DNA from: Candidatus Aenigmatarchaeota archaeon
Lineage (GTDB): Archaea > Aenigmatarchaeota > Aenigmatarchaeia > GW2011-AR5
NCBI GenBank assembly: GCA_016198685.1
Contig: JACQID010000008.1
Span: 74,148-138,147 of the forward strand
Direction: 5' to 3'
DNA: 64,000 nucleotides
Under the pieces are notes generated by a model that was not told where the DNA came from, did no database searches, and worked only from the letters and a program-made list of their open reading frames with translations. This document shows positions 1 through 64,000 of this stretch, one piece after another; the stretch's first letter is position 1; each line of letters opens with the position of its first letter. The position numbers were made by a program, and so were the translations under genes.

Positions 1-966
1 ATAGTTCGGCTTTTCCTTTCTCAGAAATTCTCAAAGCCTGTCAAATGGTATTATATTAATAAAGTCTGGCGTTACGAGGATATTTCCAAAGGGAGATGGC
101 GTGAATTCTCTCAATGCGATGCCGAGATTATAGGCTCGCCTTCGGCTGAAGCAGATTCTGAAATCCTTGGCGTTGCGATAGATTGCCTGCTTTCGCTGGG
201 GGTAAAGGATATAGATGTCCGGATAAACAGCCGCAAAATCATGGATTCTATGGCTGAGAAAGCCGGCATCAAAGAGAAGGACGCCTTATTCAGGGCAATA
301 GACAAGCTTGAAAAGAAAGGCGAATCTGAGGTAAGAAAAGAGCTTTCTTCTTTTGCCAATGCAAAGCAGATCGATATCGTCATGAAGGCCGTGCGCTCTT
401 CTTCAGGAGAGCCTGAATTAGATGGCATAATAGCATTGTTGCCGCAGGCATACCGCAAATTCGTGAAACAGGATTTTTCAATAGCACGTGGTCTTGATTA
501 TTATACGGGCTTCATATTCGAAATACGCATAAAGGGCGCGGAGTCTCTTGGCTCTGTGCTTGGAGGCGGCCGGTATGATCGTCTCATAGAAAAATACGGA
601 GGCGAGCCTACGCCTGCGACAGGTTTTGGACTTGGCATCGACCGCGTGATAGCAGGAATGAGTAATACTGCACTCAGTGAGCCGAAAGGACTTTTCATAA
701 TTTCTCTAAGCGAACCTGCTAAAGAAAAGGCTCGTGAATTAGCGCAGGAATTGCGCGTAGCGGGTATCGTTGCCGAAACTGACCTGATGGGTCGTCCTCT
801 CTCCAAGCAGCTTGATTATGCAAACAAAAAAGGCGTGAAATACACACTTGTCATAGGCGACAAAGAGCTTTCTTCCGGCAGGGCCATGCTTCGTGACATG
901 AAAAGCGGGAAAGAAATTCAAGTTGGCTTGAAGGCGAAGGAAATCGCGAAAACGCTATCGGCTTGA
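1..966 (+). CDS. hisS: Histidyl-tRNA synthetase, 5'-truncated by the window edge
   Basis: Frame is open from base 1 (..VWRYEDISKGRWREFSQ.., class II motif 2). Also ARGLDYYTG, GGGRYD, GFGLGIDR and an anticodon-binding C-terminal domain. Confidence 0.95.
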   Translation: MVRLFLSQKFSKPVKWYYINKVWRYEDISKGRWREFSQCDAEIIGSPSAEADSEILGVAIDCLLSLGVKDIDVRINSRKIMDSMAEKAGIKEKDALFRAIDKLEKKGESEVRKELSSFANAKQIDIVMKAVRSSSGEPELDGIIALLPQAYRKFVKQDFSIARGLDYYTGFIFEIRIKGAESLGSVLGGGRYDRLIEKYGGEPTPATGFGLGIDRVIAGMSNTALSEPKGLFIISLSEPAKEKARELAQELRVAGIVAETDLMGRPLSKQLDYANKKGVKYTLVIGDKELSSGRAMLRDMKSGKEIQVGLKAKEIAKTLSA

Positions 967-1212
967 TTTTTTGCGGTCCGTGCTTTTTCTGCTTTTGCCC
1001 ATCATCTTCTTGCGGACGGCAAAATAATATACGAGTGCGCCTATAGGGCCGCCTATGAATATTATGATTATCCAAAGCAGCTTATCCTTGAAGTCGCGCT
1101 GTATGCAGTCAATGAGCATCCATACGGTAAATGCAAGAGAGGCGAAACCGAGAATCATAGCTAACAGAAAAAACACGCCGAATAATAATGCTAAACCTTC
1201 AAGAAGGCTCAT
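955..1212 (-). CDS. Small membrane protein with PLDc_N-like (phospholipase D-nuclease N-terminal) helices
   Basis: MSLLEGLALL...WMLIDCIQRDFKDKLLWIIIIFIGGPIGALVYYF matches the PLDc_N pattern. ATG at 1212 is preferred to the longer track start. Confidence 0.7.
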   Translation of the reverse strand: MSLLEGLALLFGVFFLLAMILGFASLAFTVWMLIDCIQRDFKDKLLWIIIIFIGGPIGALVYYFAVRKKMMGKSRKSTDRKKSSR

Positions 1213-1272
1213 TCTCTTACATGGTAATATTCTATATATAAAGATAATACATCGAGGTTGCATTCTCATAGA

Positions 1273-1484
1273 ATGCAATCAAAATGTCCGCTGTACAGCA
1301 GTACGAAATTCAGCGTAGGGAACACGGATGTTATCGGAAAGCCCGACTGGTTTTCATACTATCCTTCTGAGGAAAGTCTATATTGAGAAAATCCACAGAC
1401 ATCAAAGTGTTTGCCTGCATGAAATGCGGGAACATGATCTTCACGGCCGATATAGATCAGCTAAAGCAGATAGTAAAGAAATGA
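1273..1484 (+). pseudogene. Frameshifted Zn-ribbon protein
   Basis: MQSKCPLYSSTKF...YYPSE stops at 1384-1386. The -1 frame continues GKSILRKSTDIKVFACMKCGNMIF...KK* to 1484. The first CxxC reads CPLY. Confidence 0.55.
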
Positions 1485-1544
1485 TTAATATTTCCCGCAA
1501 ACCGACTATCGTAATAATACGTTATTTATGGTGCCCGTTCCAGT

Positions 1545-1655
1545 TTAATATCCAGCCATGACCCTCGCTTCCTCAAGGACGATACCACATTTCATGCAGT
1601 ATGCTTCAAAACTGCTGTAAATCACTTTTCCGGACTTGCAGTTGGAACATTTCAT
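1545..1655 (-). CDS. 36-aa TFIIB-type Zn-ribbon microprotein (below the ORF-track cutoff)
   Basis: Manual translation MKCSNCKSGKVIYSSFEAYCMKCGIVLEEARVMAGY*, with two CxxC pairs and CG(I/L)VLEE as in TFIIB ribbons. Confidence 0.6.
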   Translation of the reverse strand: MKCSNCKSGKVIYSSFEAYCMKCGIVLEEARVMAGY

Positions 1656-1911
1656 AATTTAATTATCGTTTTTATGCAATAAACATTTTTCCGTGCTCTG
1701 ACCAATAGATTTCAATAAATATGATAGGTTATCTCAATTGCCATGGGTTCTCATGAGTATGGCCTATGTCGGCATTCAATAAGCTTTATAAGAATTTCGA
1801 TAGTAATCAGTCATAGGCTCTTACTTCTGCCGGCGAAAGCCGGTTAGGTTAGAACACAAAATAAAACATAGAGTTAGAATATAAAACAAAAGCATAGAAT
1901 AGGTGAAATAA

Positions 1912-3735
1912 ATGAAAGAAAAGAATGCGCACAGCGCGCAGAACGTACAGAAGATTGTACCCGATACCAGCGTGATAATATCCGGCATACTGTCGGATCT
2001 GGTGAAGAAAGGCGAATTGAAAGGGATAGAGATTATAATTCCAGAATTCGTTGTAGAGGAGCTCCGCTCCCAGGCATCCCGCGGCCGCGAGATCGGCTTC
2101 AAGGGTCTGAGGGAACTGAAGGAAATCCGCGCCCTTGAGGAAGAAAAGAAGCTTACTGTCATAAGAACAGGCAGACGCCAGACAATGGAAGAAATCCAGC
2201 TTGCCAAGTACGGCAGGATAGACGGACTCATAGTTGACGTCGCCAAACAGGAAAAAGCGGTTCTTTACACTTCTGATCGTGTCCAGCATCTGGTCGCTGA
2301 AGCCGAAGGTGTAGTTTCGGTATTCTTTGAGCCTTACCAGAAAAAGGAGACGGTTCTTGCAAAGATGCTCACAGACGATACAATGAGCTTGCATCTCAAG
2401 GAAAAATGCGCGCCTATGGCCAAGCGGGGAAGACCTGGCGAAATGAAGCTTGTGAAAATATCAGACGATCTTCTTACAGAAGAGCAAATGGAATCTATAA
2501 TAAAAGAGGTCATGGATGCATGCCGGTACGAGGAGGATTCGTTCCTTGAAGTGGACGGTCATACAGCCAGCGTAGTTCAGATGGGCAATATGCGTATTGC
2601 AATAGCAAGGCCGCCGTATTCTGACGGCATAGAAATCTCGGTTGTAAGGCCAACAGCGAAGCTTACGCTTGACGATTACAAGCTTTCTGAGAAACTGAAG
2701 AAGCGCCTCGAAGGCAAAGCCGAAGGTATACTGCTCTCCGGCCCCCCAGGATCGGGAAAAAGCACTTTCGCCGCGTCATTGGCGGAGTTCTACGAAAGCA
2801 AAAGCAAGATAGTAAAGACCATGGAATCGCCGCGTGATCTTCAGGTGAGACCGGAAATAACGCAGTACACAAAATTGAAAGGAAGCTTTGAGAATACGGC
2901 AGACATGCTTCTGCTTGTTCGTCCGGATTATGTAATCTTTGATGAAGTCCGCAAGACCAACGACTTCCATGTTTTTTCGGACATGCGCCTTGCAGGCATA
3001 GGCATGATAGGCGTTGTGCATGCAACAGATCCGGTAAGCTCGGTTCAGCGTTTCATTGGCAGGGTTGAAATGGGCATGATACCGCATATCGTAGATACGG
3101 TCGTGTATATCAAGGACGGCAAGGTAGGCAAGATATATACCCTCTCACTCATAGTCAGGACGCCTACCGGCATGACGGAAGCCGATTTGGCAAGGCCGAT
3201 AGTGGAAGTACGCGACTTTGAAAGCAATGCCCTTGAATATGAAATATACAGTTACGGTGAAGAGAACGTCATAATACCTGTCAAGGAAGAGGCAACTTCT
3301 GCAGTGCAAGAATTGGCTAAGAAACAAATTCTTGCAGAATTGCGCAAATACGACAGGAACGCAGAAGTCGAATTCCTTTCTGACAACAGCATAACGGCAT
3401 ACGTAGAGAACGATGTGATGGCAAGAATAATCGGCAAAGAAGGCCGCAACATCAAGGAACTTGAAGAAAAACTTGGCTTGAGGATAGACGTTTCTCCAAG
3501 AGTCGCCACTATGGGCAAGGAAGCCAAGTTTGTCTACGACGAATCGGGCGGATACATACTCTTTAACTTTAACGAGCGGCTTCAGGGCCATGTAGCGAAT
3601 TTTCACGTTGACGGCGAGTATCTGTTCTCGGCGACCATAGGGAAAGGAGGAAGCGTCCGGGTTTCGAAAACAAGCGACACGGGCAAGGAACTAATGAAGG
3701 CATTGGTCAAGGGAAGCCTCACTACATTCGTGTAG
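1912..3735 (+). CDS. pina: PIN-domain/ATPase/KH protein (PINA-type branch-migration ATPase)
   Basis: N-terminal PIN (VPDTSVII), Walker A GPPGSGKS, Walker B VIFDEVR, C-terminal KH (IIGKEG). 607 aa. Confidence 0.88.
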   Translation: MKEKNAHSAQNVQKIVPDTSVIISGILSDLVKKGELKGIEIIIPEFVVEELRSQASRGREIGFKGLRELKEIRALEEEKKLTVIRTGRRQTMEEIQLAKYGRIDGLIVDVAKQEKAVLYTSDRVQHLVAEAEGVVSVFFEPYQKKETVLAKMLTDDTMSLHLKEKCAPMAKRGRPGEMKLVKISDDLLTEEQMESIIKEVMDACRYEEDSFLEVDGHTASVVQMGNMRIAIARPPYSDGIEISVVRPTAKLTLDDYKLSEKLKKRLEGKAEGILLSGPPGSGKSTFAASLAEFYESKSKIVKTMESPRDLQVRPEITQYTKLKGSFENTADMLLLVRPDYVIFDEVRKTNDFHVFSDMRLAGIGMIGVVHATDPVSSVQRFIGRVEMGMIPHIVDTVVYIKDGKVGKIYTLSLIVRTPTGMTEADLARPIVEVRDFESNALEYEIYSYGEENVIIPVKEEATSAVQELAKKQILAELRKYDRNAEVEFLSDNSITAYVENDVMARIIGKEGRNIKELEEKLGLRIDVSPRVATMGKEAKFVYDESGGYILFNFNERLQGHVANFHVDGEYLFSATIGKGGSVRVSKTSDTGKELMKALVKGSLTTFV

Positions 3736-3737
3736 CT

Positions 3738-3831
3738 CTTTAAAACCCACCGCTTGAAAGCGGTGGATTTGCACATCGAATTCCCGTTGTTTCATCCGCC
3801 GTGTTAATACGGCGGAATTCGATGTTTAAAG
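3738..3831. repeat. Nested inverted repeats between pina and tRNA-Arg
   Basis: CCACCGCT/AGCGGTGG (3747-3766), ACATCGAATTCC/GGAATTCGATGT (3773-3784, 3814-3825), inner TCCGCCGT/ACGGCGGA, flanking CTTTAAA/TTTAAAG. Confidence 0.75.
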
Positions 3832-3856
3832 GTTTCTTTGAGATTTATTTCAGCAA

Positions 3857-3972
3857 GCTCGCGTAGCTCAGCTTGGACAGAGCACTTCCCTCCTAGAGGT
3901 GACCTGAGCCGCAAGGCGATGAAGATTCCTGGAGTGAGGAAGGGGTCGCGCGTTCAAATCGCGTCGCGGGCG
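3857..3972 (+). tRNA. tRNA-Arg(CCT) with a 41-nt intron at 37/38 (3896-3936)
   Basis: Cloverleaf GCTCGCG/CGCGGGC, anticodon stem CTTCC/GGAAG, canonical BHB (CTCC/GGAG, bulges TAG and TGA). Confidence 0.95.
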
Positions 3973-4111
3973 TTTAAGTATTCGGATATCAAATCCAATA
4001 TCCGGCAAGTTGCCATTTTTTATTATCTGCTTTTGCGCAAAGACGCATCCAGTAACCTATAAATATTTCCGGCGACATGGTCATTGATATAATAATTACA
4101 GAGGTTTCCCG

Positions 4112-5419
4112 ATGAATAAGTTTTTATTGCCACTTCTTGGTTTTTTCTTTCTCGCTGTTCCTGTTTATGCAAATGTGAATCTTACTGTAAACGGCACTGA
4201 CATCGCTCCTGCGTTCATCAACACAATAGACAGGACAGCAATGCTTAACCTTACCTTTAACATAACCGGGGATATAGGTGTGGCGAGTTCTATCGTAAAT
4301 GTAACTTATATAAACGTGACTATAATTAACTCTTCTTTCGGATTCAATATAAGCAATATAACTGCGGTGGAAATAATCAACGCCTCAGGCGATGTCATAG
4401 CTTCTAATACAACAAATTCCAGCGCCTCGAATTTCACAATATTTTTCATAAGAACTAACGGGTTTGTTGTCAATTCTTCTCACGGGAATTCAAGCTTTAT
4501 AATATCGCTCAACATATCCTCCGCCGGAGCATTAGACAACGCTACTGGCGTGAATATATCGGCCAATAGCTCTATAGTTACGGCGGGCAACATCAATATA
4601 ACCGTAGGAAGCAACCGAGGATATACGCATGCATATTCCAATTTCTCGCGCATAGCGGATATCCATGCATCAGCAAGCGTCAGCCCACGATATGTGGATA
4701 CTTTCACAATCAATCAGACGATGATTTATACAATAAACGTCACGGGCAGGGACGACATAGGCAATGTCACCATCACACTTCCGGTGGAGTACACAAACAT
4801 TTCCATACAGCAGATTAAGAAAGACGGTTCTGTTGTTTCTACAGACGTCACAAGCAGCAATGTAAGCAGCAAAATCAATATAACCTTCACTACTGCCGCC
4901 GGTTCTAGCATAATAATCAATTTCACGGTTAATTCTTCAGTTGCGACAGGCAATCTGACCTTGAACACGACATTGAAGGATTACAGATTGAACACAACGG
5001 CCAATGATAATAATACGGGCGTTTCGGTGTCGCCCATAATCACAATCCATAGCATAGTCGGATCAAAGCTGACAGCGCTGCCCAATGGCACGGATTACTG
5101 GGAATTCAATTTCACGCTTAACTTTTCGGCCAATATCAGCGGAGGATTCATGTTCAGGATGCTGGATTGGACAAACAACGCGAGCCAAACAATAAACGTG
5201 AATACGACCAATACGAGCTATGCAGAAGTGCGCCTGGATGCAGACGGCACTAAGAGCGCAAATATAACGAATTCCTATGTATTATCAAGATATCTTCCCA
5301 TGACATTGGTTTCCACCTCACAGCAGCGCATTGCGCTAAAGATGATACTGCCTGCAGGCACCCCGGTATCTTCAACGTGGTGGTCCACGTATTTCATGCT
5401 GTTCAGGACAGACCCTTGA
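4112..5419 (+). CDS. Secreted, sequon-dense surface glycoprotein candidate (beta-rich)
   Basis: Signal peptide. Roughly 40 N-x-S/T sequons in 435 aa by manual count. Confidence 0.7.
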   Translation: MNKFLLPLLGFFFLAVPVYANVNLTVNGTDIAPAFINTIDRTAMLNLTFNITGDIGVASSIVNVTYINVTIINSSFGFNISNITAVEIINASGDVIASNTTNSSASNFTIFFIRTNGFVVNSSHGNSSFIISLNISSAGALDNATGVNISANSSIVTAGNINITVGSNRGYTHAYSNFSRIADIHASASVSPRYVDTFTINQTMIYTINVTGRDDIGNVTITLPVEYTNISIQQIKKDGSVVSTDVTSSNVSSKINITFTTAAGSSIIINFTVNSSVATGNLTLNTTLKDYRLNTTANDNNTGVSVSPIITIHSIVGSKLTALPNGTDYWEFNFTLNFSANISGGFMFRMLDWTNNASQTINVNTTNTSYAEVRLDADGTKSANITNSYVLSRYLPMTLVSTSQQRIALKMILPAGTPVSSTWWSTYFMLFRTDP

Positions 5420-5429
5420 GGTATAAAAA

Positions 5430-6722
5430 ATGAAATATTTAGCAGCCTTTTTGTTAGCTTTTTCCATCTTTTTGTTGCCGGCATTTGCAGACACATCCGG
5501 CGACATAAATACGTCTCTGCCCCAGCCAATAGTAACGGGGTTCTTTGCTTATTCCGCAGGAAACTGCACGCAGAATTATGGATACCCGCCCAGCGGCTGC
5601 GGGACGTATCAATGCTTCTTCGTTGCAGGCAGCACGTCAAACGGCTCCTGCAGGCCTACAGTCAATACCGCATGCTATCAGGGCGGAACGTGGTATGCTA
5701 CAGGTTCGAGCGGCCCATCGTGCAAGAATGATACTCATAAATGGAGTTGCAGTTCCGGAACATGGGCCGCCAGTGAGTGCAGCAACGGCTGCTCGGCAGG
5801 AGCATGTGCAAGCTCAAGCACAGATACCAGTACGAGTACCAGCACTTCAAGCAACAGCAACAGCACGACTACAACAGTCAAATATTCGCTTTCAATAACA
5901 TCATCAATTGATGACTTTAGTCTGATTCAAAATAGCTCTGCATTGAAATCATTGACTGTGAAGAATAACGGGGACGCGAAAGTCAATAATACCAAGCTTA
6001 TTGTGGCAGGCATTCCTGATGCATGGGTCATTATATCACCGGCATCGTTTACTACAATAAACGTCAGCTCGTCCGTTTCTTTCACTTTGAGTTTCGTAAT
6101 ACCTGAGAATGCGACCGTTAAGGAGTACGATGTCACGCTTACTGCCAAGTCAGATCAAGCGGAAGCTTCGGATATCTTTAAACTCAAGGTGCTTCCAAGC
6201 ACCCAAACGGTGCAGAACGTAATAATCCCGCGTTATGATGGCCTGGGCGCAATACTTCTGGAGCTGGAAAAGAATCTTACAGAATTAAGGAATGCCGGGA
6301 TCAACAGCACCGAGATAGAGGCTCTTTTTGCGGACATAAGGGCAAAGATATTGCAGGCGAATACTTCTATATCGTCTTCGGATTATTTTGCGGCCTCTAC
6401 GACAATGGATGCAATAGATTCGTTGAGTGCAGAGCTCACGCAGAAAATAGAAGCTGCCAAGGCGGCACAAAGCTCTAACACGGTTATTATCATAATTATA
6501 GTCATAGTCCTGATAGCTCTGGGAGTGGTTGCCTATATGCTCATGCCATCCAAATTTTCCTCTGGCAAGAACTTGCCGTGGAAAGATGACAAAGACAGCA
6601 GCGGATTCCGACCAGGCAAGGGCTTTGTTCCGTCTGAAACCTCGCAGATATCCAAGATAATGAGCGATATCCAGAGGAAGAAAAAAGAAAGTGCCCGCTA
6701 TCAATTCGGTGGCAAGCAATGA
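5430..6722 (+). CDS. Membrane-anchored surface protein (Cys-rich domain, S/T linker, CARDB/Ig-like domain, helical stalk, TM)
   Basis: Signal peptide, Cys-rich N-terminus, STDTSTSTSTSS linker, LTVKNNGDAKVNN CARDB-like segment, C-terminal IIIIIVIVLIAL TM helix. Confidence 0.7.
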   Translation: MKYLAAFLLAFSIFLLPAFADTSGDINTSLPQPIVTGFFAYSAGNCTQNYGYPPSGCGTYQCFFVAGSTSNGSCRPTVNTACYQGGTWYATGSSGPSCKNDTHKWSCSSGTWAASECSNGCSAGACASSSTDTSTSTSTSSNSNSTTTTVKYSLSITSSIDDFSLIQNSSALKSLTVKNNGDAKVNNTKLIVAGIPDAWVIISPASFTTINVSSSVSFTLSFVIPENATVKEYDVTLTAKSDQAEASDIFKLKVLPSTQTVQNVIIPRYDGLGAILLELEKNLTELRNAGINSTEIEALFADIRAKILQANTSISSSDYFAASTTMDAIDSLSAELTQKIEAAKAAQSSNTVIIIIIVIVLIALGVVAYMLMPSKFSSGKNLPWKDDKDSSGFRPGKGFVPSETSQISKIMSDIQRKKKESARYQFGGKQ

Positions 6723-7393
6723 ACTTCAGGCATGCAGGCAAGGCCATAGGCGGACTTCTGTTCCCGCTCATACTGACACTTTTCGTGATTGCACTTTCGC
6801 TTTCACAAATAATGGAAGGCGGGGCCCTCAAGGATATCTTCATAGAAGTTATCTCGTCTCAAGTGCCTGAAGATGTCGATGATGCCAGCTTAGTTGCCGC
6901 ATTCATCGCCCAGTGCAGCGGGAAAGAAACCCTCCAAGTTGATATTGGTGGGGAATATCTTCCCGTGAAATGTGAAGAGATGCGGAAATCAAAAACCGCT
7001 GAAGATGTGGCAGGCGCCATATTTGATGCGCAATACGCAAAAAAATATGACTGCAGTTTTATCGATTGCGTGAAATTCATTCCCGGAATAATCGCAACAG
7101 CGCAGGGCAACGGCGTCATAAAGAATTTATCCTACATCTTTTTGGCATTGAGCGTTATTTTTGGCGCGGTGCTCATGGCATCACTCAAAGGATTTGGCAG
7201 ATTGACTTGGTTTGGAATCGCTGTAATTTCGGTCGGCGTAATGTACTTCCCGCTTCTTTATATGCCTAATATTGCAGGCGGCTTGGAAACCACCATGGTA
7301 AAGACTTTCGCATCCAATTTTTTGATAGTCCTGGTAGCAGGCTTTGCCATCGCAGCGGCAGGCGTCATTGGCGGATTGCTGAAAAAGAAATAG
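6719..7393 (+). CDS. Multi-pass membrane protein with a Cys-containing external loop
   Basis: One N-terminal and about three C-terminal hydrophobic helices. The start overlaps the previous stop (ATGA). Confidence 0.7.
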   Translation: MNFRHAGKAIGGLLFPLILTLFVIALSLSQIMEGGALKDIFIEVISSQVPEDVDDASLVAAFIAQCSGKETLQVDIGGEYLPVKCEEMRKSKTAEDVAGAIFDAQYAKKYDCSFIDCVKFIPGIIATAQGNGVIKNLSYIFLALSVIFGAVLMASLKGFGRLTWFGIAVISVGVMYFPLLYMPNIAGGLETTMVKTFASNFLIVLVAGFAIAAAGVIGGLLKKK

Positions 7394-7691
7394 GATTTTT
7401 GGAAAGCATATTGCAGATTTCGCAGAATTTGGCAGGGAGATCGTCTTTGCCGATGACTTTGGCGTGAAGTGCGCGGGATATTTCCTTTATTGCTTGCCTT
7501 ACAGGTTCTTCCTGTAGTATGCCTCTACCTCGCAGGCTTCTCATGTACTGTGAAACTGCAGGCTGCGTTATGCCTATCAAAGATGCCGCTTCACCCTGGC
7601 TCATGCCATAATCAGCAATAAGGTCCTTTGCAATCATGGCTCTTAAGGAGGGAAAAATTTCCCGTACCATGTATTCGCAGAACGGCTGCAT
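7365..7691 (-). CDS. XRE-like HTH transcriptional regulator
   Basis: PSLRAMIAKDL...MSQGEAASLIGITQPAVSQY HTH, with N-terminal PCE and C-terminal CxxC typical of this archaeal family. Confidence 0.8.
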   Translation of the reverse strand: MQPFCEYMVREIFPSLRAMIAKDLIADYGMSQGEAASLIGITQPAVSQYMRSLRGRGILQEEPVRQAIKEISRALHAKVIGKDDLPAKFCEICNMLSKNPISFSAIRQ

Positions 7692-7728
7692 GAGAAATAA
7701 TGCGGACTGGAGTTTAAAAATCCACTGC

Positions 7729-8193
7729 TTAGAATGATCTCCCGATGGATATTGCTCTTCCTTTTTCGCTTTTCACTGCCGCAAGCCCGTTCTTTTCAAG
7801 GAATCTTCCCCACTCCTCTATCTGCAATTCATGCACGTGAAGTTTTCTTGACATTTCTTTCACGTTGACTTCCCCCTTGTCAACTATTTCATCAAAAAGC
7901 ATGCTGACATTTTTGTCCGAAGACATCTTTACTATCTCGGCATTGTCCTTCATGAAAGGCACTATGAACCTACGGAACACGTCCTTGTGAAGTTTATTTT
8001 CCTTAGGCACCAAAGCAAGCAGCTTACGGCTGGATTCCAGCAGGGTTTCCCTTTCGCTCATGAGCGTTTTCCTTTCTTCTCCAAGTTGCTTCACTACATC
8101 TGCCAATACCGCAACTGAGGAACTGACTTTATTCAGTTTTTCTTCCATCGCTCTTATTCGTTTTTCAGTTCTTTCGTCGCGGTCCTCAAACAT
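7729..8193 (-). CDS. Coiled-coil protein with a C-terminal winged-helix-like domain
   Basis: Heptad-rich N-terminus. C-terminal LFDEIVDKGEVNVKEMSRKLHVHELQIEEWGRFLEKNGL. Confidence 0.6.
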   Translation of the reverse strand: MFEDRDERTEKRIRAMEEKLNKVSSSVAVLADVVKQLGEERKTLMSERETLLESSRKLLALVPKENKLHKDVFRRFIVPFMKDNAEIVKMSSDKNVSMLFDEIVDKGEVNVKEMSRKLHVHELQIEEWGRFLEKNGLAAVKSEKGRAISIGRSF

Positions 8194-8329
8194 AGAACTG
8201 AAATAAATGCAAAGATTATAAAACCTATCGGTCCTGAAAAGCTTTCTGAATCGGAAAGAAGCTTTTATTAAACTACGTAAATCAGGCTTTCATTACAGTA
8301 TTAAACGTTGAATGCTATATCTTTTCTGT

Positions 8330-8461
8330 GCCGGCGTCGCATAACCTGGCAACTCCGCGCTTTTTGAAAATTAAGCATGGCATCGGGAAATTGCGCTGGT
8401 CTCGAATTAACGGGATAACCAGTGTCCTCTGGACTTGCAGGTTCAAATCCTGCCGCCGGCG
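8330..8461 (+). tRNA. tRNA-Ser(CGA) with two introns: D-loop 20/21 (8351-8389, 39 nt) and 37/38 (8407-8416, 10 nt)
   Basis: Acceptor GCCGGCG/CGCCGGC. Removing both inserts gives a D-arm matching tRNA-Ser(TGA) and the arm CTGGT-CTCGAAA-ACCAG. BHB cores CCTG/CGGG and CTCG/CGGG. Long variable arm. Confidence 0.88.
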
Positions 8462-8617
8462 TCTTATTTTCATAAATCCCTCATTTATATGCATTTAACA
8501 GCCCTCCGGTTGCGCATTTTAGCCAAAAATCCCATCTGCCTATAATGGCAAGAAACGACCGGTTTCCGCCAAATTTACCTAAAATTGGAGCCAGTGTTGC
8601 GGATTTGTTGATAGGAT

Positions 8618-9550
8618 TTATATCCCGCCGGCTCGAGTTTCTTCGAGGTACTTGATTATCATGTTTGTCATTGGCCTTAGGTCGGACTTGTTGCCGGCCT
8701 CCAGAGTGGCATAATACGTCGCCCTTTCCCTGCTCTTTATGTTTATCATGGGCAGGCCGCTCTTCCGCAGGGTGAAATTAAGCAGGAGCCTGCCAACACG
8801 ACCATTGCCGTCCCGGAATGGGTGTATCGATTCAAAGACGTGATGGAAATAGGCGGCTATAACGACCGGATGATATTTTTTCTTGTTTGACCTGTACCAT
8901 AACATCAGATGCTTGAACTGTTTCTGTACTTCGCCTGGGGGCGGCGGAGTGAAGCTGGCCCCCCTTACATAAACCTGAATGTCCCTGAATCTGCCTGAAT
9001 GCTTCCATAGAATATTATGCATTAGGAGTTTGTGAAGCTTCAGAACAAAAGCCCTGTTTATGTCACCTTTGTATGAAAGCATGTAGTCGAAAGCGTCTTT
9101 GTGGTTCTGGACCTCGCTTATTTCCCTCAGGGTTTTTCCTTTAGGAACTACCTTGTCAAAAAGTATCATTCCGGTTTCCTGGAGGGTGATCGTAGAGCCC
9201 TCTATGGCGTTAGTGTCGTAAGTGAACTCCGTGACAAAATGCTCATAGTAGTTTTCGTAAACGCTATTAGTCACTTTCGGCTTGTTTTTCAGGTAAGATT
9301 CCTTGATCTGGTTCAAGCGTTTTTTCTGGTCTTCTGAAATGAGTCCGAAAAGCGGATCTGACTGCATCTTTGCTTCGTTGACTTTTGCGGTTAATTCTGA
9401 TTTTTTTGCCTTCATGCGTTTTTCAATTTCTTTCTTTGTGAGATCTTTTCCAAGATAAATCCTCACCTTTTTCCATCTGCCTCCTTGGCGCACATTGTTA
9501 ACAATATAAAAATATGCACCATGTCCTCTTTTCTGCTTCTCAGTATACAT
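8618..9550 (-). CDS. Fic-domain protein (class II, auto-inhibitory motif) with an N-terminal beta-rich extension
   Basis: HPFRDGNGRVGR catalytic motif and TNAIEG (S/T)xxxE(G/N) motif. ATG 9550 is preferred over 9571 because of TATA spacing. Confidence 0.9.
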   Translation of the reverse strand: MYTEKQKRGHGAYFYIVNNVRQGGRWKKVRIYLGKDLTKKEIEKRMKAKKSELTAKVNEAKMQSDPLFGLISEDQKKRLNQIKESYLKNKPKVTNSVYENYYEHFVTEFTYDTNAIEGSTITLQETGMILFDKVVPKGKTLREISEVQNHKDAFDYMLSYKGDINRAFVLKLHKLLMHNILWKHSGRFRDIQVYVRGASFTPPPPGEVQKQFKHLMLWYRSNKKKYHPVVIAAYFHHVFESIHPFRDGNGRVGRLLLNFTLRKSGLPMINIKSRERATYYATLEAGNKSDLRPMTNMIIKYLEETRAGGI

Positions 9551-9558
9551 GCAGTTTA

Positions 9559-9601
9559 TATGGGCACGCATGAATAAAAAGCTTCGTTATGTGTGCCCAT
9601 A
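9559..9601. promoter_or_regulatory. 13-bp inverted repeat enclosing the fic TATA box (putative operator)
   Basis: TATGGGCACGCAT / ATGTGTGCCCATA (1 mismatch). The 17-nt spacer contains AAGCTTTTTATT on the minus strand. Confidence 0.55.
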
Positions 9602-9733
9602 GGTGACCGCGCTTGTAGTCGCCCCGCCAAATCAACATTTCTGCAACATGCCTAATCCTTCGGAGTTTATGCAACAATGCGTCTTAACGCAAACTGACAA
9701 AGTTAAGAACATAATACATCTAATTATTCACAT

Positions 9734-9846
9734 GCCGGCGTCGCATAACTTGGCATTGCGCCAGCCTTGAGAGCTGGTGAGTCTCTGACTCTTGCAGGTT
9801 CAAATCTGATGCAGTATCTGCTTCAGTGAAAATCCTGCCGCCGGCG
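9734..9846 (+). tRNA. tRNA-Ser(TGA) with a 28-nt T-loop intron at 59/60 (9805-9832)
   Basis: Anticodon arm CCAGC-CTTGAGA-GCTGG. Perfect BHB (TTCA/TGAA, bulges AAT and AAT, inner helix CTGA/TCAG) restores TTCAAAT. Confidence 0.93.
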
Positions 9847-9909
9847 TTTTTCTTCTTCAAAAAATCTTTATAAACGGGCTACCATAAAGTTACTTAGGTG
9901 AACGCATAA

Positions 9910-10542
9910 ATGGCATTTCAAAGCATAGGAAGCGTTCTGACAGACTTGGCCACAGAAACCATAACCTTTGTGCCGAACCTTGTTGGAGCAATAGTACTGC
10001 TCGTGATAGGTTTGGTTGTAGGTAAGGTTGTAGGCAGAGTCGTTAAGGAAGTCTTAAGCAAGGTAAAGCTGGACTACTATCTGACAGAAACAGAAAGGCC
10101 TGTGATAAGCATATCCAACCTATTCGCTCTCATAACACGATGGTGGATATATGTGGCCTTTATTGTAGCGGCTGTAGACACGCTGCGCATACCCTCACTT
10201 TCCGCGTGGCTTACCCAAATCCTGCACTTCCTGCCCAACGTTGTCGGAGCTACGACAGTGATGGTCGTGGGCTACGTACTTGCTGAGTTCGTCAAGGACC
10301 AGCTGAAGAAGGTTGGAAAGTCCTATTCGTTGTTGATAGGCAAAATAACGTTCTTCTTCATCATGTACGTGGCTATTGCCGTCGCTTTGCCGATACTCCA
10401 GATACCCGCAACACTGATAAGCCAGATACTGCTGATAATAATCGCCTCGATGGGCGCTGGTATTGCAGTTGCGATGGGCCTCGGTCTGAAAGACGCATTG
10501 TCTGACGTGTCCAGAAGATACGTCAAGAAGATGAAGGTATGA
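9910..10542 (+). CDS. Small-conductance mechanosensitive-channel-like TM-helix repeat protein
   Basis: Two repeats of F(V/L)PN(L/V)VGA, 5-6 TM helices and a C-terminal AIAxGLGxK segment. Confidence 0.7.
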   Translation: MAFQSIGSVLTDLATETITFVPNLVGAIVLLVIGLVVGKVVGRVVKEVLSKVKLDYYLTETERPVISISNLFALITRWWIYVAFIVAAVDTLRIPSLSAWLTQILHFLPNVVGATTVMVVGYVLAEFVKDQLKKVGKSYSLLIGKITFFFIMYVAIAVALPILQIPATLISQILLIIIASMGAGIAVAMGLGLKDALSDVSRRYVKKMKV

Positions 10543-10677
10543 GTTTTTCCCTTTTATTTTCTCTTTAATTTTATTCTTTAAAGTTTTCGTTTCTTATTAT
10601 AGTGGAGGCATTACGCAGCAAAATATGTCTTTAGGCAGACTGATAATAAGAATTAATGTCAGAAGCTCGGTTGCAAA

Positions 10678-10777
10678 GCGCTTGTAGTCTAGTGGCAGGA
10701 TACGACCTTGCCAAGGTCGAGTTTCGGATCGATAACGGTTCGGACGGCATACCCGGGTTCAAATCCCGGCAGGCGCA
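10678..10777 (+). tRNA. tRNA-Gly(GCC) with a 29-nt intron at 45/46 (10722-10750)
   Basis: Anticodon arm CGACC-TTGCCAA-GGTCG. BHB core GTCG/CGGC, bulges AGT and ATA, 9-bp inner hairpin. Splicing gives variable loop AGAC. Confidence 0.93.
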
Positions 10778-10778
10778 T

Positions 10779-10993
10779 ACTGGGATTTTCCAAGGACAAG
10801 CTTCGCTTCTCCTGGATGTTGAAGACGCCACTTCAACAGAACCGAAGGTTCATAGGGAAGACGAAGTCTTCACTGCGCCGGAGGAAGAATGTCCTCCTTG
10901 CGAATGCCGGCAGGCGCATCCAAGAAAAAATTCAAATCCCGGTTTGGCATCATGATTTGAACCCTTGAATCATCTGAAGATTTTGATTTTCAG
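10779..10993 (+). ncRNA. Candidate structured ncRNA or cis-element in the tRNA-Gly trailer
   Basis: Closing helix 10779-10788/10934-10943 encloses five hairpins, three of them abutting. Two more abutting hairpins run to 10993. No credible ORF. Strand is assumed from the tRNA. Confidence 0.5.
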
Positions 10994-11103
10994 CATCCGA
11001 AGAAGCAGAGATTCTCCAGCGAAGATCCCGCAGAGGCGCGTATCTAAATTCAAAGCCGATTGTAGTGGGATAGATATTTAAGTGGCTGTTCTAGTAGTAT
11101 TAT

Positions 11104-11610
11104 ATGATATTTCAGAAAAAGAGCGAGATGCAGGAAATAAAAGACGCTCTTTCCCAGGATAATCCTTCTGTTCAAAAATATTATGGGCGCGAAAATTTTG
11201 CTAAAGAGGAGAATCGCCGCGCAGCTGCTCATGAGCCTGTTCGCACAGAAGACGATGCAGTTGCTCCGCCGGTCAAAGGAAGCGCCCCGCTTTTTGTCAA
11301 GATTGATAAATACTATGATATTCTTAAGGATCTTCAGGAAATGAAAATGTTTCTGGCAGGGACAAAGCATCTTTATCATGTTCTTGAGGAAGTCGAAAAC
11401 GTAAGAAACGACACGCTCAAGATAATGCGCGCAACGATACAGCGTCTTGAGAAGAGCGTTGTAGAAATGGATTCGGGGCTTCTTCGGCCAAGAGAAGATC
11501 AGTACCCAACACCTCAGGAAACGCCTGAGGTTCGCCACATAGAAGGCTCATTGAATGAGCTTCAGGGCCAGCTTGATGTTCTCAAAAAAGAATTGCAGTC
11601 CATGAAATAG
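11104..11610 (+). CDS. Hypothetical coiled-coil protein
   Basis: 168-aa ORF with heptad repeats after PLFVKIDKYYDIL. Confidence 0.7.
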   Translation: MIFQKKSEMQEIKDALSQDNPSVQKYYGRENFAKEENRRAAAHEPVRTEDDAVAPPVKGSAPLFVKIDKYYDILKDLQEMKMFLAGTKHLYHVLEEVENVRNDTLKIMRATIQRLEKSVVEMDSGLLRPREDQYPTPQETPEVRHIEGSLNELQGQLDVLKKELQSMK

Positions 11611-11668
11611 TGGAGATTTCTTTTTACCCGCCATCCATTTAAGCCTTGCCATCTAATTCTTCAATTGC

Positions 11669-11823
11669 GCGGGGGTAGCCAAGTGGCCAAAGGCGCAAGT
11701 TGAGTTATAAGGGCATTATGCCCGATGAATGCGAAACTCAAGAAACGCTTTGGGATATCTTGTCCCTTAGAGAAGAGTAATCTTCGGGGTATGGGTTCGC
11801 AGGTTCAAATCCTGCCCCCCGCA
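11669..11823 (+). tRNA. tRNA-Leu(CAA) with three introns: 30/31 (11700-11735), 37/38 (11743-11756) and variable arm (11771-11791)
   Basis: Acceptor GCGGGGG/CCCCCGC. BHB cores CGCA/TGCG, CTCA/TGGG and CCTT/GGGG. Spliced arm CAAGA-CTCAAGA-TCTTG and variable arm TCCCTTAGTGGGTTC. Confidence 0.88.
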
Positions 11824-12041
11824 TAGTTTTTAGATTTTTATAATTTCCGTTTTGATAATTGTTATACCACTAATCAACACCAACGAATTGGTAAGGCATA
11901 ATGCAGGAAAAAGGCATGGGTCCGATGGTTCTGCAGGAATTTTCATCCTTGCGTATCCTTTGATTCTCGCGGCAAACTATGTGTGTTCTTTCGGTGTTTG
12001 CAAGGGTCATGGAAAGTATATAGGCAACGCTGAAATTTGAA

Positions 12042-13040
12042 TCAAATTCCGTATCTCAAGAAGGCGCCCACGCCCCCGAAACTGAGGAAACGCTTTCCTG
12101 CATCGTGGTGCGAATCTATTATCTTGACTCTGCCGCCGTATCTTTCAGCGAGTTTCATCAGGTCCTCATAATCCTGTGCTTTCTCGTCGCTGACAAGCAA
12201 CATTTCTGCGGCTCCTGCCTCTATTGCCGCTTTGGTTTTTGCAGGGCCGTATGCGGCTTTGGTACCTTTTGAGACCTCTGCGAAAAAATCCTCAACCAGC
12301 TTTGTCTGCTCTGAGACAGAAGAGTCACGGATTATTTTTTCAACTATGCCGCGGCGCAAAACTTCCTGTATGCCGGCTTCTCCCGCATAGGAGACGCTGT
12401 CTGTGTGGACTTTCTTTGCAACTTCCGGCTCTTTGGTTTTCAGTATGTTCATCACGTTTTCCTTGGCGAAGCCGGGCCCTGCAAGCACACATGCATGGAA
12501 CTGTTTGCTCTTGATGTAGCTTATTATGTCGGCATAGTACGCAGATGAATCATGTTCTCCCATGCTCTTGCCTGTGCTTCCGTATATTGTAGTCAGCATC
12601 TCAAGGCGCTCTGTAAGGAATGCAAAGCCTGCTTCAGCATCGTCTATAGCAGCGATAAGTATAGGCGGATGACGCGTCTTTGCTTTTTCGAGCTTTTCAA
12701 TCTCGTAGCCTTTCCATTCTTTTTCTATACTTACCGGCCTGTTGACTTCTATTTCAAAAGCATGATGCGAGCGGTCACCTTCCGAGGACTCAATGATTAT
12801 TCCCCCGACCCTCAATTGATCACCTGAAAAATCAATTTTTTCAGCCCGAAGCTTGACAAAAATCCTGCGCTTTTCACTTCGCACCTCGCGGTCGCCCTGA
12901 AGTATTTTTATGCTTCTGACCGTATAGCCAGAGACAGAAGTTCCTGGATTTATTATTTTTTCCAGTACCCACAGATCATCCTGATTCTCAGGAATGACCG
13001 TGATAACGCCATGCTTGAGGTCCTTTTCCGTTATCTTCAT
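12042..13040 (-). CDS. pelA: mRNA surveillance protein pelota (aDom34)
   Basis: PENQDDLWVL, LRVGGII, LAGPGFAK, YGPAK and GGVGAFLRY eRF1/pelota motifs. Confidence 0.93.
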   Translation of the reverse strand: MKITEKDLKHGVITVIPENQDDLWVLEKIINPGTSVSGYTVRSIKILQGDREVRSEKRRIFVKLRAEKIDFSGDQLRVGGIIIESSEGDRSHHAFEIEVNRPVSIEKEWKGYEIEKLEKAKTRHPPILIAAIDDAEAGFAFLTERLEMLTTIYGSTGKSMGEHDSSAYYADIISYIKSKQFHACVLAGPGFAKENVMNILKTKEPEVAKKVHTDSVSYAGEAGIQEVLRRGIVEKIIRDSSVSEQTKLVEDFFAEVSKGTKAAYGPAKTKAAIEAGAAEMLLVSDEKAQDYEDLMKLAERYGGRVKIIDSHHDAGKRFLSFGGVGAFLRYGI

Positions 13041-13101
13041 GTTTCTAAGGTGCAGGAAAGCGATTTATATGCCTTGCAGATAATTATTTGCAGGTGCGCG
13101 G

Positions 13102-14229
13102 ATGGCTGAACTCGATACATTTACAATTTTTCTTGTTCTAGGCCTTGCCATGATAATCGTGGGCATACTCGTATTCTCATCGGCAGAGACCTCTTTCATC
13201 GGCGGCATACTGCCCGGAAGCCAACGAACCGTAGTCAGCTCTTCTGTCGATGAATCCTTTTCCGTGGGTCCTGAGAACGTCGAAACGGCTCTTCCTTATC
13301 GCATATCATTTAACGTGAGCAATCTTCGTGCTCCTGCAGTCCATGCCCTGGAAGACGGCCGCATATTCTCAGGCGTGCTCTTCGGATCCGGCTCGATGAA
13401 ATACACGCTTGACACTAATGTCCCCCAGTTCATGACCATAAATTTCACAGTCACCAAGACCAATTCTTATGCCCCTCTGATCATAAAAATAAACGGCAAG
13501 GAGGCGATGCGTAAACTGCTTTCGGCTGGCGATTACTCGTTTAATATTGATAAGGAATTGCTCTCTGACACGATGGAGATAGAAATAGGCGCTGAAGGGT
13601 CTGGATGGAAAATATGGGCTCCTGCAGTTTATGACCTTTCCAGCGTGCGGATAACCGTTGATACGTTCAATGAGCGTTCTTATATCTACAAGTTCGATCT
13701 TTCCGGCAAATACGATACTTTCAAGCGCGGCAGAATAGTTCTTAATTTCATCGAAAACCGCGGCAGTCTTTCAGTGCCCCTCAATGGCGTTGAAATATTC
13801 GATGAGCCCCCTGCAAACTCACAGAACATAGAGTTCTATAAAGACCGTGTCAGGAACGGCGTCAATTCCCTGGAATTCCGCGCGTCTGAAGGTTCTTCTT
13901 TTCTTGCTAATGGCGCGATGACAATAGCCTACGTCACTACGCAAGAAAACAAGCTTGTCCAGCCCTTCAACGTCAGCAATTCGACTTATCGCAGCTTCAA
14001 GAGCGGCGAATTGCGTTTTGAGGTTACAGGAGTTTCGAAAGACGGCGGGATAGGCGTGTTGATAATGAACGGGATGGGTACGACTTTCAGCCGCTTTGAA
14101 ACTGTAAGTCCCGGTGAGTACAGGTATGCTTTTAACGCAACAAACATCGCCATGGGCAAGAACGATCTTGTCATAGAGTCCGCAGGCGGCGCGGTCTTTT
14201 CCGTGAGGAACGTCCGCATAACCGTATAA
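13102..14229 (+). CDS. N-terminally anchored beta-sandwich surface protein
   Basis: N-terminal TM helix followed by about three beta-rich repeats ending in VRITV-type strands. Confidence 0.65.
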   Translation: MAELDTFTIFLVLGLAMIIVGILVFSSAETSFIGGILPGSQRTVVSSSVDESFSVGPENVETALPYRISFNVSNLRAPAVHALEDGRIFSGVLFGSGSMKYTLDTNVPQFMTINFTVTKTNSYAPLIIKINGKEAMRKLLSAGDYSFNIDKELLSDTMEIEIGAEGSGWKIWAPAVYDLSSVRITVDTFNERSYIYKFDLSGKYDTFKRGRIVLNFIENRGSLSVPLNGVEIFDEPPANSQNIEFYKDRVRNGVNSLEFRASEGSSFLANGAMTIAYVTTQENKLVQPFNVSNSTYRSFKSGELRFEVTGVSKDGGIGVLIMNGMGTTFSRFETVSPGEYRYAFNATNIAMGKNDLVIESAGGAVFSVRNVRITV

Positions 14230-14301
14230 TCTATTTATTGCGCTTTTTCCAAGTATTGCCAGAGAACCATGGAATTAGGTTTAGCTATAGCGGTGTGATG
14301 G

Positions 14302-17300
14302 ATGCCTATCAAAAATGAAGAGCGGGATAAAATAGTAAAGGATGCTCTGGCTTCCATGATAGTCGGCATAGCGCCTGCGCAGGTTTATGCCAATATAGTA
14401 ACTGACATATTGGCGATATACCCAACGATGTCTCATCATGAAGTAAACGAAATAGCATATGATATCTCCCAAGAAGTGCGCATCGAATTCCGAGTGAATC
14501 AGGGCAAGCTACGTCTCGCGGAAGAGCGTGAAGGCTGGACACAGAGTCAAATAGCGGGTCAAGGCAGGGTAATCAGAGGGCAGCGGGCAGTGGAGAACGG
14601 TCCTGTCGCACCGGCCATACGGGATTATCGTTATGCAAGGCAGGATGTAAAAAATGCGGTTGGGGCAAGTACCGACTGGTGGAAGCGGAGGAAGGCGTCC
14701 GCTCTTTCTTTTCTTGGTGACGAGTCCGGTGCGGCACAGCAATTACGCGAAGCCGAGCAATACAGGCGACGTCGGGAGATAGACGACATGATTGACGTGT
14801 TGCGTCGGGAGATAGACGACATGAAATCGCAATTCTCCCTTCAGCCCGTTGGTGGTCGCGACCGCGAAACGTTAAAACATGATATAGACGAACGTCTGGA
14901 GAGGATAGAGAAGCTCAACGAGGAAAAGTCGAAATACTACTATACGCCGAGCGGCGCCATGCGTGCAGGTGCCCGCTCGCTCGGTCGCCCACTCATGGGC
15001 AGGGTTGCAAACGCTTCTTCCGGATGGAACCTGAACAGCGAGCAGGCCATGCATCCGCTTGCCAGAAGCCGTGTGAACAAGGCCCGGCAGAAGTTGCGCA
15101 AAGAAGGAGACGAGATGTTCAAGGAACTTATGGAAGGTGCAGAAAAGGAAATAAGGCGGGAAGAAGAATCGTTTGAAGCGGCAAAAAAGAAATATGAGAA
15201 GGAAAAGGAAGCCGCAGCAAAATTTGTAGTCGGAACGACTGGAAATCATAGGAGTTTTTTGGATAATCTTGCTGGACATAATGACAATGAAAAATTCGGC
15301 GCGTTGCAAGGCGAAGTAAGAGCCAACATGAAGACGTCGGCGGATCGTGTATACATAGAAAATCTCAGAGAAGCATTCACCGAGTATCAAGCTGCCAGGA
15401 AAAGTTTGGAAGACTTCCGTAAGAGCGCCTTCACACGGGACAGAACTCTTTATGGTCTTCATCTGGTAGAAGAGAAGCTAAACAAAATAATCGGGGAACT
15501 ACTTGAAGAGAACGCCCTCGGGGAAACGGATGCTGCAGGAAATTTCCATGGAATAAAAGCGGCGGAGGAGATGCTTCACAGGGAGCGCGATATACTCATG
15601 TTCAAATACAGGGCTCGCTACCGCAACAAAGTCATGAGAGGAGTTGCAAATCTTCGCCTCTTTGCCCGAAACATGGCAATGGGCACCATGACATGGGGGG
15701 ACGTGTGGCTCACGTTCTGGTACAATATCCGTGATTTCCTGTTCGGTCCGTGGATATGGGGTAGCCTTGTTGTCATGCTTGAATGGATGCTCGTGGGCAG
15801 CTACATATCGCAGATAGCGCCTAGCGCGCTTTACTTTGTTGCGCCGATAGGAATGGGAGGCCTTACGCTGCTTCTTAACATAGAAGGCTCAATGTCAAGG
15901 CCATGGGATTGGCTCACGCATTTTGTTTCCGGCATGCTCATAGGTTTCAGTGCCGTCATAATGGCCGTGGCCGTGATAACGCCGGAAGACATGGCGGGCT
16001 GGGACAACAGGGAATGGTTCCAGTTCTGGTTCATATGGGGCGGCGCCACGATGTTCATAGGCATATTCAGCTTTTACAATACAGGCGGCTTCCTCTTTGT
16101 ATTCCAGCTCTCGGTCCTGATAATGCTGTTCGGATGGTTTGCCCTCGGACCGTATAGAGGGGTGTATGCGGAGATCGTAGATCAGATACGGGCGCCTATC
16201 CTATTCGTCTATAATTCCTTCCGTGACGCTTTTACTGACGTATGGCTTCTAGCGACAAACCCGCAGGAATATTTCGCAAGGCAACAGCTCAAGAATGTCC
16301 GTGCGGCACAGGGCGTGAGCCTGCCTGACGGCGTAGAAATAGAAAGAATAGACTTGCAGCCGCCAAACCCTGCACTCTCCGAGAAAGGCGGCGTCAAGCA
16401 GTCGTTCTCGGCTTCTCTTGAGATAAGAAACAAAGGAAAAGCCGATGCAAGGAACGTGGTTGCGTGGGTTGAGTGCGACGCATTCTGCACGACGGCAACC
16501 ATAGGCAACATAGATTACGTCGGCTGGCTAAAGGACATAAAGAATGCCGATACAAGGAATCCGAACACAAAAATATCGCCTGAGTTGATAGCAGCAGCCA
16601 AGGCAGTGTCCGACAATGATCCGAAACAAGCTGAAGAATTTCTCAAAGGCTCGGGTCTCATAGAAGAAACAGTAGATAGCCCGGGGCCTTTTGTCAGGGC
16701 CGGAGGGGCCACTCTCAAGGCAGCAGCCGATGTCGCGACCGAAATAATAAAATCGCCACAATGGATAGGGGCAAGCATAGATGCCCTTAAGGAAATCCGG
16801 GACAAGGGAAGCATGCATGCAAAGTCTCAGGCTGTGGGTTTCAAGGTCCGTGATGCCATGCGTCCAAGCGAGGCAGCAGTGCAGACCATCACGAATATCG
16901 GCTCGCACGAAATAAGCCCTGACAGCAAGGCATATCTTTTGGTGTCTTCGCTCAAGGCTCATGTCGAATACGATTACTCGGCATCGTCAACTCTTGCGGT
17001 CAAGGTTGCGTCAAACGAGGAATACAACCAGATCCTGCGCGAAGGGCTTCTTGAAAACGTAGTTGCAAGAGGCAGCCCGACCACCGCGCAAATATCGCTA
17101 AGCGTAGGAAGGCAACCTCTGAAAGCAGGGCAGCAATATGATCTTGTCGTATCTGTAATCAACACGAGGCCCGACGGCCACGTTTATCTTGATTCCACAA
17201 CGCCGATAAACATATCAATTCCTGCGTCAATGGCTACAAGTTTGTCATGCCTGACTTTGGACGGCGAGTATACACCTGCTACTCCTGATACGAAAGAAGG

Positions 17301-17595
17301 TGCCTATAAAATATCTTACGCGCCTGGCGCAAACGTAGACATAAAGCCAAGCAAATTCTCTTCATTATTCGCGTTTACGTGCAAGTTTACAACGCCTGCC
17401 ACGATAGACGCAGTAAAGACAGGTCTTATAACAGCGAAGCTTGATACATACAGGTTCAGGACAACAAAAGATATCAATGTCCGCTACTCGCCGCCGGTCG
17501 GAGTTTCCGGGCTCTTGGACAAGGGCGTAGTGATACAGGATAGCGTGACAACAACACTGCCTTCTGCGTCTTCATCGCCGGTTGTCATCGGTTAG
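14302..17595 (+). CDS. 1097-aa polytopic membrane protein: charged coiled-coil N-terminus, about 6 TM helices, external Ig-like module
   Basis: E/K/R-rich residues 1-450, hydrophobic cluster about 470-640, C-terminal LEIRNKG..NV and VEYDYSA motifs shared with downstream paralogs. Confidence 0.75.
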   Translation: MPIKNEERDKIVKDALASMIVGIAPAQVYANIVTDILAIYPTMSHHEVNEIAYDISQEVRIEFRVNQGKLRLAEEREGWTQSQIAGQGRVIRGQRAVENGPVAPAIRDYRYARQDVKNAVGASTDWWKRRKASALSFLGDESGAAQQLREAEQYRRRREIDDMIDVLRREIDDMKSQFSLQPVGGRDRETLKHDIDERLERIEKLNEEKSKYYYTPSGAMRAGARSLGRPLMGRVANASSGWNLNSEQAMHPLARSRVNKARQKLRKEGDEMFKELMEGAEKEIRREEESFEAAKKKYEKEKEAAAKFVVGTTGNHRSFLDNLAGHNDNEKFGALQGEVRANMKTSADRVYIENLREAFTEYQAARKSLEDFRKSAFTRDRTLYGLHLVEEKLNKIIGELLEENALGETDAAGNFHGIKAAEEMLHRERDILMFKYRARYRNKVMRGVANLRLFARNMAMGTMTWGDVWLTFWYNIRDFLFGPWIWGSLVVMLEWMLVGSYISQIAPSALYFVAPIGMGGLTLLLNIEGSMSRPWDWLTHFVSGMLIGFSAVIMAVAVITPEDMAGWDNREWFQFWFIWGGATMFIGIFSFYNTGGFLFVFQLSVLIMLFGWFALGPYRGVYAEIVDQIRAPILFVYNSFRDAFTDVWLLATNPQEYFARQQLKNVRAAQGVSLPDGVEIERIDLQPPNPALSEKGGVKQSFSASLEIRNKGKADARNVVAWVECDAFCTTATIGNIDYVGWLKDIKNADTRNPNTKISPELIAAAKAVSDNDPKQAEEFLKGSGLIEETVDSPGPFVRAGGATLKAAADVATEIIKSPQWIGASIDALKEIRDKGSMHAKSQAVGFKVRDAMRPSEAAVQTITNIGSHEISPDSKAYLLVSSLKAHVEYDYSASSTLAVKVASNEEYNQILREGLLENVVARGSPTTAQISLSVGRQPLKAGQQYDLVVSVINTRPDGHVYLDSTTPINISIPASMATSLSCLTLDGEYTPATPDTKEGAYKISYAPGANVDIKPSKFSSLFAFTCKFTTPATIDAVKTGLITAKLDTYRFRTTKDINVRYSPPVGVSGLLDKGVVIQDSVTTTLPSASSSPVVIG

Positions 17596-17600
17596 AGGAA

Positions 17601-18461
17601 TTAAACGCCCATGGCGAGCCTGAAGAAATTTCTCAGTCCCGGACCCAGACCGAGGACAAGCACTATGAGCTTGAAGAGAGTTCTCTTGTTATTGTCGGCC
17701 ACTTCCTTGTCTATATAATACAGGGCGGCAGGCACGACAGCGAGCTTAAGCATGAACATGGATGCAGGGCCGAATATGGAAATGACAAAGCGCGGCAGGA
17801 AATGCTGCTCAAAGTAATCGTAGAACTGCAGGGCCGTGAATGTCGTGGAAGCGTCAAAAAGATGGGCAGATATTATCGCTGCGTTCTCCTTGGTCAGGAA
17901 TTTCAATTGTGCATATTTGGGCGCAAGATACTTGTGTGTGCCGAACACTAGAACTGCAAAGAGTGCTGCAACGGACAGCATCATGCCAACAGCGAATAAA
18001 TCCTTGATATTAGGTATTAACACAGAGAGCAAAGCAAGAATAAAAACGGCTCCGATGGAAAACATGATTTTGTCATACGGGACTCGGGAAGGCTTGGAAA
18101 GAACGATGGATATTGCCAGAGCTGTGCTTGCAATAAGGAACATCGTGACATATATGACCGGGGACACCAAGAGCATGTTTCTTGGTCCTTCTGACGTCAT
18201 GACCGTGAAAAGGCCCAAGGACATATTTTGTGATTCCAGAAGATCCTCGAAGGCCCTTAACATGGCCCCTGCGAATATATACGGCACAAGAGCAGTGAGA
18301 AGCCTCTGGTCCATGGAGATTCCACGCGATTTCAAAAGATGATAGATGCCTATGGCCGCTGCTATGAGCATTATCCCGTAGGTTGCGGTATTCACAGGAT
18401 TGTAGCCGGTATTGTAAATCACCGGATCAATGTACCATTTCTGGAAGAATTCGGAGAGCAT
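17601..18461 (-). CDS. DUF63-family membrane protein
   Basis: YNPVNTATY, RAFED, SPVIY, AHLFDASTT, YFEQH and LGLGPGLRN motifs. Confidence 0.85.
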   Translation of the reverse strand: MLSEFFQKWYIDPVIYNTGYNPVNTATYGIMLIAAAIGIYHLLKSRGISMDQRLLTALVPYIFAGAMLRAFEDLLESQNMSLGLFTVMTSEGPRNMLLVSPVIYVTMFLIASTALAISIVLSKPSRVPYDKIMFSIGAVFILALLSVLIPNIKDLFAVGMMLSVAALFAVLVFGTHKYLAPKYAQLKFLTKENAAIISAHLFDASTTFTALQFYDYFEQHFLPRFVISIFGPASMFMLKLAVVPAALYYIDKEVADNNKRTLFKLIVLVLGLGPGLRNFFRLAMGV

Positions 18462-18494
18462 AAGGTTTTTTATGCAGGGAAGATAAATAAGCCT

Positions 18495-19502
18495 ATGCTT
18501 AAAACGGGGGCATTTCTATTGCTTGTTATTCTTGCCGCCGGTTGCACGGGCCTAGGGCAGGATTTCGGCAACAACGAAATCAAGGTCAACAAGCCTGTTA
18601 CAGAGGGTTCAAGCAACATAGCAGTGATCAGGGATATCAATACGATACCCACATCTCCCGTGCTTCCAAGCGATCAAGTTGATGTTTCTTTCATAGTGGA
18701 AAATACTGACTCCCAGGAAAGTCTCAAAGGCATGACAGTGGAACTCTATGATGCTGCGAGCTTCTATAATGGGGATCCTGATGATGCGTATACAGGGCTT
18801 TGCAATATTCATGACATCTTATGCCTGCCTGAAGGCGCGTTCTGCAATGCAGAAAAATGCGAATTGAGCAATCTTGCCCCGGGAGGCCAGAAGCTCATAA
18901 ATTACAAGCTTCTGGCACCGTCCGAAAGTTCGATATTGGGCCTTTCAACGGACATGGAACTTCGCTTTGCAGTCGAGCATGAGTTCACGGCAAAGACGAC
19001 TTACAGGCCTGTCGTAGTCAATGCGGACGAGATCAAGGCGCTGCAAAGAGCAGGGCAACAAGTTTCCATTGAAGCGCCTACAAGCATCGGAAGCGGCCCT
19101 GTCAAGCTGGACGTTTCACTCAAGAACAGGGATTTCATATTGAACAGGAACAGAGCTACTTTTGAAGTGCAAGCAAGGCATGTCGGAACCGGCAGGCTTT
19201 CTGGCAATGCCATAGAGGCAGGGAAGCTGGAAGCAAGGTTCATAGGATTTACGTGCGATGAATTTGAAGAGCCGGTAGGCATCGCATTCAGAGCCAGTGC
19301 AGAAGAGAATGCCTGCAAATTCACAAATACTGAAAATATAGAGTTCTTCAGGCAGGGCTTGTCTGTGCCCATGCTGTTTGTCATGAAAGGCGTTGACATC
19401 GGGACGGTTCCGCAGAGATCATACGAGGTTGCTGCGACTGCAGATTATGCATACAGGCTCACGGGCGTGGTGCCGATAACCGTGAAGCCCGCCGAGATAT
19501 AG
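18495..19502 (+). CDS. Predicted lipoprotein with Ig-like module (paralog 1)
   Basis: Signal ending ILAAGC; VEN, FAVEHEF and ADYAY..VPITV motifs. Start moved to ATG 18495. Confidence 0.7.
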   Translation: MLKTGAFLLLVILAAGCTGLGQDFGNNEIKVNKPVTEGSSNIAVIRDINTIPTSPVLPSDQVDVSFIVENTDSQESLKGMTVELYDAASFYNGDPDDAYTGLCNIHDILCLPEGAFCNAEKCELSNLAPGGQKLINYKLLAPSESSILGLSTDMELRFAVEHEFTAKTTYRPVVVNADEIKALQRAGQQVSIEAPTSIGSGPVKLDVSLKNRDFILNRNRATFEVQARHVGTGRLSGNAIEAGKLEARFIGFTCDEFEEPVGIAFRASAEENACKFTNTENIEFFRQGLSVPMLFVMKGVDIGTVPQRSYEVAATADYAYRLTGVVPITVKPAEI

Positions 19503-19510
19503 GTGAATCG

Positions 19511-20650
19511 ATGAAGTATCTTGTCGCTGCAATACTATTTTTATGCGGCTGCGTTTCTGTCACATCGCCGCAATCAGTGAACATGCTTTCCATAGACATA
19601 GCGCCGTCCGATGTCTTTGCAGGTGGCACGGCGACTGCAACACTTGAATTCCGCAATCCGGGAGGGACTGATATACGAAATGTAAAGATGTCGATTTTCA
19701 ACGCTGGCGCGCTTACGCCGCAGGAATGCGATTTTGGGACGGGTCAGGCGCTCCAAGACTTTTCGCCTCAGGGCACGCTTTCGGTTTCACGCAATCCGGA
19801 CAGAGGAACCGTGATTCTCGCGGCAACAGGACGCGATGACAAGGGCGTAAGCAGGGTTGGCGTCAATTTTGATGATAGCTGGCATTATTGCTATTGCGAC
19901 AGTTCAGGTTCTCCTGCATGTAGGGTCTCAAGCGGAAAAAGCTGTAGCAACGAATGGGAAATATCGGCAAGAGACGACGCTATTTATTATATCAGCGTGC
20001 TTGACAAGATAGGGCAGAGCAGCGATGCCAGCCACCCGATAACAGAAGGTACAAGCGTCACGCCATCCGGAACTCAGGATATCATCATAGACAATGTTGA
20101 GGCTGGCTCTTTCGCCATAAGGACATGCTCGCTAAAGGCGCCTGAGAAAATAGAAAACGATGTGATAAGCACGACGGTTGAAGGCAATGCCAAATTTTCC
20201 AGCACACTCTCGGGTAGCCAGGCAGTCTCGATCATCAGCGAAGAGGAATACCGGATAAGGCAAGCCAAAGATGAAGTGATTCAGTCCGCCCCTGTGCTTA
20301 CGGCATCAGACGGCCGTCTTCAGCTAATGGTTAGCTTCAGCGAGGCGATGCCCGTCATAGCACGCCCGGGCAAGAAAGCTTACATATATATTGATATTTC
20401 TAATGTAGGAGGGGGCAGGATTCCGTCATTAGAAAAAGGAAGCATAACGTTGCAGGAATCCGGAGAACAGATAGTAGACAAAAGTTGCCTGGATCAGAAG
20501 TTCTACATACAAGGCGCAACATTTCCGAAGATAGCGTGCGAAATCAATTTGCCCGATAATATAAACTATTTAGAAGCCCACTCCATAATACTAAGCATAG
20601 ATTACGATTATGAAATTCGTGCGTCAAAAGATGTGCAAGTAAGAAGGTGA
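19511..20650 (+). CDS. Predicted lipoprotein with Ig-like module and an inserted Cys domain (paralog 2)
   Basis: Signal ending LFLCGC; FRNPGGTDIRNV, ISNVGGG and IDYDYEI..VQV motifs. Confidence 0.7.
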   Translation: MKYLVAAILFLCGCVSVTSPQSVNMLSIDIAPSDVFAGGTATATLEFRNPGGTDIRNVKMSIFNAGALTPQECDFGTGQALQDFSPQGTLSVSRNPDRGTVILAATGRDDKGVSRVGVNFDDSWHYCYCDSSGSPACRVSSGKSCSNEWEISARDDAIYYISVLDKIGQSSDASHPITEGTSVTPSGTQDIIIDNVEAGSFAIRTCSLKAPEKIENDVISTTVEGNAKFSSTLSGSQAVSIISEEEYRIRQAKDEVIQSAPVLTASDGRLQLMVSFSEAMPVIARPGKKAYIYIDISNVGGGRIPSLEKGSITLQESGEQIVDKSCLDQKFYIQGATFPKIACEINLPDNINYLEAHSIILSIDYDYEIRASKDVQVRR

Positions 20651-20654
20651 ATAT

Positions 20655-21650
20655 ATGTCTGCGATCAGGAGTCTATGTTTCATTATCATGGTTATTCTTG
20701 CGGCAGGATGCACGGCAAGTGCGCGTCCTGTTACAGTCTCTGCCAGCGACGGCCTCCAGATAAATGATTTTTCTGCCGATACGACAGATGTATTTTCGAA
20801 TGAGGCCGTGAGGCTCAATCTGGAAGTCGAGAATATAGGCGGGACAACGGCGCAGAATATCAATGCCGTGCTGTTCGGAAGCGTAAGATCGTGGGAAAAT
20901 GTGCCTTCAGGAGCGCAGAAGCTTGCAGATGCCATGACGCCGCCTCTTCTAGGATCAGGCTCGCCGGGCGACATGAGCAAGCGCATATGGACCATGACCG
21001 CTCCTTACCTGCCTCAAGGCCTTTCGCAGGACTATCCTATCGGCGTGAGGGTAGGATATGACTATACTACTACATCAATAACGTCATTTGATGTCATAAA
21101 TTATGACCAGTTTGATCTTCTAAGAAAGAAGGGCGAATTCGCCCAGATGGACAGCGTATCAGGCAACTCAAATGCTCCGGTGAAGGTGCAACTCACCGCT
21201 TCTTCGCCGATGAGGCCGCGCATCAGGTGCGCTGAAGATGCCTTGAATTGCATATCAGAAACAGTGACGCTTACATTGTCAAACGTTGGCTCCGGCGTGC
21301 CATTCAAGAAAGGCTCTAATCTTGAGGATCCCGTATCCGATGATATAGGCGTCGTGATGCTGGGAATAAGGTCAAGCGGAGGCCATCTGGAATGCGATAC
21401 AGGCGTGAAGCGTGAGGATTCGGAGGAGACGACTAAAATCACGTCTTCAGGGCTGGATGTCATGCCTGAGAAAAAAGAACTCAAGCTCACAAGAGGCTTC
21501 GGCTCAGTGAGAATACCATGCACATTTCTGATGAAAGGCAGCGAGGTAACATCAGGAGTGCCCAAAGATACTATCACTGTTGAGATAGTTGCGGATTACT
21601 CTTATGCGATAGACAAGACGTTGAACGTAAAAGTCACGAGCAACGAGTAG
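20655..21650 (+). CDS. Predicted lipoprotein with Ig-like module (paralog 3)
   Basis: Signal ending ILAAGC; VENIGGTTAQN, GYDYTTTS, LSNVGSG and ADYSYAID motifs. Confidence 0.72.
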   Translation: MSAIRSLCFIIMVILAAGCTASARPVTVSASDGLQINDFSADTTDVFSNEAVRLNLEVENIGGTTAQNINAVLFGSVRSWENVPSGAQKLADAMTPPLLGSGSPGDMSKRIWTMTAPYLPQGLSQDYPIGVRVGYDYTTTSITSFDVINYDQFDLLRKKGEFAQMDSVSGNSNAPVKVQLTASSPMRPRIRCAEDALNCISETVTLTLSNVGSGVPFKKGSNLEDPVSDDIGVVMLGIRSSGGHLECDTGVKREDSEETTKITSSGLDVMPEKKELKLTRGFGSVRIPCTFLMKGSEVTSGVPKDTITVEIVADYSYAIDKTLNVKVTSNE

Positions 21651-21692
21651 ATCTGGGAACCTATATATACAACTTCCATACAAATCTTGAAA

Positions 21693-22661
21693 ATGCACAA
21701 ACCATTTGCTTTCTTTTTGTTTGCAATCCTGGTATTGGGATGCGTTTCTTCGCAGGAATCTTCCGGAGGCTACTTGACATGGTCCAATGCAGATTATGGA
21801 GTGTCGATGCAATATCCTGCCGACTGGACCGCAAATGAAGATTCTCAATCTGTAATAGTTGCTTTTTCGTCCCCCCTTGAAGGAAACGATGATGCGTTCG
21901 CCGAGAGCGTTAACATAGTCATGAATGATCTTTCCGGGCAGGAAATAACAATGGAGGATTACACGGAACTCACACTCCAAGCTCTTGGCGAAACATTCCC
22001 TGAAGCCATGATCACAGAGGCGTCAGATACCACGCTTGGAGGCTATCCTGCAAGAATGGTCGTGTACGATTTCAACGGCCAGTACGGAAAACTGCAGGCA
22101 CTGCAGATATGGACAATCAAGGATGAAATCTCTTATGTTGTTACATATACCGCCCTGGAGGAGAACTTTGATGAGTACAGGCCTGCATCAGAAAAGATGA
22201 TAGACTCCCTGATCATATCGCCGATACCGTCAAGAATTGCGGCAGAAACAAAAGAAACTTTGACGCCAGTTCAAGATTCAAACGAAGACACGGCAGGAGC
22301 CGCGGGAAAATGGAGGGCGTACTCAGAAGCTATCTATTATGACAATGGAGGATCGAACTATCTGAACAGGGCAACGACAAGACAGTTGATACTTGACACT
22401 GATGGAACATGGGAATTTGGGGCATCGAAAGGAAAGTGGAAGATAGAGGCGATAACAGACAGCGACTGGGAAAAATGGGAAACGTCTTCATATGGCCCGA
22501 CAAGAAAAATTGTGCTTGATGGATGGAACGATTCTATCGGCGACGGTCCGATAGAGGAGTCTGAAAGTAGAATAGATTTTCTTTGGTTAATTTATAGGGA
22601 AGAACCACCCACAGTGAGTCCGCCCGGCCAGATACAGATAAAGTTCGGACACAGCAACTGA
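21693..22661 (+). CDS. Predicted lipoprotein with a PsbP-like domain and an unknown C-terminal domain
   Basis: Signal ending LVLGC; YGVSMQYPADW...TTLGGYPARMVVY...YVVTYTA PsbP/DcrB-like pattern. Confidence 0.65.
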   Translation: MHKPFAFFLFAILVLGCVSSQESSGGYLTWSNADYGVSMQYPADWTANEDSQSVIVAFSSPLEGNDDAFAESVNIVMNDLSGQEITMEDYTELTLQALGETFPEAMITEASDTTLGGYPARMVVYDFNGQYGKLQALQIWTIKDEISYVVTYTALEENFDEYRPASEKMIDSLIISPIPSRIAAETKETLTPVQDSNEDTAGAAGKWRAYSEAIYYDNGGSNYLNRATTRQLILDTDGTWEFGASKGKWKIEAITDSDWEKWETSSYGPTRKIVLDGWNDSIGDGPIEESESRIDFLWLIYREEPPTVSPPGQIQIKFGHSN

Positions 22662-22719
22662 TTAAAGCTATTTAAGCCGGCCGGCTTAATAAGTAATAAT
22701 ATTTACGTTGGGTGTATAG

Positions 22720-24198
22720 ATGAAAAACTTGTCTGTCATTGCTGTTCTTGGTATTGTCCTTCTTGTAGCAGGCTGCACAGGCACGTCCCGTCCTGTCACG
22801 GTTGACGCTAATGAAGGGCTCCAGATAAAAGAGTTCTTGCCTGATCGTTCAGACATATTTTCGAGTGAAACAATTATACTTGACATGGAGGTTGAGAATG
22901 TTGGCGGCACGGCAGCAGAGAATGTCGTAGCAAAGCTCTTTGGTGGGATTTCCGGCTGGACAGGCGATGCCGCAGCTGAAAAGACAATGGGAAGAGGATC
23001 TAGCAATGCATTATCCGCGCCTTCGGCAGACAGAAATATTCCGGGTGACTTCAATAGAAAATCATGGAATGTCAAAGCTCCTGACCTTGCCCAAGGTCTG
23101 ATACAGACGTATGATCTTGGCATGAGGGTAAGATATGATTATACTACTACATCAATAACGTCGATTGACATAATAAGTTATGATCAATTCGACCTTTTGA
23201 GAAGGCAAGGCAGCTTTGTCCAGGATTTGACAGTGACAAAGAATTCATATGCTCCAATAAAAATAGCTCTTGAAGGTCGTGCGCCTATGAGGCCCGATTC
23301 TCCAGGCGGCGGCGTAGAAGAATCTCTTATTCTTACGATATCAAACGTTGGCTCTGGCGTGCCATTTAGGGACACCGGGAGTGCCAATGATTTCCCGACG
23401 CAGACTTCTCTTGGAAGAATTACATTTCTTATAGAAACAAGCAAAGGCAATGATGTATTGAGATGCGATACAGGCGATGGAAGTCTTGTCAATACCGGTA
23501 CGGTGACATTAAGGCGCGGCGTTGAAGAAGTAAGAATACCTTGCATCTTGAAAATAGATGCGACTAAGATAAGCGCAGGCGTTCCAAAAGAAACCATGAG
23601 CGCTACGATAACTGCAGGATATTCTTATGCAATAGACGGTGTGGTACCAGTAAAAGTAACCTCTATGCGGGACACAGTCGCGGGGTTGCCGTCCACCCCT
23701 CCTGCTGGGGCGACCACAACAGTGCCAGGAAGTGCAACAACTACGACTATAGCTTCGCCAAGTGAATTACGATTCTATATAGCGGCTCGATATTTTGATG
23801 ATAGTAGTAATAATGGGATATGGGGGAGCGGAGAAGCGCTACTCAATGGACTTGATAATGTTCAATTAAGGCCGCCTACGTGTGCCGTAAACACTGATAG
23901 TATAAGGTTCTCTTCAACAAATACAGACATAACAGGAAATACAGAAAATATACTTTACAATCTTGAGCACCCGACCAAAAATCCTGCCAGTACTTGCGGA
24001 TCGGATGTGACATATGAAATGAAGATAACGCTTAGAAGCGGATACGAAGTAGGAAATATAAATACTCCCGGAGGTCTTGGCGACCAATGCAAGACAGGAA
24101 GAAAGAATGACTGTGTGATACAGATTCAGGTATCGAAATTGGATGCTCAAGAAGGTAAGGTGTACAGAATAGAGATTCCAGTTAGAAGAACAAGCTAG
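22720..24198 (+). CDS. Predicted lipoprotein with Ig-like module (close paralog of 20655-21650) plus a Thr linker and an extra domain
   Basis: Signal ending LVAGC. Collinear with paralog 3, including an identical 23-nt stretch (21063-21085 = 23140-23162). Confidence 0.72.
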   Translation: MKNLSVIAVLGIVLLVAGCTGTSRPVTVDANEGLQIKEFLPDRSDIFSSETIILDMEVENVGGTAAENVVAKLFGGISGWTGDAAAEKTMGRGSSNALSAPSADRNIPGDFNRKSWNVKAPDLAQGLIQTYDLGMRVRYDYTTTSITSIDIISYDQFDLLRRQGSFVQDLTVTKNSYAPIKIALEGRAPMRPDSPGGGVEESLILTISNVGSGVPFRDTGSANDFPTQTSLGRITFLIETSKGNDVLRCDTGDGSLVNTGTVTLRRGVEEVRIPCILKIDATKISAGVPKETMSATITAGYSYAIDGVVPVKVTSMRDTVAGLPSTPPAGATTTVPGSATTTTIASPSELRFYIAARYFDDSSNNGIWGSGEALLNGLDNVQLRPPTCAVNTDSIRFSSTNTDITGNTENILYNLEHPTKNPASTCGSDVTYEMKITLRSGYEVGNINTPGGLGDQCKTGRKNDCVIQIQVSKLDAQEGKVYRIEIPVRRTS

Positions 24199-24206
24199 TG
24201 GGATAA

Positions 24207-25436
24207 TTAAAGGAATTTCTTCAATCCCTTATTCGTTTCTTCTTCGATGACGGGCTTTCCATAAACGCCGTCATATCCGGGAGTTACTTTTATCCTGCCT
24301 TCTCGGTTTTTCAGTATGAGATTTGCAAGTTTTTCGTTTGTAACTTTGTGCAGTTGTTCCTTGGCTACATTAAGCAGAATATTCATTTCACTGCCGAATT
24401 TGGTTATCAGAAGCTCATATAGCGCTTGAACCTTCTTGCTGAGGGGAGCCTGCCCTACCGAAAGGCCGATAACCTCTGTCAGTGGTAGCAGGCTCTTGTA
24501 ACCCACAGCTCCACTAGGCACGTATTTTTCCGGTCTGGCCGGGTCTGCCAATTGTTCTACTCGGTTTAATACGCCTATAGTCAGGGGCTTTCCGCATTTT
24601 GGACATATGCCGTTGTGCTTCTTGCTCTCTTTTGGATGCATGGAAATACCGCATGTTCTATGCCCGTCATAATGATATTTGCCATAATCTGGCGAAACCT
24701 CTATTGTAGAAAGAAGACCCTCCCTTGTTCTTATGGCGTTTAGCAGATGTCTATAATCGGTTTTTTTGAGATCAAATGCATTTGCTTCGCGTCCGAGCCT
24801 GTAAGGATGCGGCGAATGCGAGTCGCTATTTGAAAGAAGTGTGATTTTGTCAAGAAATGCACAGCGCCAATTCATGGGGGGGTCACTGGAAAGTCCGGTT
24901 TCTATTGCATGTATGTATTTTGTCTTCTCTTTGAAGCAGGTTTCCAAAGAATCAAAGCCGCTCATGGAGCCAAGGATGCCGAACCATGGTGTCCATGCAT
25001 GGGCAGGTATTACTTCTATATACTTTGATATTGACATCAACTTTTCAACCAATTCTATTGACGAGAAACCGAATATCGGCCTGCCGTCATAATCGAGACG
25101 GCCGCGTGAAGCAAGGAATTCGTTTATCTGCGCTACGACCTCAAAATCAGGTGCAAGAAGCATATGATGTATTCTTCTGCCTTTGCCGTCCTGCGTGTAT
25201 ATAAGTGATATCTCATTGGTGAGCACAAATTTCATTCCATTATGTTCATACATGCCGCCTGAGGAGTTGTCAAGCCTTGATTTGAGTTCCTTGAACCATA
25301 AAGGATGGGAAAAGTCGCCTGTCCCAATGATATTAAGCCCTTTTTCCTGCCCTTTCTGCGCAAGAACATCCAGAGTCATGTTTTTGGAAACTGCGCGAGA
25401 ATAAGGGGAATGTATGTGCAAATCTGCAAATTCCAT
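24207..25436 (-). CDS. endoQ: Endonuclease Q-family protein (PHP domain plus Zn ribbon)
   Basis: ADLHIHSPYS, GTGDFSHP, PAHAWTPW, ETGLSSD, SNSDSHS, GKYHYDGHRTC and CPKCGKPLTIGVLNRV motifs. Confidence 0.88.
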   Translation of the reverse strand: MEFADLHIHSPYSRAVSKNMTLDVLAQKGQEKGLNIIGTGDFSHPLWFKELKSRLDNSSGGMYEHNGMKFVLTNEISLIYTQDGKGRRIHHMLLAPDFEVVAQINEFLASRGRLDYDGRPIFGFSSIELVEKLMSISKYIEVIPAHAWTPWFGILGSMSGFDSLETCFKEKTKYIHAIETGLSSDPPMNWRCAFLDKITLLSNSDSHSPHPYRLGREANAFDLKKTDYRHLLNAIRTREGLLSTIEVSPDYGKYHYDGHRTCGISMHPKESKKHNGICPKCGKPLTIGVLNRVEQLADPARPEKYVPSGAVGYKSLLPLTEVIGLSVGQAPLSKKVQALYELLITKFGSEMNILLNVAKEQLHKVTNEKLANLILKNREGRIKVTPGYDGVYGKPVIEEETNKGLKKFL

Positions 25437-25484
25437 AATGGCTTTCCCTTTGAAATTTTAAATGCGTGTGATTCATTTAATGGT

Positions 25485-26024
25485 ATGCTTATTGGTCGCA
25501 GTGATATCCTTTCCTATGTTGCGAAAGGTCTTTTGGTTCAAGACATGCTGGATCAGGAAAAACAGGTTCAGTCTTGTGGCGCGGATTTGACCGTAGGCAA
25601 AGTCTTTATACTTGAAGGGAAAGGAGTGCTTGACTTTACCAACGAAAAGCGGAAGTTGCCGGAATACAAGGAATTGCCCTCTGTTAACGGCGTGTGGAAT
25701 CTTTCACCGGGCATGTATCATTTTGCCATGAACGAAAAAATCGTGCTTCCTAAAAACGTAGCCGGCCTTCTGCTTCCACGTTCTTCTGCGCTGACGTGCG
25801 GCGTTGAAGTCCATACCGCAGTGTGGGATCCGGGATATGAGGGCAGAAGTTTTATACATGTCAGCCTTGTTCGCGAAGTCGAGATACACAAGAACGCTAA
25901 AGTTGCGCAGATGATATTCTTTGATCTTGGAAAAGAAACTGCCGCGTACAGCGGCATATACAAAAACGAAGACATAATAAAATTCGCCAAACGAGGCGGA
26001 CAGGAAGGCCAGGGTTATCAGTGA
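25485..26024 (+). CDS. dut: Trimeric dUTPase / dCTP-deaminase-family protein (archaeal dUTPase-like)
   Basis: QSCGADLTV, LLPRSS, AVWDPGYEG, AQMIF and YSGIY motifs. Start set at ATG 25485 to avoid overlapping endoQ. Confidence 0.75.
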   Translation: MLIGRSDILSYVAKGLLVQDMLDQEKQVQSCGADLTVGKVFILEGKGVLDFTNEKRKLPEYKELPSVNGVWNLSPGMYHFAMNEKIVLPKNVAGLLLPRSSALTCGVEVHTAVWDPGYEGRSFIHVSLVREVEIHKNAKVAQMIFFDLGKETAAYSGIYKNEDIIKFAKRGGQEGQGYQ

Positions 26025-26359
26025 AGGACATGATAAGGATTCAATCAGGAAAAGAAATTTTCACTGTCAAAGATTGCCGTTCTTTATTGAGTGCAATGCA
26101 CGGCCTCATGTTTGACTCCCTTAATCATGACGGAGCTCTAATCTTAGGCGGCAGCATATGGATGCCTTTTGTCAAAAAGCCTCTCCATCTTGTTTTTCTT
26201 AGCAAGGAATTAACTGTAACCTCAGTTCAATATGCCGTTCCAATAACATTGAATCCAACCACATGGAAGACCTATTCTGACAAGAATGCAAAATATTGTC
26301 TTGAGCTTGCAAGAAAGCCAAAATTGGCACAGGGAATGCGGATTAAAATATTACCATAG
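26021..26359 (+). CDS. DUF192-family protein
   Basis: MHGLMF, IWMPFV..PL.LVFL and AKYCLEL motifs. Confidence 0.75.
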   Translation: MKDMIRIQSGKEIFTVKDCRSLLSAMHGLMFDSLNHDGALILGGSIWMPFVKKPLHLVFLSKELTVTSVQYAVPITLNPTTWKTYSDKNAKYCLELARKPKLAQGMRIKILP

Positions 26360-26454
26360 AAGTCATATACTATGTTCAGTTAACAAGCCAATTTTGCGCT
26401 GAAGATAGATATAGCATATTCGTAATATTTCAACCCACAAAATGCTATATTGAC

Positions 26455-26527
26455 GGGCCCGTGGTCTAGCGGCTATGACGCATCCTTGACGTGGATGAAG
26501 CCAGCGGTTCAAATCCGCTCGGGCCCA
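26455..26527 (+). tRNA. tRNA-Val(GAC), intronless
   Basis: GGGCCCG/CGGGCCC acceptor, CATCC-TTGACGT-GGATG anticodon arm, TTCAAAT T-loop. Confidence 0.95.
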
Positions 26528-26713
26528 TATAAAAATTCTTCTCATTGCTTCAGGAATACTTTTCTAATACTGACATTTCACAAGTTATTTTAGGTGCTGC
26601 TAAAGTATTTTGTGGAGTTCCAGCTATATTGGTTAGAAAGTATGTCCCTAGGCTTAGGAACGTTATCATAGAATTTCTCTACACATTGTCCTGCATGTGC
26701 GCAACAGAAACAA

Positions 26714-27307
26714 TTACACATAAAGCACATGACGATACAGAATCTTATCTGGAAGCCCTGTGCCAGGCTCAAGAGATGCAACTATCTCGAAAGGCCCATG
26801 CCTGCCCAAAGAATCTCTCACAATGGGCGAAAATCCGTCAGGCGTAGGATGAGAAAAATACGATGCATCTTCTCCGAATGTTCTGACTGCATCATCCTTG
26901 TTAATGGATGTCCTGCTTGGCAAACCGGTAACATAATCTATTTCTGTTATCCATCCGTCAGGCGGCAATTCGACAGGGATTTTGTTGTCTCCTTCGGCTA
27001 TCCACATTTCGGATTTTTCGTCAAAATAAACTCTTAGCGGTCTTTCTATCATAATTTTTCCGTCTGTATATGTCGATGTCCATTCCCCTTGTCCGTTGTC
27101 TCTATGTACAGCCTGCCTGTATGCCGGGGACAGCCAGCCTTGTTCGTTTCTGCCAAAATACGCTGTCACTAGATCTTTTATCGTAGGCAGGAATAATGCT
27201 TTGTCTAAATTTGATATCGGAGAACCTTTCAGATCAAGTAGTTTTTCACCTAGGTAAAATTCTCCATCTTTCGCAGGAACGTAAATGCTGTTCTTCGGGT
27301 TTGACAT
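26714..27307 (-). CDS. Hypothetical protein with a C-terminus reminiscent of CLec-fold DGR targets
   Basis: 197-aa ORF with an upstream AAAGCTTTAAATA promoter. Ends IVRDSLGRHGPFEIVASLEPGTGLPDKILYRHV. Confidence 0.55.
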   Translation of the reverse strand: MSNPKNSIYVPAKDGEFYLGEKLLDLKGSPISNLDKALFLPTIKDLVTAYFGRNEQGWLSPAYRQAVHRDNGQGEWTSTYTDGKIMIERPLRVYFDEKSEMWIAEGDNKIPVELPPDGWITEIDYVTGLPSRTSINKDDAVRTFGEDASYFSHPTPDGFSPIVRDSLGRHGPFEIVASLEPGTGLPDKILYRHVLYV

Positions 27308-27406
27308 CTATATAATTGTCAACTGGTATATTTAAAGCTTTACTACTTTTAAGTAATATAAAACATTAATTAATTCCTCAAATAAATAAACCCACGCAAA
27401 TATCTA

Positions 27407-27793
27407 ATGATGGGAAATATCCCTTCTTCTGATTCGGAATGGAAGAAGAAGCTCTCTGCAGAGCAATATCGTATTCTCAGGGAAAAAGGCACAGAAGCGC
27501 CGTTCACAGGCAAGCTTCTGAAGAACAAGGAAAAGGGTGCTTATTTGTGCAAAGGCTGCGGCACGGAATTATTTTCCTATGAAACCAAATTTGAATCAGG
27601 AACAGGCTGGCCAAGTTTTTATGACGCAAAGAACGTTCAACTGAGAGAAGATGACAGCCACGGCATGCGCAGAACAGAAGTCCTATGCAAGAAATGCGGC
27701 GGGCACCTTGGGCATGTTTTTGATGATGGCCCACAGCCTACGGGCAAACGTTTCTGCATAAATTCGGCGGCGCTGGAGTTTCGGAAGAAATAG
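27407..27793 (+). CDS. msrB: Peptide-methionine (R)-S-oxide reductase
   Basis: GTEAPFTG, Cxx[30 protein letters not shown] and RFCINS motifs. Confidence 0.95.
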
Positions 27794-27798
27794 CGTCA

Positions 27799-28050
27799 TT
27801 ATTTGTATACGTTTCTTCTGTGACCTATTTCTATGGCCATTATTATCAATAGCTCGTTCTTGATGTCAAGAATTAGTCTATAATCGCCTACACGAAATCT
27901 GTAGTAGGGGAATCCAATTAATTTTCTTATGAATTCATACGGTCTTACTCTTATTCTCTCCAAGGAAGAAATGATGCGTTCCTGCAGATTTTTTTCGAGT
28001 TTGTCGAGTTGTTTTTCTGCTAAAACGGAAAAAGCTATAGTGTAACTCAT
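27799..28050 (-). CDS. relE: RelE/ParE-family toxin
   Basis: AEKQLDKL, YRFRVGDYRLI and EIGHRRNVYK motifs. Confidence 0.9.
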   Translation of the reverse strand: MSYTIAFSVLAEKQLDKLEKNLQERIISSLERIRVRPYEFIRKLIGFPYYRFRVGDYRLILDIKNELLIIMAIEIGHRRNVYK

Positions 28051-28283
28051 AGTGCTTTTTCCTTCTTTATCTGTTCAAGTCTCTTGAATTTGCCTTCCTT
28101 GAACCATTTTTCAGAATTTTTTTCATACTCTTGTATGTGACGTTTGGTTTCCTCGGAAAGTTCGAGAGAATCCTCTACCAAATCCCATATGACGTCTTCA
28201 TAACTCTCTCCTTTGAATAATTTCCTCTGTATGAGTTGATCCTGAAGACTTTCACTTATTTGTATTGTCGTTGTCATAGACAT
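28047..28283 (-). CDS. Cognate antitoxin (RHH-like)
   Basis: MTTTIQIS...ESYEDVIW N-terminus. 4-nt overlap with relE. Confidence 0.8.
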   Translation of the reverse strand: MSMTTTIQISESLQDQLIQRKLFKGESYEDVIWDLVEDSLELSEETKRHIQEYEKNSEKWFKEGKFKRLEQIKKEKAL

Positions 28284-28310
28284 CCATAGACATCTATAGT
28301 AAGCTATAGT
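28275..28310. promoter_or_regulatory. Tandem and palindromic repeats over the antitoxin start and promoter (putative operator)
   Basis: CATAGACATC x2 (28275-28294) and CTATAGT x2 (28294-28310), next to the minus-strand TATA box TTTAAATA. Confidence 0.5.
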
Positions 28311-28347
28311 ATTTAAAGCTTTATTTCTTTTTCGACAAAATCAGAGA

Positions 28348-28935
28348 ATGAAAGCAATATTGGTCCATGGTTGGGATGGTCATCCTGAGGAAGGATGGTT
28401 CCCATGGCTCAAGAAAGAGCTTGAGAAAAGGGGCTTTGAAGTCACCGTCCCGCAACTACCAGACGCAGAAAAACCACGCATAGAAAAATGGATTCCGGCC
28501 CTTGCAATGGCCGCAGGCAAAGTAGATGAGAACACGTATTTTATTGGCCATAGCATGGGATGCCAGGCAATAGTGAGGTACGTTGAATCATTACCGGAGG
28601 CCGTGAAGATCGGCGGCGCTGTTTTTGTAGGCGGTTTTTTCCTGCGTTTAACTGGTCTTGAAAACGATGCTGATGTGCAGGAGACCGACCGGCACTGGCT
28701 CGGCTCCCCTGTTGACTTCAGGAAAGCAAAAAGCCACATGAGAAGAAGTGTTGCCATATTTTCGGATGATGACCCTTACGTGCCTCTTGATAATCAGGAG
28801 GATTTCATGGAAAAACTGGGATCGGAAATAATCATAGAACACAACAAGGGGCATTACAACGAAAGTGCAGGCGCCTTTCAAGTTCCTTCAGTTCTTGATG
28901 CCGTTCTCAGTATTTCAGGAAAAGATAAACGGTAA
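28348..28935 (+). CDS. RBBP9/YdeN-family alpha/beta hydrolase
   Basis: VHGW..HP..GWFPWL, GHSMG nucleophile elbow, SDDDPYVP and GH motifs. Confidence 0.88.
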   Translation: MKAILVHGWDGHPEEGWFPWLKKELEKRGFEVTVPQLPDAEKPRIEKWIPALAMAAGKVDENTYFIGHSMGCQAIVRYVESLPEAVKIGGAVFVGGFFLRLTGLENDADVQETDRHWLGSPVDFRKAKSHMRRSVAIFSDDDPYVPLDNQEDFMEKLGSEIIIEHNKGHYNESAGAFQVPSVLDAVLSISGKDKR

Positions 28936-29002
28936 AATATCATGCGATTTTCAGAAAAAGTGGTCTTGGTAACCGGAGAATAGTCTGGCTATAACAAATA
29001 TA

Positions 29003-29053
29003 TACCATTACTTTACATCTTAAATATCTAATTATAGATAATTTGTAATGGTA
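29003..29053. promoter_or_regulatory. Inverted repeat enclosing the second fic promoter
   Basis: TACCATTAC (29003-29011) / GTAATGGTA (29045-29053), with inner TATCTA/TAGATA and TTAAATA between them. Ends 2 nt before the ATG. Confidence 0.5.
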
Positions 29054-29055
29054 AC

Positions 29056-29916
29056 ATGAGAGTTGTGCAACGAAACAGGGGGGCAAGAACCTACTTCTAT
29101 CTGCAATATTCATTCAGGAAAGACGGGCATGTTGTAACGAGAGAGAAATATCTGGGATTACACATACCGGAAAATATGGAAATAATCAAGGAGGAAGTTC
29201 TGAAGGAAATGAAACGTCACGTCTATTCTGACCTGGAAAATATAAAGGCGCGGTTCCAGCAGGAATGGCAGGGGCTGCCGGAAACAGTCAAGGAAAACCA
29301 AAAACACGAAATAGCGATAGCCTTCACTTACAATACGAATGCAATAGAAGGGTCAATAATAACACTGAAGGATGCAAGGGAGATAATAGCGGAAGGCATT
29401 GCGCCTGCAAAGCCGCTTCGTGACATCAAGGAAACAGAGTCCCATGCATCAGTTTTTTTGCGTATGCTAGGGGAAAATAATGATATAGACGAACAGTTAT
29501 TGATCAAGTGGCACAAGGACCTATTTTTGCCCACAAAACCTGACATCGCAGGCATTTTCAGAAATTATCTCATACGGGTCGGGTCTTATGTCGCGCCTGA
29601 CTGGCAGGACGTGAAAGAGCTGATGCGTGAGCTCATAAGATTCATAAGGATGAGCAGCGGGAACCCTGTTGAGCATGCGGCCCGCGTCCATTACAGATTC
29701 GAGAAGATACATCCCTTCGGTGACGGCAACGGTAGGCTCGGGAGGCTTCTGATGAACTGCATGCTCTGGCGTGCGGGCTACCCTATGCTCATAATAGAAT
29801 ACAGGAAAAGGCGTGCGTACTACGCCGCATTGGAAAAGGACGAGGAAGGCTTCGTGAAATATTTTATGAGGATGTATCTGAAGGCGTTCAAGAAACTGAC
29901 AGGGAAAGCGCAATAG
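29056..29916 (+). CDS. Fic-domain protein (class II) with an N-terminal beta-rich extension
   Basis: HPFGDGNGRLGR and TNAIEG motifs. N-terminal YFYLQYSFRKDGHVVTREKYLG. Confidence 0.9.
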   Translation: MRVVQRNRGARTYFYLQYSFRKDGHVVTREKYLGLHIPENMEIIKEEVLKEMKRHVYSDLENIKARFQQEWQGLPETVKENQKHEIAIAFTYNTNAIEGSIITLKDAREIIAEGIAPAKPLRDIKETESHASVFLRMLGENNDIDEQLLIKWHKDLFLPTKPDIAGIFRNYLIRVGSYVAPDWQDVKELMRELIRFIRMSSGNPVEHAARVHYRFEKIHPFGDGNGRLGRLLMNCMLWRAGYPMLIIEYRKRRAYYAALEKDEEGFVKYFMRMYLKAFKKLTGKAQ

Positions 29917-29976
29917 TGCAAGAAAAGAATGTATATGTGGCGGGGGTTACAGAATATTCAACGGCTATAAATTTGT

Positions 29977-30192
29977 GTGAAGACCATGAAAAAACGCGTA
30001 TTTACGATTCTGATAGAAAAAGGCGAAAACGGCGCCTATATAGCAGAAGTGCCGGGCCTCAAGGGCTGTAATACGCAAGGTGGCGCAGTAGAAGACGCGA
30101 TGAAGAACATAAAGGAAACAACAGATACGTGCCTTGAAGAGCAGGACGTAATCCCGAACGAATTCGCAGAGGTCCAAAAAATAGGGGCATGA
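29977..30192 (+). CDS. hicB: HicB-family antitoxin
   Basis: FTILIEKGENGAYIAEVPGLKGCNTQG..VEDAMKNIKE motif. Confidence 0.85.
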   Translation: MKTMKKRVFTILIEKGENGAYIAEVPGLKGCNTQGGAVEDAMKNIKETTDTCLEEQDVIPNEFAEVQKIGA

Positions 30193-30195
30193 TGC

Positions 30196-30363
30196 ATGAA
30201 TTTGCCTTCGGGTTCCCGGCAGAAAATGATAAGGATTCTTTATATGCAAGGCTTTCAGATCGTCAGGCAACGAAGCAGTCACGTGCAGATGAAAGACGCA
30301 AAAGGAAGGTTTGTCACTGTGCTGGTTCATTCAGGAATGGGGACAAATCGTTCCGCCTGTTAG
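30196..30363 (+). pseudogene. hicA: Degenerate, C-terminally truncated HicA toxin
   Basis: Manual translation MNLPSGSRQKMIRILYMQGFQIVRQRSSHVQMKDAKGRFVTVLVHSGMGTNRSAC*. GSH reads SSH and the final helix is missing. Confidence 0.65.
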
Positions 30364-30633
30364 GCTGATAACTTTATGCAATTTTATCAGCCTAACTGTA
30401 TTCAGGGAATTGCCATTGTCGCCAAAGAGTGTCGTAGCCGTGTCCAGCAACGGCTCGGTTCCTTACGCGCCTTTGGCAAAGAAGGCGGTATTTTTCACAG
30501 CCACGGACAATAATCCGCCAATTCCGCGGATTATTGAAACTTAATTTACAACTGTTCTTATTGTCGGGCATGTCATTTTGTTATGGCGACCAGCTAAGTT
30601 AATTATATATGTAATGGAAAAGTAATGTGACGT

Positions 30634-31071
30634 ATGTACAACAAAATAGAGAAGAAATTGATTCAAGCGGCCATGGAAGGCGTGAAGAATGCTTTTACTG
30701 GAAAGAATAAACCAAAAGATGTTAGGTTTGGGGCAGCTGTTCTTACAAAGAAAGGCAACATATACTTTTCCGGTCAGTACTACTCTGATACATATTCACT
30801 CACACTTCATGCAGAACAGGCGGTACTTGCGTATGCAGCTGCTCATGGAGAGTATGACATAGTTGCGATTGCAATTACAGGGAATGGATCTGCCGGAGGT
30901 ATAAGGGGCGACGATTCTATATACCCATGTCATATGTGCAAACAGCTTCTGTGGGAAAGCTACATTCGCTCTAAACGAAATACAGAAATTATACTGGCAG
31001 ATGAAAAAGGCAACGTTATAGAAAGACTGAAACTGCTTGACATAATGAATCACGCGTGGCCGAAAGGTTGA
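30634..31071 (+). CDS. Cytidine-deaminase-like Zn-dependent deaminase
   Basis: FGAAVLTKKGNIY, HAEQA and PCHMCKQLL motifs. Confidence 0.8.
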   Translation: MYNKIEKKLIQAAMEGVKNAFTGKNKPKDVRFGAAVLTKKGNIYFSGQYYSDTYSLTLHAEQAVLAYAAAHGEYDIVAIAITGNGSAGGIRGDDSIYPCHMCKQLLWESYIRSKRNTEIILADEKGNVIERLKLLDIMNHAWPKG

Positions 31072-31109
31072 GAATATAAATTTAATTATAGGAATAGTTG
31101 ATGTTGGTT

Positions 31110-31182
31110 GGGCTTGTAGTCTAGCTTGGTAGGATCCGTGCTTTGGGAGCATGAGACCCAGGTTCAAATCCTGGCGAGCCCA
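31110..31182 (+). tRNA. tRNA-Pro(TGG), intronless
   Basis: GGGCTTG/CGAGCCC acceptor and CGTGC-TTTGGGA-GCATG anticodon arm. Confidence 0.95.
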
Positions 31183-31241
31183 TTAATTTTGCTTATTTCG
31201 GCTTTAAAAAAATAATGAACATTTTCTTTTCAGGATAATTT

Positions 31242-32246
31242 ATGGCTGTGTTTTCTGATGTTGATATTCGTGCAAATCTGGGCAATCTAATAGACATAGA
31301 AAATTTTGACGAGAAGCACCTGAGACCCAATTCTTATGATGTAGACAGGGGAGATTTATGGGAAGTTACAGACAGCAGCGTGAAAGAAAATATACTTGAA
31401 GTGCAGAGAAGGCTTGGGAGCCGCGGAATTGATACGGAATATATGCTTCCTGAATTAAAGCCCCGGCAGTTGCGAAGGCTCAAGAAAGATCCTATACTCG
31501 TGCCTAAAAATGTATATATTGCCGAGTGTGTCCCGGGAGCATGGGTTTCAGATAACATGTCTGCCAGAATCATACCCAGGAGCCGCCATGCAAGAGACGG
31601 GCTTTATGCATTCAATCCAAATCTGAACTCAAACATGCCTTTTCTTGCTATCGTCCCGCATGCTTATGCGAAAGCGCCAGAGCATGGAATAGCCCAGATG
31701 ATAATATACGAGCGCGGAACCAAGGCACTCACACGTGCGGAAATAAGAGAGTCCATCAACAACGGCAATTTATATTACCGTGACCCGGCCAGTCAATCAG
31801 AAGCCCGAATCTTTTCTGACGAAGATGACAAAGGTTTTATGCCCGCAAGATTTGCGAATGAACTTGTCGCATACAAAGGTAACACGCTGGGTAATGGGGA
31901 AAGCTCAGAGAAGTTCTCGAATGGGGGCAGTCGCAGGGGCGTTTTCGATTTTTATCTTGGCGTAACGGTTGAGGAATTCGGAACAGGGAAATCCCATATC
32001 TTATGGATGCTCTCTGACAAGGGACATATATATCCCAATGCGCCTCTGTGCAATGCAGGCGTCCCTGCGCAGCAACATACGCTGGAAGTTACTCTAAATC
32101 CGGAGGAAATAACGAAGATAAAATCCGGAAGATATCCGCACGCATGCCGTCTGAGGGCATATGCCCTGAAGACGCCGGCTTCAGCAGACTATGCAGAAGT
32201 CGGGAATTACAACGGGCAGACATCACCACTGCCGAGGATAGCTTGA
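31242..32246 (+). CDS. Long (tandem-domain) dCTP-deaminase-like protein, divergent
   Basis: FSDVDI, LRPNSYDV and PRSRHARDG in the first half. FYLGVTVE, TLEV and C-terminal Y..GNYNGQ in the second half. Confidence 0.6.
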   Translation: MAVFSDVDIRANLGNLIDIENFDEKHLRPNSYDVDRGDLWEVTDSSVKENILEVQRRLGSRGIDTEYMLPELKPRQLRRLKKDPILVPKNVYIAECVPGAWVSDNMSARIIPRSRHARDGLYAFNPNLNSNMPFLAIVPHAYAKAPEHGIAQMIIYERGTKALTRAEIRESINNGNLYYRDPASQSEARIFSDEDDKGFMPARFANELVAYKGNTLGNGESSEKFSNGGSRRGVFDFYLGVTVEEFGTGKSHILWMLSDKGHIYPNAPLCNAGVPAQQHTLEVTLNPEEITKIKSGRYPHACRLRAYALKTPASADYAEVGNYNGQTSPLPRIA

Positions 32247-32286
32247 ACTGTTGATAACGACATCCAAAACCTATTAATCCGGTAAT

Positions 32287-33723
32287 ATGAAAGTGATAAG
32301 CATGTCAGAAGATTTGGGAATTACGGTGAAGCGGGAAGAAGATTTCTCCAAGTGGTATCTTGAGATCGTGAGAAAGGGCAATTTCATGGACCAGCGTACT
32401 CCAATGAAAGGGTTTGATGTCATAATGCCATGGGGATATGCCGTATGGGAGATAATGCAGCAGACTTTCGACCGGATGATAAAGGAGAAAGGAGTGCAGA
32501 ATGCATACTTCCCGTCCTTCATTCCTGAAAGCCTGATAAAGAAAGAGGAAGAGCATTTCGCGGGTTTCAAGGCGGAAGTAGCCAAGGTCACTGAAGCCGG
32601 CGGCGAAAAGCTTGCCGATCCTCTAATTGTCCGTCCTACGTCTGAAATGATTATGTATTATATGTATAAGCTATGGATACGCTCTTACAAGGATCTGCCG
32701 CTTAAAATCAATCAGTGGAACAATATCGTGCGCATAGACACGAAAGTCACAAAGCCGTTCATCCGGGGCCGCGAATTTCTCTGGCAGGAAGGCCATACCG
32801 CGCATGCCACGAAAGGCGAGGCAGAGGAATTCCTTCATGATATCATAGGATTATATGCAAAGATGTACGAGCTTTTTGCGATGGAAGGCTTGAAATTGGT
32901 ACGGCCCCAGCACGACACGTTCCCTGGCGCAGGCTATACCGTTGTATTCGATACTCTTGTTCAGGATGGAAAAGTTGTCCAGGGTCCGGGTTCGCATTTC
33001 CTTGCGCAAAAATTCTCAAAGGCGCTTGACATTGCTTATACGGATGAAAAAGAACAGAAGCAGCACGTCTGGCAGACCTGCTGGGGCCTTACAACAAGAC
33101 AGATAGGAATACTTCTCATGCATCATGGTGATGACAAGGGCGCAGTGTTGCCTCCTGGGGTTGCCCCGATACAGGTCGTCATAATACCTATCTTGTTCAA
33201 GGGCAAGGAAGAAATTGTGCTTGAAAAGGCCAGAGAAATAGCCAAGAAGCTGAAGGCTCGGGTTTACATAGACGAAAGGAATCATACAGCCGGCTTCAAG
33301 TTCAACGAATGGGAACTTAAGGGCGTCCCTCTTCGCATAGAGATAGGGCCAAAGGATATTGAAGCCGGACACATAACTGTTGTGCGAAGAGACACACGTG
33401 AGAAAATCCAGGTCAAGACGGTAACTGACGTTGAGAAGATGCTTGAGAAAATGCAGCATGACATGCTCGAAAAATCCCGGACATTCCTCAAGGAAAATAT
33501 ACGCGACGCAAAAAGCAAACAGGAAGCGATATCTGCCATGGCAAAGGGCGGCTTTGTGCGAATAAACTGGTGCGGCTCTGCTGAATGCGATAAATCCCTG
33601 AAGAAAGAAACCGGCGGCGAGATACGCGGCATTCTATGGGGCAAAAGCGAGCATGCATCGGGCGCATGCCTCTATTGCTCCTCTCCTGCCGGCCATGTAG
33701 CGTATGCGGCAAGAGCATACTGA
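32287..33723 (+). CDS. proS: Prolyl-tRNA synthetase (archaeal/eukaryotic type)
   Basis: VRPTSE, QWNNIVR, REFLWQEGHT, HFLAQKFS, WGLTTR and GVPLRIEIGP motifs, C-terminal Zn domain. Confidence 0.96.
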   Translation: MKVISMSEDLGITVKREEDFSKWYLEIVRKGNFMDQRTPMKGFDVIMPWGYAVWEIMQQTFDRMIKEKGVQNAYFPSFIPESLIKKEEEHFAGFKAEVAKVTEAGGEKLADPLIVRPTSEMIMYYMYKLWIRSYKDLPLKINQWNNIVRIDTKVTKPFIRGREFLWQEGHTAHATKGEAEEFLHDIIGLYAKMYELFAMEGLKLVRPQHDTFPGAGYTVVFDTLVQDGKVVQGPGSHFLAQKFSKALDIAYTDEKEQKQHVWQTCWGLTTRQIGILLMHHGDDKGAVLPPGVAPIQVVIIPILFKGKEEIVLEKAREIAKKLKARVYIDERNHTAGFKFNEWELKGVPLRIEIGPKDIEAGHITVVRRDTREKIQVKTVTDVEKMLEKMQHDMLEKSRTFLKENIRDAKSKQEAISAMAKGGFVRINWCGSAECDKSLKKETGGEIRGILWGKSEHASGACLYCSSPAGHVAYAARAY

Positions 33724-33765
33724 ATAGTGCAAATCAATTTATTCCGCCAAAGCTGATAATTAAGC

Positions 33766-34134
33766 ATGAAAAGCGAAAAAATAGCGCGCCAGGAGATAGA
33801 GCGTCTTTTTGCTAGTGACAATTATATTTCTCTAAAGCCGTTGGATAAGCCCGTGCAGATGCCGATGGAAAATATTATTTCACTGGAAGGAATGGCAGAG
33901 CCTGTGATGCCAGACATTGAAATTTCCTTGGACCTGCTTGGTATGTTTCCCAATGAATCTGATACCCAAGGTCTTGTCATGAAGATATTGCAAAATAGAT
34001 GCGAGCATCTTTCCCCCGGCGTGGAATGCAATGTAGGGGGCTTTGGCAGCCTGCAATGCCTCGATCAGCCTTTCCATAACCAATGTCCTTTCAAGCAGAA
34101 TCATGCTGAGCTCGAGCGCCAAAAGACGCTCTGA
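33766..34134 (+). CDS. Hypothetical protein with a C-terminal four-Cys cluster
   Basis: 122-aa ORF between proS and psmB containing CEH...C...C...CPF. Confidence 0.5.
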   Translation: MKSEKIARQEIERLFASDNYISLKPLDKPVQMPMENIISLEGMAEPVMPDIEISLDLLGMFPNESDTQGLVMKILQNRCEHLSPGVECNVGGFGSLQCLDQPFHNQCPFKQNHAELERQKTL

Positions 34135-34189
34135 AAACTTAAATACTTAACAGTCAATAACTAATAGGTTTCATTCTAACGGTGAACAA

Positions 34190-34807
34190 ATGCAGGCTCA
34201 ACGGATAACGGCGGAAGATGCCATGAAAACAGGAACAACTACTCTTGCAATGGTTTGCAAGGATTGCGTAGTTGTAGCTGCCGAAAGCAAGGTTACTATG
34301 GGATATCTTGTTTCTTCGAAAGAATTCCCTAAAGTATACCAGATAGATGACAAGATAGTCATGACAGTTTCCGGCGGCGTTGGAGACGCGCAGAGCGTGG
34401 TCAGGATACTCAAGGCCGAAATAAACATATACAAGTTAACAAGGAATGCAGAGCTCACGGTGAAAGGAGTCGCCACGCTTCTTGCAAACATCCAGCAGAA
34501 TTCAAGATTTTACCCTTACATGCTTATGCCGATAATAGCAGGCGTAGACCGCACAGGCATGCGGGTTTTCAGCGTGGATCCTGCAGGAGGCATAGGTGAA
34601 GACGCTTTCACTTCCACAGGTTCAGGTTCGCCGTTCGCATACGGCGTACTGGAAGACGGCTTCAAGAAGGACATGACAAGGGAAGAAGGCATAGACCTTG
34701 CAGTCCGCGCCATCAGAGCTGCACGAGAACGTGACATAGCTTCAGGCGGAAAGAATATAGATATAGCTGTCATAGACAAGAATGGCACGGAATTTCTGAG
34801 AAAGTGA
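34190..34807 (+). CDS. psmB: Proteasome beta subunit
   Basis: Propeptide then KTG|TTT, GSGSPFAYGVLE and ERDIASGG motifs. Confidence 0.95.
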   Translation: MQAQRITAEDAMKTGTTTLAMVCKDCVVVAAESKVTMGYLVSSKEFPKVYQIDDKIVMTVSGGVGDAQSVVRILKAEINIYKLTRNAELTVKGVATLLANIQQNSRFYPYMLMPIIAGVDRTGMRVFSVDPAGGIGEDAFTSTGSGSPFAYGVLEDGFKKDMTREEGIDLAVRAIRAARERDIASGGKNIDIAVIDKNGTEFLRK

Positions 34808-34851
34808 AAATTTCATATTATCATAATTACGCCTAGTTTTCAGGTGAACAC

Positions 34852-36714
34852 ATGACAATATTGGAAGATGTAAAAAAAGAACTGCCGGCAGATGCCGAAA
34901 TCAGCGATTCATCATATGAAGGCAGTGAACTGATCTACTATACAAAAAATAAGGCATTCTTCACCGACTCCCTTCCTGCGATAAAGAAGCTAGTCAGTAA
35001 ATTCAAGAAACGAATAGAGATACGAGCCGATCCTTTAATTGTCATGAACGAAGAAAAAACCGTTGAATTCATACGCAAGATCGTGCCTAAAGAAGCTGGC
35101 ATAAAAGACATTTATTTTGAGCCTGAGTTTGCTAAAGTCGTAATTCACTCAGAGAAGCCGGGAATCGTCATAGGGAGAAGCGGTGAAGTTCTTGCTGAGA
35201 TACGCAACAAGACTTTTTGGACTCCTGACATCAGGCGCGCTCCGGCTATAGACTCGGAAATCATACGTTCCATAAGAAAGATGTTGCATAATGAAGCCGG
35301 TTACAGGAAGAAATTTCTGCATGAGACAGGAAAGAAAATATATTCCGAAGGCAAGGACGTTGAATGGGTAAGAATCACGGCTCTTGGTGCTTTCAGGCAG
35401 GTAGGCAAATCGGCAGTGCTTGTGCAGACGCCTCAGAGCAAAATATTATTGGATTGCGGTATTGATGTTTCGGCCACAGGCAACAGGCCTTTTCCGTATC
35501 TTGATGCCCCTGAATTCCAGTTGCAGGCTTTGGACGCGGTCGTAATAAGCCACGCGCACCTCGATCATGCAGGTTTCGTGCCGTATCTTTATGAGTATGG
35601 TTACCGCGGCCCCCTGTACTGCACAAGGCCTACAAGAGATACGATGACACTTTTGCAGCTTGATTATATCCAGATTTGCCAGCGAGAAAACAAGAAGGCC
35701 CCTTATAGCTCAAAGGCGATAGAAGAGATGATCAAGCACTGCATACCTCTTGAGTATGGGGAGGTTTCGGATATAACACCTGACATACGTCTCACACTCA
35801 ATAATGCCGGGCACATATTAGGATCGGCTACAACACATCTCAACGTTGGCAATGGCCAGTATAATTTCCTATATACAGGAGATCTCAAATACGAGAACAC
35901 CAAGATGTTTGACAAGGCTTATACTGATTATGCAAGAGTAGAATGCGTATTGATAGAAGGGACTTATGGCGCCAAGACTGACACGCTGCCGCCCGGAGAG
36001 AAAGGAGAAGAATATCTGATAGCGAAAGTCAAGGAAGTCAAGGAGCGTGGAGGAAAAGTCATAATTCCCAGTTTTGCTGTGGGCAGAGCTCAGGAAGTCA
36101 TAGCCATGCTCATGGATTCGGATATAGATATGACGGTCTATCTGGACGGCATGCTATGGGACGCGACGGCCATCAATACTGCGTATCCTGAGTTCATGTC
36201 AAAGACCATGCAATCAAAAATACTTCACGAGGGCAAGAATCCATTCATGGATCCAAGGCTCAAGGGGGTCGGTTCACAGAAGGAAAGGATGGCCATCATC
36301 GAGTCAGTTGAGTCATGCGTCATTCTTGCAACTTCAGGTATGCTGGTGGGCGGGCCTGTCATGAATTATCTTGAAAATTTCGCAGGTAACGAGAAGAATG
36401 CCTTGCTGTTCGTAGGATATCAGGCTGAAGGCACCATGGGAAGAAGGATACAAAAGGGCTGGACGCACATACAGATGGACAATGGCAAAAGCATGGAACT
36501 GAAGCTGGAGATAGGCACTGTTAAAGGACTTTCCGGTCACAGTGATTTCAGCCAGCTCATGGCATTCATAGCTGCTTTCAGGACCCGACCCAAGAAAATA
36601 CTCGTCAACCATTGCGAAAACACGAAATGCGTGGAGTTTGCAAAGGAAGCTCATAAGCACTTTGGAGTAGAAACTATGGCTCCAAAATTGCTCGAGACCA
36701 TCCGGCTGAAGTGA
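34852..36714 (+). CDS. aCPSF1 beta-CASP ribonuclease (KH plus MBL), transcription termination factor
   Basis: KH domain (KPGIVIG), SHAHLDH, AGHILGS, PSFAVGRAQE, GYQAEGTMGR and SGHSD motifs. Confidence 0.95.
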   Translation: MTILEDVKKELPADAEISDSSYEGSELIYYTKNKAFFTDSLPAIKKLVSKFKKRIEIRADPLIVMNEEKTVEFIRKIVPKEAGIKDIYFEPEFAKVVIHSEKPGIVIGRSGEVLAEIRNKTFWTPDIRRAPAIDSEIIRSIRKMLHNEAGYRKKFLHETGKKIYSEGKDVEWVRITALGAFRQVGKSAVLVQTPQSKILLDCGIDVSATGNRPFPYLDAPEFQLQALDAVVISHAHLDHAGFVPYLYEYGYRGPLYCTRPTRDTMTLLQLDYIQICQRENKKAPYSSKAIEEMIKHCIPLEYGEVSDITPDIRLTLNNAGHILGSATTHLNVGNGQYNFLYTGDLKYENTKMFDKAYTDYARVECVLIEGTYGAKTDTLPPGEKGEEYLIAKVKEVKERGGKVIIPSFAVGRAQEVIAMLMDSDIDMTVYLDGMLWDATAINTAYPEFMSKTMQSKILHEGKNPFMDPRLKGVGSQKERMAIIESVESCVILATSGMLVGGPVMNYLENFAGNEKNALLFVGYQAEGTMGRRIQKGWTHIQMDNGKSMELKLEIGTVKGLSGHSDFSQLMAFIAAFRTRPKKILVNHCENTKCVEFAKEAHKHFGVETMAPKLLETIRLK

Positions 36715-36760
36715 CTAATCCGTACTTAAATATTTGCATCCTAATAGCTTGTGTGAGATC

Positions 36761-36940
36761 ATGGTAGTTGGATATGGCAAGTCAATAAGGGAAAAGGTAA
36801 GAAACGCTGTCCTGAAGTCCAAGACTCGTTATCAGTGCCCTAAGTGCTCTAGGATGGCCGTGAAGCGTGCTTCATCTGCCATTTGGCAGTGCATAAAGTG
36901 CAATGCCAAATTTGCATCCGGCACTTATGAGTTCAAGTAA
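36761..36940 (+). CDS. rpl37ae: 50S ribosomal protein L37Ae (short form)
   Basis: GYGKSIR, CPKC, VKR..SAIWQCIKC..KFASGTY motifs. Confidence 0.88.
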   Translation: MVVGYGKSIREKVRNAVLKSKTRYQCPKCSRMAVKRASSAIWQCIKCNAKFASGTYEFK

Positions 36941-36951
36941 ATGGTGTTCCT

Positions 36952-37080
36952 ATGTACAAGTGCATGCTTTGCAAGAAAGAATTTGAGATGGAAGACAACG
37001 CAATACGATGTCCTTTCTGCGGTTATAGAATAATCAGCAAGACCCGGGAAACATTCCGCAAACACGTTAAGGCTGAGTGA
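36952..37080 (+). CDS. rpoP: RNA polymerase subunit P (Rpo12), below the ORF-track cutoff
   Basis: Manual translation MYKCMLCKKEFEMEDNAIRCPFCGYRIISKTRETFRKHVKAE*. Confidence 0.92.
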   Translation: MYKCMLCKKEFEMEDNAIRCPFCGYRIISKTRETFRKHVKAE

Positions 37081-37084
37081 TATT

Positions 37085-37432
37085 ATGAAAGAGCTGGAGG
37101 AAGTGATGAACCAGCTGCAGGCCCAGAACCAGCAGCTTCAGGGAATAATGTCCCAGAAGCAAACTTATATGCTTCAAATACACGAGCTGGAGAAAGCCCT
37201 CGAGCATTTATCTGCAGTTAAAGAGCAGAAAGTCTACAAGGCTGTGGGCCCTCTCATAATAGAAGCCAAAAAAGATGACGTAAAGAAAGAACTGGAAGAA
37301 AACAGGGAGGATATGGATCTTAGAATAAAAACCCTGGAATCGCAGGAAGATAAAATAAAAAATAAACTCAAAGAGACGCAGAAAAAATTCCAGGATATGG
37401 CCGATAAGTATCGCGGCGGCCAAGGCGGCTGA
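37085..37432 (+). CDS. pfdB: Prefoldin beta subunit
   Basis: Coiled coils flanking VYKAVGPLII. Conserved position after rpoP. Confidence 0.92.
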   Translation: MKELEEVMNQLQAQNQQLQGIMSQKQTYMLQIHELEKALEHLSAVKEQKVYKAVGPLIIEAKKDDVKKELEENREDMDLRIKTLESQEDKIKNKLKETQKKFQDMADKYRGGQGG

Positions 37433-37447
37433 TTATTCGGTGATTTT

Positions 37448-37702
37448 ATGGATATAAATGTGATAAACAGCTTGCTGGATGAAATATCCCAGGATCGCAC
37501 TGTTCCGAAGAACATCAGGACGGCCATGGAGCATGCCAAGGCTTCGCTCATGAATACGAAGCAGGAGATAGCTGTCAGGATAAACGGGGCCATTTCCATA
37601 CTTGACGAGGTCGCAAATGACCCGAATATACCGGTTTACAGCAGAACGCAAATATGGAATATAGTTTCCATGCTTGAAGTCCTAAACGAAAAATCGCAGT
37701 GA
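37448..37702 (+). CDS. UPF0147-family protein
   Basis: DRTVPKNIR, ISILDEVANDPNIPVYSRTQIWNIVSMLE motifs. Confidence 0.9.
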   Translation: MDINVINSLLDEISQDRTVPKNIRTAMEHAKASLMNTKQEIAVRINGAISILDEVANDPNIPVYSRTQIWNIVSMLEVLNEKSQ

Positions 37703-37736
37703 TACTAATTTAAGGTTAAGGAGGAATTATAGGGGT

Positions 37737-38078
37737 ATGGCAATTACCGACATCTTCAAGAAGCAGCCTCAGGAATATGTTGAACTTGACTTTGAGGAGG
37801 ATGAGAAGCCTCACGGTAAGCTGATGATACAGGTTGAAAAGCTTTCTTCTTATCCCGACGCAGACAGAATACAAGAAAAGATCAGAAACGGAAGAATAGT
37901 TCTTATCAGAATACACGAACTGAAGGCCAAGGACATCGGCGAACTGAAGCGTGCTGTCGCAAAGATAAGGAAAACATGCCTTGCACTTGACGGTGACATC
38001 GCCGGCATAGGTGAAGACTGGCTTCTCGTTACGCCTAAGTCAGCAAAGATTCATCGCGGCGGCGACGAAGCGGAATGA
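37737..38078 (+). CDS. sepF: Archaeal SepF (FtsZ anchor)
   Basis: IRNGRIVLIRI, ELKRAV, GDIAGIGEDWLLVTP motifs. Confidence 0.88.
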   Translation: MAITDIFKKQPQEYVELDFEEDEKPHGKLMIQVEKLSSYPDADRIQEKIRNGRIVLIRIHELKAKDIGELKRAVAKIRKTCLALDGDIAGIGEDWLLVTPKSAKIHRGGDEAE

Positions 38079-38260
38079 TTCTTTTCTTCGTATTCTAACA
38101 TATTATATCAATGTAGATACATGTTTTCATGCCACTGATAGTAAATAACATCTATTTGGAACATTTTATATGTCATTTATTTATAGTAAATTGCAGCTAA
38201 AAGTTCCATTATCATTGCAATTTACTATAAGTGCCTATATTATTATCATACACGATGAAA

Positions 38261-39616
38261 TCAAGCAAGCTTCTCGAAATACTTCCTGCGTAAGAATGCG
38301 GAAAGTTCGCGATGCTTGGTTACCGTTTTCCAGAACTCATCGGCCTGAAGCAGCGTTGCATCGTGCAATGGTTTTGCGATATGAGTGGGCATGGCAAGCT
38401 CTTCCGGCTTTTTTGAAACAATGCTTTTGAGCAGGCTCACCGCATCTTTGAACGGTCTCTTCTTTTCTGCGAACCATTGATTTTCTTCAATGTAAGGAGG
38501 AAATTCCGATTTGCCGTACTTTTCCGTGAATTCTCTCACGTGCTTGGCAGAAAATATTTCCGGGCCCGGCATTTTTTTCACAGGCGTTTGCTGCCATACA
38601 TTCATTTCCATGATTATGTACATATCATCATCGGAAAAGGCAAGGCTTCTAAGCACTGAAAATTCCTCTTTCTCGGCTATAGCTTCCAGCCTCTTTGCTG
38701 TTTTCCTTAGCTGCGGATATAATGTGTCTTCTATGGCATCCGGCTTTTTCATCTTCAGCGCAACAAAGAGCGTACCGCGTTCTTTCATTTTCTGAACTTC
38801 TTCTTTCCCAAGGAAAAGCTCATGCAAAGAGAAATACGAATCTTCAGGTTTTGCAATAAACGATGCGGCTGAACGGATGAATTTCACGAAATTTTCAGCT
38901 CCAAGGTTGGCGGCCACGTTCCTTTCAGGGTCAACAGGATCCACTATGACAAGCGGTTCTGTAAATTTGGAAGCAGTGCCTGCGTTCTCGACATCTATCT
39001 TGACAGGAGCTTTCCACATGGCTGCAGCCTTGAGCAAGTTCTCAAGCTTTCCGTAGTTTATGACAAGCAGTTCGCACGTGTAGCCTGAGAAGCCCCGGGT
39101 TTTGGCATCACTGCCATAAACTCCAATGCCTTTGCAGAACTGTTTAAGGAGACGTACTTCGTCGCGATATTCGGCAGGTAGTTTCTTGAGCACGTATTCC
39201 CGGTGAAGCGGGGAACGGTCCACGGCGCTCTTTATTTTTTCGCCCGGCGCTATCCGATAGCATGGCACAATATCAACTAAAAAATCAGGCGTGCGCGCCC
39301 TCACATAAGGATGCTCGGCGTACTTTATTATCGTTGCGCCGTTGATTTGTTTTGCAACCTGTTTTCCAAATTCAAGCCCGCTTTTTTCCAGTTCTTCACG
39401 CAACGCAGAAACAGGAAACACAATGAAAAGATCCACGTCATGATCGCCGCGAAGCCATGTGTGCTTTCCGATAGAGCCGCAGATCACCCCTTCCAGTCTT
39501 GAGACATTCTTGGTTGCAGATAACAGGCGCGTAGTAAAAGCTTCAAGTTTTTTCTCCTCTTCAACGCTGGGTCTTATCTTCCTTAATACCGCCTGCTTTA
39601 TCGTCTTGACAGTCAT
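38261..39616 (-). CDS. cca: CCA-adding enzyme (class I)
   Basis: GSIGKHTWLRGDHDVDLF, YAEHPYV, DRSPLH, GFSGYTCELL and DPVDPERNVAA motifs. Confidence 0.94.
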   Translation of the reverse strand: MTVKTIKQAVLRKIRPSVEEEKKLEAFTTRLLSATKNVSRLEGVICGSIGKHTWLRGDHDVDLFIVFPVSALREELEKSGLEFGKQVAKQINGATIIKYAEHPYVRARTPDFLVDIVPCYRIAPGEKIKSAVDRSPLHREYVLKKLPAEYRDEVRLLKQFCKGIGVYGSDAKTRGFSGYTCELLVINYGKLENLLKAAAMWKAPVKIDVENAGTASKFTEPLVIVDPVDPERNVAANLGAENFVKFIRSAASFIAKPEDSYFSLHELFLGKEEVQKMKERGTLFVALKMKKPDAIEDTLYPQLRKTAKRLEAIAEKEEFSVLRSLAFSDDDMYIIMEMNVWQQTPVKKMPGPEIFSAKHVREFTEKYGKSEFPPYIEENQWFAEKKRPFKDAVSLLKSIVSKKPEELAMPTHIAKPLHDATLLQADEFWKTVTKHRELSAFLRRKYFEKLA

Positions 39617-39663
39617 GATGATACTTGTAGCCGGCGGTTTAAGTTTGTTTCAGGTGCCGTGCG

Positions 39664-39767
39664 TCATCTATACACTCTCAATTTATCCGTTGTCTTGGCA
39701 AGTATCTTGTCTTTGCATAATCCGGATGGTTGCATCTCATCTGTACACCATCAATTTATCCGTTGTC
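39664..39767. repeat. 31-nt direct repeat x2 in the cca/hef divergent intergenic region
   Basis: TCATCTATACACTCTCAATTTATCCGTTGTC (39664-39694) and TCATCTGTACACCATCAATTTATCCGTTGTC (39737-39767). 28/31 identical, 42-nt spacer. Confidence 0.85.
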
Positions 39768-39780
39768 GCCAAATAGAAGC

Positions 39781-41295
39781 ATGGAATTCGTTTCCCACCC
39801 TTGGATTGCGCCTAATACGATAGAGAAAAGGAAATACCAGGAGCATGTCGTGGCTTCAGCAATAGACGGCAATACGCTCGTTGTTCTGCCAACCGGGTTA
39901 GGTAAGACGTCAATAGCCGCTTTAGTTGCGGCATTCAAGCTTCAGCGCGATATGAACAAGAAAATATTGTTCCTTGCGCCTACGCGGCCCCTGGTAGAGC
40001 AGCAGTGCGTCACTTTTGGAAGATACATGCGCATTGGCCTTGAGATGAAAGTAATTACCGGCAGCACAAATCCCGCGGACAGGAAAACGCTTTATCTCAA
40101 GGCAGACGTGATATTTTCAACGCCGCAGACCATAGAAAATGACCTTAAGAGCGGTATACTCTCGCTGGAAAACTTCTCGGTCTGCATCTTCGACGAAGCC
40201 CATAGAGCTGTGGGTAACTATGCCTATCCTTACATTGCCAAAGCATATATGGCATCTGCGCGCGATCCCCTGATAGTGGCTCTTACCGCTTCCCCCGGGG
40301 CAGAGCGGGCTAAGATAGAGGAAGTGAAAAGGATGCTTTTCATAAAGAACGTTGAGATACGTTCCCGGGATGATGATGATGTCAAGCCGTATGTTCATGC
40401 CGTTGAGCAAGAACGAATAGAGGTCGAGCTTACCGAGCCCATGAAATCTTTGAGAAAATACATCACCAATGTTCGCGAAGAAAGAATAAAGAAGCTTATG
40501 ACGTGGGGAATCATAAAAACGCCGAATATAGGAAAGGCCTATATTCTCAAGCTGCAGGAAGAATTATCGAAGAACAAGACCGGATACAGTTTTGCTGCAA
40601 TGTCGGTATTGGCCGAAATCCTCAAGCTTGATCATGCGTTAGTGCTCCTCGAAACCCAGTCATTGTATTCTACTAAAAAATATTTTGATCGTATGCTATT
40701 GCAGGAAACGCGCGCCGTGGAGCGGTTGATAAGGGAGGATGGCGTTAGGAATGCGATGAGGTTACTATCAGAGCTTGTTGAAGAAGGGCAGGAGCATCCG
40801 AAACTCGCAAAGTTAAAGGAAATAGTCAAGCGTGAGATCGAACGCGACAAATTCTCGAGGATAATGGTCTTTGCCCAGTACAGGGACACAATAGAAAAAA
40901 TATATAATGAGCTCTTAGGAGTTGAAGGAGTAAATCCCGTACAATTCATCGGTCAGGCTAAGAAATCCGGGAAGGGACTCAGCCAAAAAGAGCAGGTGCA
41001 GATTCTCAACGAATTCAAGATGGGATTCCATAACGTTCTTGTGGCAAGTTCTGTAGGTGAGGAAGGCTTGGATGTCGCAGAGACTAACGTAGTCGTCTTT
41101 TACGAGCCTATTTCTTCTGCAGTGCGCAAGATACAACGTTCCGGCAGGACTGCAAGAACGCAGGCTGGACGCGTAGTAGTCCTTATGACCAAGGGAACGC
41201 GTGATGAAGCATACCACTGGGCAGGTTTCAACCGCGAGAAGAACATGAAGAAAATATTGTATGGGATGTCCAATTCCTTGAAAAAGTACGTGTGA
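39781..41295 (+). CDS. hef: Hef/FANCM-type SF2 helicase (helicase half only)
   Basis: RKYQ, LPTGLGKT, DEAH, LTASPG, EEGLD and QRSGRTAR motifs. Confidence 0.92.
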   Translation: MEFVSHPWIAPNTIEKRKYQEHVVASAIDGNTLVVLPTGLGKTSIAALVAAFKLQRDMNKKILFLAPTRPLVEQQCVTFGRYMRIGLEMKVITGSTNPADRKTLYLKADVIFSTPQTIENDLKSGILSLENFSVCIFDEAHRAVGNYAYPYIAKAYMASARDPLIVALTASPGAERAKIEEVKRMLFIKNVEIRSRDDDDVKPYVHAVEQERIEVELTEPMKSLRKYITNVREERIKKLMTWGIIKTPNIGKAYILKLQEELSKNKTGYSFAAMSVLAEILKLDHALVLLETQSLYSTKKYFDRMLLQETRAVERLIREDGVRNAMRLLSELVEEGQEHPKLAKLKEIVKREIERDKFSRIMVFAQYRDTIEKIYNELLGVEGVNPVQFIGQAKKSGKGLSQKEQVQILNEFKMGFHNVLVASSVGEEGLDVAETNVVVFYEPISSAVRKIQRSGRTARTQAGRVVVLMTKGTRDEAYHWAGFNREKNMKKILYGMSNSLKKYV

Positions 41296-41975
41296 TTTTC
41301 ATGCAAAGCGCCTTTAAGCCCGAACAAGAAGTGGTAATATATGCCGATACACGTGAGGCTGCCAGCAGCATTTCTTCCATACTGGCAAAAAAGTGCGTAG
41401 TGCGAGAGAAACAGTTGCATGTTGCAGATTATCAGCTCAGCGACAGGATGGGCGCCGAGCGGAAGACGACGCAGGACTTCATAGGCAGCATAATGGACGG
41501 GAGGCTTTTCCGGCAGATGCACGAGCTGAAAGCCGAGTTTGAGATACCTATACTTATTGTGGAAGGAGAGAGCCTTTTTGATACGGATATAGCCATTCAC
41601 CCTAATGCTATACGCGGTGCCATAGCTGCGGTAATTGCAGACATCAGAGTTGGCATGGTGTGGACCAGAAATGCTTCCGAGACAGCAAGCATACTCTTTA
41701 CGTTTGCAAAGCGGGAGCAGTTGGCTGAAAAGCGCGGCATAGCTATACGCGGGAAAGCCAAGTTTCTTTCAGATAATGAACAGCAGGAATTTATCATCGC
41801 TGGCCTTCCGAAAATATCAACCCTGAAAGCGAAGGCACTGCTAAAGCATTTCGGAAGCCCGGAGGGCGTTTTTACGGCAACCGAGGAGGAACTGAAGAAA
41901 GTCCCGGGAATCGGCAAACAAATAGCGAAAGTCATGCGTCGGCTTCTTCAAAAAAAGTACGAAAAAGCAGTTTAG
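41292..41975 (+). CDS. ERCC4/XPF nuclease with HhH2, stand-alone
   Basis: ADTRE, ADYQLSD...ERKT..DF, IVEGE and HhH VPGIGK motifs. GTGA overlap with the helicase stop. Confidence 0.9.
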   Translation: MIFMQSAFKPEQEVVIYADTREAASSISSILAKKCVVREKQLHVADYQLSDRMGAERKTTQDFIGSIMDGRLFRQMHELKAEFEIPILIVEGESLFDTDIAIHPNAIRGAIAAVIADIRVGMVWTRNASETASILFTFAKREQLAEKRGIAIRGKAKFLSDNEQQEFIIAGLPKISTLKAKALLKHFGSPEGVFTATEEELKKVPGIGKQIAKVMRRLLQKKYEKAV

Positions 41976-42015
41976 AAGATTAAAATACACAGGAAACAAA
42001 ATAACGGAAGATAAG

Positions 42016-42312
42016 ATGGACCCCAAAGAAATCAGGAATACAATGATATCGCTTGCAATACTTGCCGCAGGCATATGGTTTGTGATAAATATCACGAAAT
42101 CTTACATGACGATCACGACCCTGCCTGGAATCCCTGAAGGGCTTTCAAATTCTCTTGACTCTCTTGGAATGCTGTTACTTTATGCCATAGGGGTCATTGA
42201 AGTACTACTCTTACTTGCATGGCTCTTTGCTAGAAGGGGACGAAGTTCTGCAGGAAAAGGAAATACACCGCCCCTGCAATCAGGAAACCCGCAAGGCCCG
42301 CAGCAATTCTGA
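42016..42312 (+). CDS. Small two-TM membrane protein
   Basis: Two hydrophobic helices and a polar, low-complexity tail. Confidence 0.55.
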   Translation: MDPKEIRNTMISLAILAAGIWFVINITKSYMTITTLPGIPEGLSNSLDSLGMLLLYAIGVIEVLLLLAWLFARRGRSSAGKGNTPPLQSGNPQGPQQF

Positions 42313-42400
42313 AGAGTTTATGATTCATCGTGTCAAATTCTTCCTTTGTCATTTCCCAGAATACTTTGACTGTATCCTTTACATCTTCTTTCAGTGACAT
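42230..42400 (-). CDS. 56-aa single-TM microprotein (below the ORF-track cutoff)
   Basis: Manual translation MSLKEDVKDTVKVFWEMTKEEFDTMNHKLFRIAAGLAGFLIAGAVYFLFLQNFVPF*. Upstream TTTATATA box near 42420. Confidence 0.5.
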   Translation of the reverse strand: MSLKEDVKDTVKVFWEMTKEEFDTMNHKLFRIAAGLAGFLIAGAVYFLFLQNFVPF

Positions 42401-42523
42401 AATAAAACTTGGCTTGAAATTATATATAAATGACTAGTTTAACGATATTAAATGCCGATTATTCATAACCGCATTTAGCTCAATTCAAAAAATCTAAAGG
42501 CATGCCTTAACGTCTAGTTGCGG

Positions 42524-43273
42524 TTAAAGTTTCTTTATTCTTCCGGGCTTAGGCTCAAAGCACGATCCTTCATCTAGAAGCTCCTGTATGGCCGCATCTA
42601 TCGCGTCTTCGTTTAATCCGGATTTCTCTATCAAAATTTGATATTCACAGCCTTCTCCTGCATCATTCTCGCTTATAATATTGAGAAGTTTTTCTTTGGC
42701 CGATTCCTTGGGCTCTCCGGCAGGACCCTCTTCTATTGACACCTTTGTCATTACTATGGCTTCCGTTTCTTCTGCCTCAATTCCGTATCTTTCTTTCATT
42801 ATTTTCTTCAGTTCTTCCAGGTCGGAAACGGATTTCTCGTTCTCGAGTACAGTCATGCGTTTCTTTCCCCATGTCTCTGACAAAACGCGCAGTTCCAGCC
42901 TTCTTAGAATTTCCATGTTAGGATCTTCAACCTTCTTTGCTATCTCCGGCGTTATGTAAATTTCGCCTTGATACTCCTTTACCTTCCCCACAAGCTCTAC
43001 GTCATCACCGGTTTCTATGCCATTGAATACGGAAAGATCGCTGAAGGCTTTGGATCTTATAGTATCAGTACCGTCGTCCAGTGTCAAAGAAGCAAATTTC
43101 CCGCTCTCTGCCATGAACTTGTCAACTACAGTGCTCATGATCCTTACCCGCGAAAGCTTAACGCCTTGGGGGCTTATCACATAATTAGGGTTGAATCCTT
43201 CCTGCGCATAATATTTTCCCTTCGATATGTCTTCTATCGTCACTTTAACTGCAGGCAATCTCTTCTTTTCCAT
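42524..43273 (-). CDS. RPA2/RPA32-like OB-fold protein with a C-terminal winged helix
   Basis: SRVRIMSTVVDK, LDDGTDTIR..F, GKVKEY OB fold. C-terminal LLDEGSCFEPKPGRIK. Confidence 0.82.
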   Translation of the reverse strand: MEKKRLPAVKVTIEDISKGKYYAQEGFNPNYVISPQGVKLSRVRIMSTVVDKFMAESGKFASLTLDDGTDTIRSKAFSDLSVFNGIETGDDVELVGKVKEYQGEIYITPEIAKKVEDPNMEILRRLELRVLSETWGKKRMTVLENEKSVSDLEELKKIMKERYGIEAEETEAIVMTKVSIEEGPAGEPKESAKEKLLNIISENDAGEGCEYQILIEKSGLNEDAIDAAIQELLDEGSCFEPKPGRIKKL

Positions 43274-43284
43274 ACAATCATCTC

Positions 43285-46200
43285 CTATGTCTTTTTTATG
43301 AAGCCGGGCCTGGGTTCAAATAATGTGCCCTGGCTCTTTAGCCTTTCTATTATTTCATCGGCATTCTCAACACCCTGTTCTTCAGCAGCGGCCTTCAGGT
43401 CCTCAATTGATATTTCGCCGCCGCGTTTGTCAAAGGTTGAGATTATGTCCGTTATTATAACTATCTTTCTTCTTTTATTTGAAGTGACACCGGATTCCAT
43501 CATGTCTATATCGAACTTGCCTGTGTCATAATCATAGCCCAGTTGGGACAACGAGTATTTCATGAGTCTTATAGAGCGCTCGGCATCTTCCGGAAGAACT
43601 TTGTTGTCCAATCTCACTTTTGCCGAGGCCTCAGCCAGTCGTAGCAGCGCTTCGTATTGCCTTAGAGTTATGCTTACAGTATTATTTTCGTTATCTCCCG
43701 GATTTCTCATCTCGACATAGAACTTCTTCAAGGTATCCGCCGCATCCTTGCTAAGCACTACAGATGTGATTTTCTGCTTGGCATAGGCGATGTATTTTCT
43801 TAAGGTATGGGCATCTATGACGGGTTCAACGACTTCTGGCGTTATTCTTGACATGGTTATGTGCTCTGCAAGGCGCTCGTCGAGATTCCTGTCAGGCTTG
43901 TCGCGCAGGGCGAATTTGAGATCAAATCTTGAAAGAAGGGTTTCTGAAATCTGTATCTGATCTACTATCGGCATGTAAGGATCGAACCTTCCGAGCTTGG
44001 GATTCGCGCCGGCAAGAACAGCAGTCTGGGCAGGGAGTGTAGCGACAATCGACGCTTTCGCGATGCTAATCGTATTGTGAAGTACCATGCCGTGGGAAAC
44101 AAACACCTCGCCGGGAACGCTTATATCATATGACCACTCTTCGGTTTGATCCCTTATTTTTTCTATTTTTTTTATTCTGCAGAGTGCTACTTCCCCGTGT
44201 GCTATATTTTTAAGCATATGGACATCTCTTTCGTTTGTAATGATGCCATCTATTATCTGTAGCAGTGCTTTTCTGTACGATTCGACAAACTCAGGACATG
44301 TTTCACCTCTCTCCCACAAAGAGATGGATTGGTGGGATCGTCCTGTCTTCTCTGCAATTTGAAACAGTGATATACCAAAATGTTTTCTGAGACTCTTCAA
44401 GTCCTCTGTGTTAGCAAAGTCCGAAAGTCGGCGCTTGGCCAACTTAAGTTCTTCCAGGCGCTTTTCTAGTAAAGGAATGATTCGGGATATTTTGTCTGTA
44501 GTGAATGCAAATTTTTCCCCATACTCAGTTAGGGTATAGCCAAATACCGTTTTTTCCGACAGGCCTAAACTTCGTAGAAGCGTTCGCATGGTGTTTCCCA
44601 ATGGCAATGTTTCGGAATAATGTCTTCTTAAAGTTCTATTTCCGGCGTATTCTAGTATTTTTTGATTTTTGGCCGCATCAGAGAACCCTATGGAGCTCTC
44701 GAATTTTCTAAGATTCTCTTCGCCGGTTATTATGATCCTGTAAATATCGTGAACCGAACGCGATTTCCTTATTGAAGTTGTTATGCCAAACCTGAGGAGT
44801 AAATCTGATATCTGTATGCCGAGATCTTTGCTTGCCGTAGTATAAACTATGTAGAAACCCGACCCTTGGCATATACCCCCGTCGCCGTCAAACAAGGCTC
44901 TGAGCATAATAGCAATGTCAGCTTTCTTGCATTTCATAAAAAGAGCGGGAATCTTTTTTTTGTATGAATTCATCAGAAGCCGGGGCTCTATAGAATTGAT
45001 GTAATCCGCAAGTTCCATGGATACATAGCGTAGCATAGTTCTCCCTTTTTTCTTATGAACGTAAGGCGCAAGACCGAATAGATTCTGCGTTATGGATTCA
45101 AAATCTTTGAGCAACAGCTCGTTAGAATTAGTAAAGGAAATGCCGCAATTTTTGCCTCGATTTACCTCATGAGAGCCTTCTGATATAAGGTATCCGAGGA
45201 ATTTGCACATTTCTGGAGAATTGTGATTCGGAATGTTTATATGTTTGGCATTATAATGGTTGTTTTTCGATAGTTTTACGATTACTTTTTGTTCCTCGCC
45301 CTCTATGGGAAGACATTTTGGTATCGGAACGAATTCTCCTGATTGCAATTGTTCGGATGGCCTTGTTATGAACGTTTTACCGTTGAAGACGAAAAACGGA
45401 TGTCTTGGGGTGACGGTCACTTCGCGGCCGTTTTCCAGAATTATCCTATAAAAATGCTCAGGTGCAGCGTGTTTGCTGACTCTAAAAGTCCGCGCTTTTT
45501 TTATGTCCACAAAGTCGGTCACGAGTATCTCCGGCCCGTTCACTTCGGCAAAGAGGCAGTCATCGCCTTTTTTTATTCTCGAGCTATTTTCTTCAAGCAT
45601 TCGTTCTACAAGGTCTCTTATTTTTATGTGTTCTCCGGTCGCAAGCGTTATTTCGGTGTCGCCGTGATAGCTTTCTACCGACATCGCTTCATGCATCGCG
45701 ATCTGGTCGTCCTTTCCCATCTTGTCAAATTCGTCAATAGATATCACAGATTTGTTTGTAAGTATCAGGGCTCCTGCTTCAAGAAGCCATCCGCCCATTA
45801 TTTCGTCCTTGCGCACGCTGGCGGTTAATCCCGCGCCCGTGGCTCCGGAACCGGAGACGTAACGGCCGCGGGGCATTATGTCCGACACGAACTTGAGCAT
45901 TATGGACTTGCCTACTCCGGGGTCTCCGGTCAGAAGTATATGGATGTTGCCCCGTATGTGCGACCCATCAGGCAATTTATGCGCTACGCCGCCGAATAAT
46001 TGCAACGCAATTGCCTCTTTTATTTCCGCAAACCCGTAAATGCCAGGAGCAATGGAAGCGACAAGTTTCTCATAGATTTTCGGGTCAGCGGCCATGGCCT
46101 TGATCATCATTTCGTCTTCCTTTGTTATTTCGACATCGTCAAACTCCATTTCCGAGAACTCAACATGCAGGGCTTCCATCATCATGTCCATCTTAGTGCT

Positions 46201-46893
46201 AAGTTTTCCCTTTATGCGCTTAGGAACTTCCTTGAGTATGCCAACGATCTTAAGTCGGTTGCCAGGGTCGGTTCTCTTCTGCATTCTTGGCGTTGTGAGG
46301 TCTTCTTTGAGGAAAATTGCAATTTCTCCCGGCTGGTCGCCTTCCGTCACTTCGAACGGTTCAACACCTGTAAGCCAGCGCACGTCAAACATTTTTTTAG
46401 CGATAACGTTGAAGTCCCCCCGCCTTCCGCAGCCGCTTTCGGTGTAAGGCGGCCCGCAGATCGCAGGCTTCTGCACGATATTAGAGTCCTGTTTCATTGA
46501 CATCTTAGTGTCGCATTCCGGGCACTGAAAGACAACTTCATATATCTGGGGCTTGACTTCTGTTGCAGACTTCACAACAGCGTCTATGCACCACAATTTG
46601 TCCATGTGCTTGGAGCGCAAATTCCTTATCCTGACCATCCTGCGTTCAGGTATTGCGCGTATGCGGATGTTGACGTCTGCTTCCGGAACGATCCGTTTCG
46701 CAGCTTCAGCAAAGCCATCAAGGACCTCATTCGGAGCTTCAAGGAGCATATCTGCCGTTATCGGGTCGTACCTGTCAAAATCGTTGAAATCTATGGCGAG
46801 GGCGGATTCATTGTTCGCGGCCCTTTGCAACTCAGAGTTGTATCTCTCATAGAGGAATTCGTAAAGCTTGGAAACCGTGTCCTCGGAGGCCAT
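43285..46893 (-). CDS. mcm: Replicative MCM helicase containing one intein
   Basis: Zn finger, GDPGVGKS, SIDEFDKM, AGANP and SRFD Arg-finger motifs. About 669 aa after splicing. Confidence 0.95.
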   Translation of the reverse strand: MASEDTVSKLYEFLYERYNSELQRAANNESALAIDFNDFDRYDPITADMLLEAPNEVLDGFAEAAKRIVPEADVNIRIRAIPERRMVRIRNLRSKHMDKLWCIDAVVKSATEVKPQIYEVVFQCPECDTKMSMKQDSNIVQKPAICGPPYTESGCGRRGDFNVIAKKMFDVRWLTGVEPFEVTEGDQPGEIAIFLKEDLTTPRMQKRTDPGNRLKIVGILKEVPKRIKGKLSTKMDMMMEALHVEFSEMEFDDVEITKEDEMMIKAMAADPKIYEKLVASIAPGIYGFAEIKEAIALQLFGGVAHKLPDGSHIRGNIHILLTGDPGVGKSIMLKFVSDIMPRGRYVSGSGATGAGLTASVRKDEIMGGWLLEAGALILTNKSVISIDEFDKMGKDDQIAMHEAMSVESYHGDTEITLATGEHIKIRDLVERMLEENSSRIKKGDDCLFAEVNGPEILVTDFVDIKKARTFRVSKHAAPEHFYRIILENGREVTVTPRHPFFVFNGKTFITRPSEQLQSGEFVPIPKCLPIEGEEQKVIVKLSKNNHYNAKHINIPNHNSPEMCKFLGYLISEGSHEVNRGKNCGISFTNSNELLLKDFESITQNLFGLAPYVHKKKGRTMLRYVSMELADYINSIEPRLLMNSYKKKIPALFMKCKKADIAIMLRALFDGDGGICQGSGFYIVYTTASKDLGIQISDLLLRFGITTSIRKSRSVHDIYRIIITGEENLRKFESSIGFSDAAKNQKILEYAGNRTLRRHYSETLPLGNTMRTLLRSLGLSEKTVFGYTLTEYGEKFAFTTDKISRIIPLLEKRLEELKLAKRRLSDFANTEDLKSLRKHFGISLFQIAEKTGRSHQSISLWERGETCPEFVESYRKALLQIIDGIITNERDVHMLKNIAHGEVALCRIKKIEKIRDQTEEWSYDISVPGEVFVSHGMVLHNTISIAKASIVATLPAQTAVLAGANPKLGRFDPYMPIVDQIQISETLLSRFDLKFALRDKPDRNLDERLAEHITMSRITPEVVEPVIDAHTLRKYIAYAKQKITSVVLSKDAADTLKKFYVEMRNPGDNENNTVSITLRQYEALLRLAEASAKVRLDNKVLPEDAERSIRLMKYSLSQLGYDYDTGKFDIDMMESGVTSNKRRKIVIITDIISTFDKRGGEISIEDLKAAAEEQGVENADEIIERLKSQGTLFEPRPGFIKKT
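44074..45672 (-). mobile_element. 533-aa intein with LAGLIDADG homing endonuclease and an extra XRE-type HTH
   Basis: Starts SYHGDTEI, block B VTPRHPF, LAGLIDADG motifs LGYLISEG and LRALFDGDG, ends VLHN followed by +1 Thr (TISIAKA). Confidence 0.93.
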
Positions 46894-46960
46894 GCTATAA
46901 TAATCAATGAAAAATTTTTATACGGCGTTCCACGGGAAGGAGAGGTTATTGATTTATATG

Positions 46961-49900
46961 TCATGGCGTTGTGTCGATAAGATCTATGACAAAGTCTTGC
47001 GTCTGTCCTGCCGTGACGACGCAATCTTCAACGGTTCCTGTATATGCAGGATCTTTACATTGCGAATGATCGCTGGGCCATGACCTACCAGAAGATCCGA
47101 CATAAGCGGCTACCATGTATTTTCCTTTATTTAAGCTGCTCATCGTGTATCCAACAGTTTGATCTTTATTGGTCGGAAGCTTTTCTGGGACTTCCAGTAT
47201 TGCAGGCTCAACTTTGGTGTATCCCAATGAGGGGTCATCCTGGCTCACGAGAGTTTCTATATACACCCTTATATTGTCATATGTGCGGCCATTTGCGTTT
47301 ATCCTGACAGTACCGCTTATTGTTCCCGAAGGCACCGTTGTTGTAGCCAAGGTTTCTGCTGGAGCTGGTGTGCGTGTTCCTGTAATGAAATTCAATAGTG
47401 TACACGCGGGTCCAAAAGTGCATTCCGATTCTTGTTTCATGCTCGCAGGACCTTGCGCCGCCCCTTCAGGTGAGCTTGTGGCGCACATGCCGGTGCCGAC
47501 GTCGCACCCGAATTGGCACGTTTCGGAGAGTTCCGTGCCACAACTGGGCATCCTGTACCAGCTTTCCCTGCCGTTGTTGGTGCAGTAATATGATGCTTGG
47601 CAGTTACTCATCGTTTCGCCCGCACTTGCAACAGTCTGCGAGCCGCCGATTCTCGTGCCATAGTGGCATGTGTTCTTTTCACAGACGAGCCCCGCAACGC
47701 AGTCCGTGTCTATGGCGCATGCGGCACCATATTCTCCTTGACCAAGCGGTATCTGTTTCACTTCACCGCTCGGAATCAATACCACTTTCTGGAGCGAACC
47801 AAGAAAGTTGCTAATGCCGCATCCGAAATCGCAGGCTATGTCTGAGCTGGGTGATGCGGCGCCAGTATTGGCGATTGTGGTTGTCGTGGAGGCGGTCGCA
47901 GCAGAAGTTATATCGGTAACTGGAACTGTTGTCGTAGTGGATGAAGCGCTCGCTCCGTCAGCCGTCACAGGCTCATAGTGGCATCCGAAGACAAGGAAGG
48001 CACATACTTTCCTGCTGGGTAACCATGTCACTTCAACGGAGTCTGTGGCGATTGTGTTGCCGCTGGACGCGTCTTTGACAAAAGCGTAATAACGCATTGT
48101 CCCGTAGGAATGTTGAGTCATAGATATGGAACATGTGGTCTGGCGGCATGCTATAAGATCCCGTGGATCGGTCGCGGCTGTGGTGAGGTCCTGAATCATG
48201 ATATAGCTCTGGGAAAGCGTCTTGCTGCCATCGGACAGGGTTGCCGTGGCCGTAAGAACTACCGGATTGCCAGTAAGGGGGATTGAATTGTCTGCAGTAA
48301 GTCTGAAAGACGTTATGCCTGCCCTGGCACCCTCCTGCGTCACGGTTCGCTTCTCTATCATTGAAGGGGTGACATCAACTTCGATGACGGCTATTTCGGC
48401 TTCTATACCGAGTTTCTGTGCCTTGGCAAGCATATAGCAAGTTGTGCCTGCCGGGCATTTGCTCTCGTCTATAGTTATTGGCATGACGCAGTCTCTTGGG
48501 ATAGGATTGAGACTGTCGAAAGAGCGCGAAGCTCCTGCGCCGCCGCCGAATAAGGAATTAAATTTACTTTCCTTGAATATGTGCGGACCATTGAGCAAGA
48601 GCCTTATTAGCTCGCTAAATGCGCTGTCGGATTGTGAAATCAGGGCATAAGAGCATGAGTCTGCTGTATTTTCCTGGACGAATACCTGTCCACCTGTCTG
48701 TATATTCATGAGCCTTGGGGTGATTTCGTTTATTATTACGGGCGTATCCTGCGGGATTGTAGTTGTCGTGGATACCCTGCCGGCAACCGGCGGCAGTTCG
48801 TTGCGCGGCATCGTGGTGGTGGTTGAAGACGCCGTAGTCGACGAATAGTCGTTGCCCCACATCACGGCGGACACCTCCTTGCTCTGGGCGACTGTCGTGC
48901 CCACCGCATTAAGAACGGCAGTATAAAATCTTCTTGTTGCCGGCGTTGAGGAATAGGCAATTGTAGTGCAAGTCTTGCTTGAGCATTCTGTTATTGTCTT
49001 GCAATTCGGCGAATCGGCCGTCACGCAAGGGGTTTCTCCGGAAGTTATTTCGTATATTCTTACTTTGTATCCTTCAGGAAGTTGCGATAAATATGACGTT
49101 ACTATCCCGTTTATAGTTATGGTGCTGCCTACCGCCAAGTTTGAGCGCAAAGGCGCAATGCCTACCGAGGTTATTTCGAGATAAGTCGTTGGCGGAACCG
49201 CAGAATCCAAAGGTTTGTCCGTTGTAGTCGTTGCCGTGGTGTATGGCTTGCATGCATTGGCTTCGCATCCGTATGAGCATGATTGCCATTTTATTGTTGA
49301 GCAGTCAGCGTATCGGTAGCGGCGTTCGCTGCCGCTGCAGTAATAGCCTGCAGTGCATGTTGCAGGCGTTGTTGCGGTTGTGACTGTGATAGTTTTTGAT
49401 GTCCCGGTCACCTTTCCTGTGTCGTCGTGGACATAAACATAATAGTTATATGCTCCGGGTGCCGTTTCGGTCACATGCCATGACGTTGAGCATGATGTTT
49501 GGGTTCCCTCACACAAGTAAGATTCTGCCAAGCGGCCGCTTATCTCGATCTTGGCCACATCCTTGTCATCAGTGCCGATGCCAACAAGCGTGAATGGCTT
49601 GCCCGCCTCGGCAGTCGATGGCGCAACTATCGTTGCTTTTGGCGGCTGGTTTGTTGCCGATGCTATCGTTGTGGTCGTGCTCCTCGTGCCGACTATGCAA
49701 ATAAGTTCATCCTCATCGCAGATGAGGCCAGATGTGCATTGAGAATCCGACGTGCATGTTGAGCCCCATGTTCCCTTCGTTATTGTCGTGGTCGTGATGG
49801 TCTTGTAAACGCAGTTCCCGCCCTCGCGGTCCACTATCTCGCAGCGCAAGCCAGATGTGCATTGCGCGTCTGACGTGCAGAATGTTCCCCATCCTCCTGA

Positions 49901-50884
49901 GATCGTGGTCGTCGTGGTCGCAGGCTTTGACGGGGCGACAGATGCGCATATGCTTGAGCTTGTGACCCAGTCAAGACCGCTGCTTGTTCGGTCTTCAGAT
50001 TGGGAAGAAGAACGCGGTATTCCTGCGCTGAGGCATTTCTGTTGCGTTGCCGACCAGCCGCAAAGGGAATATATCGTGCAACCCGCGCAGGTCGTCGCCC
50101 GCGCGGCGCATTCATTGTTTCTCACTGTAACAGAACTTGGGACTGTTGTTGTCGTTGTTGTGGGCCCTGTCGATGAAACAGTTATGCTTATGGAAGAAGA
50201 TGCAGTTTTGCCCGAAGTATCATCAACAAATCCGAGTACTGTGGTCGTGCCTAGCGGGAATTCAAGCTGGCTGAACTCGACCCTGCAAGAAGTCTGTATT
50301 CCTGAGCAATCGTAATCTTCAGAATGACCGTTATATAGAATCGAGAGACTGGCGATATCCCTGTCATCATTCCCTACTATGGTGATTGACCCCTTTTCGC
50401 CGACCGTCAACATTGTTTTTGCCGCGTACATGGAGATTGTAGGCTTGGCGCTATCGGCTATTGTGGTTGCTGTAGGGCTTGGTTTGCATGTTCCTGCCGC
50501 GGCATCGCAGCCATAAGTGCAATATTGATCAAAAATTTGCGAGCAATCTGAATTCTTCTTATATCGGTCATATCCATTCAAGCTACATACATATCCCGGG
50601 GTGCATGTTGTGGCCGTGTCAGGCTTTACGCAATATTTGATTTCGCTGCCGTCACCCACATCTTTGCATATCATTTTGATGCCAGAACCGGATATTGTTG
50701 TAGTGTAACCACATTCAGCATCGCCGTCACATTTGTAAGCGTACGGCTTTGTGCATGTATCAACTTTCCCATCGGCGACATTTCCGCAGGGATCGACTGC
50801 TGCAAAGGATGGGGAAAATATAACAGCAATCAGAAGGAATGCCGCAAAAAATGCGATTTGAAGAAACTTTCGGGTAAATCGCAT
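46961..50884 (-). CDS. 1307-aa secreted modular Cys/Thr-rich surface protein
   Basis: Signal peptide, repeated six-Cys modules (CTSDAQC..GL.C...C; C..GYYC...C..GC...C), PSI-like CGW module, Ig-like domains, poly-Thr linkers. Confidence 0.8.
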   Translation of the reverse strand: MRFTRKFLQIAFFAAFLLIAVIFSPSFAAVDPCGNVADGKVDTCTKPYAYKCDGDAECGYTTTISGSGIKMICKDVGDGSEIKYCVKPDTATTCTPGYVCSLNGYDRYKKNSDCSQIFDQYCTYGCDAAAGTCKPSPTATTIADSAKPTISMYAAKTMLTVGEKGSITIVGNDDRDIASLSILYNGHSEDYDCSGIQTSCRVEFSQLEFPLGTTTVLGFVDDTSGKTASSSISITVSSTGPTTTTTTVPSSVTVRNNECAARATTCAGCTIYSLCGWSATQQKCLSAGIPRSSSQSEDRTSSGLDWVTSSSICASVAPSKPATTTTTISGGWGTFCTSDAQCTSGLRCEIVDREGGNCVYKTITTTTITKGTWGSTCTSDSQCTSGLICDEDELICIVGTRSTTTTIASATNQPPKATIVAPSTAEAGKPFTLVGIGTDDKDVAKIEISGRLAESYLCEGTQTSCSTSWHVTETAPGAYNYYVYVHDDTGKVTGTSKTITVTTATTPATCTAGYYCSGSERRYRYADCSTIKWQSCSYGCEANACKPYTTATTTTDKPLDSAVPPTTYLEITSVGIAPLRSNLAVGSTITINGIVTSYLSQLPEGYKVRIYEITSGETPCVTADSPNCKTITECSSKTCTTIAYSSTPATRRFYTAVLNAVGTTVAQSKEVSAVMWGNDYSSTTASSTTTTMPRNELPPVAGRVSTTTTIPQDTPVIINEITPRLMNIQTGGQVFVQENTADSCSYALISQSDSAFSELIRLLLNGPHIFKESKFNSLFGGGAGASRSFDSLNPIPRDCVMPITIDESKCPAGTTCYMLAKAQKLGIEAEIAVIEVDVTPSMIEKRTVTQEGARAGITSFRLTADNSIPLTGNPVVLTATATLSDGSKTLSQSYIMIQDLTTAATDPRDLIACRQTTCSISMTQHSYGTMRYYAFVKDASSGNTIATDSVEVTWLPSRKVCAFLVFGCHYEPVTADGASASSTTTTVPVTDITSAATASTTTTIANTGAASPSSDIACDFGCGISNFLGSLQKVVLIPSGEVKQIPLGQGEYGAACAIDTDCVAGLVCEKNTCHYGTRIGGSQTVASAGETMSNCQASYYCTNNGRESWYRMPSCGTELSETCQFGCDVGTGMCATSSPEGAAQGPASMKQESECTFGPACTLLNFITGTRTPAPAETLATTTVPSGTISGTVRINANGRTYDNIRVYIETLVSQDDPSLGYTKVEPAILEVPEKLPTNKDQTVGYTMSSLNKGKYMVAAYVGSSGRSWPSDHSQCKDPAYTGTVEDCVVTAGQTQDFVIDLIDTTP
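49241..49402. repeat. 162-nt dispersed repeat, copy 1 (copy 2 at 63188-63349)
   Basis: Only 3 mismatches, including an 88-nt identical run. A further 64-nt identical block lies at 49666-49729 = 63616-63679. Confidence 0.9.
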
Positions 50885-50915
50885 GCGTAATAATGCATGA
50901 GGCTGAATAAATAGC

Positions 50916-51470
50916 TTATTTAGGTAATTTGACTTTCAAATCCCTAAGTTTCTTCTCAAGCTTGTCAACCGCGTCCTTGACCTGAGTCAGGCTCTTTGCG
51001 CCTGCGCATACGACGCGGCCGGAAGAGAAGAGCAGGAACGCTACCTTGGGGTCAGGTATTCTATAAACAAGTCCCGGGAACTGCTCAGGCTCATATTCAC
51101 TGTCCTCAAGCTGGAACGCCAGTTGATCTAAGTTCAACTCTGCGCCTAAATCAATGGCAACAACGATATTTTCTATTTTGACCTTCAATTTTGTTTCGTC
51201 AACACGCAAGCCTATCTTCTTTATCTTGCCAACGACAATCTGAAGCGCCTCTTTCGCGGCATTGGTGCTTCTTGCGCCTACGCAGATGATTTTGCCGGAT
51301 CGGAAAATAAGAGTGGCAACTTTAGGGTTGTCCAAGCGATATACAAGTCCCGGGAACTGCTCAGGCTCATATTCAGACGCTTCCATTATGGTCAAAAGCT
51401 TGTCAAGGGAAATTATTTTATCTATCTGGGTAGAAGCCACTACGTTTTCAACTTTTATTTTTACAGCCAT
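50916..51470 (-). CDS. tbp: TATA-box-binding protein
   Basis: Two repeats of ENxVxx...YEPEQFPGLVYR...LxFxSGxxxCxGA. Confidence 0.96.
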   Translation of the reverse strand: MAVKIKVENVVASTQIDKIISLDKLLTIMEASEYEPEQFPGLVYRLDNPKVATLIFRSGKIICVGARSTNAAKEALQIVVGKIKKIGLRVDETKLKVKIENIVVAIDLGAELNLDQLAFQLEDSEYEPEQFPGLVYRIPDPKVAFLLFSSGRVVCAGAKSLTQVKDAVDKLEKKLRDLKVKLPK

Positions 51471-51540
51471 GATATCCCCAGAATTTTGTGCATTATGCAC
51501 AATATTACTTTTTATATGGTATGAAGTATTTAAATACTAA

Positions 51541-51924
51541 ATGCTGTACAGAAATATTTTTCGTGTAACAATGCCTGCAGGCATGAGCCATGTTGACATT
51601 ACGGATCATATCAATGAAGCAATAATTCAGTCCGGAATACAGGACGGCCTCTGCTCTATATTTGTTTCATCTCCTGTCTGTGGCATGATGGTAGGTGAAG
51701 CACACAGGCTGCTCATGGAAGACTTCAAAAATTTCTTCCGCATTGTTGATGAAAAAAAGATATACGCATATCCAAGCAATGCGCATTCGAGGATACGGGC
51801 ATCAATGCTGCCGCGAGATGTCAATGTTCCCGTTTCCTCAGGAAAGCTTTCTGCAAGCGGCGTAAGCTTATGGGAATTTGGAGAAGGAGGAGAGCGCGAA
51901 ATTGTGGTAACTATTTCATTTTAG
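51541..51924 (+). CDS. YjbQ/UPF0047-family protein, divergent
   Basis: VDITDHINEAI..SGIQDGLCSIFV, NAHSRIRASM and WEF...REIVV motifs. Confidence 0.7.
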   Translation: MLYRNIFRVTMPAGMSHVDITDHINEAIIQSGIQDGLCSIFVSSPVCGMMVGEAHRLLMEDFKNFFRIVDEKKIYAYPSNAHSRIRASMLPRDVNVPVSSGKLSASGVSLWEFGEGGEREIVVTISF

Positions 51925-52468
51925 AAGAAAACCATCGCGCAAATTTTCTGGCGGCCATAGCCCTGTGAGATATTTTATTCTTCTCTTCTGCGGACATACA
52001 AGAAACAGGTTCCTCCTTTCCTTCGGGAACGAAAATTCTCTCATATGGCAGGTCTTTTCTGGCATCAGGGCCGGGATTTTCAAGTATGGATCCTTTCATT
52101 TCTCCCTGAAACAATTTCATTTCAGAGCCGTCGTTATAGCATATCACGGTACGGAATGCCGCCTCCCGCGATTTTCCTTTGAGCGCCTTCATGATGCCGT
52201 CAAAGCCTAATTCCTGAAAAACCCGTTTTGCCTTATGGCCGGGAAAATTATGACATGATGTAAAGAATATGCCGGTGTCATCGACTATAAGCGGCTTTTT
52301 TATGCTCTTGTATGCCTCTCGCGCCTTCAGGCGGGCTATCTCTTCCAATGACACTCCTTCCTCATTAACATCCAAACTGAATTGCTCATACTCTATGTTG
52401 TATTCACTCAAAATAGAAGATATCTCGGAGTACTTGTCGTTGTTGCCGGTTACTATGAATATTTTCAT
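51911..52468 (-). CDS. rdgB: Non-canonical purine NTP pyrophosphatase (ITPase/HAM1)
   Basis: VTGNNDK, VDDTG, FPG, YERIFVPEG and KNKISHR motifs. Confidence 0.9.
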   Translation of the reverse strand: MKIFIVTGNNDKYSEISSILSEYNIEYEQFSLDVNEEGVSLEEIARLKAREAYKSIKKPLIVDDTGIFFTSCHNFPGHKAKRVFQELGFDGIMKALKGKSREAAFRTVICYNDGSEMKLFQGEMKGSILENPGPDARKDLPYERIFVPEGKEEPVSCMSAEEKNKISHRAMAARKFARWFSSKMK

Positions 52469-53325
52469 GAATTGTCCCGTCTTATGGCTTCGGCAATCAG
52501 GCTTCCTGTGGGTATTACAGAAAGCGCCGAATCAACCGTATCGCATGCAAAGAAACCATCAGCTTCCTTCGATACGTTGAATATTCCTCTTTGCGTTATA
52601 GGATGCACAACCGCGCATTGTATGCGGCGGGCGCCTGCTTCTCTTGCAAGACGAAGCGCATTAAGCATAGTTTTTCCTGAGCTTACAATATCATCAACTA
52701 TTATGACCTCGCGGCCCCGTGCATCAAGACCGCCCGCATCTGTCGTGATTTCGCCGGTTCCCCTGTCCCTTGTTTTTCTCATGACAGCAACATCGCCCTC
52801 TATTTCACGGGCAACAGTCTGTGCGCCGCGGGCGGCCTTCTCATCCGGCGCTATGACGAGGGCGCCTTTAGCTCCTGCCGAAAAGAAATATTTGCCTATT
52901 GCGACAAAGCCATCGATATTCTTTACAGCTCCAAAATCATTGGACGTGTGGCTTTCTACTACATATATTTTTCCGGCTCCTGCGTGCCTGAGGAATTCAA
53001 TCATGTATTTAGCCGAGAAAGGCTCACCTTTTCTGAATGCCTTATCCTGCCTGCTATAGACAAAATATGGCATGACGACGTCTACTGTTTCTGCACCCAT
53101 ATCCTTAAGGGTCTTTATTTCCAAAAAAAGCTCAATAATATAGGCATTAGGATCAACAGGCACTTTCATCCGTTCGACAAGCAAGACTTTGCCCGAAAAT
53201 TCGGTTTTCAGAAACCTTGGTCTGACCTCAAAATCTGGAAAGACGGTTTTTTCTATAGAGACAAATTCACAATTAAGTAATGTGGCGATGGTCTCAGCAA
53301 AACTATCTGAGCCGCAGACCTGCAT
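52465..53325 (-). CDS. prs: Ribose-phosphate pyrophosphokinase (archaeal type)
   Basis: FPDFE, PYFVYSRQDK.F..GE, APDEKA and IIVDDIVSSGKT motifs. Confidence 0.88.
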   Translation of the reverse strand: MQVCGSDSFAETIATLLNCEFVSIEKTVFPDFEVRPRFLKTEFSGKVLLVERMKVPVDPNAYIIELFLEIKTLKDMGAETVDVVMPYFVYSRQDKAFRKGEPFSAKYMIEFLRHAGAGKIYVVESHTSNDFGAVKNIDGFVAIGKYFFSAGAKGALVIAPDEKAARGAQTVAREIEGDVAVMRKTRDRGTGEITTDAGGLDARGREVIIVDDIVSSGKTMLNALRLAREAGARRIQCAVVHPITQRGIFNVSKEADGFFACDTVDSALSVIPTGSLIAEAIRRDNS

Positions 53326-53326
53326 A

Positions 53327-53485
53327 CTAAGGACCCTTAAAACCGCATTTCGTGCACGCGTACTCGCTGTTTCTTCTCCTGCATTTTATGCACCTAACAA
53401 TTTCCTCTTCCATGCAGGATGGGCAAGGAAAACGGGTAAACTTGTCTTCCGAGACCAAATTTATGTGGCACGATACGCATTTCAT
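53327..53485 (-). CDS. Small double Zn-ribbon protein (DUF1610-like)
   Basis: MKCVSC...FPCPSC...IVRCIKCRR....YACTKCGFKGP. Confidence 0.85.
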   Translation of the reverse strand: MKCVSCHINLVSEDKFTRFPCPSCMEEEIVRCIKCRRRNSEYACTKCGFKGP

Positions 53486-53690
53486 GACTATCAGAACATA
53501 GATGAAGATAATCTTTTTATAGTTAACCAAATTTACCTGCAATTTTATCTTCATTAACTATAGAATGATGGCATTCTATGGCATGACATTTAGATATCTT
53601 ACATGTCCATGCTGTGTATGTAAAAGGCGTTAAAACGCTTAAACTATATGTTTTTCAGTATAAAAGATTGTAATAGCCTTAATTATACAC

Positions 53691-53821
53691 GCCCTTGTAG
53701 TCTAGCTTGGATAGGACGAGAGCTTGCGGAATGCCCGTGACCCATAATTATGGATTGCAACTCGCGAAGTGAGGGGCATTGCGAATAGCTTTAGACCCGG
53801 GTTCGAATCCCGGCGGGGGCA
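53691..53821 (+). tRNA. tRNA-Arg(GCG) with a 57-nt intron at 37/38 (53730-53786)
   Basis: Acceptor GCCCTTG/CGGGGGC, AGAGC/GCTTT stem, BHB core TTGC/GCGA, intron helix ATGCCC/GGGCAT. Confidence 0.92.
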
Positions 53822-54528
53822 TGATTATGAAATCTCTTAATGGCGGGATAATATATTCCTTCATAATCCCGACAAGAAACGAGCAGGATTACCTGAAAGG
53901 CTGTATGGATTCTATTAAGAGGCAAACAGCCAGCAACTGGGAGATAATTGTAGTCGATGGTCTTTCGCAGGACGGCACTGTCGCTGATGCGAAACAGGAG
54001 GGCGCAAGAATCGTTTACGAGAAGAAAAAAGGCCCGTCTGTTGCAAGGAACGCAGGCGCCCGCGCAGCAAAAGGCAGCATCCTGATTTTTACGGATGCTG
54101 ATGTAAGATTTCCTCCTGATTTCATTGAGAAGCTCGGGAAGATGAGGGGCGGCTGCATGTTCGATTTAAGGTTCTGGGATGCCGGCATTGTAGGAAATTT
54201 GATACTCGCCTCATGGAACATCATGCTAAGGCTCTTCATGGCTGCGGGCATGACCGCAACAAACGGTTCTTGTCTTGCCTTTGACCGCAAGACGTTTGAA
54301 CAGGTCGGGGGGTTTCGTGATGATCTGCTTACTAACGAAGATCATGACATAGCCATACGCACGGCAAAGGCCCAAGGCTTCTTTTTCTGCCCTCTGAAAG
54401 TTCTCACATCTGCACGCAGAATAAGGAGGACCGGCATCCTCGGTTATATAGGCATTCATTTCACGAATACCAAGAACTACATGGTGCACGGCGCATCTAA
54501 CCCCGACTACTGGAATCATGAGAAATGA
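53821..54528 (+). CDS. Family 2 glycosyltransferase
   Basis: SFIIPTRNE, VVDGLSQDGT, ARNAGA, FTDAD, GGF and EDHD motifs. Confidence 0.9.
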   Translation: MIMKSLNGGIIYSFIIPTRNEQDYLKGCMDSIKRQTASNWEIIVVDGLSQDGTVADAKQEGARIVYEKKKGPSVARNAGARAAKGSILIFTDADVRFPPDFIEKLGKMRGGCMFDLRFWDAGIVGNLILASWNIMLRLFMAAGMTATNGSCLAFDRKTFEQVGGFRDDLLTNEDHDIAIRTAKAQGFFFCPLKVLTSARRIRRTGILGYIGIHFTNTKNYMVHGASNPDYWNHEK

Positions 54529-54593
54529 TTGCCGCAAGCGCTGAAGGGAGTTCAACAAGCCCGTCGCTTCCGCTGAAATGCCCTTTTCAATTC

Positions 54594-55712
54594 TCATCCT
54601 TTCAAGACTTCATTATACAACGACTCGAGTTTTTGTGCGCAGAATTTTATGTCGTATTTTTTCCTGATCGCCGTGGTCTGTAGCCTTGTTCTTGTCGTCA
54701 GGTATTTGCGTACGGCAGACGCAAAAGTCTTTGCGGTCGCAACATGGCCTATCTTGTTTTCGCGGACGAAATCACCGACAACAGGAGCTTCCATAACAAC
54801 GCATGGAAGTCCTGCGAACGCGGCTTCAAGAAGCACCAAACCCTGCGTTTCTGTCTCAGATGCCATGACAAATACGTCAGCGGCATGATAGAAGCCTTGG
54901 AGTTCCTGCTCCCTGAGGTAGCCTGTGAAAATTACATTATCTTCTATGCCCAGTTCTCGTGATTTTTCTTCAAGCCTCTTGCGATAAGGCCCGTCTGATG
55001 TCACTACAAGCGCGGCATCGCCTTTTGCAAGCACTGGACGGAGCATCGTCATGATTTGCCCTATCTTTTTTTCTTCTGTGATGCGGCCTACATGGAGTAT
55101 AATTTTCTTTGCCAGGCCGAACTTCTTCTTGACGCCCTTGTCATAGCTCTTCGTATGCGCGTCTATGCCAGTAGGCAGTACATGAACGTTCTTTATTCCG
55201 TTTTTCTTGAGCACGCCACGTATGCCTTCTGTCGGAGCTATCACGGCATCGCATTTGTTGTAGAAACTTCTAAGATACGACCATGACATATTTTTCAGGT
55301 AAGATTTTATCCATTTGACCTGCATCAGGCGTTTGTTTGTCACAAGATAATGCAGATATTCCGGAAAAAGCGTATGGAATGTGCCCACTACGGGAATCTT
55401 GCGTTTTCTTGCAAACATAAGGCCGGCAAGCCCTGTAGTAAAGGGACTGTGCACGTGCACGATATCAAAGCGAACCTTGCTGAAAAGGTTGTCATAAATC
55501 ATGCTGTGGGGCAGGGCAATCCTATAGCCCGGGTAATTCTTGAATTCAATCGAGGAGAAGCCATAGGAGAATTTATCCCCTGTTTTTGACGGTGATAATA
55601 TGTAAACGGAATGCCTCTTTCGCAGTTCCTTTGCGAAAAGGTCTATCGAGCGCACAACTCCGTTTATCTGGGGCTTGTACGTATCGGTAAAGAACGCCAT
55701 TTTCATGTTCAT
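54594..55712 (-). CDS. Family 4 glycosyltransferase
   Basis: FTDTYKPQINGV, HVHSPF, VGRITEEK and ETQGLVLLEA motifs. Confidence 0.92.
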   Translation of the reverse strand: MNMKMAFFTDTYKPQINGVVRSIDLFAKELRKRHSVYILSPSKTGDKFSYGFSSIEFKNYPGYRIALPHSMIYDNLFSKVRFDIVHVHSPFTTGLAGLMFARKRKIPVVGTFHTLFPEYLHYLVTNKRLMQVKWIKSYLKNMSWSYLRSFYNKCDAVIAPTEGIRGVLKKNGIKNVHVLPTGIDAHTKSYDKGVKKKFGLAKKIILHVGRITEEKKIGQIMTMLRPVLAKGDAALVVTSDGPYRKRLEEKSRELGIEDNVIFTGYLREQELQGFYHAADVFVMASETETQGLVLLEAAFAGLPCVVMEAPVVGDFVRENKIGHVATAKTFASAVRKYLTTRTRLQTTAIRKKYDIKFCAQKLESLYNEVLKG

Positions 55713-55715
55713 CGC

Positions 55716-57677
55716 TCAAAACGTATATTCTATTACTGGCATGAATATCACAATTGTGACTGCTATCACTATCCAGAAAAATATAAATCCTATGATTATT
55801 GAGTCGGCCGCGAGCTTACGGAATCCTTCTTTATCCTGGCCGTTCTCTATGCCGTTGATGAACATTGCCAAAACCAGGCAGGTTTCAAGTAGATAGATGC
55901 CTACGACAAAAATGAATTCAAAGGGTGTCGTGGATGTCTGATAGAAGCTGCTGAGGAATGGAACTCCGGGCAGATTCTGTGCCTGCTGGCCTATGCTGCC
56001 GAGTATCTTGAGTATCATGAGCGTAAGAGTAATAACTATGCCAGTTATGAGCGGCGACATGAAGAACGCCTGGAATTTCATGGAACTTAGCGGGTCATTG
56101 AGTTGCGCCCGTATATCTTCCTGCGTGGCATGCAGATTCTTCAGGTATGTAGCGACAGATAGCATGGCAGTTGCCGCATTTCTTGATCCTTTTACCGATG
56201 ATTCGACGACGGTGGTCATGACAGATTTGATAAGTTTTGATGGATAATACCTGATGGCTCCGTACCTCCCATCAAAGAATGCCTGGCGGAACGTCATTCC
56301 AAGATTGCGTATGTTATCCAGCGCCCTTATGAAGAAACCGCGGATTTTCAGGTTCTTGGTTGCACGAACGCTCTGCTCAAGGGCTTTTTCTACGGGTATG
56401 CCGCTTGAGAGGTTATTTCCCATTCTGAAAAGCGTATCCCCGAACTCTTGTTCGACCTGCAGAGTCTTCTCTCTGACCTGCATTCCTTGGAATGTCGTGA
56501 GATAAAAATAAACCGCTATTCCGGCAGCAACCGAGCCGGTAATAAGAAGCGCGGCTAAGATACTCTCAGTGCCTTCTGCCTGGAAGAAAAGAATGCCAAG
56601 AACTGCCATGACAAGGAACGTGCCTAACGCAAATGGGAGCGCTTTCATCTCGGATCCTTTATCTACAAAAAATCTGCCTGATTTAGGAACTTCCGGGCTT
56701 TCGGTTATGTCTATTTTGCTGAATGTTGCGGGCCTTTTTTCCAGTATTCCTTTTATCGTGAAGAAAAGTATGACCGGCAATATTATGTCATAGAGCACGA
56801 ACAAGGCTGTCGGGCCGACATCAAGGAAGACGGAAACGAGCGGGAACATTACGAAACCCAATAATGGAAGAATTATACCCATAGCATGAAGGAACATGAC
56901 AGGCGTATTCAGATCCTGCGTAAAGTGCTGCGCCGACTCCCTGTTGCCTGCAAGTATTACTTGCACCGCCTGGTCAAGCATCGTCAGCCTTCGCTCTTCC
57001 GTTTGTGAGAGCGATCCTATGAGAAGATCTATTGACTCTAAAAACTCGCGGTTTTCTTTCCACTTCGTGCTGTATGCAAGCAGCCCGTCCTGCATACTCA
57101 CGTAATTCCCGACTTCTACATCCCACATCAGCTTCCTTAATTCATAGACAAGCTTGCCCGATAAATTCTCCGCTGAGAATGACACGGCTCCTTCTAAGTT
57201 CGGGCTGTTTCTCATATAGATTGCCATGTAAAGTATCATGTTTACTATTTCCGAGCCGGTTTCTATTTCATACATTTTCCTGAGATGGAAAGGATAATTG
57301 TATAGATATATGAGAAATGGAAGAAAGACAAGAAGTACCATCACTGCCTGGCCAGGCGGAAGCCCCGGATAGCCTAAGAAATTAGCAATAGCTAATAGAA
57401 GCAAAGGCAGCGACACGATTGTGCCGAGAAGAACTGTAAGCGACGCGACGCCTTCAGTTGTTGCGCGCAAATGCGAAAAGTCAATGGCCTCCTGCATCTT
57501 TTCTTTTTCCTTCCCGCTCATGCTGATCGTCAGTATACCGAGCGAGAAGCGGCAGGATTTTTCATAAAGGGATACAGGAAGTGTCTTGAGCTTTTCCTCT
57601 TCCTTGAATATTTTGTATTCCCGCGACTCTATCTTTCCCGGGACGGCAAGAGACCGCCTGTTGTCGCGCAATGGCAT
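55716..57677 (-). CDS. Type II secretion/type IV pilus F-family (TadC/ArlJ-like) platform membrane protein
   Basis: Two GspF-like halves (RNSPNLEGA..F; LFRMGNNLSSGIPVEKAL) and multiple TM helices. Confidence 0.72.
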   Translation of the reverse strand: MPLRDNRRSLAVPGKIESREYKIFKEEEKLKTLPVSLYEKSCRFSLGILTISMSGKEKEKMQEAIDFSHLRATTEGVASLTVLLGTIVSLPLLLLAIANFLGYPGLPPGQAVMVLLVFLPFLIYLYNYPFHLRKMYEIETGSEIVNMILYMAIYMRNSPNLEGAVSFSAENLSGKLVYELRKLMWDVEVGNYVSMQDGLLAYSTKWKENREFLESIDLLIGSLSQTEERRLTMLDQAVQVILAGNRESAQHFTQDLNTPVMFLHAMGIILPLLGFVMFPLVSVFLDVGPTALFVLYDIILPVILFFTIKGILEKRPATFSKIDITESPEVPKSGRFFVDKGSEMKALPFALGTFLVMAVLGILFFQAEGTESILAALLITGSVAAGIAVYFYLTTFQGMQVREKTLQVEQEFGDTLFRMGNNLSSGIPVEKALEQSVRATKNLKIRGFFIRALDNIRNLGMTFRQAFFDGRYGAIRYYPSKLIKSVMTTVVESSVKGSRNAATAMLSVATYLKNLHATQEDIRAQLNDPLSSMKFQAFFMSPLITGIVITLTLMILKILGSIGQQAQNLPGVPFLSSFYQTSTTPFEFIFVVGIYLLETCLVLAMFINGIENGQDKEGFRKLAADSIIIGFIFFWIVIAVTIVIFMPVIEYTF

Positions 57678-57719
57678 GAATAATTATTGGAAGGGTAATA
57701 TTAAATTGCAACTAAACAG

Positions 57720-58379
57720 TTAATCTTGACCGCCAAGCTTCCTAAAGACATAAATGATAACCCCGCCCAATATTACGATAAAGGCCGCAGTAGCAAGAAT
57801 TATAGCATCAGGATTCGTTTGTTTTGCTTCAGGAGGCACGAGAGCCGAACAGTCTGCATCTGCCGCAGGCGCGCAATCAATATCGCATATTCCGTCTGCA
57901 ACGGCGTCGCAGTAATCGTCAGCCGAGCCTGAGCGGCAGTCTTTTGAACACGATTCGTAGCTCTCGTGAGGCTGGCATGCGTTGTCGCCGCATGTATTTG
58001 AAAATAATGTTAATGAAATAGCGCCGGCAGTTAGGTTATTTTCATCGTATATGTTGAGTTGTTTTGCGTCTGGAAAATAAGGGATTTTAAGAGTGATGTT
58101 ATTCGTTTCAAACACCAGAGGCTCCAGTCCCTCTATGGCTATTTCTTCGCGGAAACTGAAATATATCTTGTAGAGAGGCCTGTCTTCGAACGAAATAAGT
58201 TCGCCGCTGTAAGAGCCTAATGTCATAGGGAAATAGGAAACCCTGCCTGGCTTTACAGATACCGTGCTGTTTGCGATATCATCCCTGTATATGGTTATGT
58301 CATAATAACTGTATTGCTGAGCGAAAGATATCCCGGAAAATACCAATGCCGCAACCAGCAAAAATATATTTCCTTTCAT
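57720..58379 (-). CDS. Secreted, C-terminally anchored protein with a Cys/Asp-rich module
   Basis: Signal peptide, CGDNACQPHESYESCSKDC..ADDYCDAVADGICDIDC..DADC, C-terminal TM helix. Confidence 0.75.
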   Translation of the reverse strand: MKGNIFLLVAALVFSGISFAQQYSYYDITIYRDDIANSTVSVKPGRVSYFPMTLGSYSGELISFEDRPLYKIYFSFREEIAIEGLEPLVFETNNITLKIPYFPDAKQLNIYDENNLTAGAISLTLFSNTCGDNACQPHESYESCSKDCRSGSADDYCDAVADGICDIDCAPAADADCSALVPPEAKQTNPDAIILATAAFIVILGGVIIYVFRKLGGQD

Positions 58380-61300
58380 TCATGCCACCTTCATCGGCGC
58401 GGGGCTGGCCGGGGAGTATGGTATATTGCCGTTGATGATGCTTGAGATCTTGGCCGCGTTCGTGGTGCCCCACCAGTTGTTGGTGGCGAGAACATCCTGA
58501 CTTGCGGGGTCTGTAGATACTGCATGCACGCACCCGTTGCAATATATGTCGTTTTCCATTATATATATGGAACTGCTTTTCCCGGCTACATTGACGCCGG
58601 TTCTCTTTGTACGGATGACGTTGTTCTGTATCACAGTATCTTTGGTGTCTTCAGTGAACACGTCCGTATTAGCGTTCTCTTCCAAGATGTTGCCGATAAT
58701 ATGATTTCCGGTGGATTCCGACGTTTCATAATCCCTTTCTGCCAGGCGTTCCCAAAAGTTTATGCCGTTCCTGTTGTTATTGGTTATTGTGTTTTTTTCT
58801 ACGCGCATGGTTGAGGGCCTTTCCGCGGCTATGCCGTCGTTCCTGTTGCCGGATATTGCATTGCTGATGACTTCCGTGTTTACGGTGTAGCTCAGCCAGA
58901 AACCGTAGTTGCTGTCCGATGCGATATTATTATAGAATTTATTCCCGGAGGCAAATACGGCCTCAAAGGCGTTGTGGGGGCTGCCGGTTGCGTCGTTGAA
59001 CGCCACATAATTGTCCTTGGAGTCGCCGCGCCTTCCGTTAAGGAAGAATCCATCGCCTCCGTAACTCATGTCATTGCTTGTTATCCTGTTGTTGCTGGAG
59101 GATGCCACAAGAAGCACGGCCGCGGAGTCGCAACCGCACCCGTATTTTGTCGAGTCTATGCCTGCAGCCCGGCATAGGTCGCTCGGCGCGTCCTTGCTGC
59201 ATGCCCTGTTGGCGTAGCTGAAGTCGTTGCGGTCTATCTCGTTGTTGCTGGAGCCGTATAGTTTTATTCCATAGCCGGTGTTATGATCGGCTTCATTTTT
59301 GGATACCCTGACGTCATTCACGTTCAGGAAGCTTATGCCGTCCTGCTGGTTGCGCAGGATGTTGTTTTCTATTGCACCGCCCTTGACGTCGCTGAAAAAT
59401 ATTCCCCCGCCCCACGGCTCTTTCTTATGTATGTCCAGAAAGACGTCATGGTCTTCGACCCTGTAATTGTTTGATATGTCGCTGTCTGTTATCTTCACGT
59501 TCGAAGATTTTTCGGCAAAGACGCCGATGAAGTACTTGGACACCTTGCAATTCTTCACTTCCACGTTGTCGGCATTTATACGAATACCATATCCCTGATA
59601 ATTCCCTTCCAGTGCCGCCCCGTTGCAATCGAGCACGGTATCATCGGAATTTATTATGATGCCCGGAATTGACTGGGCAGTTGCCCTGTATACTTTGTTG
59701 CATAATTTGACGTTGCCGTCTATTATGGTAAGCCCGGCAACCTCTTGGCATCCTTCTTCATATATAGGCTGGGTCGGAAGATGCGTCGGTGCATTGATTA
59801 TGCAGGAAAGGAACTTATTATTATTCTGAGCGTTCCATGCCGAGCATGTGTTTATATCGTATGCGCTTCCCGGCCGGGCGTAACAGCAGTTTATCACGTT
59901 GACGATATGGCGTTTTGACAGATCGTTGTATTCGGCAATATTTGCCGAGCCCATTATACTTGTTTTTGAGGAGCGGAAGCCGCCGTATCCGCCGCAACCG
60001 TAATAGCAGGCGGTTCCTGCCTGGCAAGACGTTGCAAAATTGACGTTGGCATCATACGGGAATTCGCATGCGCCCTTACCGTCATTCCCATGCGGGAGCC
60101 ATATGCAAGAATACGTGTCTCGACCATACGAGTATTTCTTATCTTCGCATGATGACTTATCGGTTATTTTGAAGCATTCGGGGCCTGCTCCGAATGCCGG
60201 CGCGCCACACCATTTCGGGCAGCCGGCAACATCGCAGTTGGGCGCAGCCACGTCCGATATTCTGGGTGGCGCGGCAAAGTACTCGTCCGCAAGGTTTGCA
60301 AATGTGTGGCCGAACTCGTGTAACGTAGCCCCCTTTGTGTCGACAGTCGAAGAGTCAGCCGTGATCTGGGTGCCGAATTTTATTCCTCCACTGTATCCGC
60401 CTGCCTTGCCCAGCTTATTATTATCCAGCACTATTGTCGCATCCCTGAAAGGACATTTTTCGGCAGAAAGGGATGTAAAGTATTCGAGGCATTGCCACCC
60501 ATTTTGTCTGATATCGCAATCCTTCCGAACGTCCGCCGGCGCATACCAGACGTTGAATTTGTCCCTGAAGGTGCTGTACGGTTCCTTCGAGAGAAGGTGG
60601 TTTATGTGAGTGGGCAAAACAACATCCACGAATTTATATGTTTCTTCCGGCGCATAATTATTGGACATTACTACTATGTCAATGTTGTCGTCTGAATCAC
60701 CTCTGTTATCCACCGGTATGCATGCGTCTGCATAGGTGACTGCAAAGCTTGCCGAATCTGCGACGATTACGTTATCGAACGCCAAGTCTATGGTGTATTC
60801 GCCTTCTGCGAAATTTGCCGAATCTATTTTCGCCCCATAAATTCCGTCATTGGGGGCGCGGTCACCGTGACTGCCATCGTCGTAAAGCGGAATGGTTATG
60901 GCGTCCGAGGTTTCTGAGTCGGCCGCCAGAGCCAGGGAAGCCCGTTTTATTTGCGCCGTTGTGCGAAAGCCGGGTTGTGCAGTGGCAACGATGGAAAATT
61001 GTGTCCCGGAGGGTCCTGCAGTCGGAGTGATTGATGTTTTCAAATCAATGTCTGTGTTTTTCACGGGTACTGAAGGGAATGCAAGCACAAATATGGCGCC
61101 AGGACTCCTAGCGAGTAACCCGTAATCTGCTATGGCTATCACGCCGTAGCCGTCGATCATTTTCTCGCCGTATTTTACACCCTTTGCAGGAGGAACAATT
61201 TCATCGGTTCCATCGATGGTCATTATGTATTGGCCGTTTGCGTTTCTGACACTGAATGTGTTTTTGCCGAGGGAATCCGCCACTTGCTCCAGGTTTTGTC

Positions 61301-62447
61301 CTTGAGGCAACTCAACGTTAATAGGTATGGCTGGGTAATATGCCGCTTTTCCCGGCTGGGAAACTCTCGTATTTATCCATAAGGTATCATATTTCGACAT
61401 AAATTCGGGTATGGTGAAAGGGACATCTATCTTGCAGGGTAATACGGCAGGGCAATCGAAAGATTGAGAATAACTATCAGGATCATCATGATATATGAGC
61501 ACATTCGATTTGACAGGACCGGCTTCTTGGCCATGAACTTCGATAATGGCATGATATGGAGATCCCTTGAAAACTGGCGGGTTTACGGTCATTGAGGCGA
61601 TGCCAAAAGCGTTGCGGATTTCTTGTTCAAGAACATTGTTCGTCTCGTCACGCTCCTCGATTTTGTTATCTACGTCAATTTCCACGGTGACAACGTCTCC
61701 TTCGTTGGTGCCCCTTGGCAGGCCAAAACGATATACGTCTTCATATGGACTGACGGTTGCCATCTGGACATTGCCATTTACGCTGGCGGAAAGTAAGGTA
61801 GAAAAGCCGGAAAATGCGCCCGTATTCTCAACTGTTACCAGTGCCCGATACCTATCTTTTGATGTTTTGATAAATTCTATTTTATTTATAATCATATCCG
61901 GCATGTCCTTTGGGTCTGCCTTGAAAGGCTCGATGGAAGTCCTAGAAACAACAAATGCGCGCCTTATCTTATCCGAGGCGAATTCGTTGCGCAGGCTCGC
62001 CTCAAACGCGTATGTGCCGGGAGCCAGAGAACCCGGCACAATTTCGGCGATGAGAAGAGTGCCTTCTTCCGCATTCCCGCCGTTAGAAAGGAGAATCGTT
62101 TTGGTTATATTTTCGCCTGAATAAACAGAAACTAAACGATAGGCGCCCGTGTCACCGGTCGCGATTACTCTTATTTGATAGACGTTTTCGTTCTCTTTGC
62201 CAGGCCATGGTATGATTTCAATGGATTTGATTCTTGGAGGGGAATTAGCGGGATGCGCCTGTGTTTTTGGGGTTTCCGCAGGTATTATCGTTGTGGTCAA
62301 TGGCTTCATGGTCGTCGTAGTCGACAACCTGCTCACTTGTAGCGTCGGGCGGCCGGTATAGCCTAAGTCTGTGATCAGGATCCTGAGTCCCTTCCATTCG
62401 GTCGGTATATCCTTTGGTATGATTTTACTGTCGCCGTTTATATCCAC
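58380..62447 (-). CDS. CARDB/Ig plus DDG Ca-binding-type module plus M64 metallopeptidase plus right-handed beta-helix; probably the 3' part of a frameshifted giant gene
   Basis: HEFGHTFANLADEY (M64 signature), LYDDGSHGD.APNDGIY, PDMIINKI CARDB, NosD-like repeats. No signal peptide at the GTG start. Confidence 0.8.
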   Translation of the reverse strand: MDINGDSKIIPKDIPTEWKGLRILITDLGYTGRPTLQVSRLSTTTTMKPLTTTIIPAETPKTQAHPANSPPRIKSIEIIPWPGKENENVYQIRVIATGDTGAYRLVSVYSGENITKTILLSNGGNAEEGTLLIAEIVPGSLAPGTYAFEASLRNEFASDKIRRAFVVSRTSIEPFKADPKDMPDMIINKIEFIKTSKDRYRALVTVENTGAFSGFSTLLSASVNGNVQMATVSPYEDVYRFGLPRGTNEGDVVTVEIDVDNKIEERDETNNVLEQEIRNAFGIASMTVNPPVFKGSPYHAIIEVHGQEAGPVKSNVLIYHDDPDSYSQSFDCPAVLPCKIDVPFTIPEFMSKYDTLWINTRVSQPGKAAYYPAIPINVELPQGQNLEQVADSLGKNTFSVRNANGQYIMTIDGTDEIVPPAKGVKYGEKMIDGYGVIAIADYGLLARSPGAIFVLAFPSVPVKNTDIDLKTSITPTAGPSGTQFSIVATAQPGFRTTAQIKRASLALAADSETSDAITIPLYDDGSHGDRAPNDGIYGAKIDSANFAEGEYTIDLAFDNVIVADSASFAVTYADACIPVDNRGDSDDNIDIVVMSNNYAPEETYKFVDVVLPTHINHLLSKEPYSTFRDKFNVWYAPADVRKDCDIRQNGWQCLEYFTSLSAEKCPFRDATIVLDNNKLGKAGGYSGGIKFGTQITADSSTVDTKGATLHEFGHTFANLADEYFAAPPRISDVAAPNCDVAGCPKWCGAPAFGAGPECFKITDKSSCEDKKYSYGRDTYSCIWLPHGNDGKGACEFPYDANVNFATSCQAGTACYYGCGGYGGFRSSKTSIMGSANIAEYNDLSKRHIVNVINCCYARPGSAYDINTCSAWNAQNNNKFLSCIINAPTHLPTQPIYEEGCQEVAGLTIIDGNVKLCNKVYRATAQSIPGIIINSDDTVLDCNGAALEGNYQGYGIRINADNVEVKNCKVSKYFIGVFAEKSSNVKITDSDISNNYRVEDHDVFLDIHKKEPWGGGIFFSDVKGGAIENNILRNQQDGISFLNVNDVRVSKNEADHNTGYGIKLYGSSNNEIDRNDFSYANRACSKDAPSDLCRAAGIDSTKYGCGCDSAAVLLVASSSNNRITSNDMSYGGDGFFLNGRRGDSKDNYVAFNDATGSPHNAFEAVFASGNKFYNNIASDSNYGFWLSYTVNTEVISNAISGNRNDGIAAERPSTMRVEKNTITNNNRNGINFWERLAERDYETSESTGNHIIGNILEENANTDVFTEDTKDTVIQNNVIRTKRTGVNVAGKSSSIYIMENDIYCNGCVHAVSTDPASQDVLATNNWWGTTNAAKISSIINGNIPYSPASPAPMKVA

Positions 62448-64000
62448 GGCATTCGCGTTGGCATGATTTCAGTGATTTTTATGGGTGTGCCTTCAAACTC
62501 GAACAGCTGCCCGACAGACAAGGTGATAATCGCTCCGCCTGTAGGTGTTGTGGTCGTCGTAGTAATCCCCGTCATAGTTTCGCTGCCCTTCGCAACAACG
62601 TTGACAAGCATGGTCGCCGGCACGCTCTCCTTGCCCGCAGTGCTTTGCGATTTTGCAATGACTGTGCATTTGCTTGCCGAAGGACAATCACTGCTTGTTA
62701 TTGCAAGAGGCGAATTGCAGGTTCGTTCTTTGTTGAGGGCAACGGTTCCCTTTGCGGTGTTTACAATAGTATAGAAGCATTTCATAGCATTATAATCCTC
62801 TATATTCAATGAGAAGCCTTCGCTTTTCGCTGCGGTTGGCGCGGCGAGCGAACCCTCAATCAACGTCCTTGGTTCTCCGGCAGGAATGCTTGTTGTAGAA
62901 CCTGCAGGAATTGTTGTCGTAGTGGGAATTCTGAAATCGCACTCGCCATCGCGAAGGTCGCAGTAATTCGTTGCGCATTGGGAATCAGTATAGCATGCAT
63001 CTCCCAGTCCTCCTTTTGGAATGGTTGTTGTCGTCAAAGGCTTGATTGTCGTTGTTGTTACCCTGTAAACGCAATTCCCGCCTTCGCGATCGACTAATTG
63101 GCAGTAAAGGTCTGCACTGCATTGCGAGTCAGACGTGCAGTAATCGCCGAAACTGCCCTTGGTAATTGTTGTAGTCGTTGCCGCGGCGTATGGCTTGCAT
63201 GCATTGGCTTCGCATCCGTATGAGCATGATTGCCATTTTATTGTTGAGCAGTCAGCGTATCGGTAGCGGCGTTCGTTGCCGCTGCAGTAATAGCCTGCAG
63301 TGCATGTTGCAGGCGTTGTTGGGGTTGTGACTGTGATAGTCTTTGATGTTGTTGCCATTTTTCCTGTGTTGTCGTAAGCGTAGACGTAGTAAGTGTACGT
63401 TCCCGCGGTTGATTCTGTAATGGACCATGATGTTGAGCATGATGTCTGTGTTCCGTCGCAAGTGTAAGTCTTCCATGATCCCTGGTAATAAGCTTCTATT
63501 CGGAATACGTCCTTGTCGTCCGTTCCTATGCCGATGAGCGTAAAGGTTTTGCCTGCGTCGGCAGTCGATGGCGCAACTATCGTTGCTTTTGGCGGTTGGT
63601 CTGCGGCAGGCATTGTCGTTGTGGTCGTGCTCCTCGTGCCGACTATGCAAATAAGTTCATCCTCATCGCAGATGAGGCCGGAGGCGCACTGGGAATCGGA
63701 CGTGCACGTTGATCCCCACGTTCCCTTCGCCATCGTTGTCGTCGTCACGCTCTTGTAAACGCAGTTCCCGCCCTCGCGATCCACTATCTCGCAGCGCAAG
63801 CCAGACGTGCATTCCGCATCTTTCGTGCAGAAGCCCCCGTAACCGCTTCTTATCGTGGTTGTGGTTGTTGGTATTGTGTTGCAGTCGTTTGTTGCCGTGT
63901 TGCAACCGTAAGCGCACGTTTTCGCAAACACGGACGATCCGTCAATCAGGCGGTAATAGCGGTCGTTCCCTAAGCAGTAGTATCCTGAAGACGTGACCAT
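62438..64000 (-). CDS. Cys/Thr-rich modular surface protein, 5'-truncated by the window edge; probably continuous with 58380-62447 across a frameshift
   Basis: Same Cys modules as 46961-50884. The last 8 residues (MPTRMPWI*) look out of frame. Confidence 0.75.
   Translation of the reverse strand: MVTSSGYYCLGNDRYYRLIDGSSVFAKTCAYGCNTATNDCNTIPTTTTTIRSGYGGFCTKDAECTSGLRCEIVDREGGNCVYKSVTTTTMAKGTWGSTCTSDSQCASGLICDEDELICIVGTRSTTTTTMPAADQPPKATIVAPSTADAGKTFTLIGIGTDDKDVFRIEAYYQGSWKTYTCDGTQTSCSTSWSITESTAGTYTYYVYAYDNTGKMATTSKTITVTTPTTPATCTAGYYCSGNERRYRYADCSTIKWQSCSYGCEANACKPYAAATTTTITKGSFGDYCTSDSQCSADLYCQLVDREGGNCVYRVTTTTIKPLTTTTIPKGGLGDACYTDSQCATNYCDLRDGECDFRIPTTTTIPAGSTTSIPAGEPRTLIEGSLAAPTAAKSEGFSLNIEDYNAMKCFYTIVNTAKGTVALNKERTCNSPLAITSSDCPSASKCTVIAKSQSTAGKESVPATMLVNVVAKGSETMTGITTTTTTPTGGAIITLSVGQLFEFEGTPIKITEIMPTRMPWI

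Follow-up and report, generated by a model that had tools for sequence, protein, structure and literature searches.

With a probability somewhat above even, the segment at positions 10778–10918 of the window (the whole 64,000-nt stretch of Candidatus Aenigmatarchaeota DNA analysed here) represents a long-form copy, already ageing, of an insertion element that is small and non-autonomous and that duplicates 16 bases of its target tRNA. Sequence comparison places it in a family with at least 26 members in Aenigmatarchaeota-like DPANN genomes and metagenomes. Such an insertion element is supported by tandem arrays, decay, long and short forms, and the occurrence of its two-hairpin core (Hb–Hc) within a MITE of an unrelated kind; on balance, the behaviour of the element seems to be that of a miniature mobile element and not that of a regulator dedicated to tRNA. 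The source genome (G000) is of DPANN type, 0.93 Mb in size and 94% complete, and is, like every genome compared here, a MAG; G001–G004 denote the other four genomes of its genus.

The host gene in the window encodes tRNA-Gly(GCC). Its anticodon loop reads directly from the sequence as TTGCCAA, its T-arm occupies 10753–10769, and its discriminator base A73 lies at 10777. The gene was found with Rfam and was not called by ARAGORN. Two more intron-bearing tRNAs of the window, at 9734–9846 (40.6 bits) and 53691–53821 (45 bits), were likewise detected with Rfam and missed by ARAGORN, which recovers two of the five tRNAs in the window. Upstream of the locus, 9910–10542 encodes a small mechanosensitive-channel-like protein (PF05552), and downstream, 11104–11610 encodes a protein of 168 aa without a Pfam match, the TATA-like box of which, at about 11070–11085, forms the end of the repeat graveyard behind the tRNA gene. 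The parts of the locus are as follows.

10678–10777, + strand: host gene tRNA-Gly(GCC) with a 30-nt intron at 10721–10750 (Rfam RF00005, 56.6 bits)
10762–10777, + strand: proximal repeat, tRNA nt 58–73 (AATCCCGGCAGGCGCA), the segment that is duplicated at the far end of the element
10778–10788, + strand: linker TACT followed by GGGATTT (antisense T module, first half; 5' strand of the closing helix P1)
10789–10838, + strand: module A, hairpins H1 (10789–10816) and H2 (10817–10838), splitting the antisense T module
10839–10852, + strand: hairpin Ha, GAACC-GAA-GGTTC(A), near-invariant with 96% of cells paired in 26 copies
10853–10875, + strand: hairpin Hb, TAGGGAAGAC-GAA-GTCTTCACTG, 10 of 10 pairs varying on both sides among copies
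10876–10902, + strand: hairpin arm Hc, CGCC-GGAGGA-loop-TCCTCC-TTGCG, 11 of 11 pairs varying on both sides
10903–10918, + strand: terminal repeat, copy of tRNA nt 58–73, 15 of 16 bases matching, with the mismatch a G at 10906
10931–11041, + strand: decayed second unit of the short form, collinear in alignment with the tRNA end plus short element of G003 and G001

As delimited by alignment with its relatives, 10778–10918 is the conserved unit of the window copy. Its GGGATTT is the reverse complement of tRNA nt 57–63, and in Ha the remaining half of the antisense T module folds on a sense copy of nt 52–57. Module A is limited to long-form copies (the window, L007, L002, L136 and the second unit of L142), the long forms being the window copy, both other full copies of G000, the G001 Gly(UCC) copy and the second unit in G004; it is missing at the orthologous loci in G003. 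Signs of wear in the window copy are the C-to-G change at 10906 in the repeat and a T at 10898, where relatives have G, which weakens the base of Hc. In the second unit, a T-arm scrap (10931–10942), an antisense T (10954–10964), an Hb-like hairpin (10973–10993), Hc-like remains and a degenerate tRNA-end copy at about 11021–11040 could be recognised. To the host, this copy probably amounts to neutral sequence in the 3' flank.

A first-pass annotation made from the sequence had described 10779–10993 as a multibranch structured element in the tRNA trailer, and the structural observations behind it hold. The pairing segments ACTGGGATTT at 10779–10788 and AAATCCCGGT at 10934–10943, the hairpins H2 at 10817–10838, GAACC-GAA-GGTTC at 10839–10851 and GAAGAC-GAA-GTCTTC within 10853–10875, the arm TGCGCC/GGCGCA around GGAGGA/TCCTCC, and both reported copies of the tRNA end (CCGGCAGGCGCAT at 10907–10919, equal to 10766–10778, and TTCAAATCCCGG at 10931–10942, equal to 10758–10769) were all found in place. 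The helices it listed are reproduced by the minimum free energy fold of 10779–10993, which reaches −77.1 kcal/mol against −57.6 ± 4.6 kcal/mol for dinucleotide shuffles (z = −4.2; 0 of 200 as good). Folding energies are similar for both strands and single out neither a strand nor a type of molecule as the active one. The closing helix drawn by the annotation can indeed form but does not belong to the conserved unit, which stops at 10918. Where relatives are intact, the unit is closed by GGGATT pairing with AATCCC from its own terminal copy of the tRNA end; the window has AATGCC in that place, owing to the C-to-G change at 10906, so that the helix as annotated borrows the T-arm scrap of the decayed second unit. 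TGCGCC:GGCGCA was considered as a helix of the whole family and rejected, since it covaries in one case only (G003 Glu-UUC); outside that case, CGCC...GTGCG is the plain base of Hc in the other families. An Rfam search, which the annotation had proposed as a test, returned the tRNA as the sole match and no known family, both at the gathering threshold and at E ≤ 10 (next best 20.8 bits against a threshold of 85).

Copies of the element share one anatomy, with a size of about 70–125 nt. After the discriminator of the host tRNA come a linker of 1–13 nt, often T-rich, the antisense T module GGGATT|TGAACC, a loop of 3–4 nt, GGTTCA, the hairpins Hb and Hc, and the terminal copy, in which AATCCC and 10 nt more repeat host nt 58–73. 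GGGATT|TGAACC is the reverse complement of tRNA nt 52–63, that is, an antisense image of the T-loop and T-stem, and GGTTCA is a sense copy of nt 52–57. GGGATT pairs with the terminal AATCCC as helix P1, and TGAACC pairs with GGTTCA as helix Ha, so that P1, Ha, Hb and Hc are predicted to meet in a four-way junction free of linkers. P1 stacked on Ha would form a 12-bp duplex replica of the T-loop region, interrupted at 57/58 by Hb–Hc; in the long forms the two additional hairpins of module A stand at the matching point of the antisense strand, giving a predicted six-way junction when folded single-stranded.

The hairpin core is the most regular part of this anatomy, with Hb and Hc amounting to exactly two hairpins in 26/26 copies. 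Outside the genus, Hb is strikingly constant, with 3 bp, one bulged base on the 5' strand, 8–11 bp and a triloop, and Hc is its mirror image with the bulge on the 3' strand. In a model-fitted alignment of the 26 copies, which is biased toward the structure of the model, all 21 pairs of Hb and Hc vary on both sides with 97–100% of cells paired, and covariation scores 0.505, compared with 0.177 in shuffles and 0.05–0.09 with slid partners. The first-pass annotation had expected conservation and covariation of an RNA; both are present, and a single-stranded DNA form would explain both equally well. Triloops of GNA type with a C-G closing pair are frequent among the copies. Such triloops are especially stable in DNA, which is at most a hint as to the molecule that folds.

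A covariance model (R1) built from seven copies matched all four other genomes of the genus, five genomes in four other genera of the same family, and two other families of the order, and a pattern scan of metagenome contigs added eight more loci. With the sole exception of G020:C4, each tRNA-tail copy immediately follows a tRNA gene and shares its orientation. The host tRNAs share the T-arm GGTTCAAATCCC and comprise Gly(GCC), Gly(UCC), Glu(UUC), Glu(CUC), Ala(GGC), His(GUG) and several unnamed ones, with about 15 distinct 3' ends. G000 itself holds three copies and one stump. The second copy, behind tRNA-Gly(UCC) on another contig, is identical to the interior of the window copy at 120 of 125 positions, compared with merely 78 of 118 for the two tRNA genes; a third, diverged copy stands behind tRNA-Glu(UUC) and the stump behind tRNA-Glu(CUC). 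An element or remnant thus follows four of the ten G000 tRNA genes with the GGTTCAAATCCC T-arm and none of the roughly 19 other Rfam-called tRNAs. The 14-mer GAACCGAAGGTTCA was unspecific across genome contigs, giving mainly chance matches in bacteria, and a strict scan of G000 for two bulged hairpins returned nothing and missed the known copies as well, the rule being too strict for the genus.

At the exceptional locus G020:C4 (L145, 940–1153) the downstream T-arm copy is perfect (ACGGG...CCCGT), and neither an intact tRNA nor a 5' acceptor strand was recognisable within 1 kb upstream; the locus could be the 3' half of a split tRNA or a decayed array at the contig start. MAG contigs break at or beside tRNA-tail repeats in several places (G001:C1 start, G049:C56 end, G053:C34 end and L201), and the repeats may be one reason why assemblies fragment and why tRNAs are missing from DPANN bins.

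The terminal copy derives from the target tRNA. It equals host nt 58–73 in 17 of the 26 elements and differs at 1–5 positions in the remainder, and identity extends just 0–4 nt past the discriminator unless the next element adjoins. The decisive comparison is between the element of tRNA-His in G043 and that of tRNA-Ala in G053, in which the interiors are identical at 61 of 66 positions and the host-specific parts of the repeats at 5 of 10. Such like interiors with unlike repeats indicate that the repeat is made from the recipient tRNA on arrival, and they exclude slow co-evolution as well as an att core borne by the element. At one locus, L181 behind tRNA-Glu(UUC) in G003 (contig C12), the terminal copy CCCGTCAGGCGTA resembles the tail of Gly(GCC) more closely than that of the Glu host. 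This suggests that element copies behind separate tRNAs have undergone gene conversion; the locus counts against the insertion reading in so far as a target-derived copy requires such later conversion there.

Turnover is evident across the family. Tandem units occur in G004:C89, G001:C1, G041:C2, G043:C37, the metagenome locus L202 and the window (10931–11041), and where the units are unequal, the distal one is the more decayed. At orthologous Glu(UUC) and Gly loci with homologous flanks, long forms are present in G000 and short forms in G003, and the Glu(CUC) locus of G000 retains only a stump. One trait of MITEs, multiple dispersed copies with insertion polymorphism, is seen here in the number of copies, the long and short forms at orthologous loci and the tandem arrays. 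A clean pair of empty and filled sites was not recovered, the tRNA-Ala locus of G049 (genus g26) lying at a contig end. The interpretation in the first-pass annotation is supported in part: among its three readings, the tRNA-derived mobile remnant comes nearest to the evidence, because of the roughly 15 different tRNA 3' ends, the target-derived duplication, the tandem arrays and the decay. A dedicated folding switch gating tRNA-Gly maturation finds no support in an element that is patchy within the genus, decays and is not specific to a single tRNA.

The Hb–Hc core also turned up away from tRNA genes. In G065 (genus g17), a TA-flanked MITE with imperfect terminal inverted repeats TATAGTAGAAGACAT / ATGTCACATGCTATA is present in at least 12 copies, some of 94 nt and others of 146 nt (L148, L163, L191, L192 and L224–L227). 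The larger form differs from the smaller by a 52-nt insert that has the Hb–Hc architecture, including the CGCC...GTGCG base, and that sits at GCATA|TAGCAG without duplication. By its architecture, the Hb–Hc core is an independent module.

For an insertion element, a mechanism may be outlined. The element would insert immediately 3' of tRNA genes with the GGTTCAAATCCC T-arm, and the 16 bases from A58 of the T-loop to the discriminator would be duplicated on arrival. Movement might proceed through a folded single-stranded intermediate, and the target could be found by base pairing of the antisense T module. A target duplication of 16 bp would imply staggered cuts at 57/58 and 73/74, or else copying of the target primed by the AATCCC end. 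Counting against an insertion element, 16 bp is more than a DNA transposon usually duplicates, and the end of the duplication coincides exactly with that of the mature tRNA, which is also compatible with a definition at the RNA level. A more specific version, which we propose only tentatively and consider rather improbable, is a class of guide-bearing mobile elements in which the antisense T-arm selects the tRNA target by pairing to the T-loop region, either in the tRNA genes or in their transcripts, the folded junction is the substrate of a host enzyme that creates the 16-nt duplication, and the genus excises the element as a circular "trailer intron". The host enzyme might then be a lone XerA-like recombinase or the RNA splicing and ligation machinery.

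No mobilising protein for the element was identified among the Y1 transposases, TnpB, Cas1 and tyrosine recombinases examined. Y1 transposases occur in 24 of the 70 genomes of the order, and G000 contains neither a Y1 transposase (PF01797) nor TnpB (PF07282); the IS200/IS605 ends of relatives are GC-rich hairpins with TTCA/TGAA loops, unlike the element. An origin as an IS200/IS605 PATE was rejected on the lack of TnpA/TnpB in G000 and the unrelated IS ends. Cas1 (PF01867) is present in 7 of the 70 genomes, uncorrelated with the element, and is missing from the carriers G001–G004, G020, G023–G025, G041, G043, G053 and G062; G000 has one intact cas1 gene (G000:C1:144340–145179) and a broken fragment with in-frame stops (G000:C2:18320–18718). 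A casposon derivative was rejected given that Cas1 is rare and uncorrelated and that the element has no TIRs. G000 encodes one tyrosine recombinase, of 398 aa, with a Phage_integrase domain and a weak zinc-ribbon match. It may represent XerA, or else an integrase belonging to an integrated element; its ORF (1198–2394, minus strand, of locus L183, G000:C6:201856–205353) follows a tRNA gene of the same strand at a distance of about 450 bp.

Alternatively, the element could be a co-transcribed structured trailer RNA that is excised in the genus at a bulge-helix-bulge (BHB) motif by the splicing endonuclease and circularised like a trailer intron, an explanation that we regard as doubtful. Such an RNA might act as a T-arm decoy or as a folding partner of the pre-tRNA, or might simply be removed. 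The BHB would be formed by the tRNA 3' end and the GTGCG-AAT-CCCG segment, CGGG-CGCA of the tRNA pairing with TGCG-[AAT]-CCCG. In a BHB scan, a strict h4-H4-h'4 motif brackets the element exactly at Gly(UCC) of both G000 and G001, with predicted cuts 2 nt past the discriminator on the 5' side and before T60 of the terminal copy on the 3' side; weaker motifs were found at the Gly(GCC) copies of G001 and G003, and a register-shifted h5-H4-h'3 motif at Glu(UUC) of G000. The strong covariation of the hairpins and a genome rich in non-canonical tRNA introns would also suit an RNA, and DPANN endonucleases with an L3 loop have been associated with highly disrupted tRNA genes (PMC5829648). Nevertheless, the BHB is present in only five of about ten copies of the genus, being missing from G002, G004 and all copies outside the genus, and the window copy itself lacks it through two flanking mismatches. 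Half of the motif, moreover, arises automatically from the self-complementary CCCGG/CGGG of the host tRNAs, and several loci have a T-rich run, a possible terminator, between tRNA and element. Patchiness, decay, tandem arrays and host switching fit poorly with a needed RNA, and the lack of a matching Rfam family offers it no help. BHB excision is taken here as a possible lineage-specific use of the element rather than the identity of the family.

Integration by site-specific recombination was weighed against the same data. Integrases that target tRNA genes and cross over in the T-loop are expected to leave an identity block from the T-loop to the tRNA end. The element might accordingly be a fused attL–attR remnant of plasmids or viruses whose tyrosine recombinase crossed over in the T-loop, the 16-nt repeat being the identity block that restores the tRNA; the repeat does span the T-loop to the exact tRNA end, G000 does encode its 398-aa recombinase, and partial tRNA fragments derived from integration are known in archaea (PMC3218864). 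We consider this quite improbable, because an att core is borne by the element, yet near-identical elements bear different host-specific repeats, as between G043 and G053, and because compensatory changes keep the interior paired, which is not expected of decaying arm remnants. Two scans of viral contigs yielded neither the element nor an attP-like arrangement. A longer version with genes between the repeats was not found in G000, where distant copies of the tRNA end proved to belong to other tRNA genes, and a long integrated element was rejected on that ground. It is highly improbable that the downstream copy serves as an alternative 3' exon, either of a giant intron in the T-loop/acceptor region or of a split or permuted tRNA. 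In its favour, a T-loop cut at 57/58 could be rebuilt from GGTTCA (sense) plus the terminal copy, and G020:C4 combines a perfect downstream T-arm with no recognisable tRNA upstream. Against this, the upstream tRNA is complete and contiguous in the window and at nearly all loci (Rfam 54–66 bits), the 5' strand of the downstream T-stem is degenerate in the genus (GAAGG), and the terminal copies decay freely. Neither the scan nor inspection of the sequences found a BHB with splice sites at 57/58 or 59/60, and this, with the intact upstream tRNA, led us to reject the giant intron or alternative exon.

Mobile DNA classically lands at tRNA genes, and no known tRNA genes are more fragmented than those of DPANN archaea. 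The element is a very small repeat defined by its structure; it targets tRNA tails, copies nt 58–73 of each host and brings with it its own target in antisense. Should it be mobile as proposed, it could offer a tractable example of how a choice of target is encoded in some 70 nt, an origin for partial tRNA 3' fragments that mislead the tRNA annotation of MAGs, and a possible link from insertion elements to the origin of non-canonical tRNA introns and BHB sites. For practical purposes, the repeats coincide with contig breaks at tRNA loci and their intron-bearing host tRNAs are missed by ARAGORN.

Among the known systems compared, there is none of which the element does not fail at least one defining feature, and full-text literature searches covering archaeal MITEs at tRNA genes, miniature casposons and DPANN tRNA introns turned up no description of it. 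Like MITEs, it is small, non-coding, structured and multi-copy, has long and short variants and decayed copies, and would be mobilised from elsewhere. It differs from them in having no real terminal inverted repeats: between the left ends (linker plus GGGATTTGAACC) and the right ends (GTGCG or GCAGC), the sole inverted repeat is GGGATT/AATCCC, of which AATCCC lies within the duplicated target. Furthermore, MITEs duplicate 2–10 bp of target, whereas the flanking repeat of the element is 16 bp, target-derived and fixed to tRNA nt 58–73, and the element takes one set place with respect to tRNA genes and includes its target in antisense form. Casposons share the insertion at tRNA 3' ends and the long target duplication, and tandem arrays have been reported for them. 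The casposon of A. boonei inserts at the 3' end of tRNA-Pro, recognises the T-psi-C region and duplicates 15 bp of target, of which 5 bp overlap the tRNA, whereas the 16 bp of the element lie wholly inside its host tRNA at nt 58–73 (PMC5137440 for the casposon). Casposons also have TIRs and encode Cas1 and PolB; the element has no TIRs, and Cas1 is missing from most genomes that carry it.

The att sites of tyrosine recombinases with a T-loop crossover resemble the element in their direct repeats from T-loop to tRNA end and in the serial occupation of one tRNA, but the repeat of the element is derived from the target and not borne by the element, which is gene-free and only 70–125 nt long. IS200/IS605-derived PATEs and REP/BIME sequences resemble it in their imperfect hairpin pairs, extrahelical bases and conserved structure with variable sequence, and the Hb–Hc insert of G065, which lacks a target duplication, adds to the likeness with PATEs; in contrast to these systems, Hb and Hc mirror each other instead of repeating one sequence in the same sense, and G000 has no Y1 transposase. 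Archaeal BHB tRNA introns, including the "transposed" introns of Thermoproteales, are comparable as structured tRNA inserts in an intron-rich lineage, with a BHB around some copies of the genus, although the element lies outside the mature tRNA, its BHB is not family-wide, and it has a duplicated exon end, which introns do not. The integron attC site and the attP of CTX phage, for which integron integrase and cassette context are absent here, offer what may be taken as a pure analogy: as the element is predicted to do, they rely on structure over sequence, display extrahelical bases and recreate the target duplex by folding.
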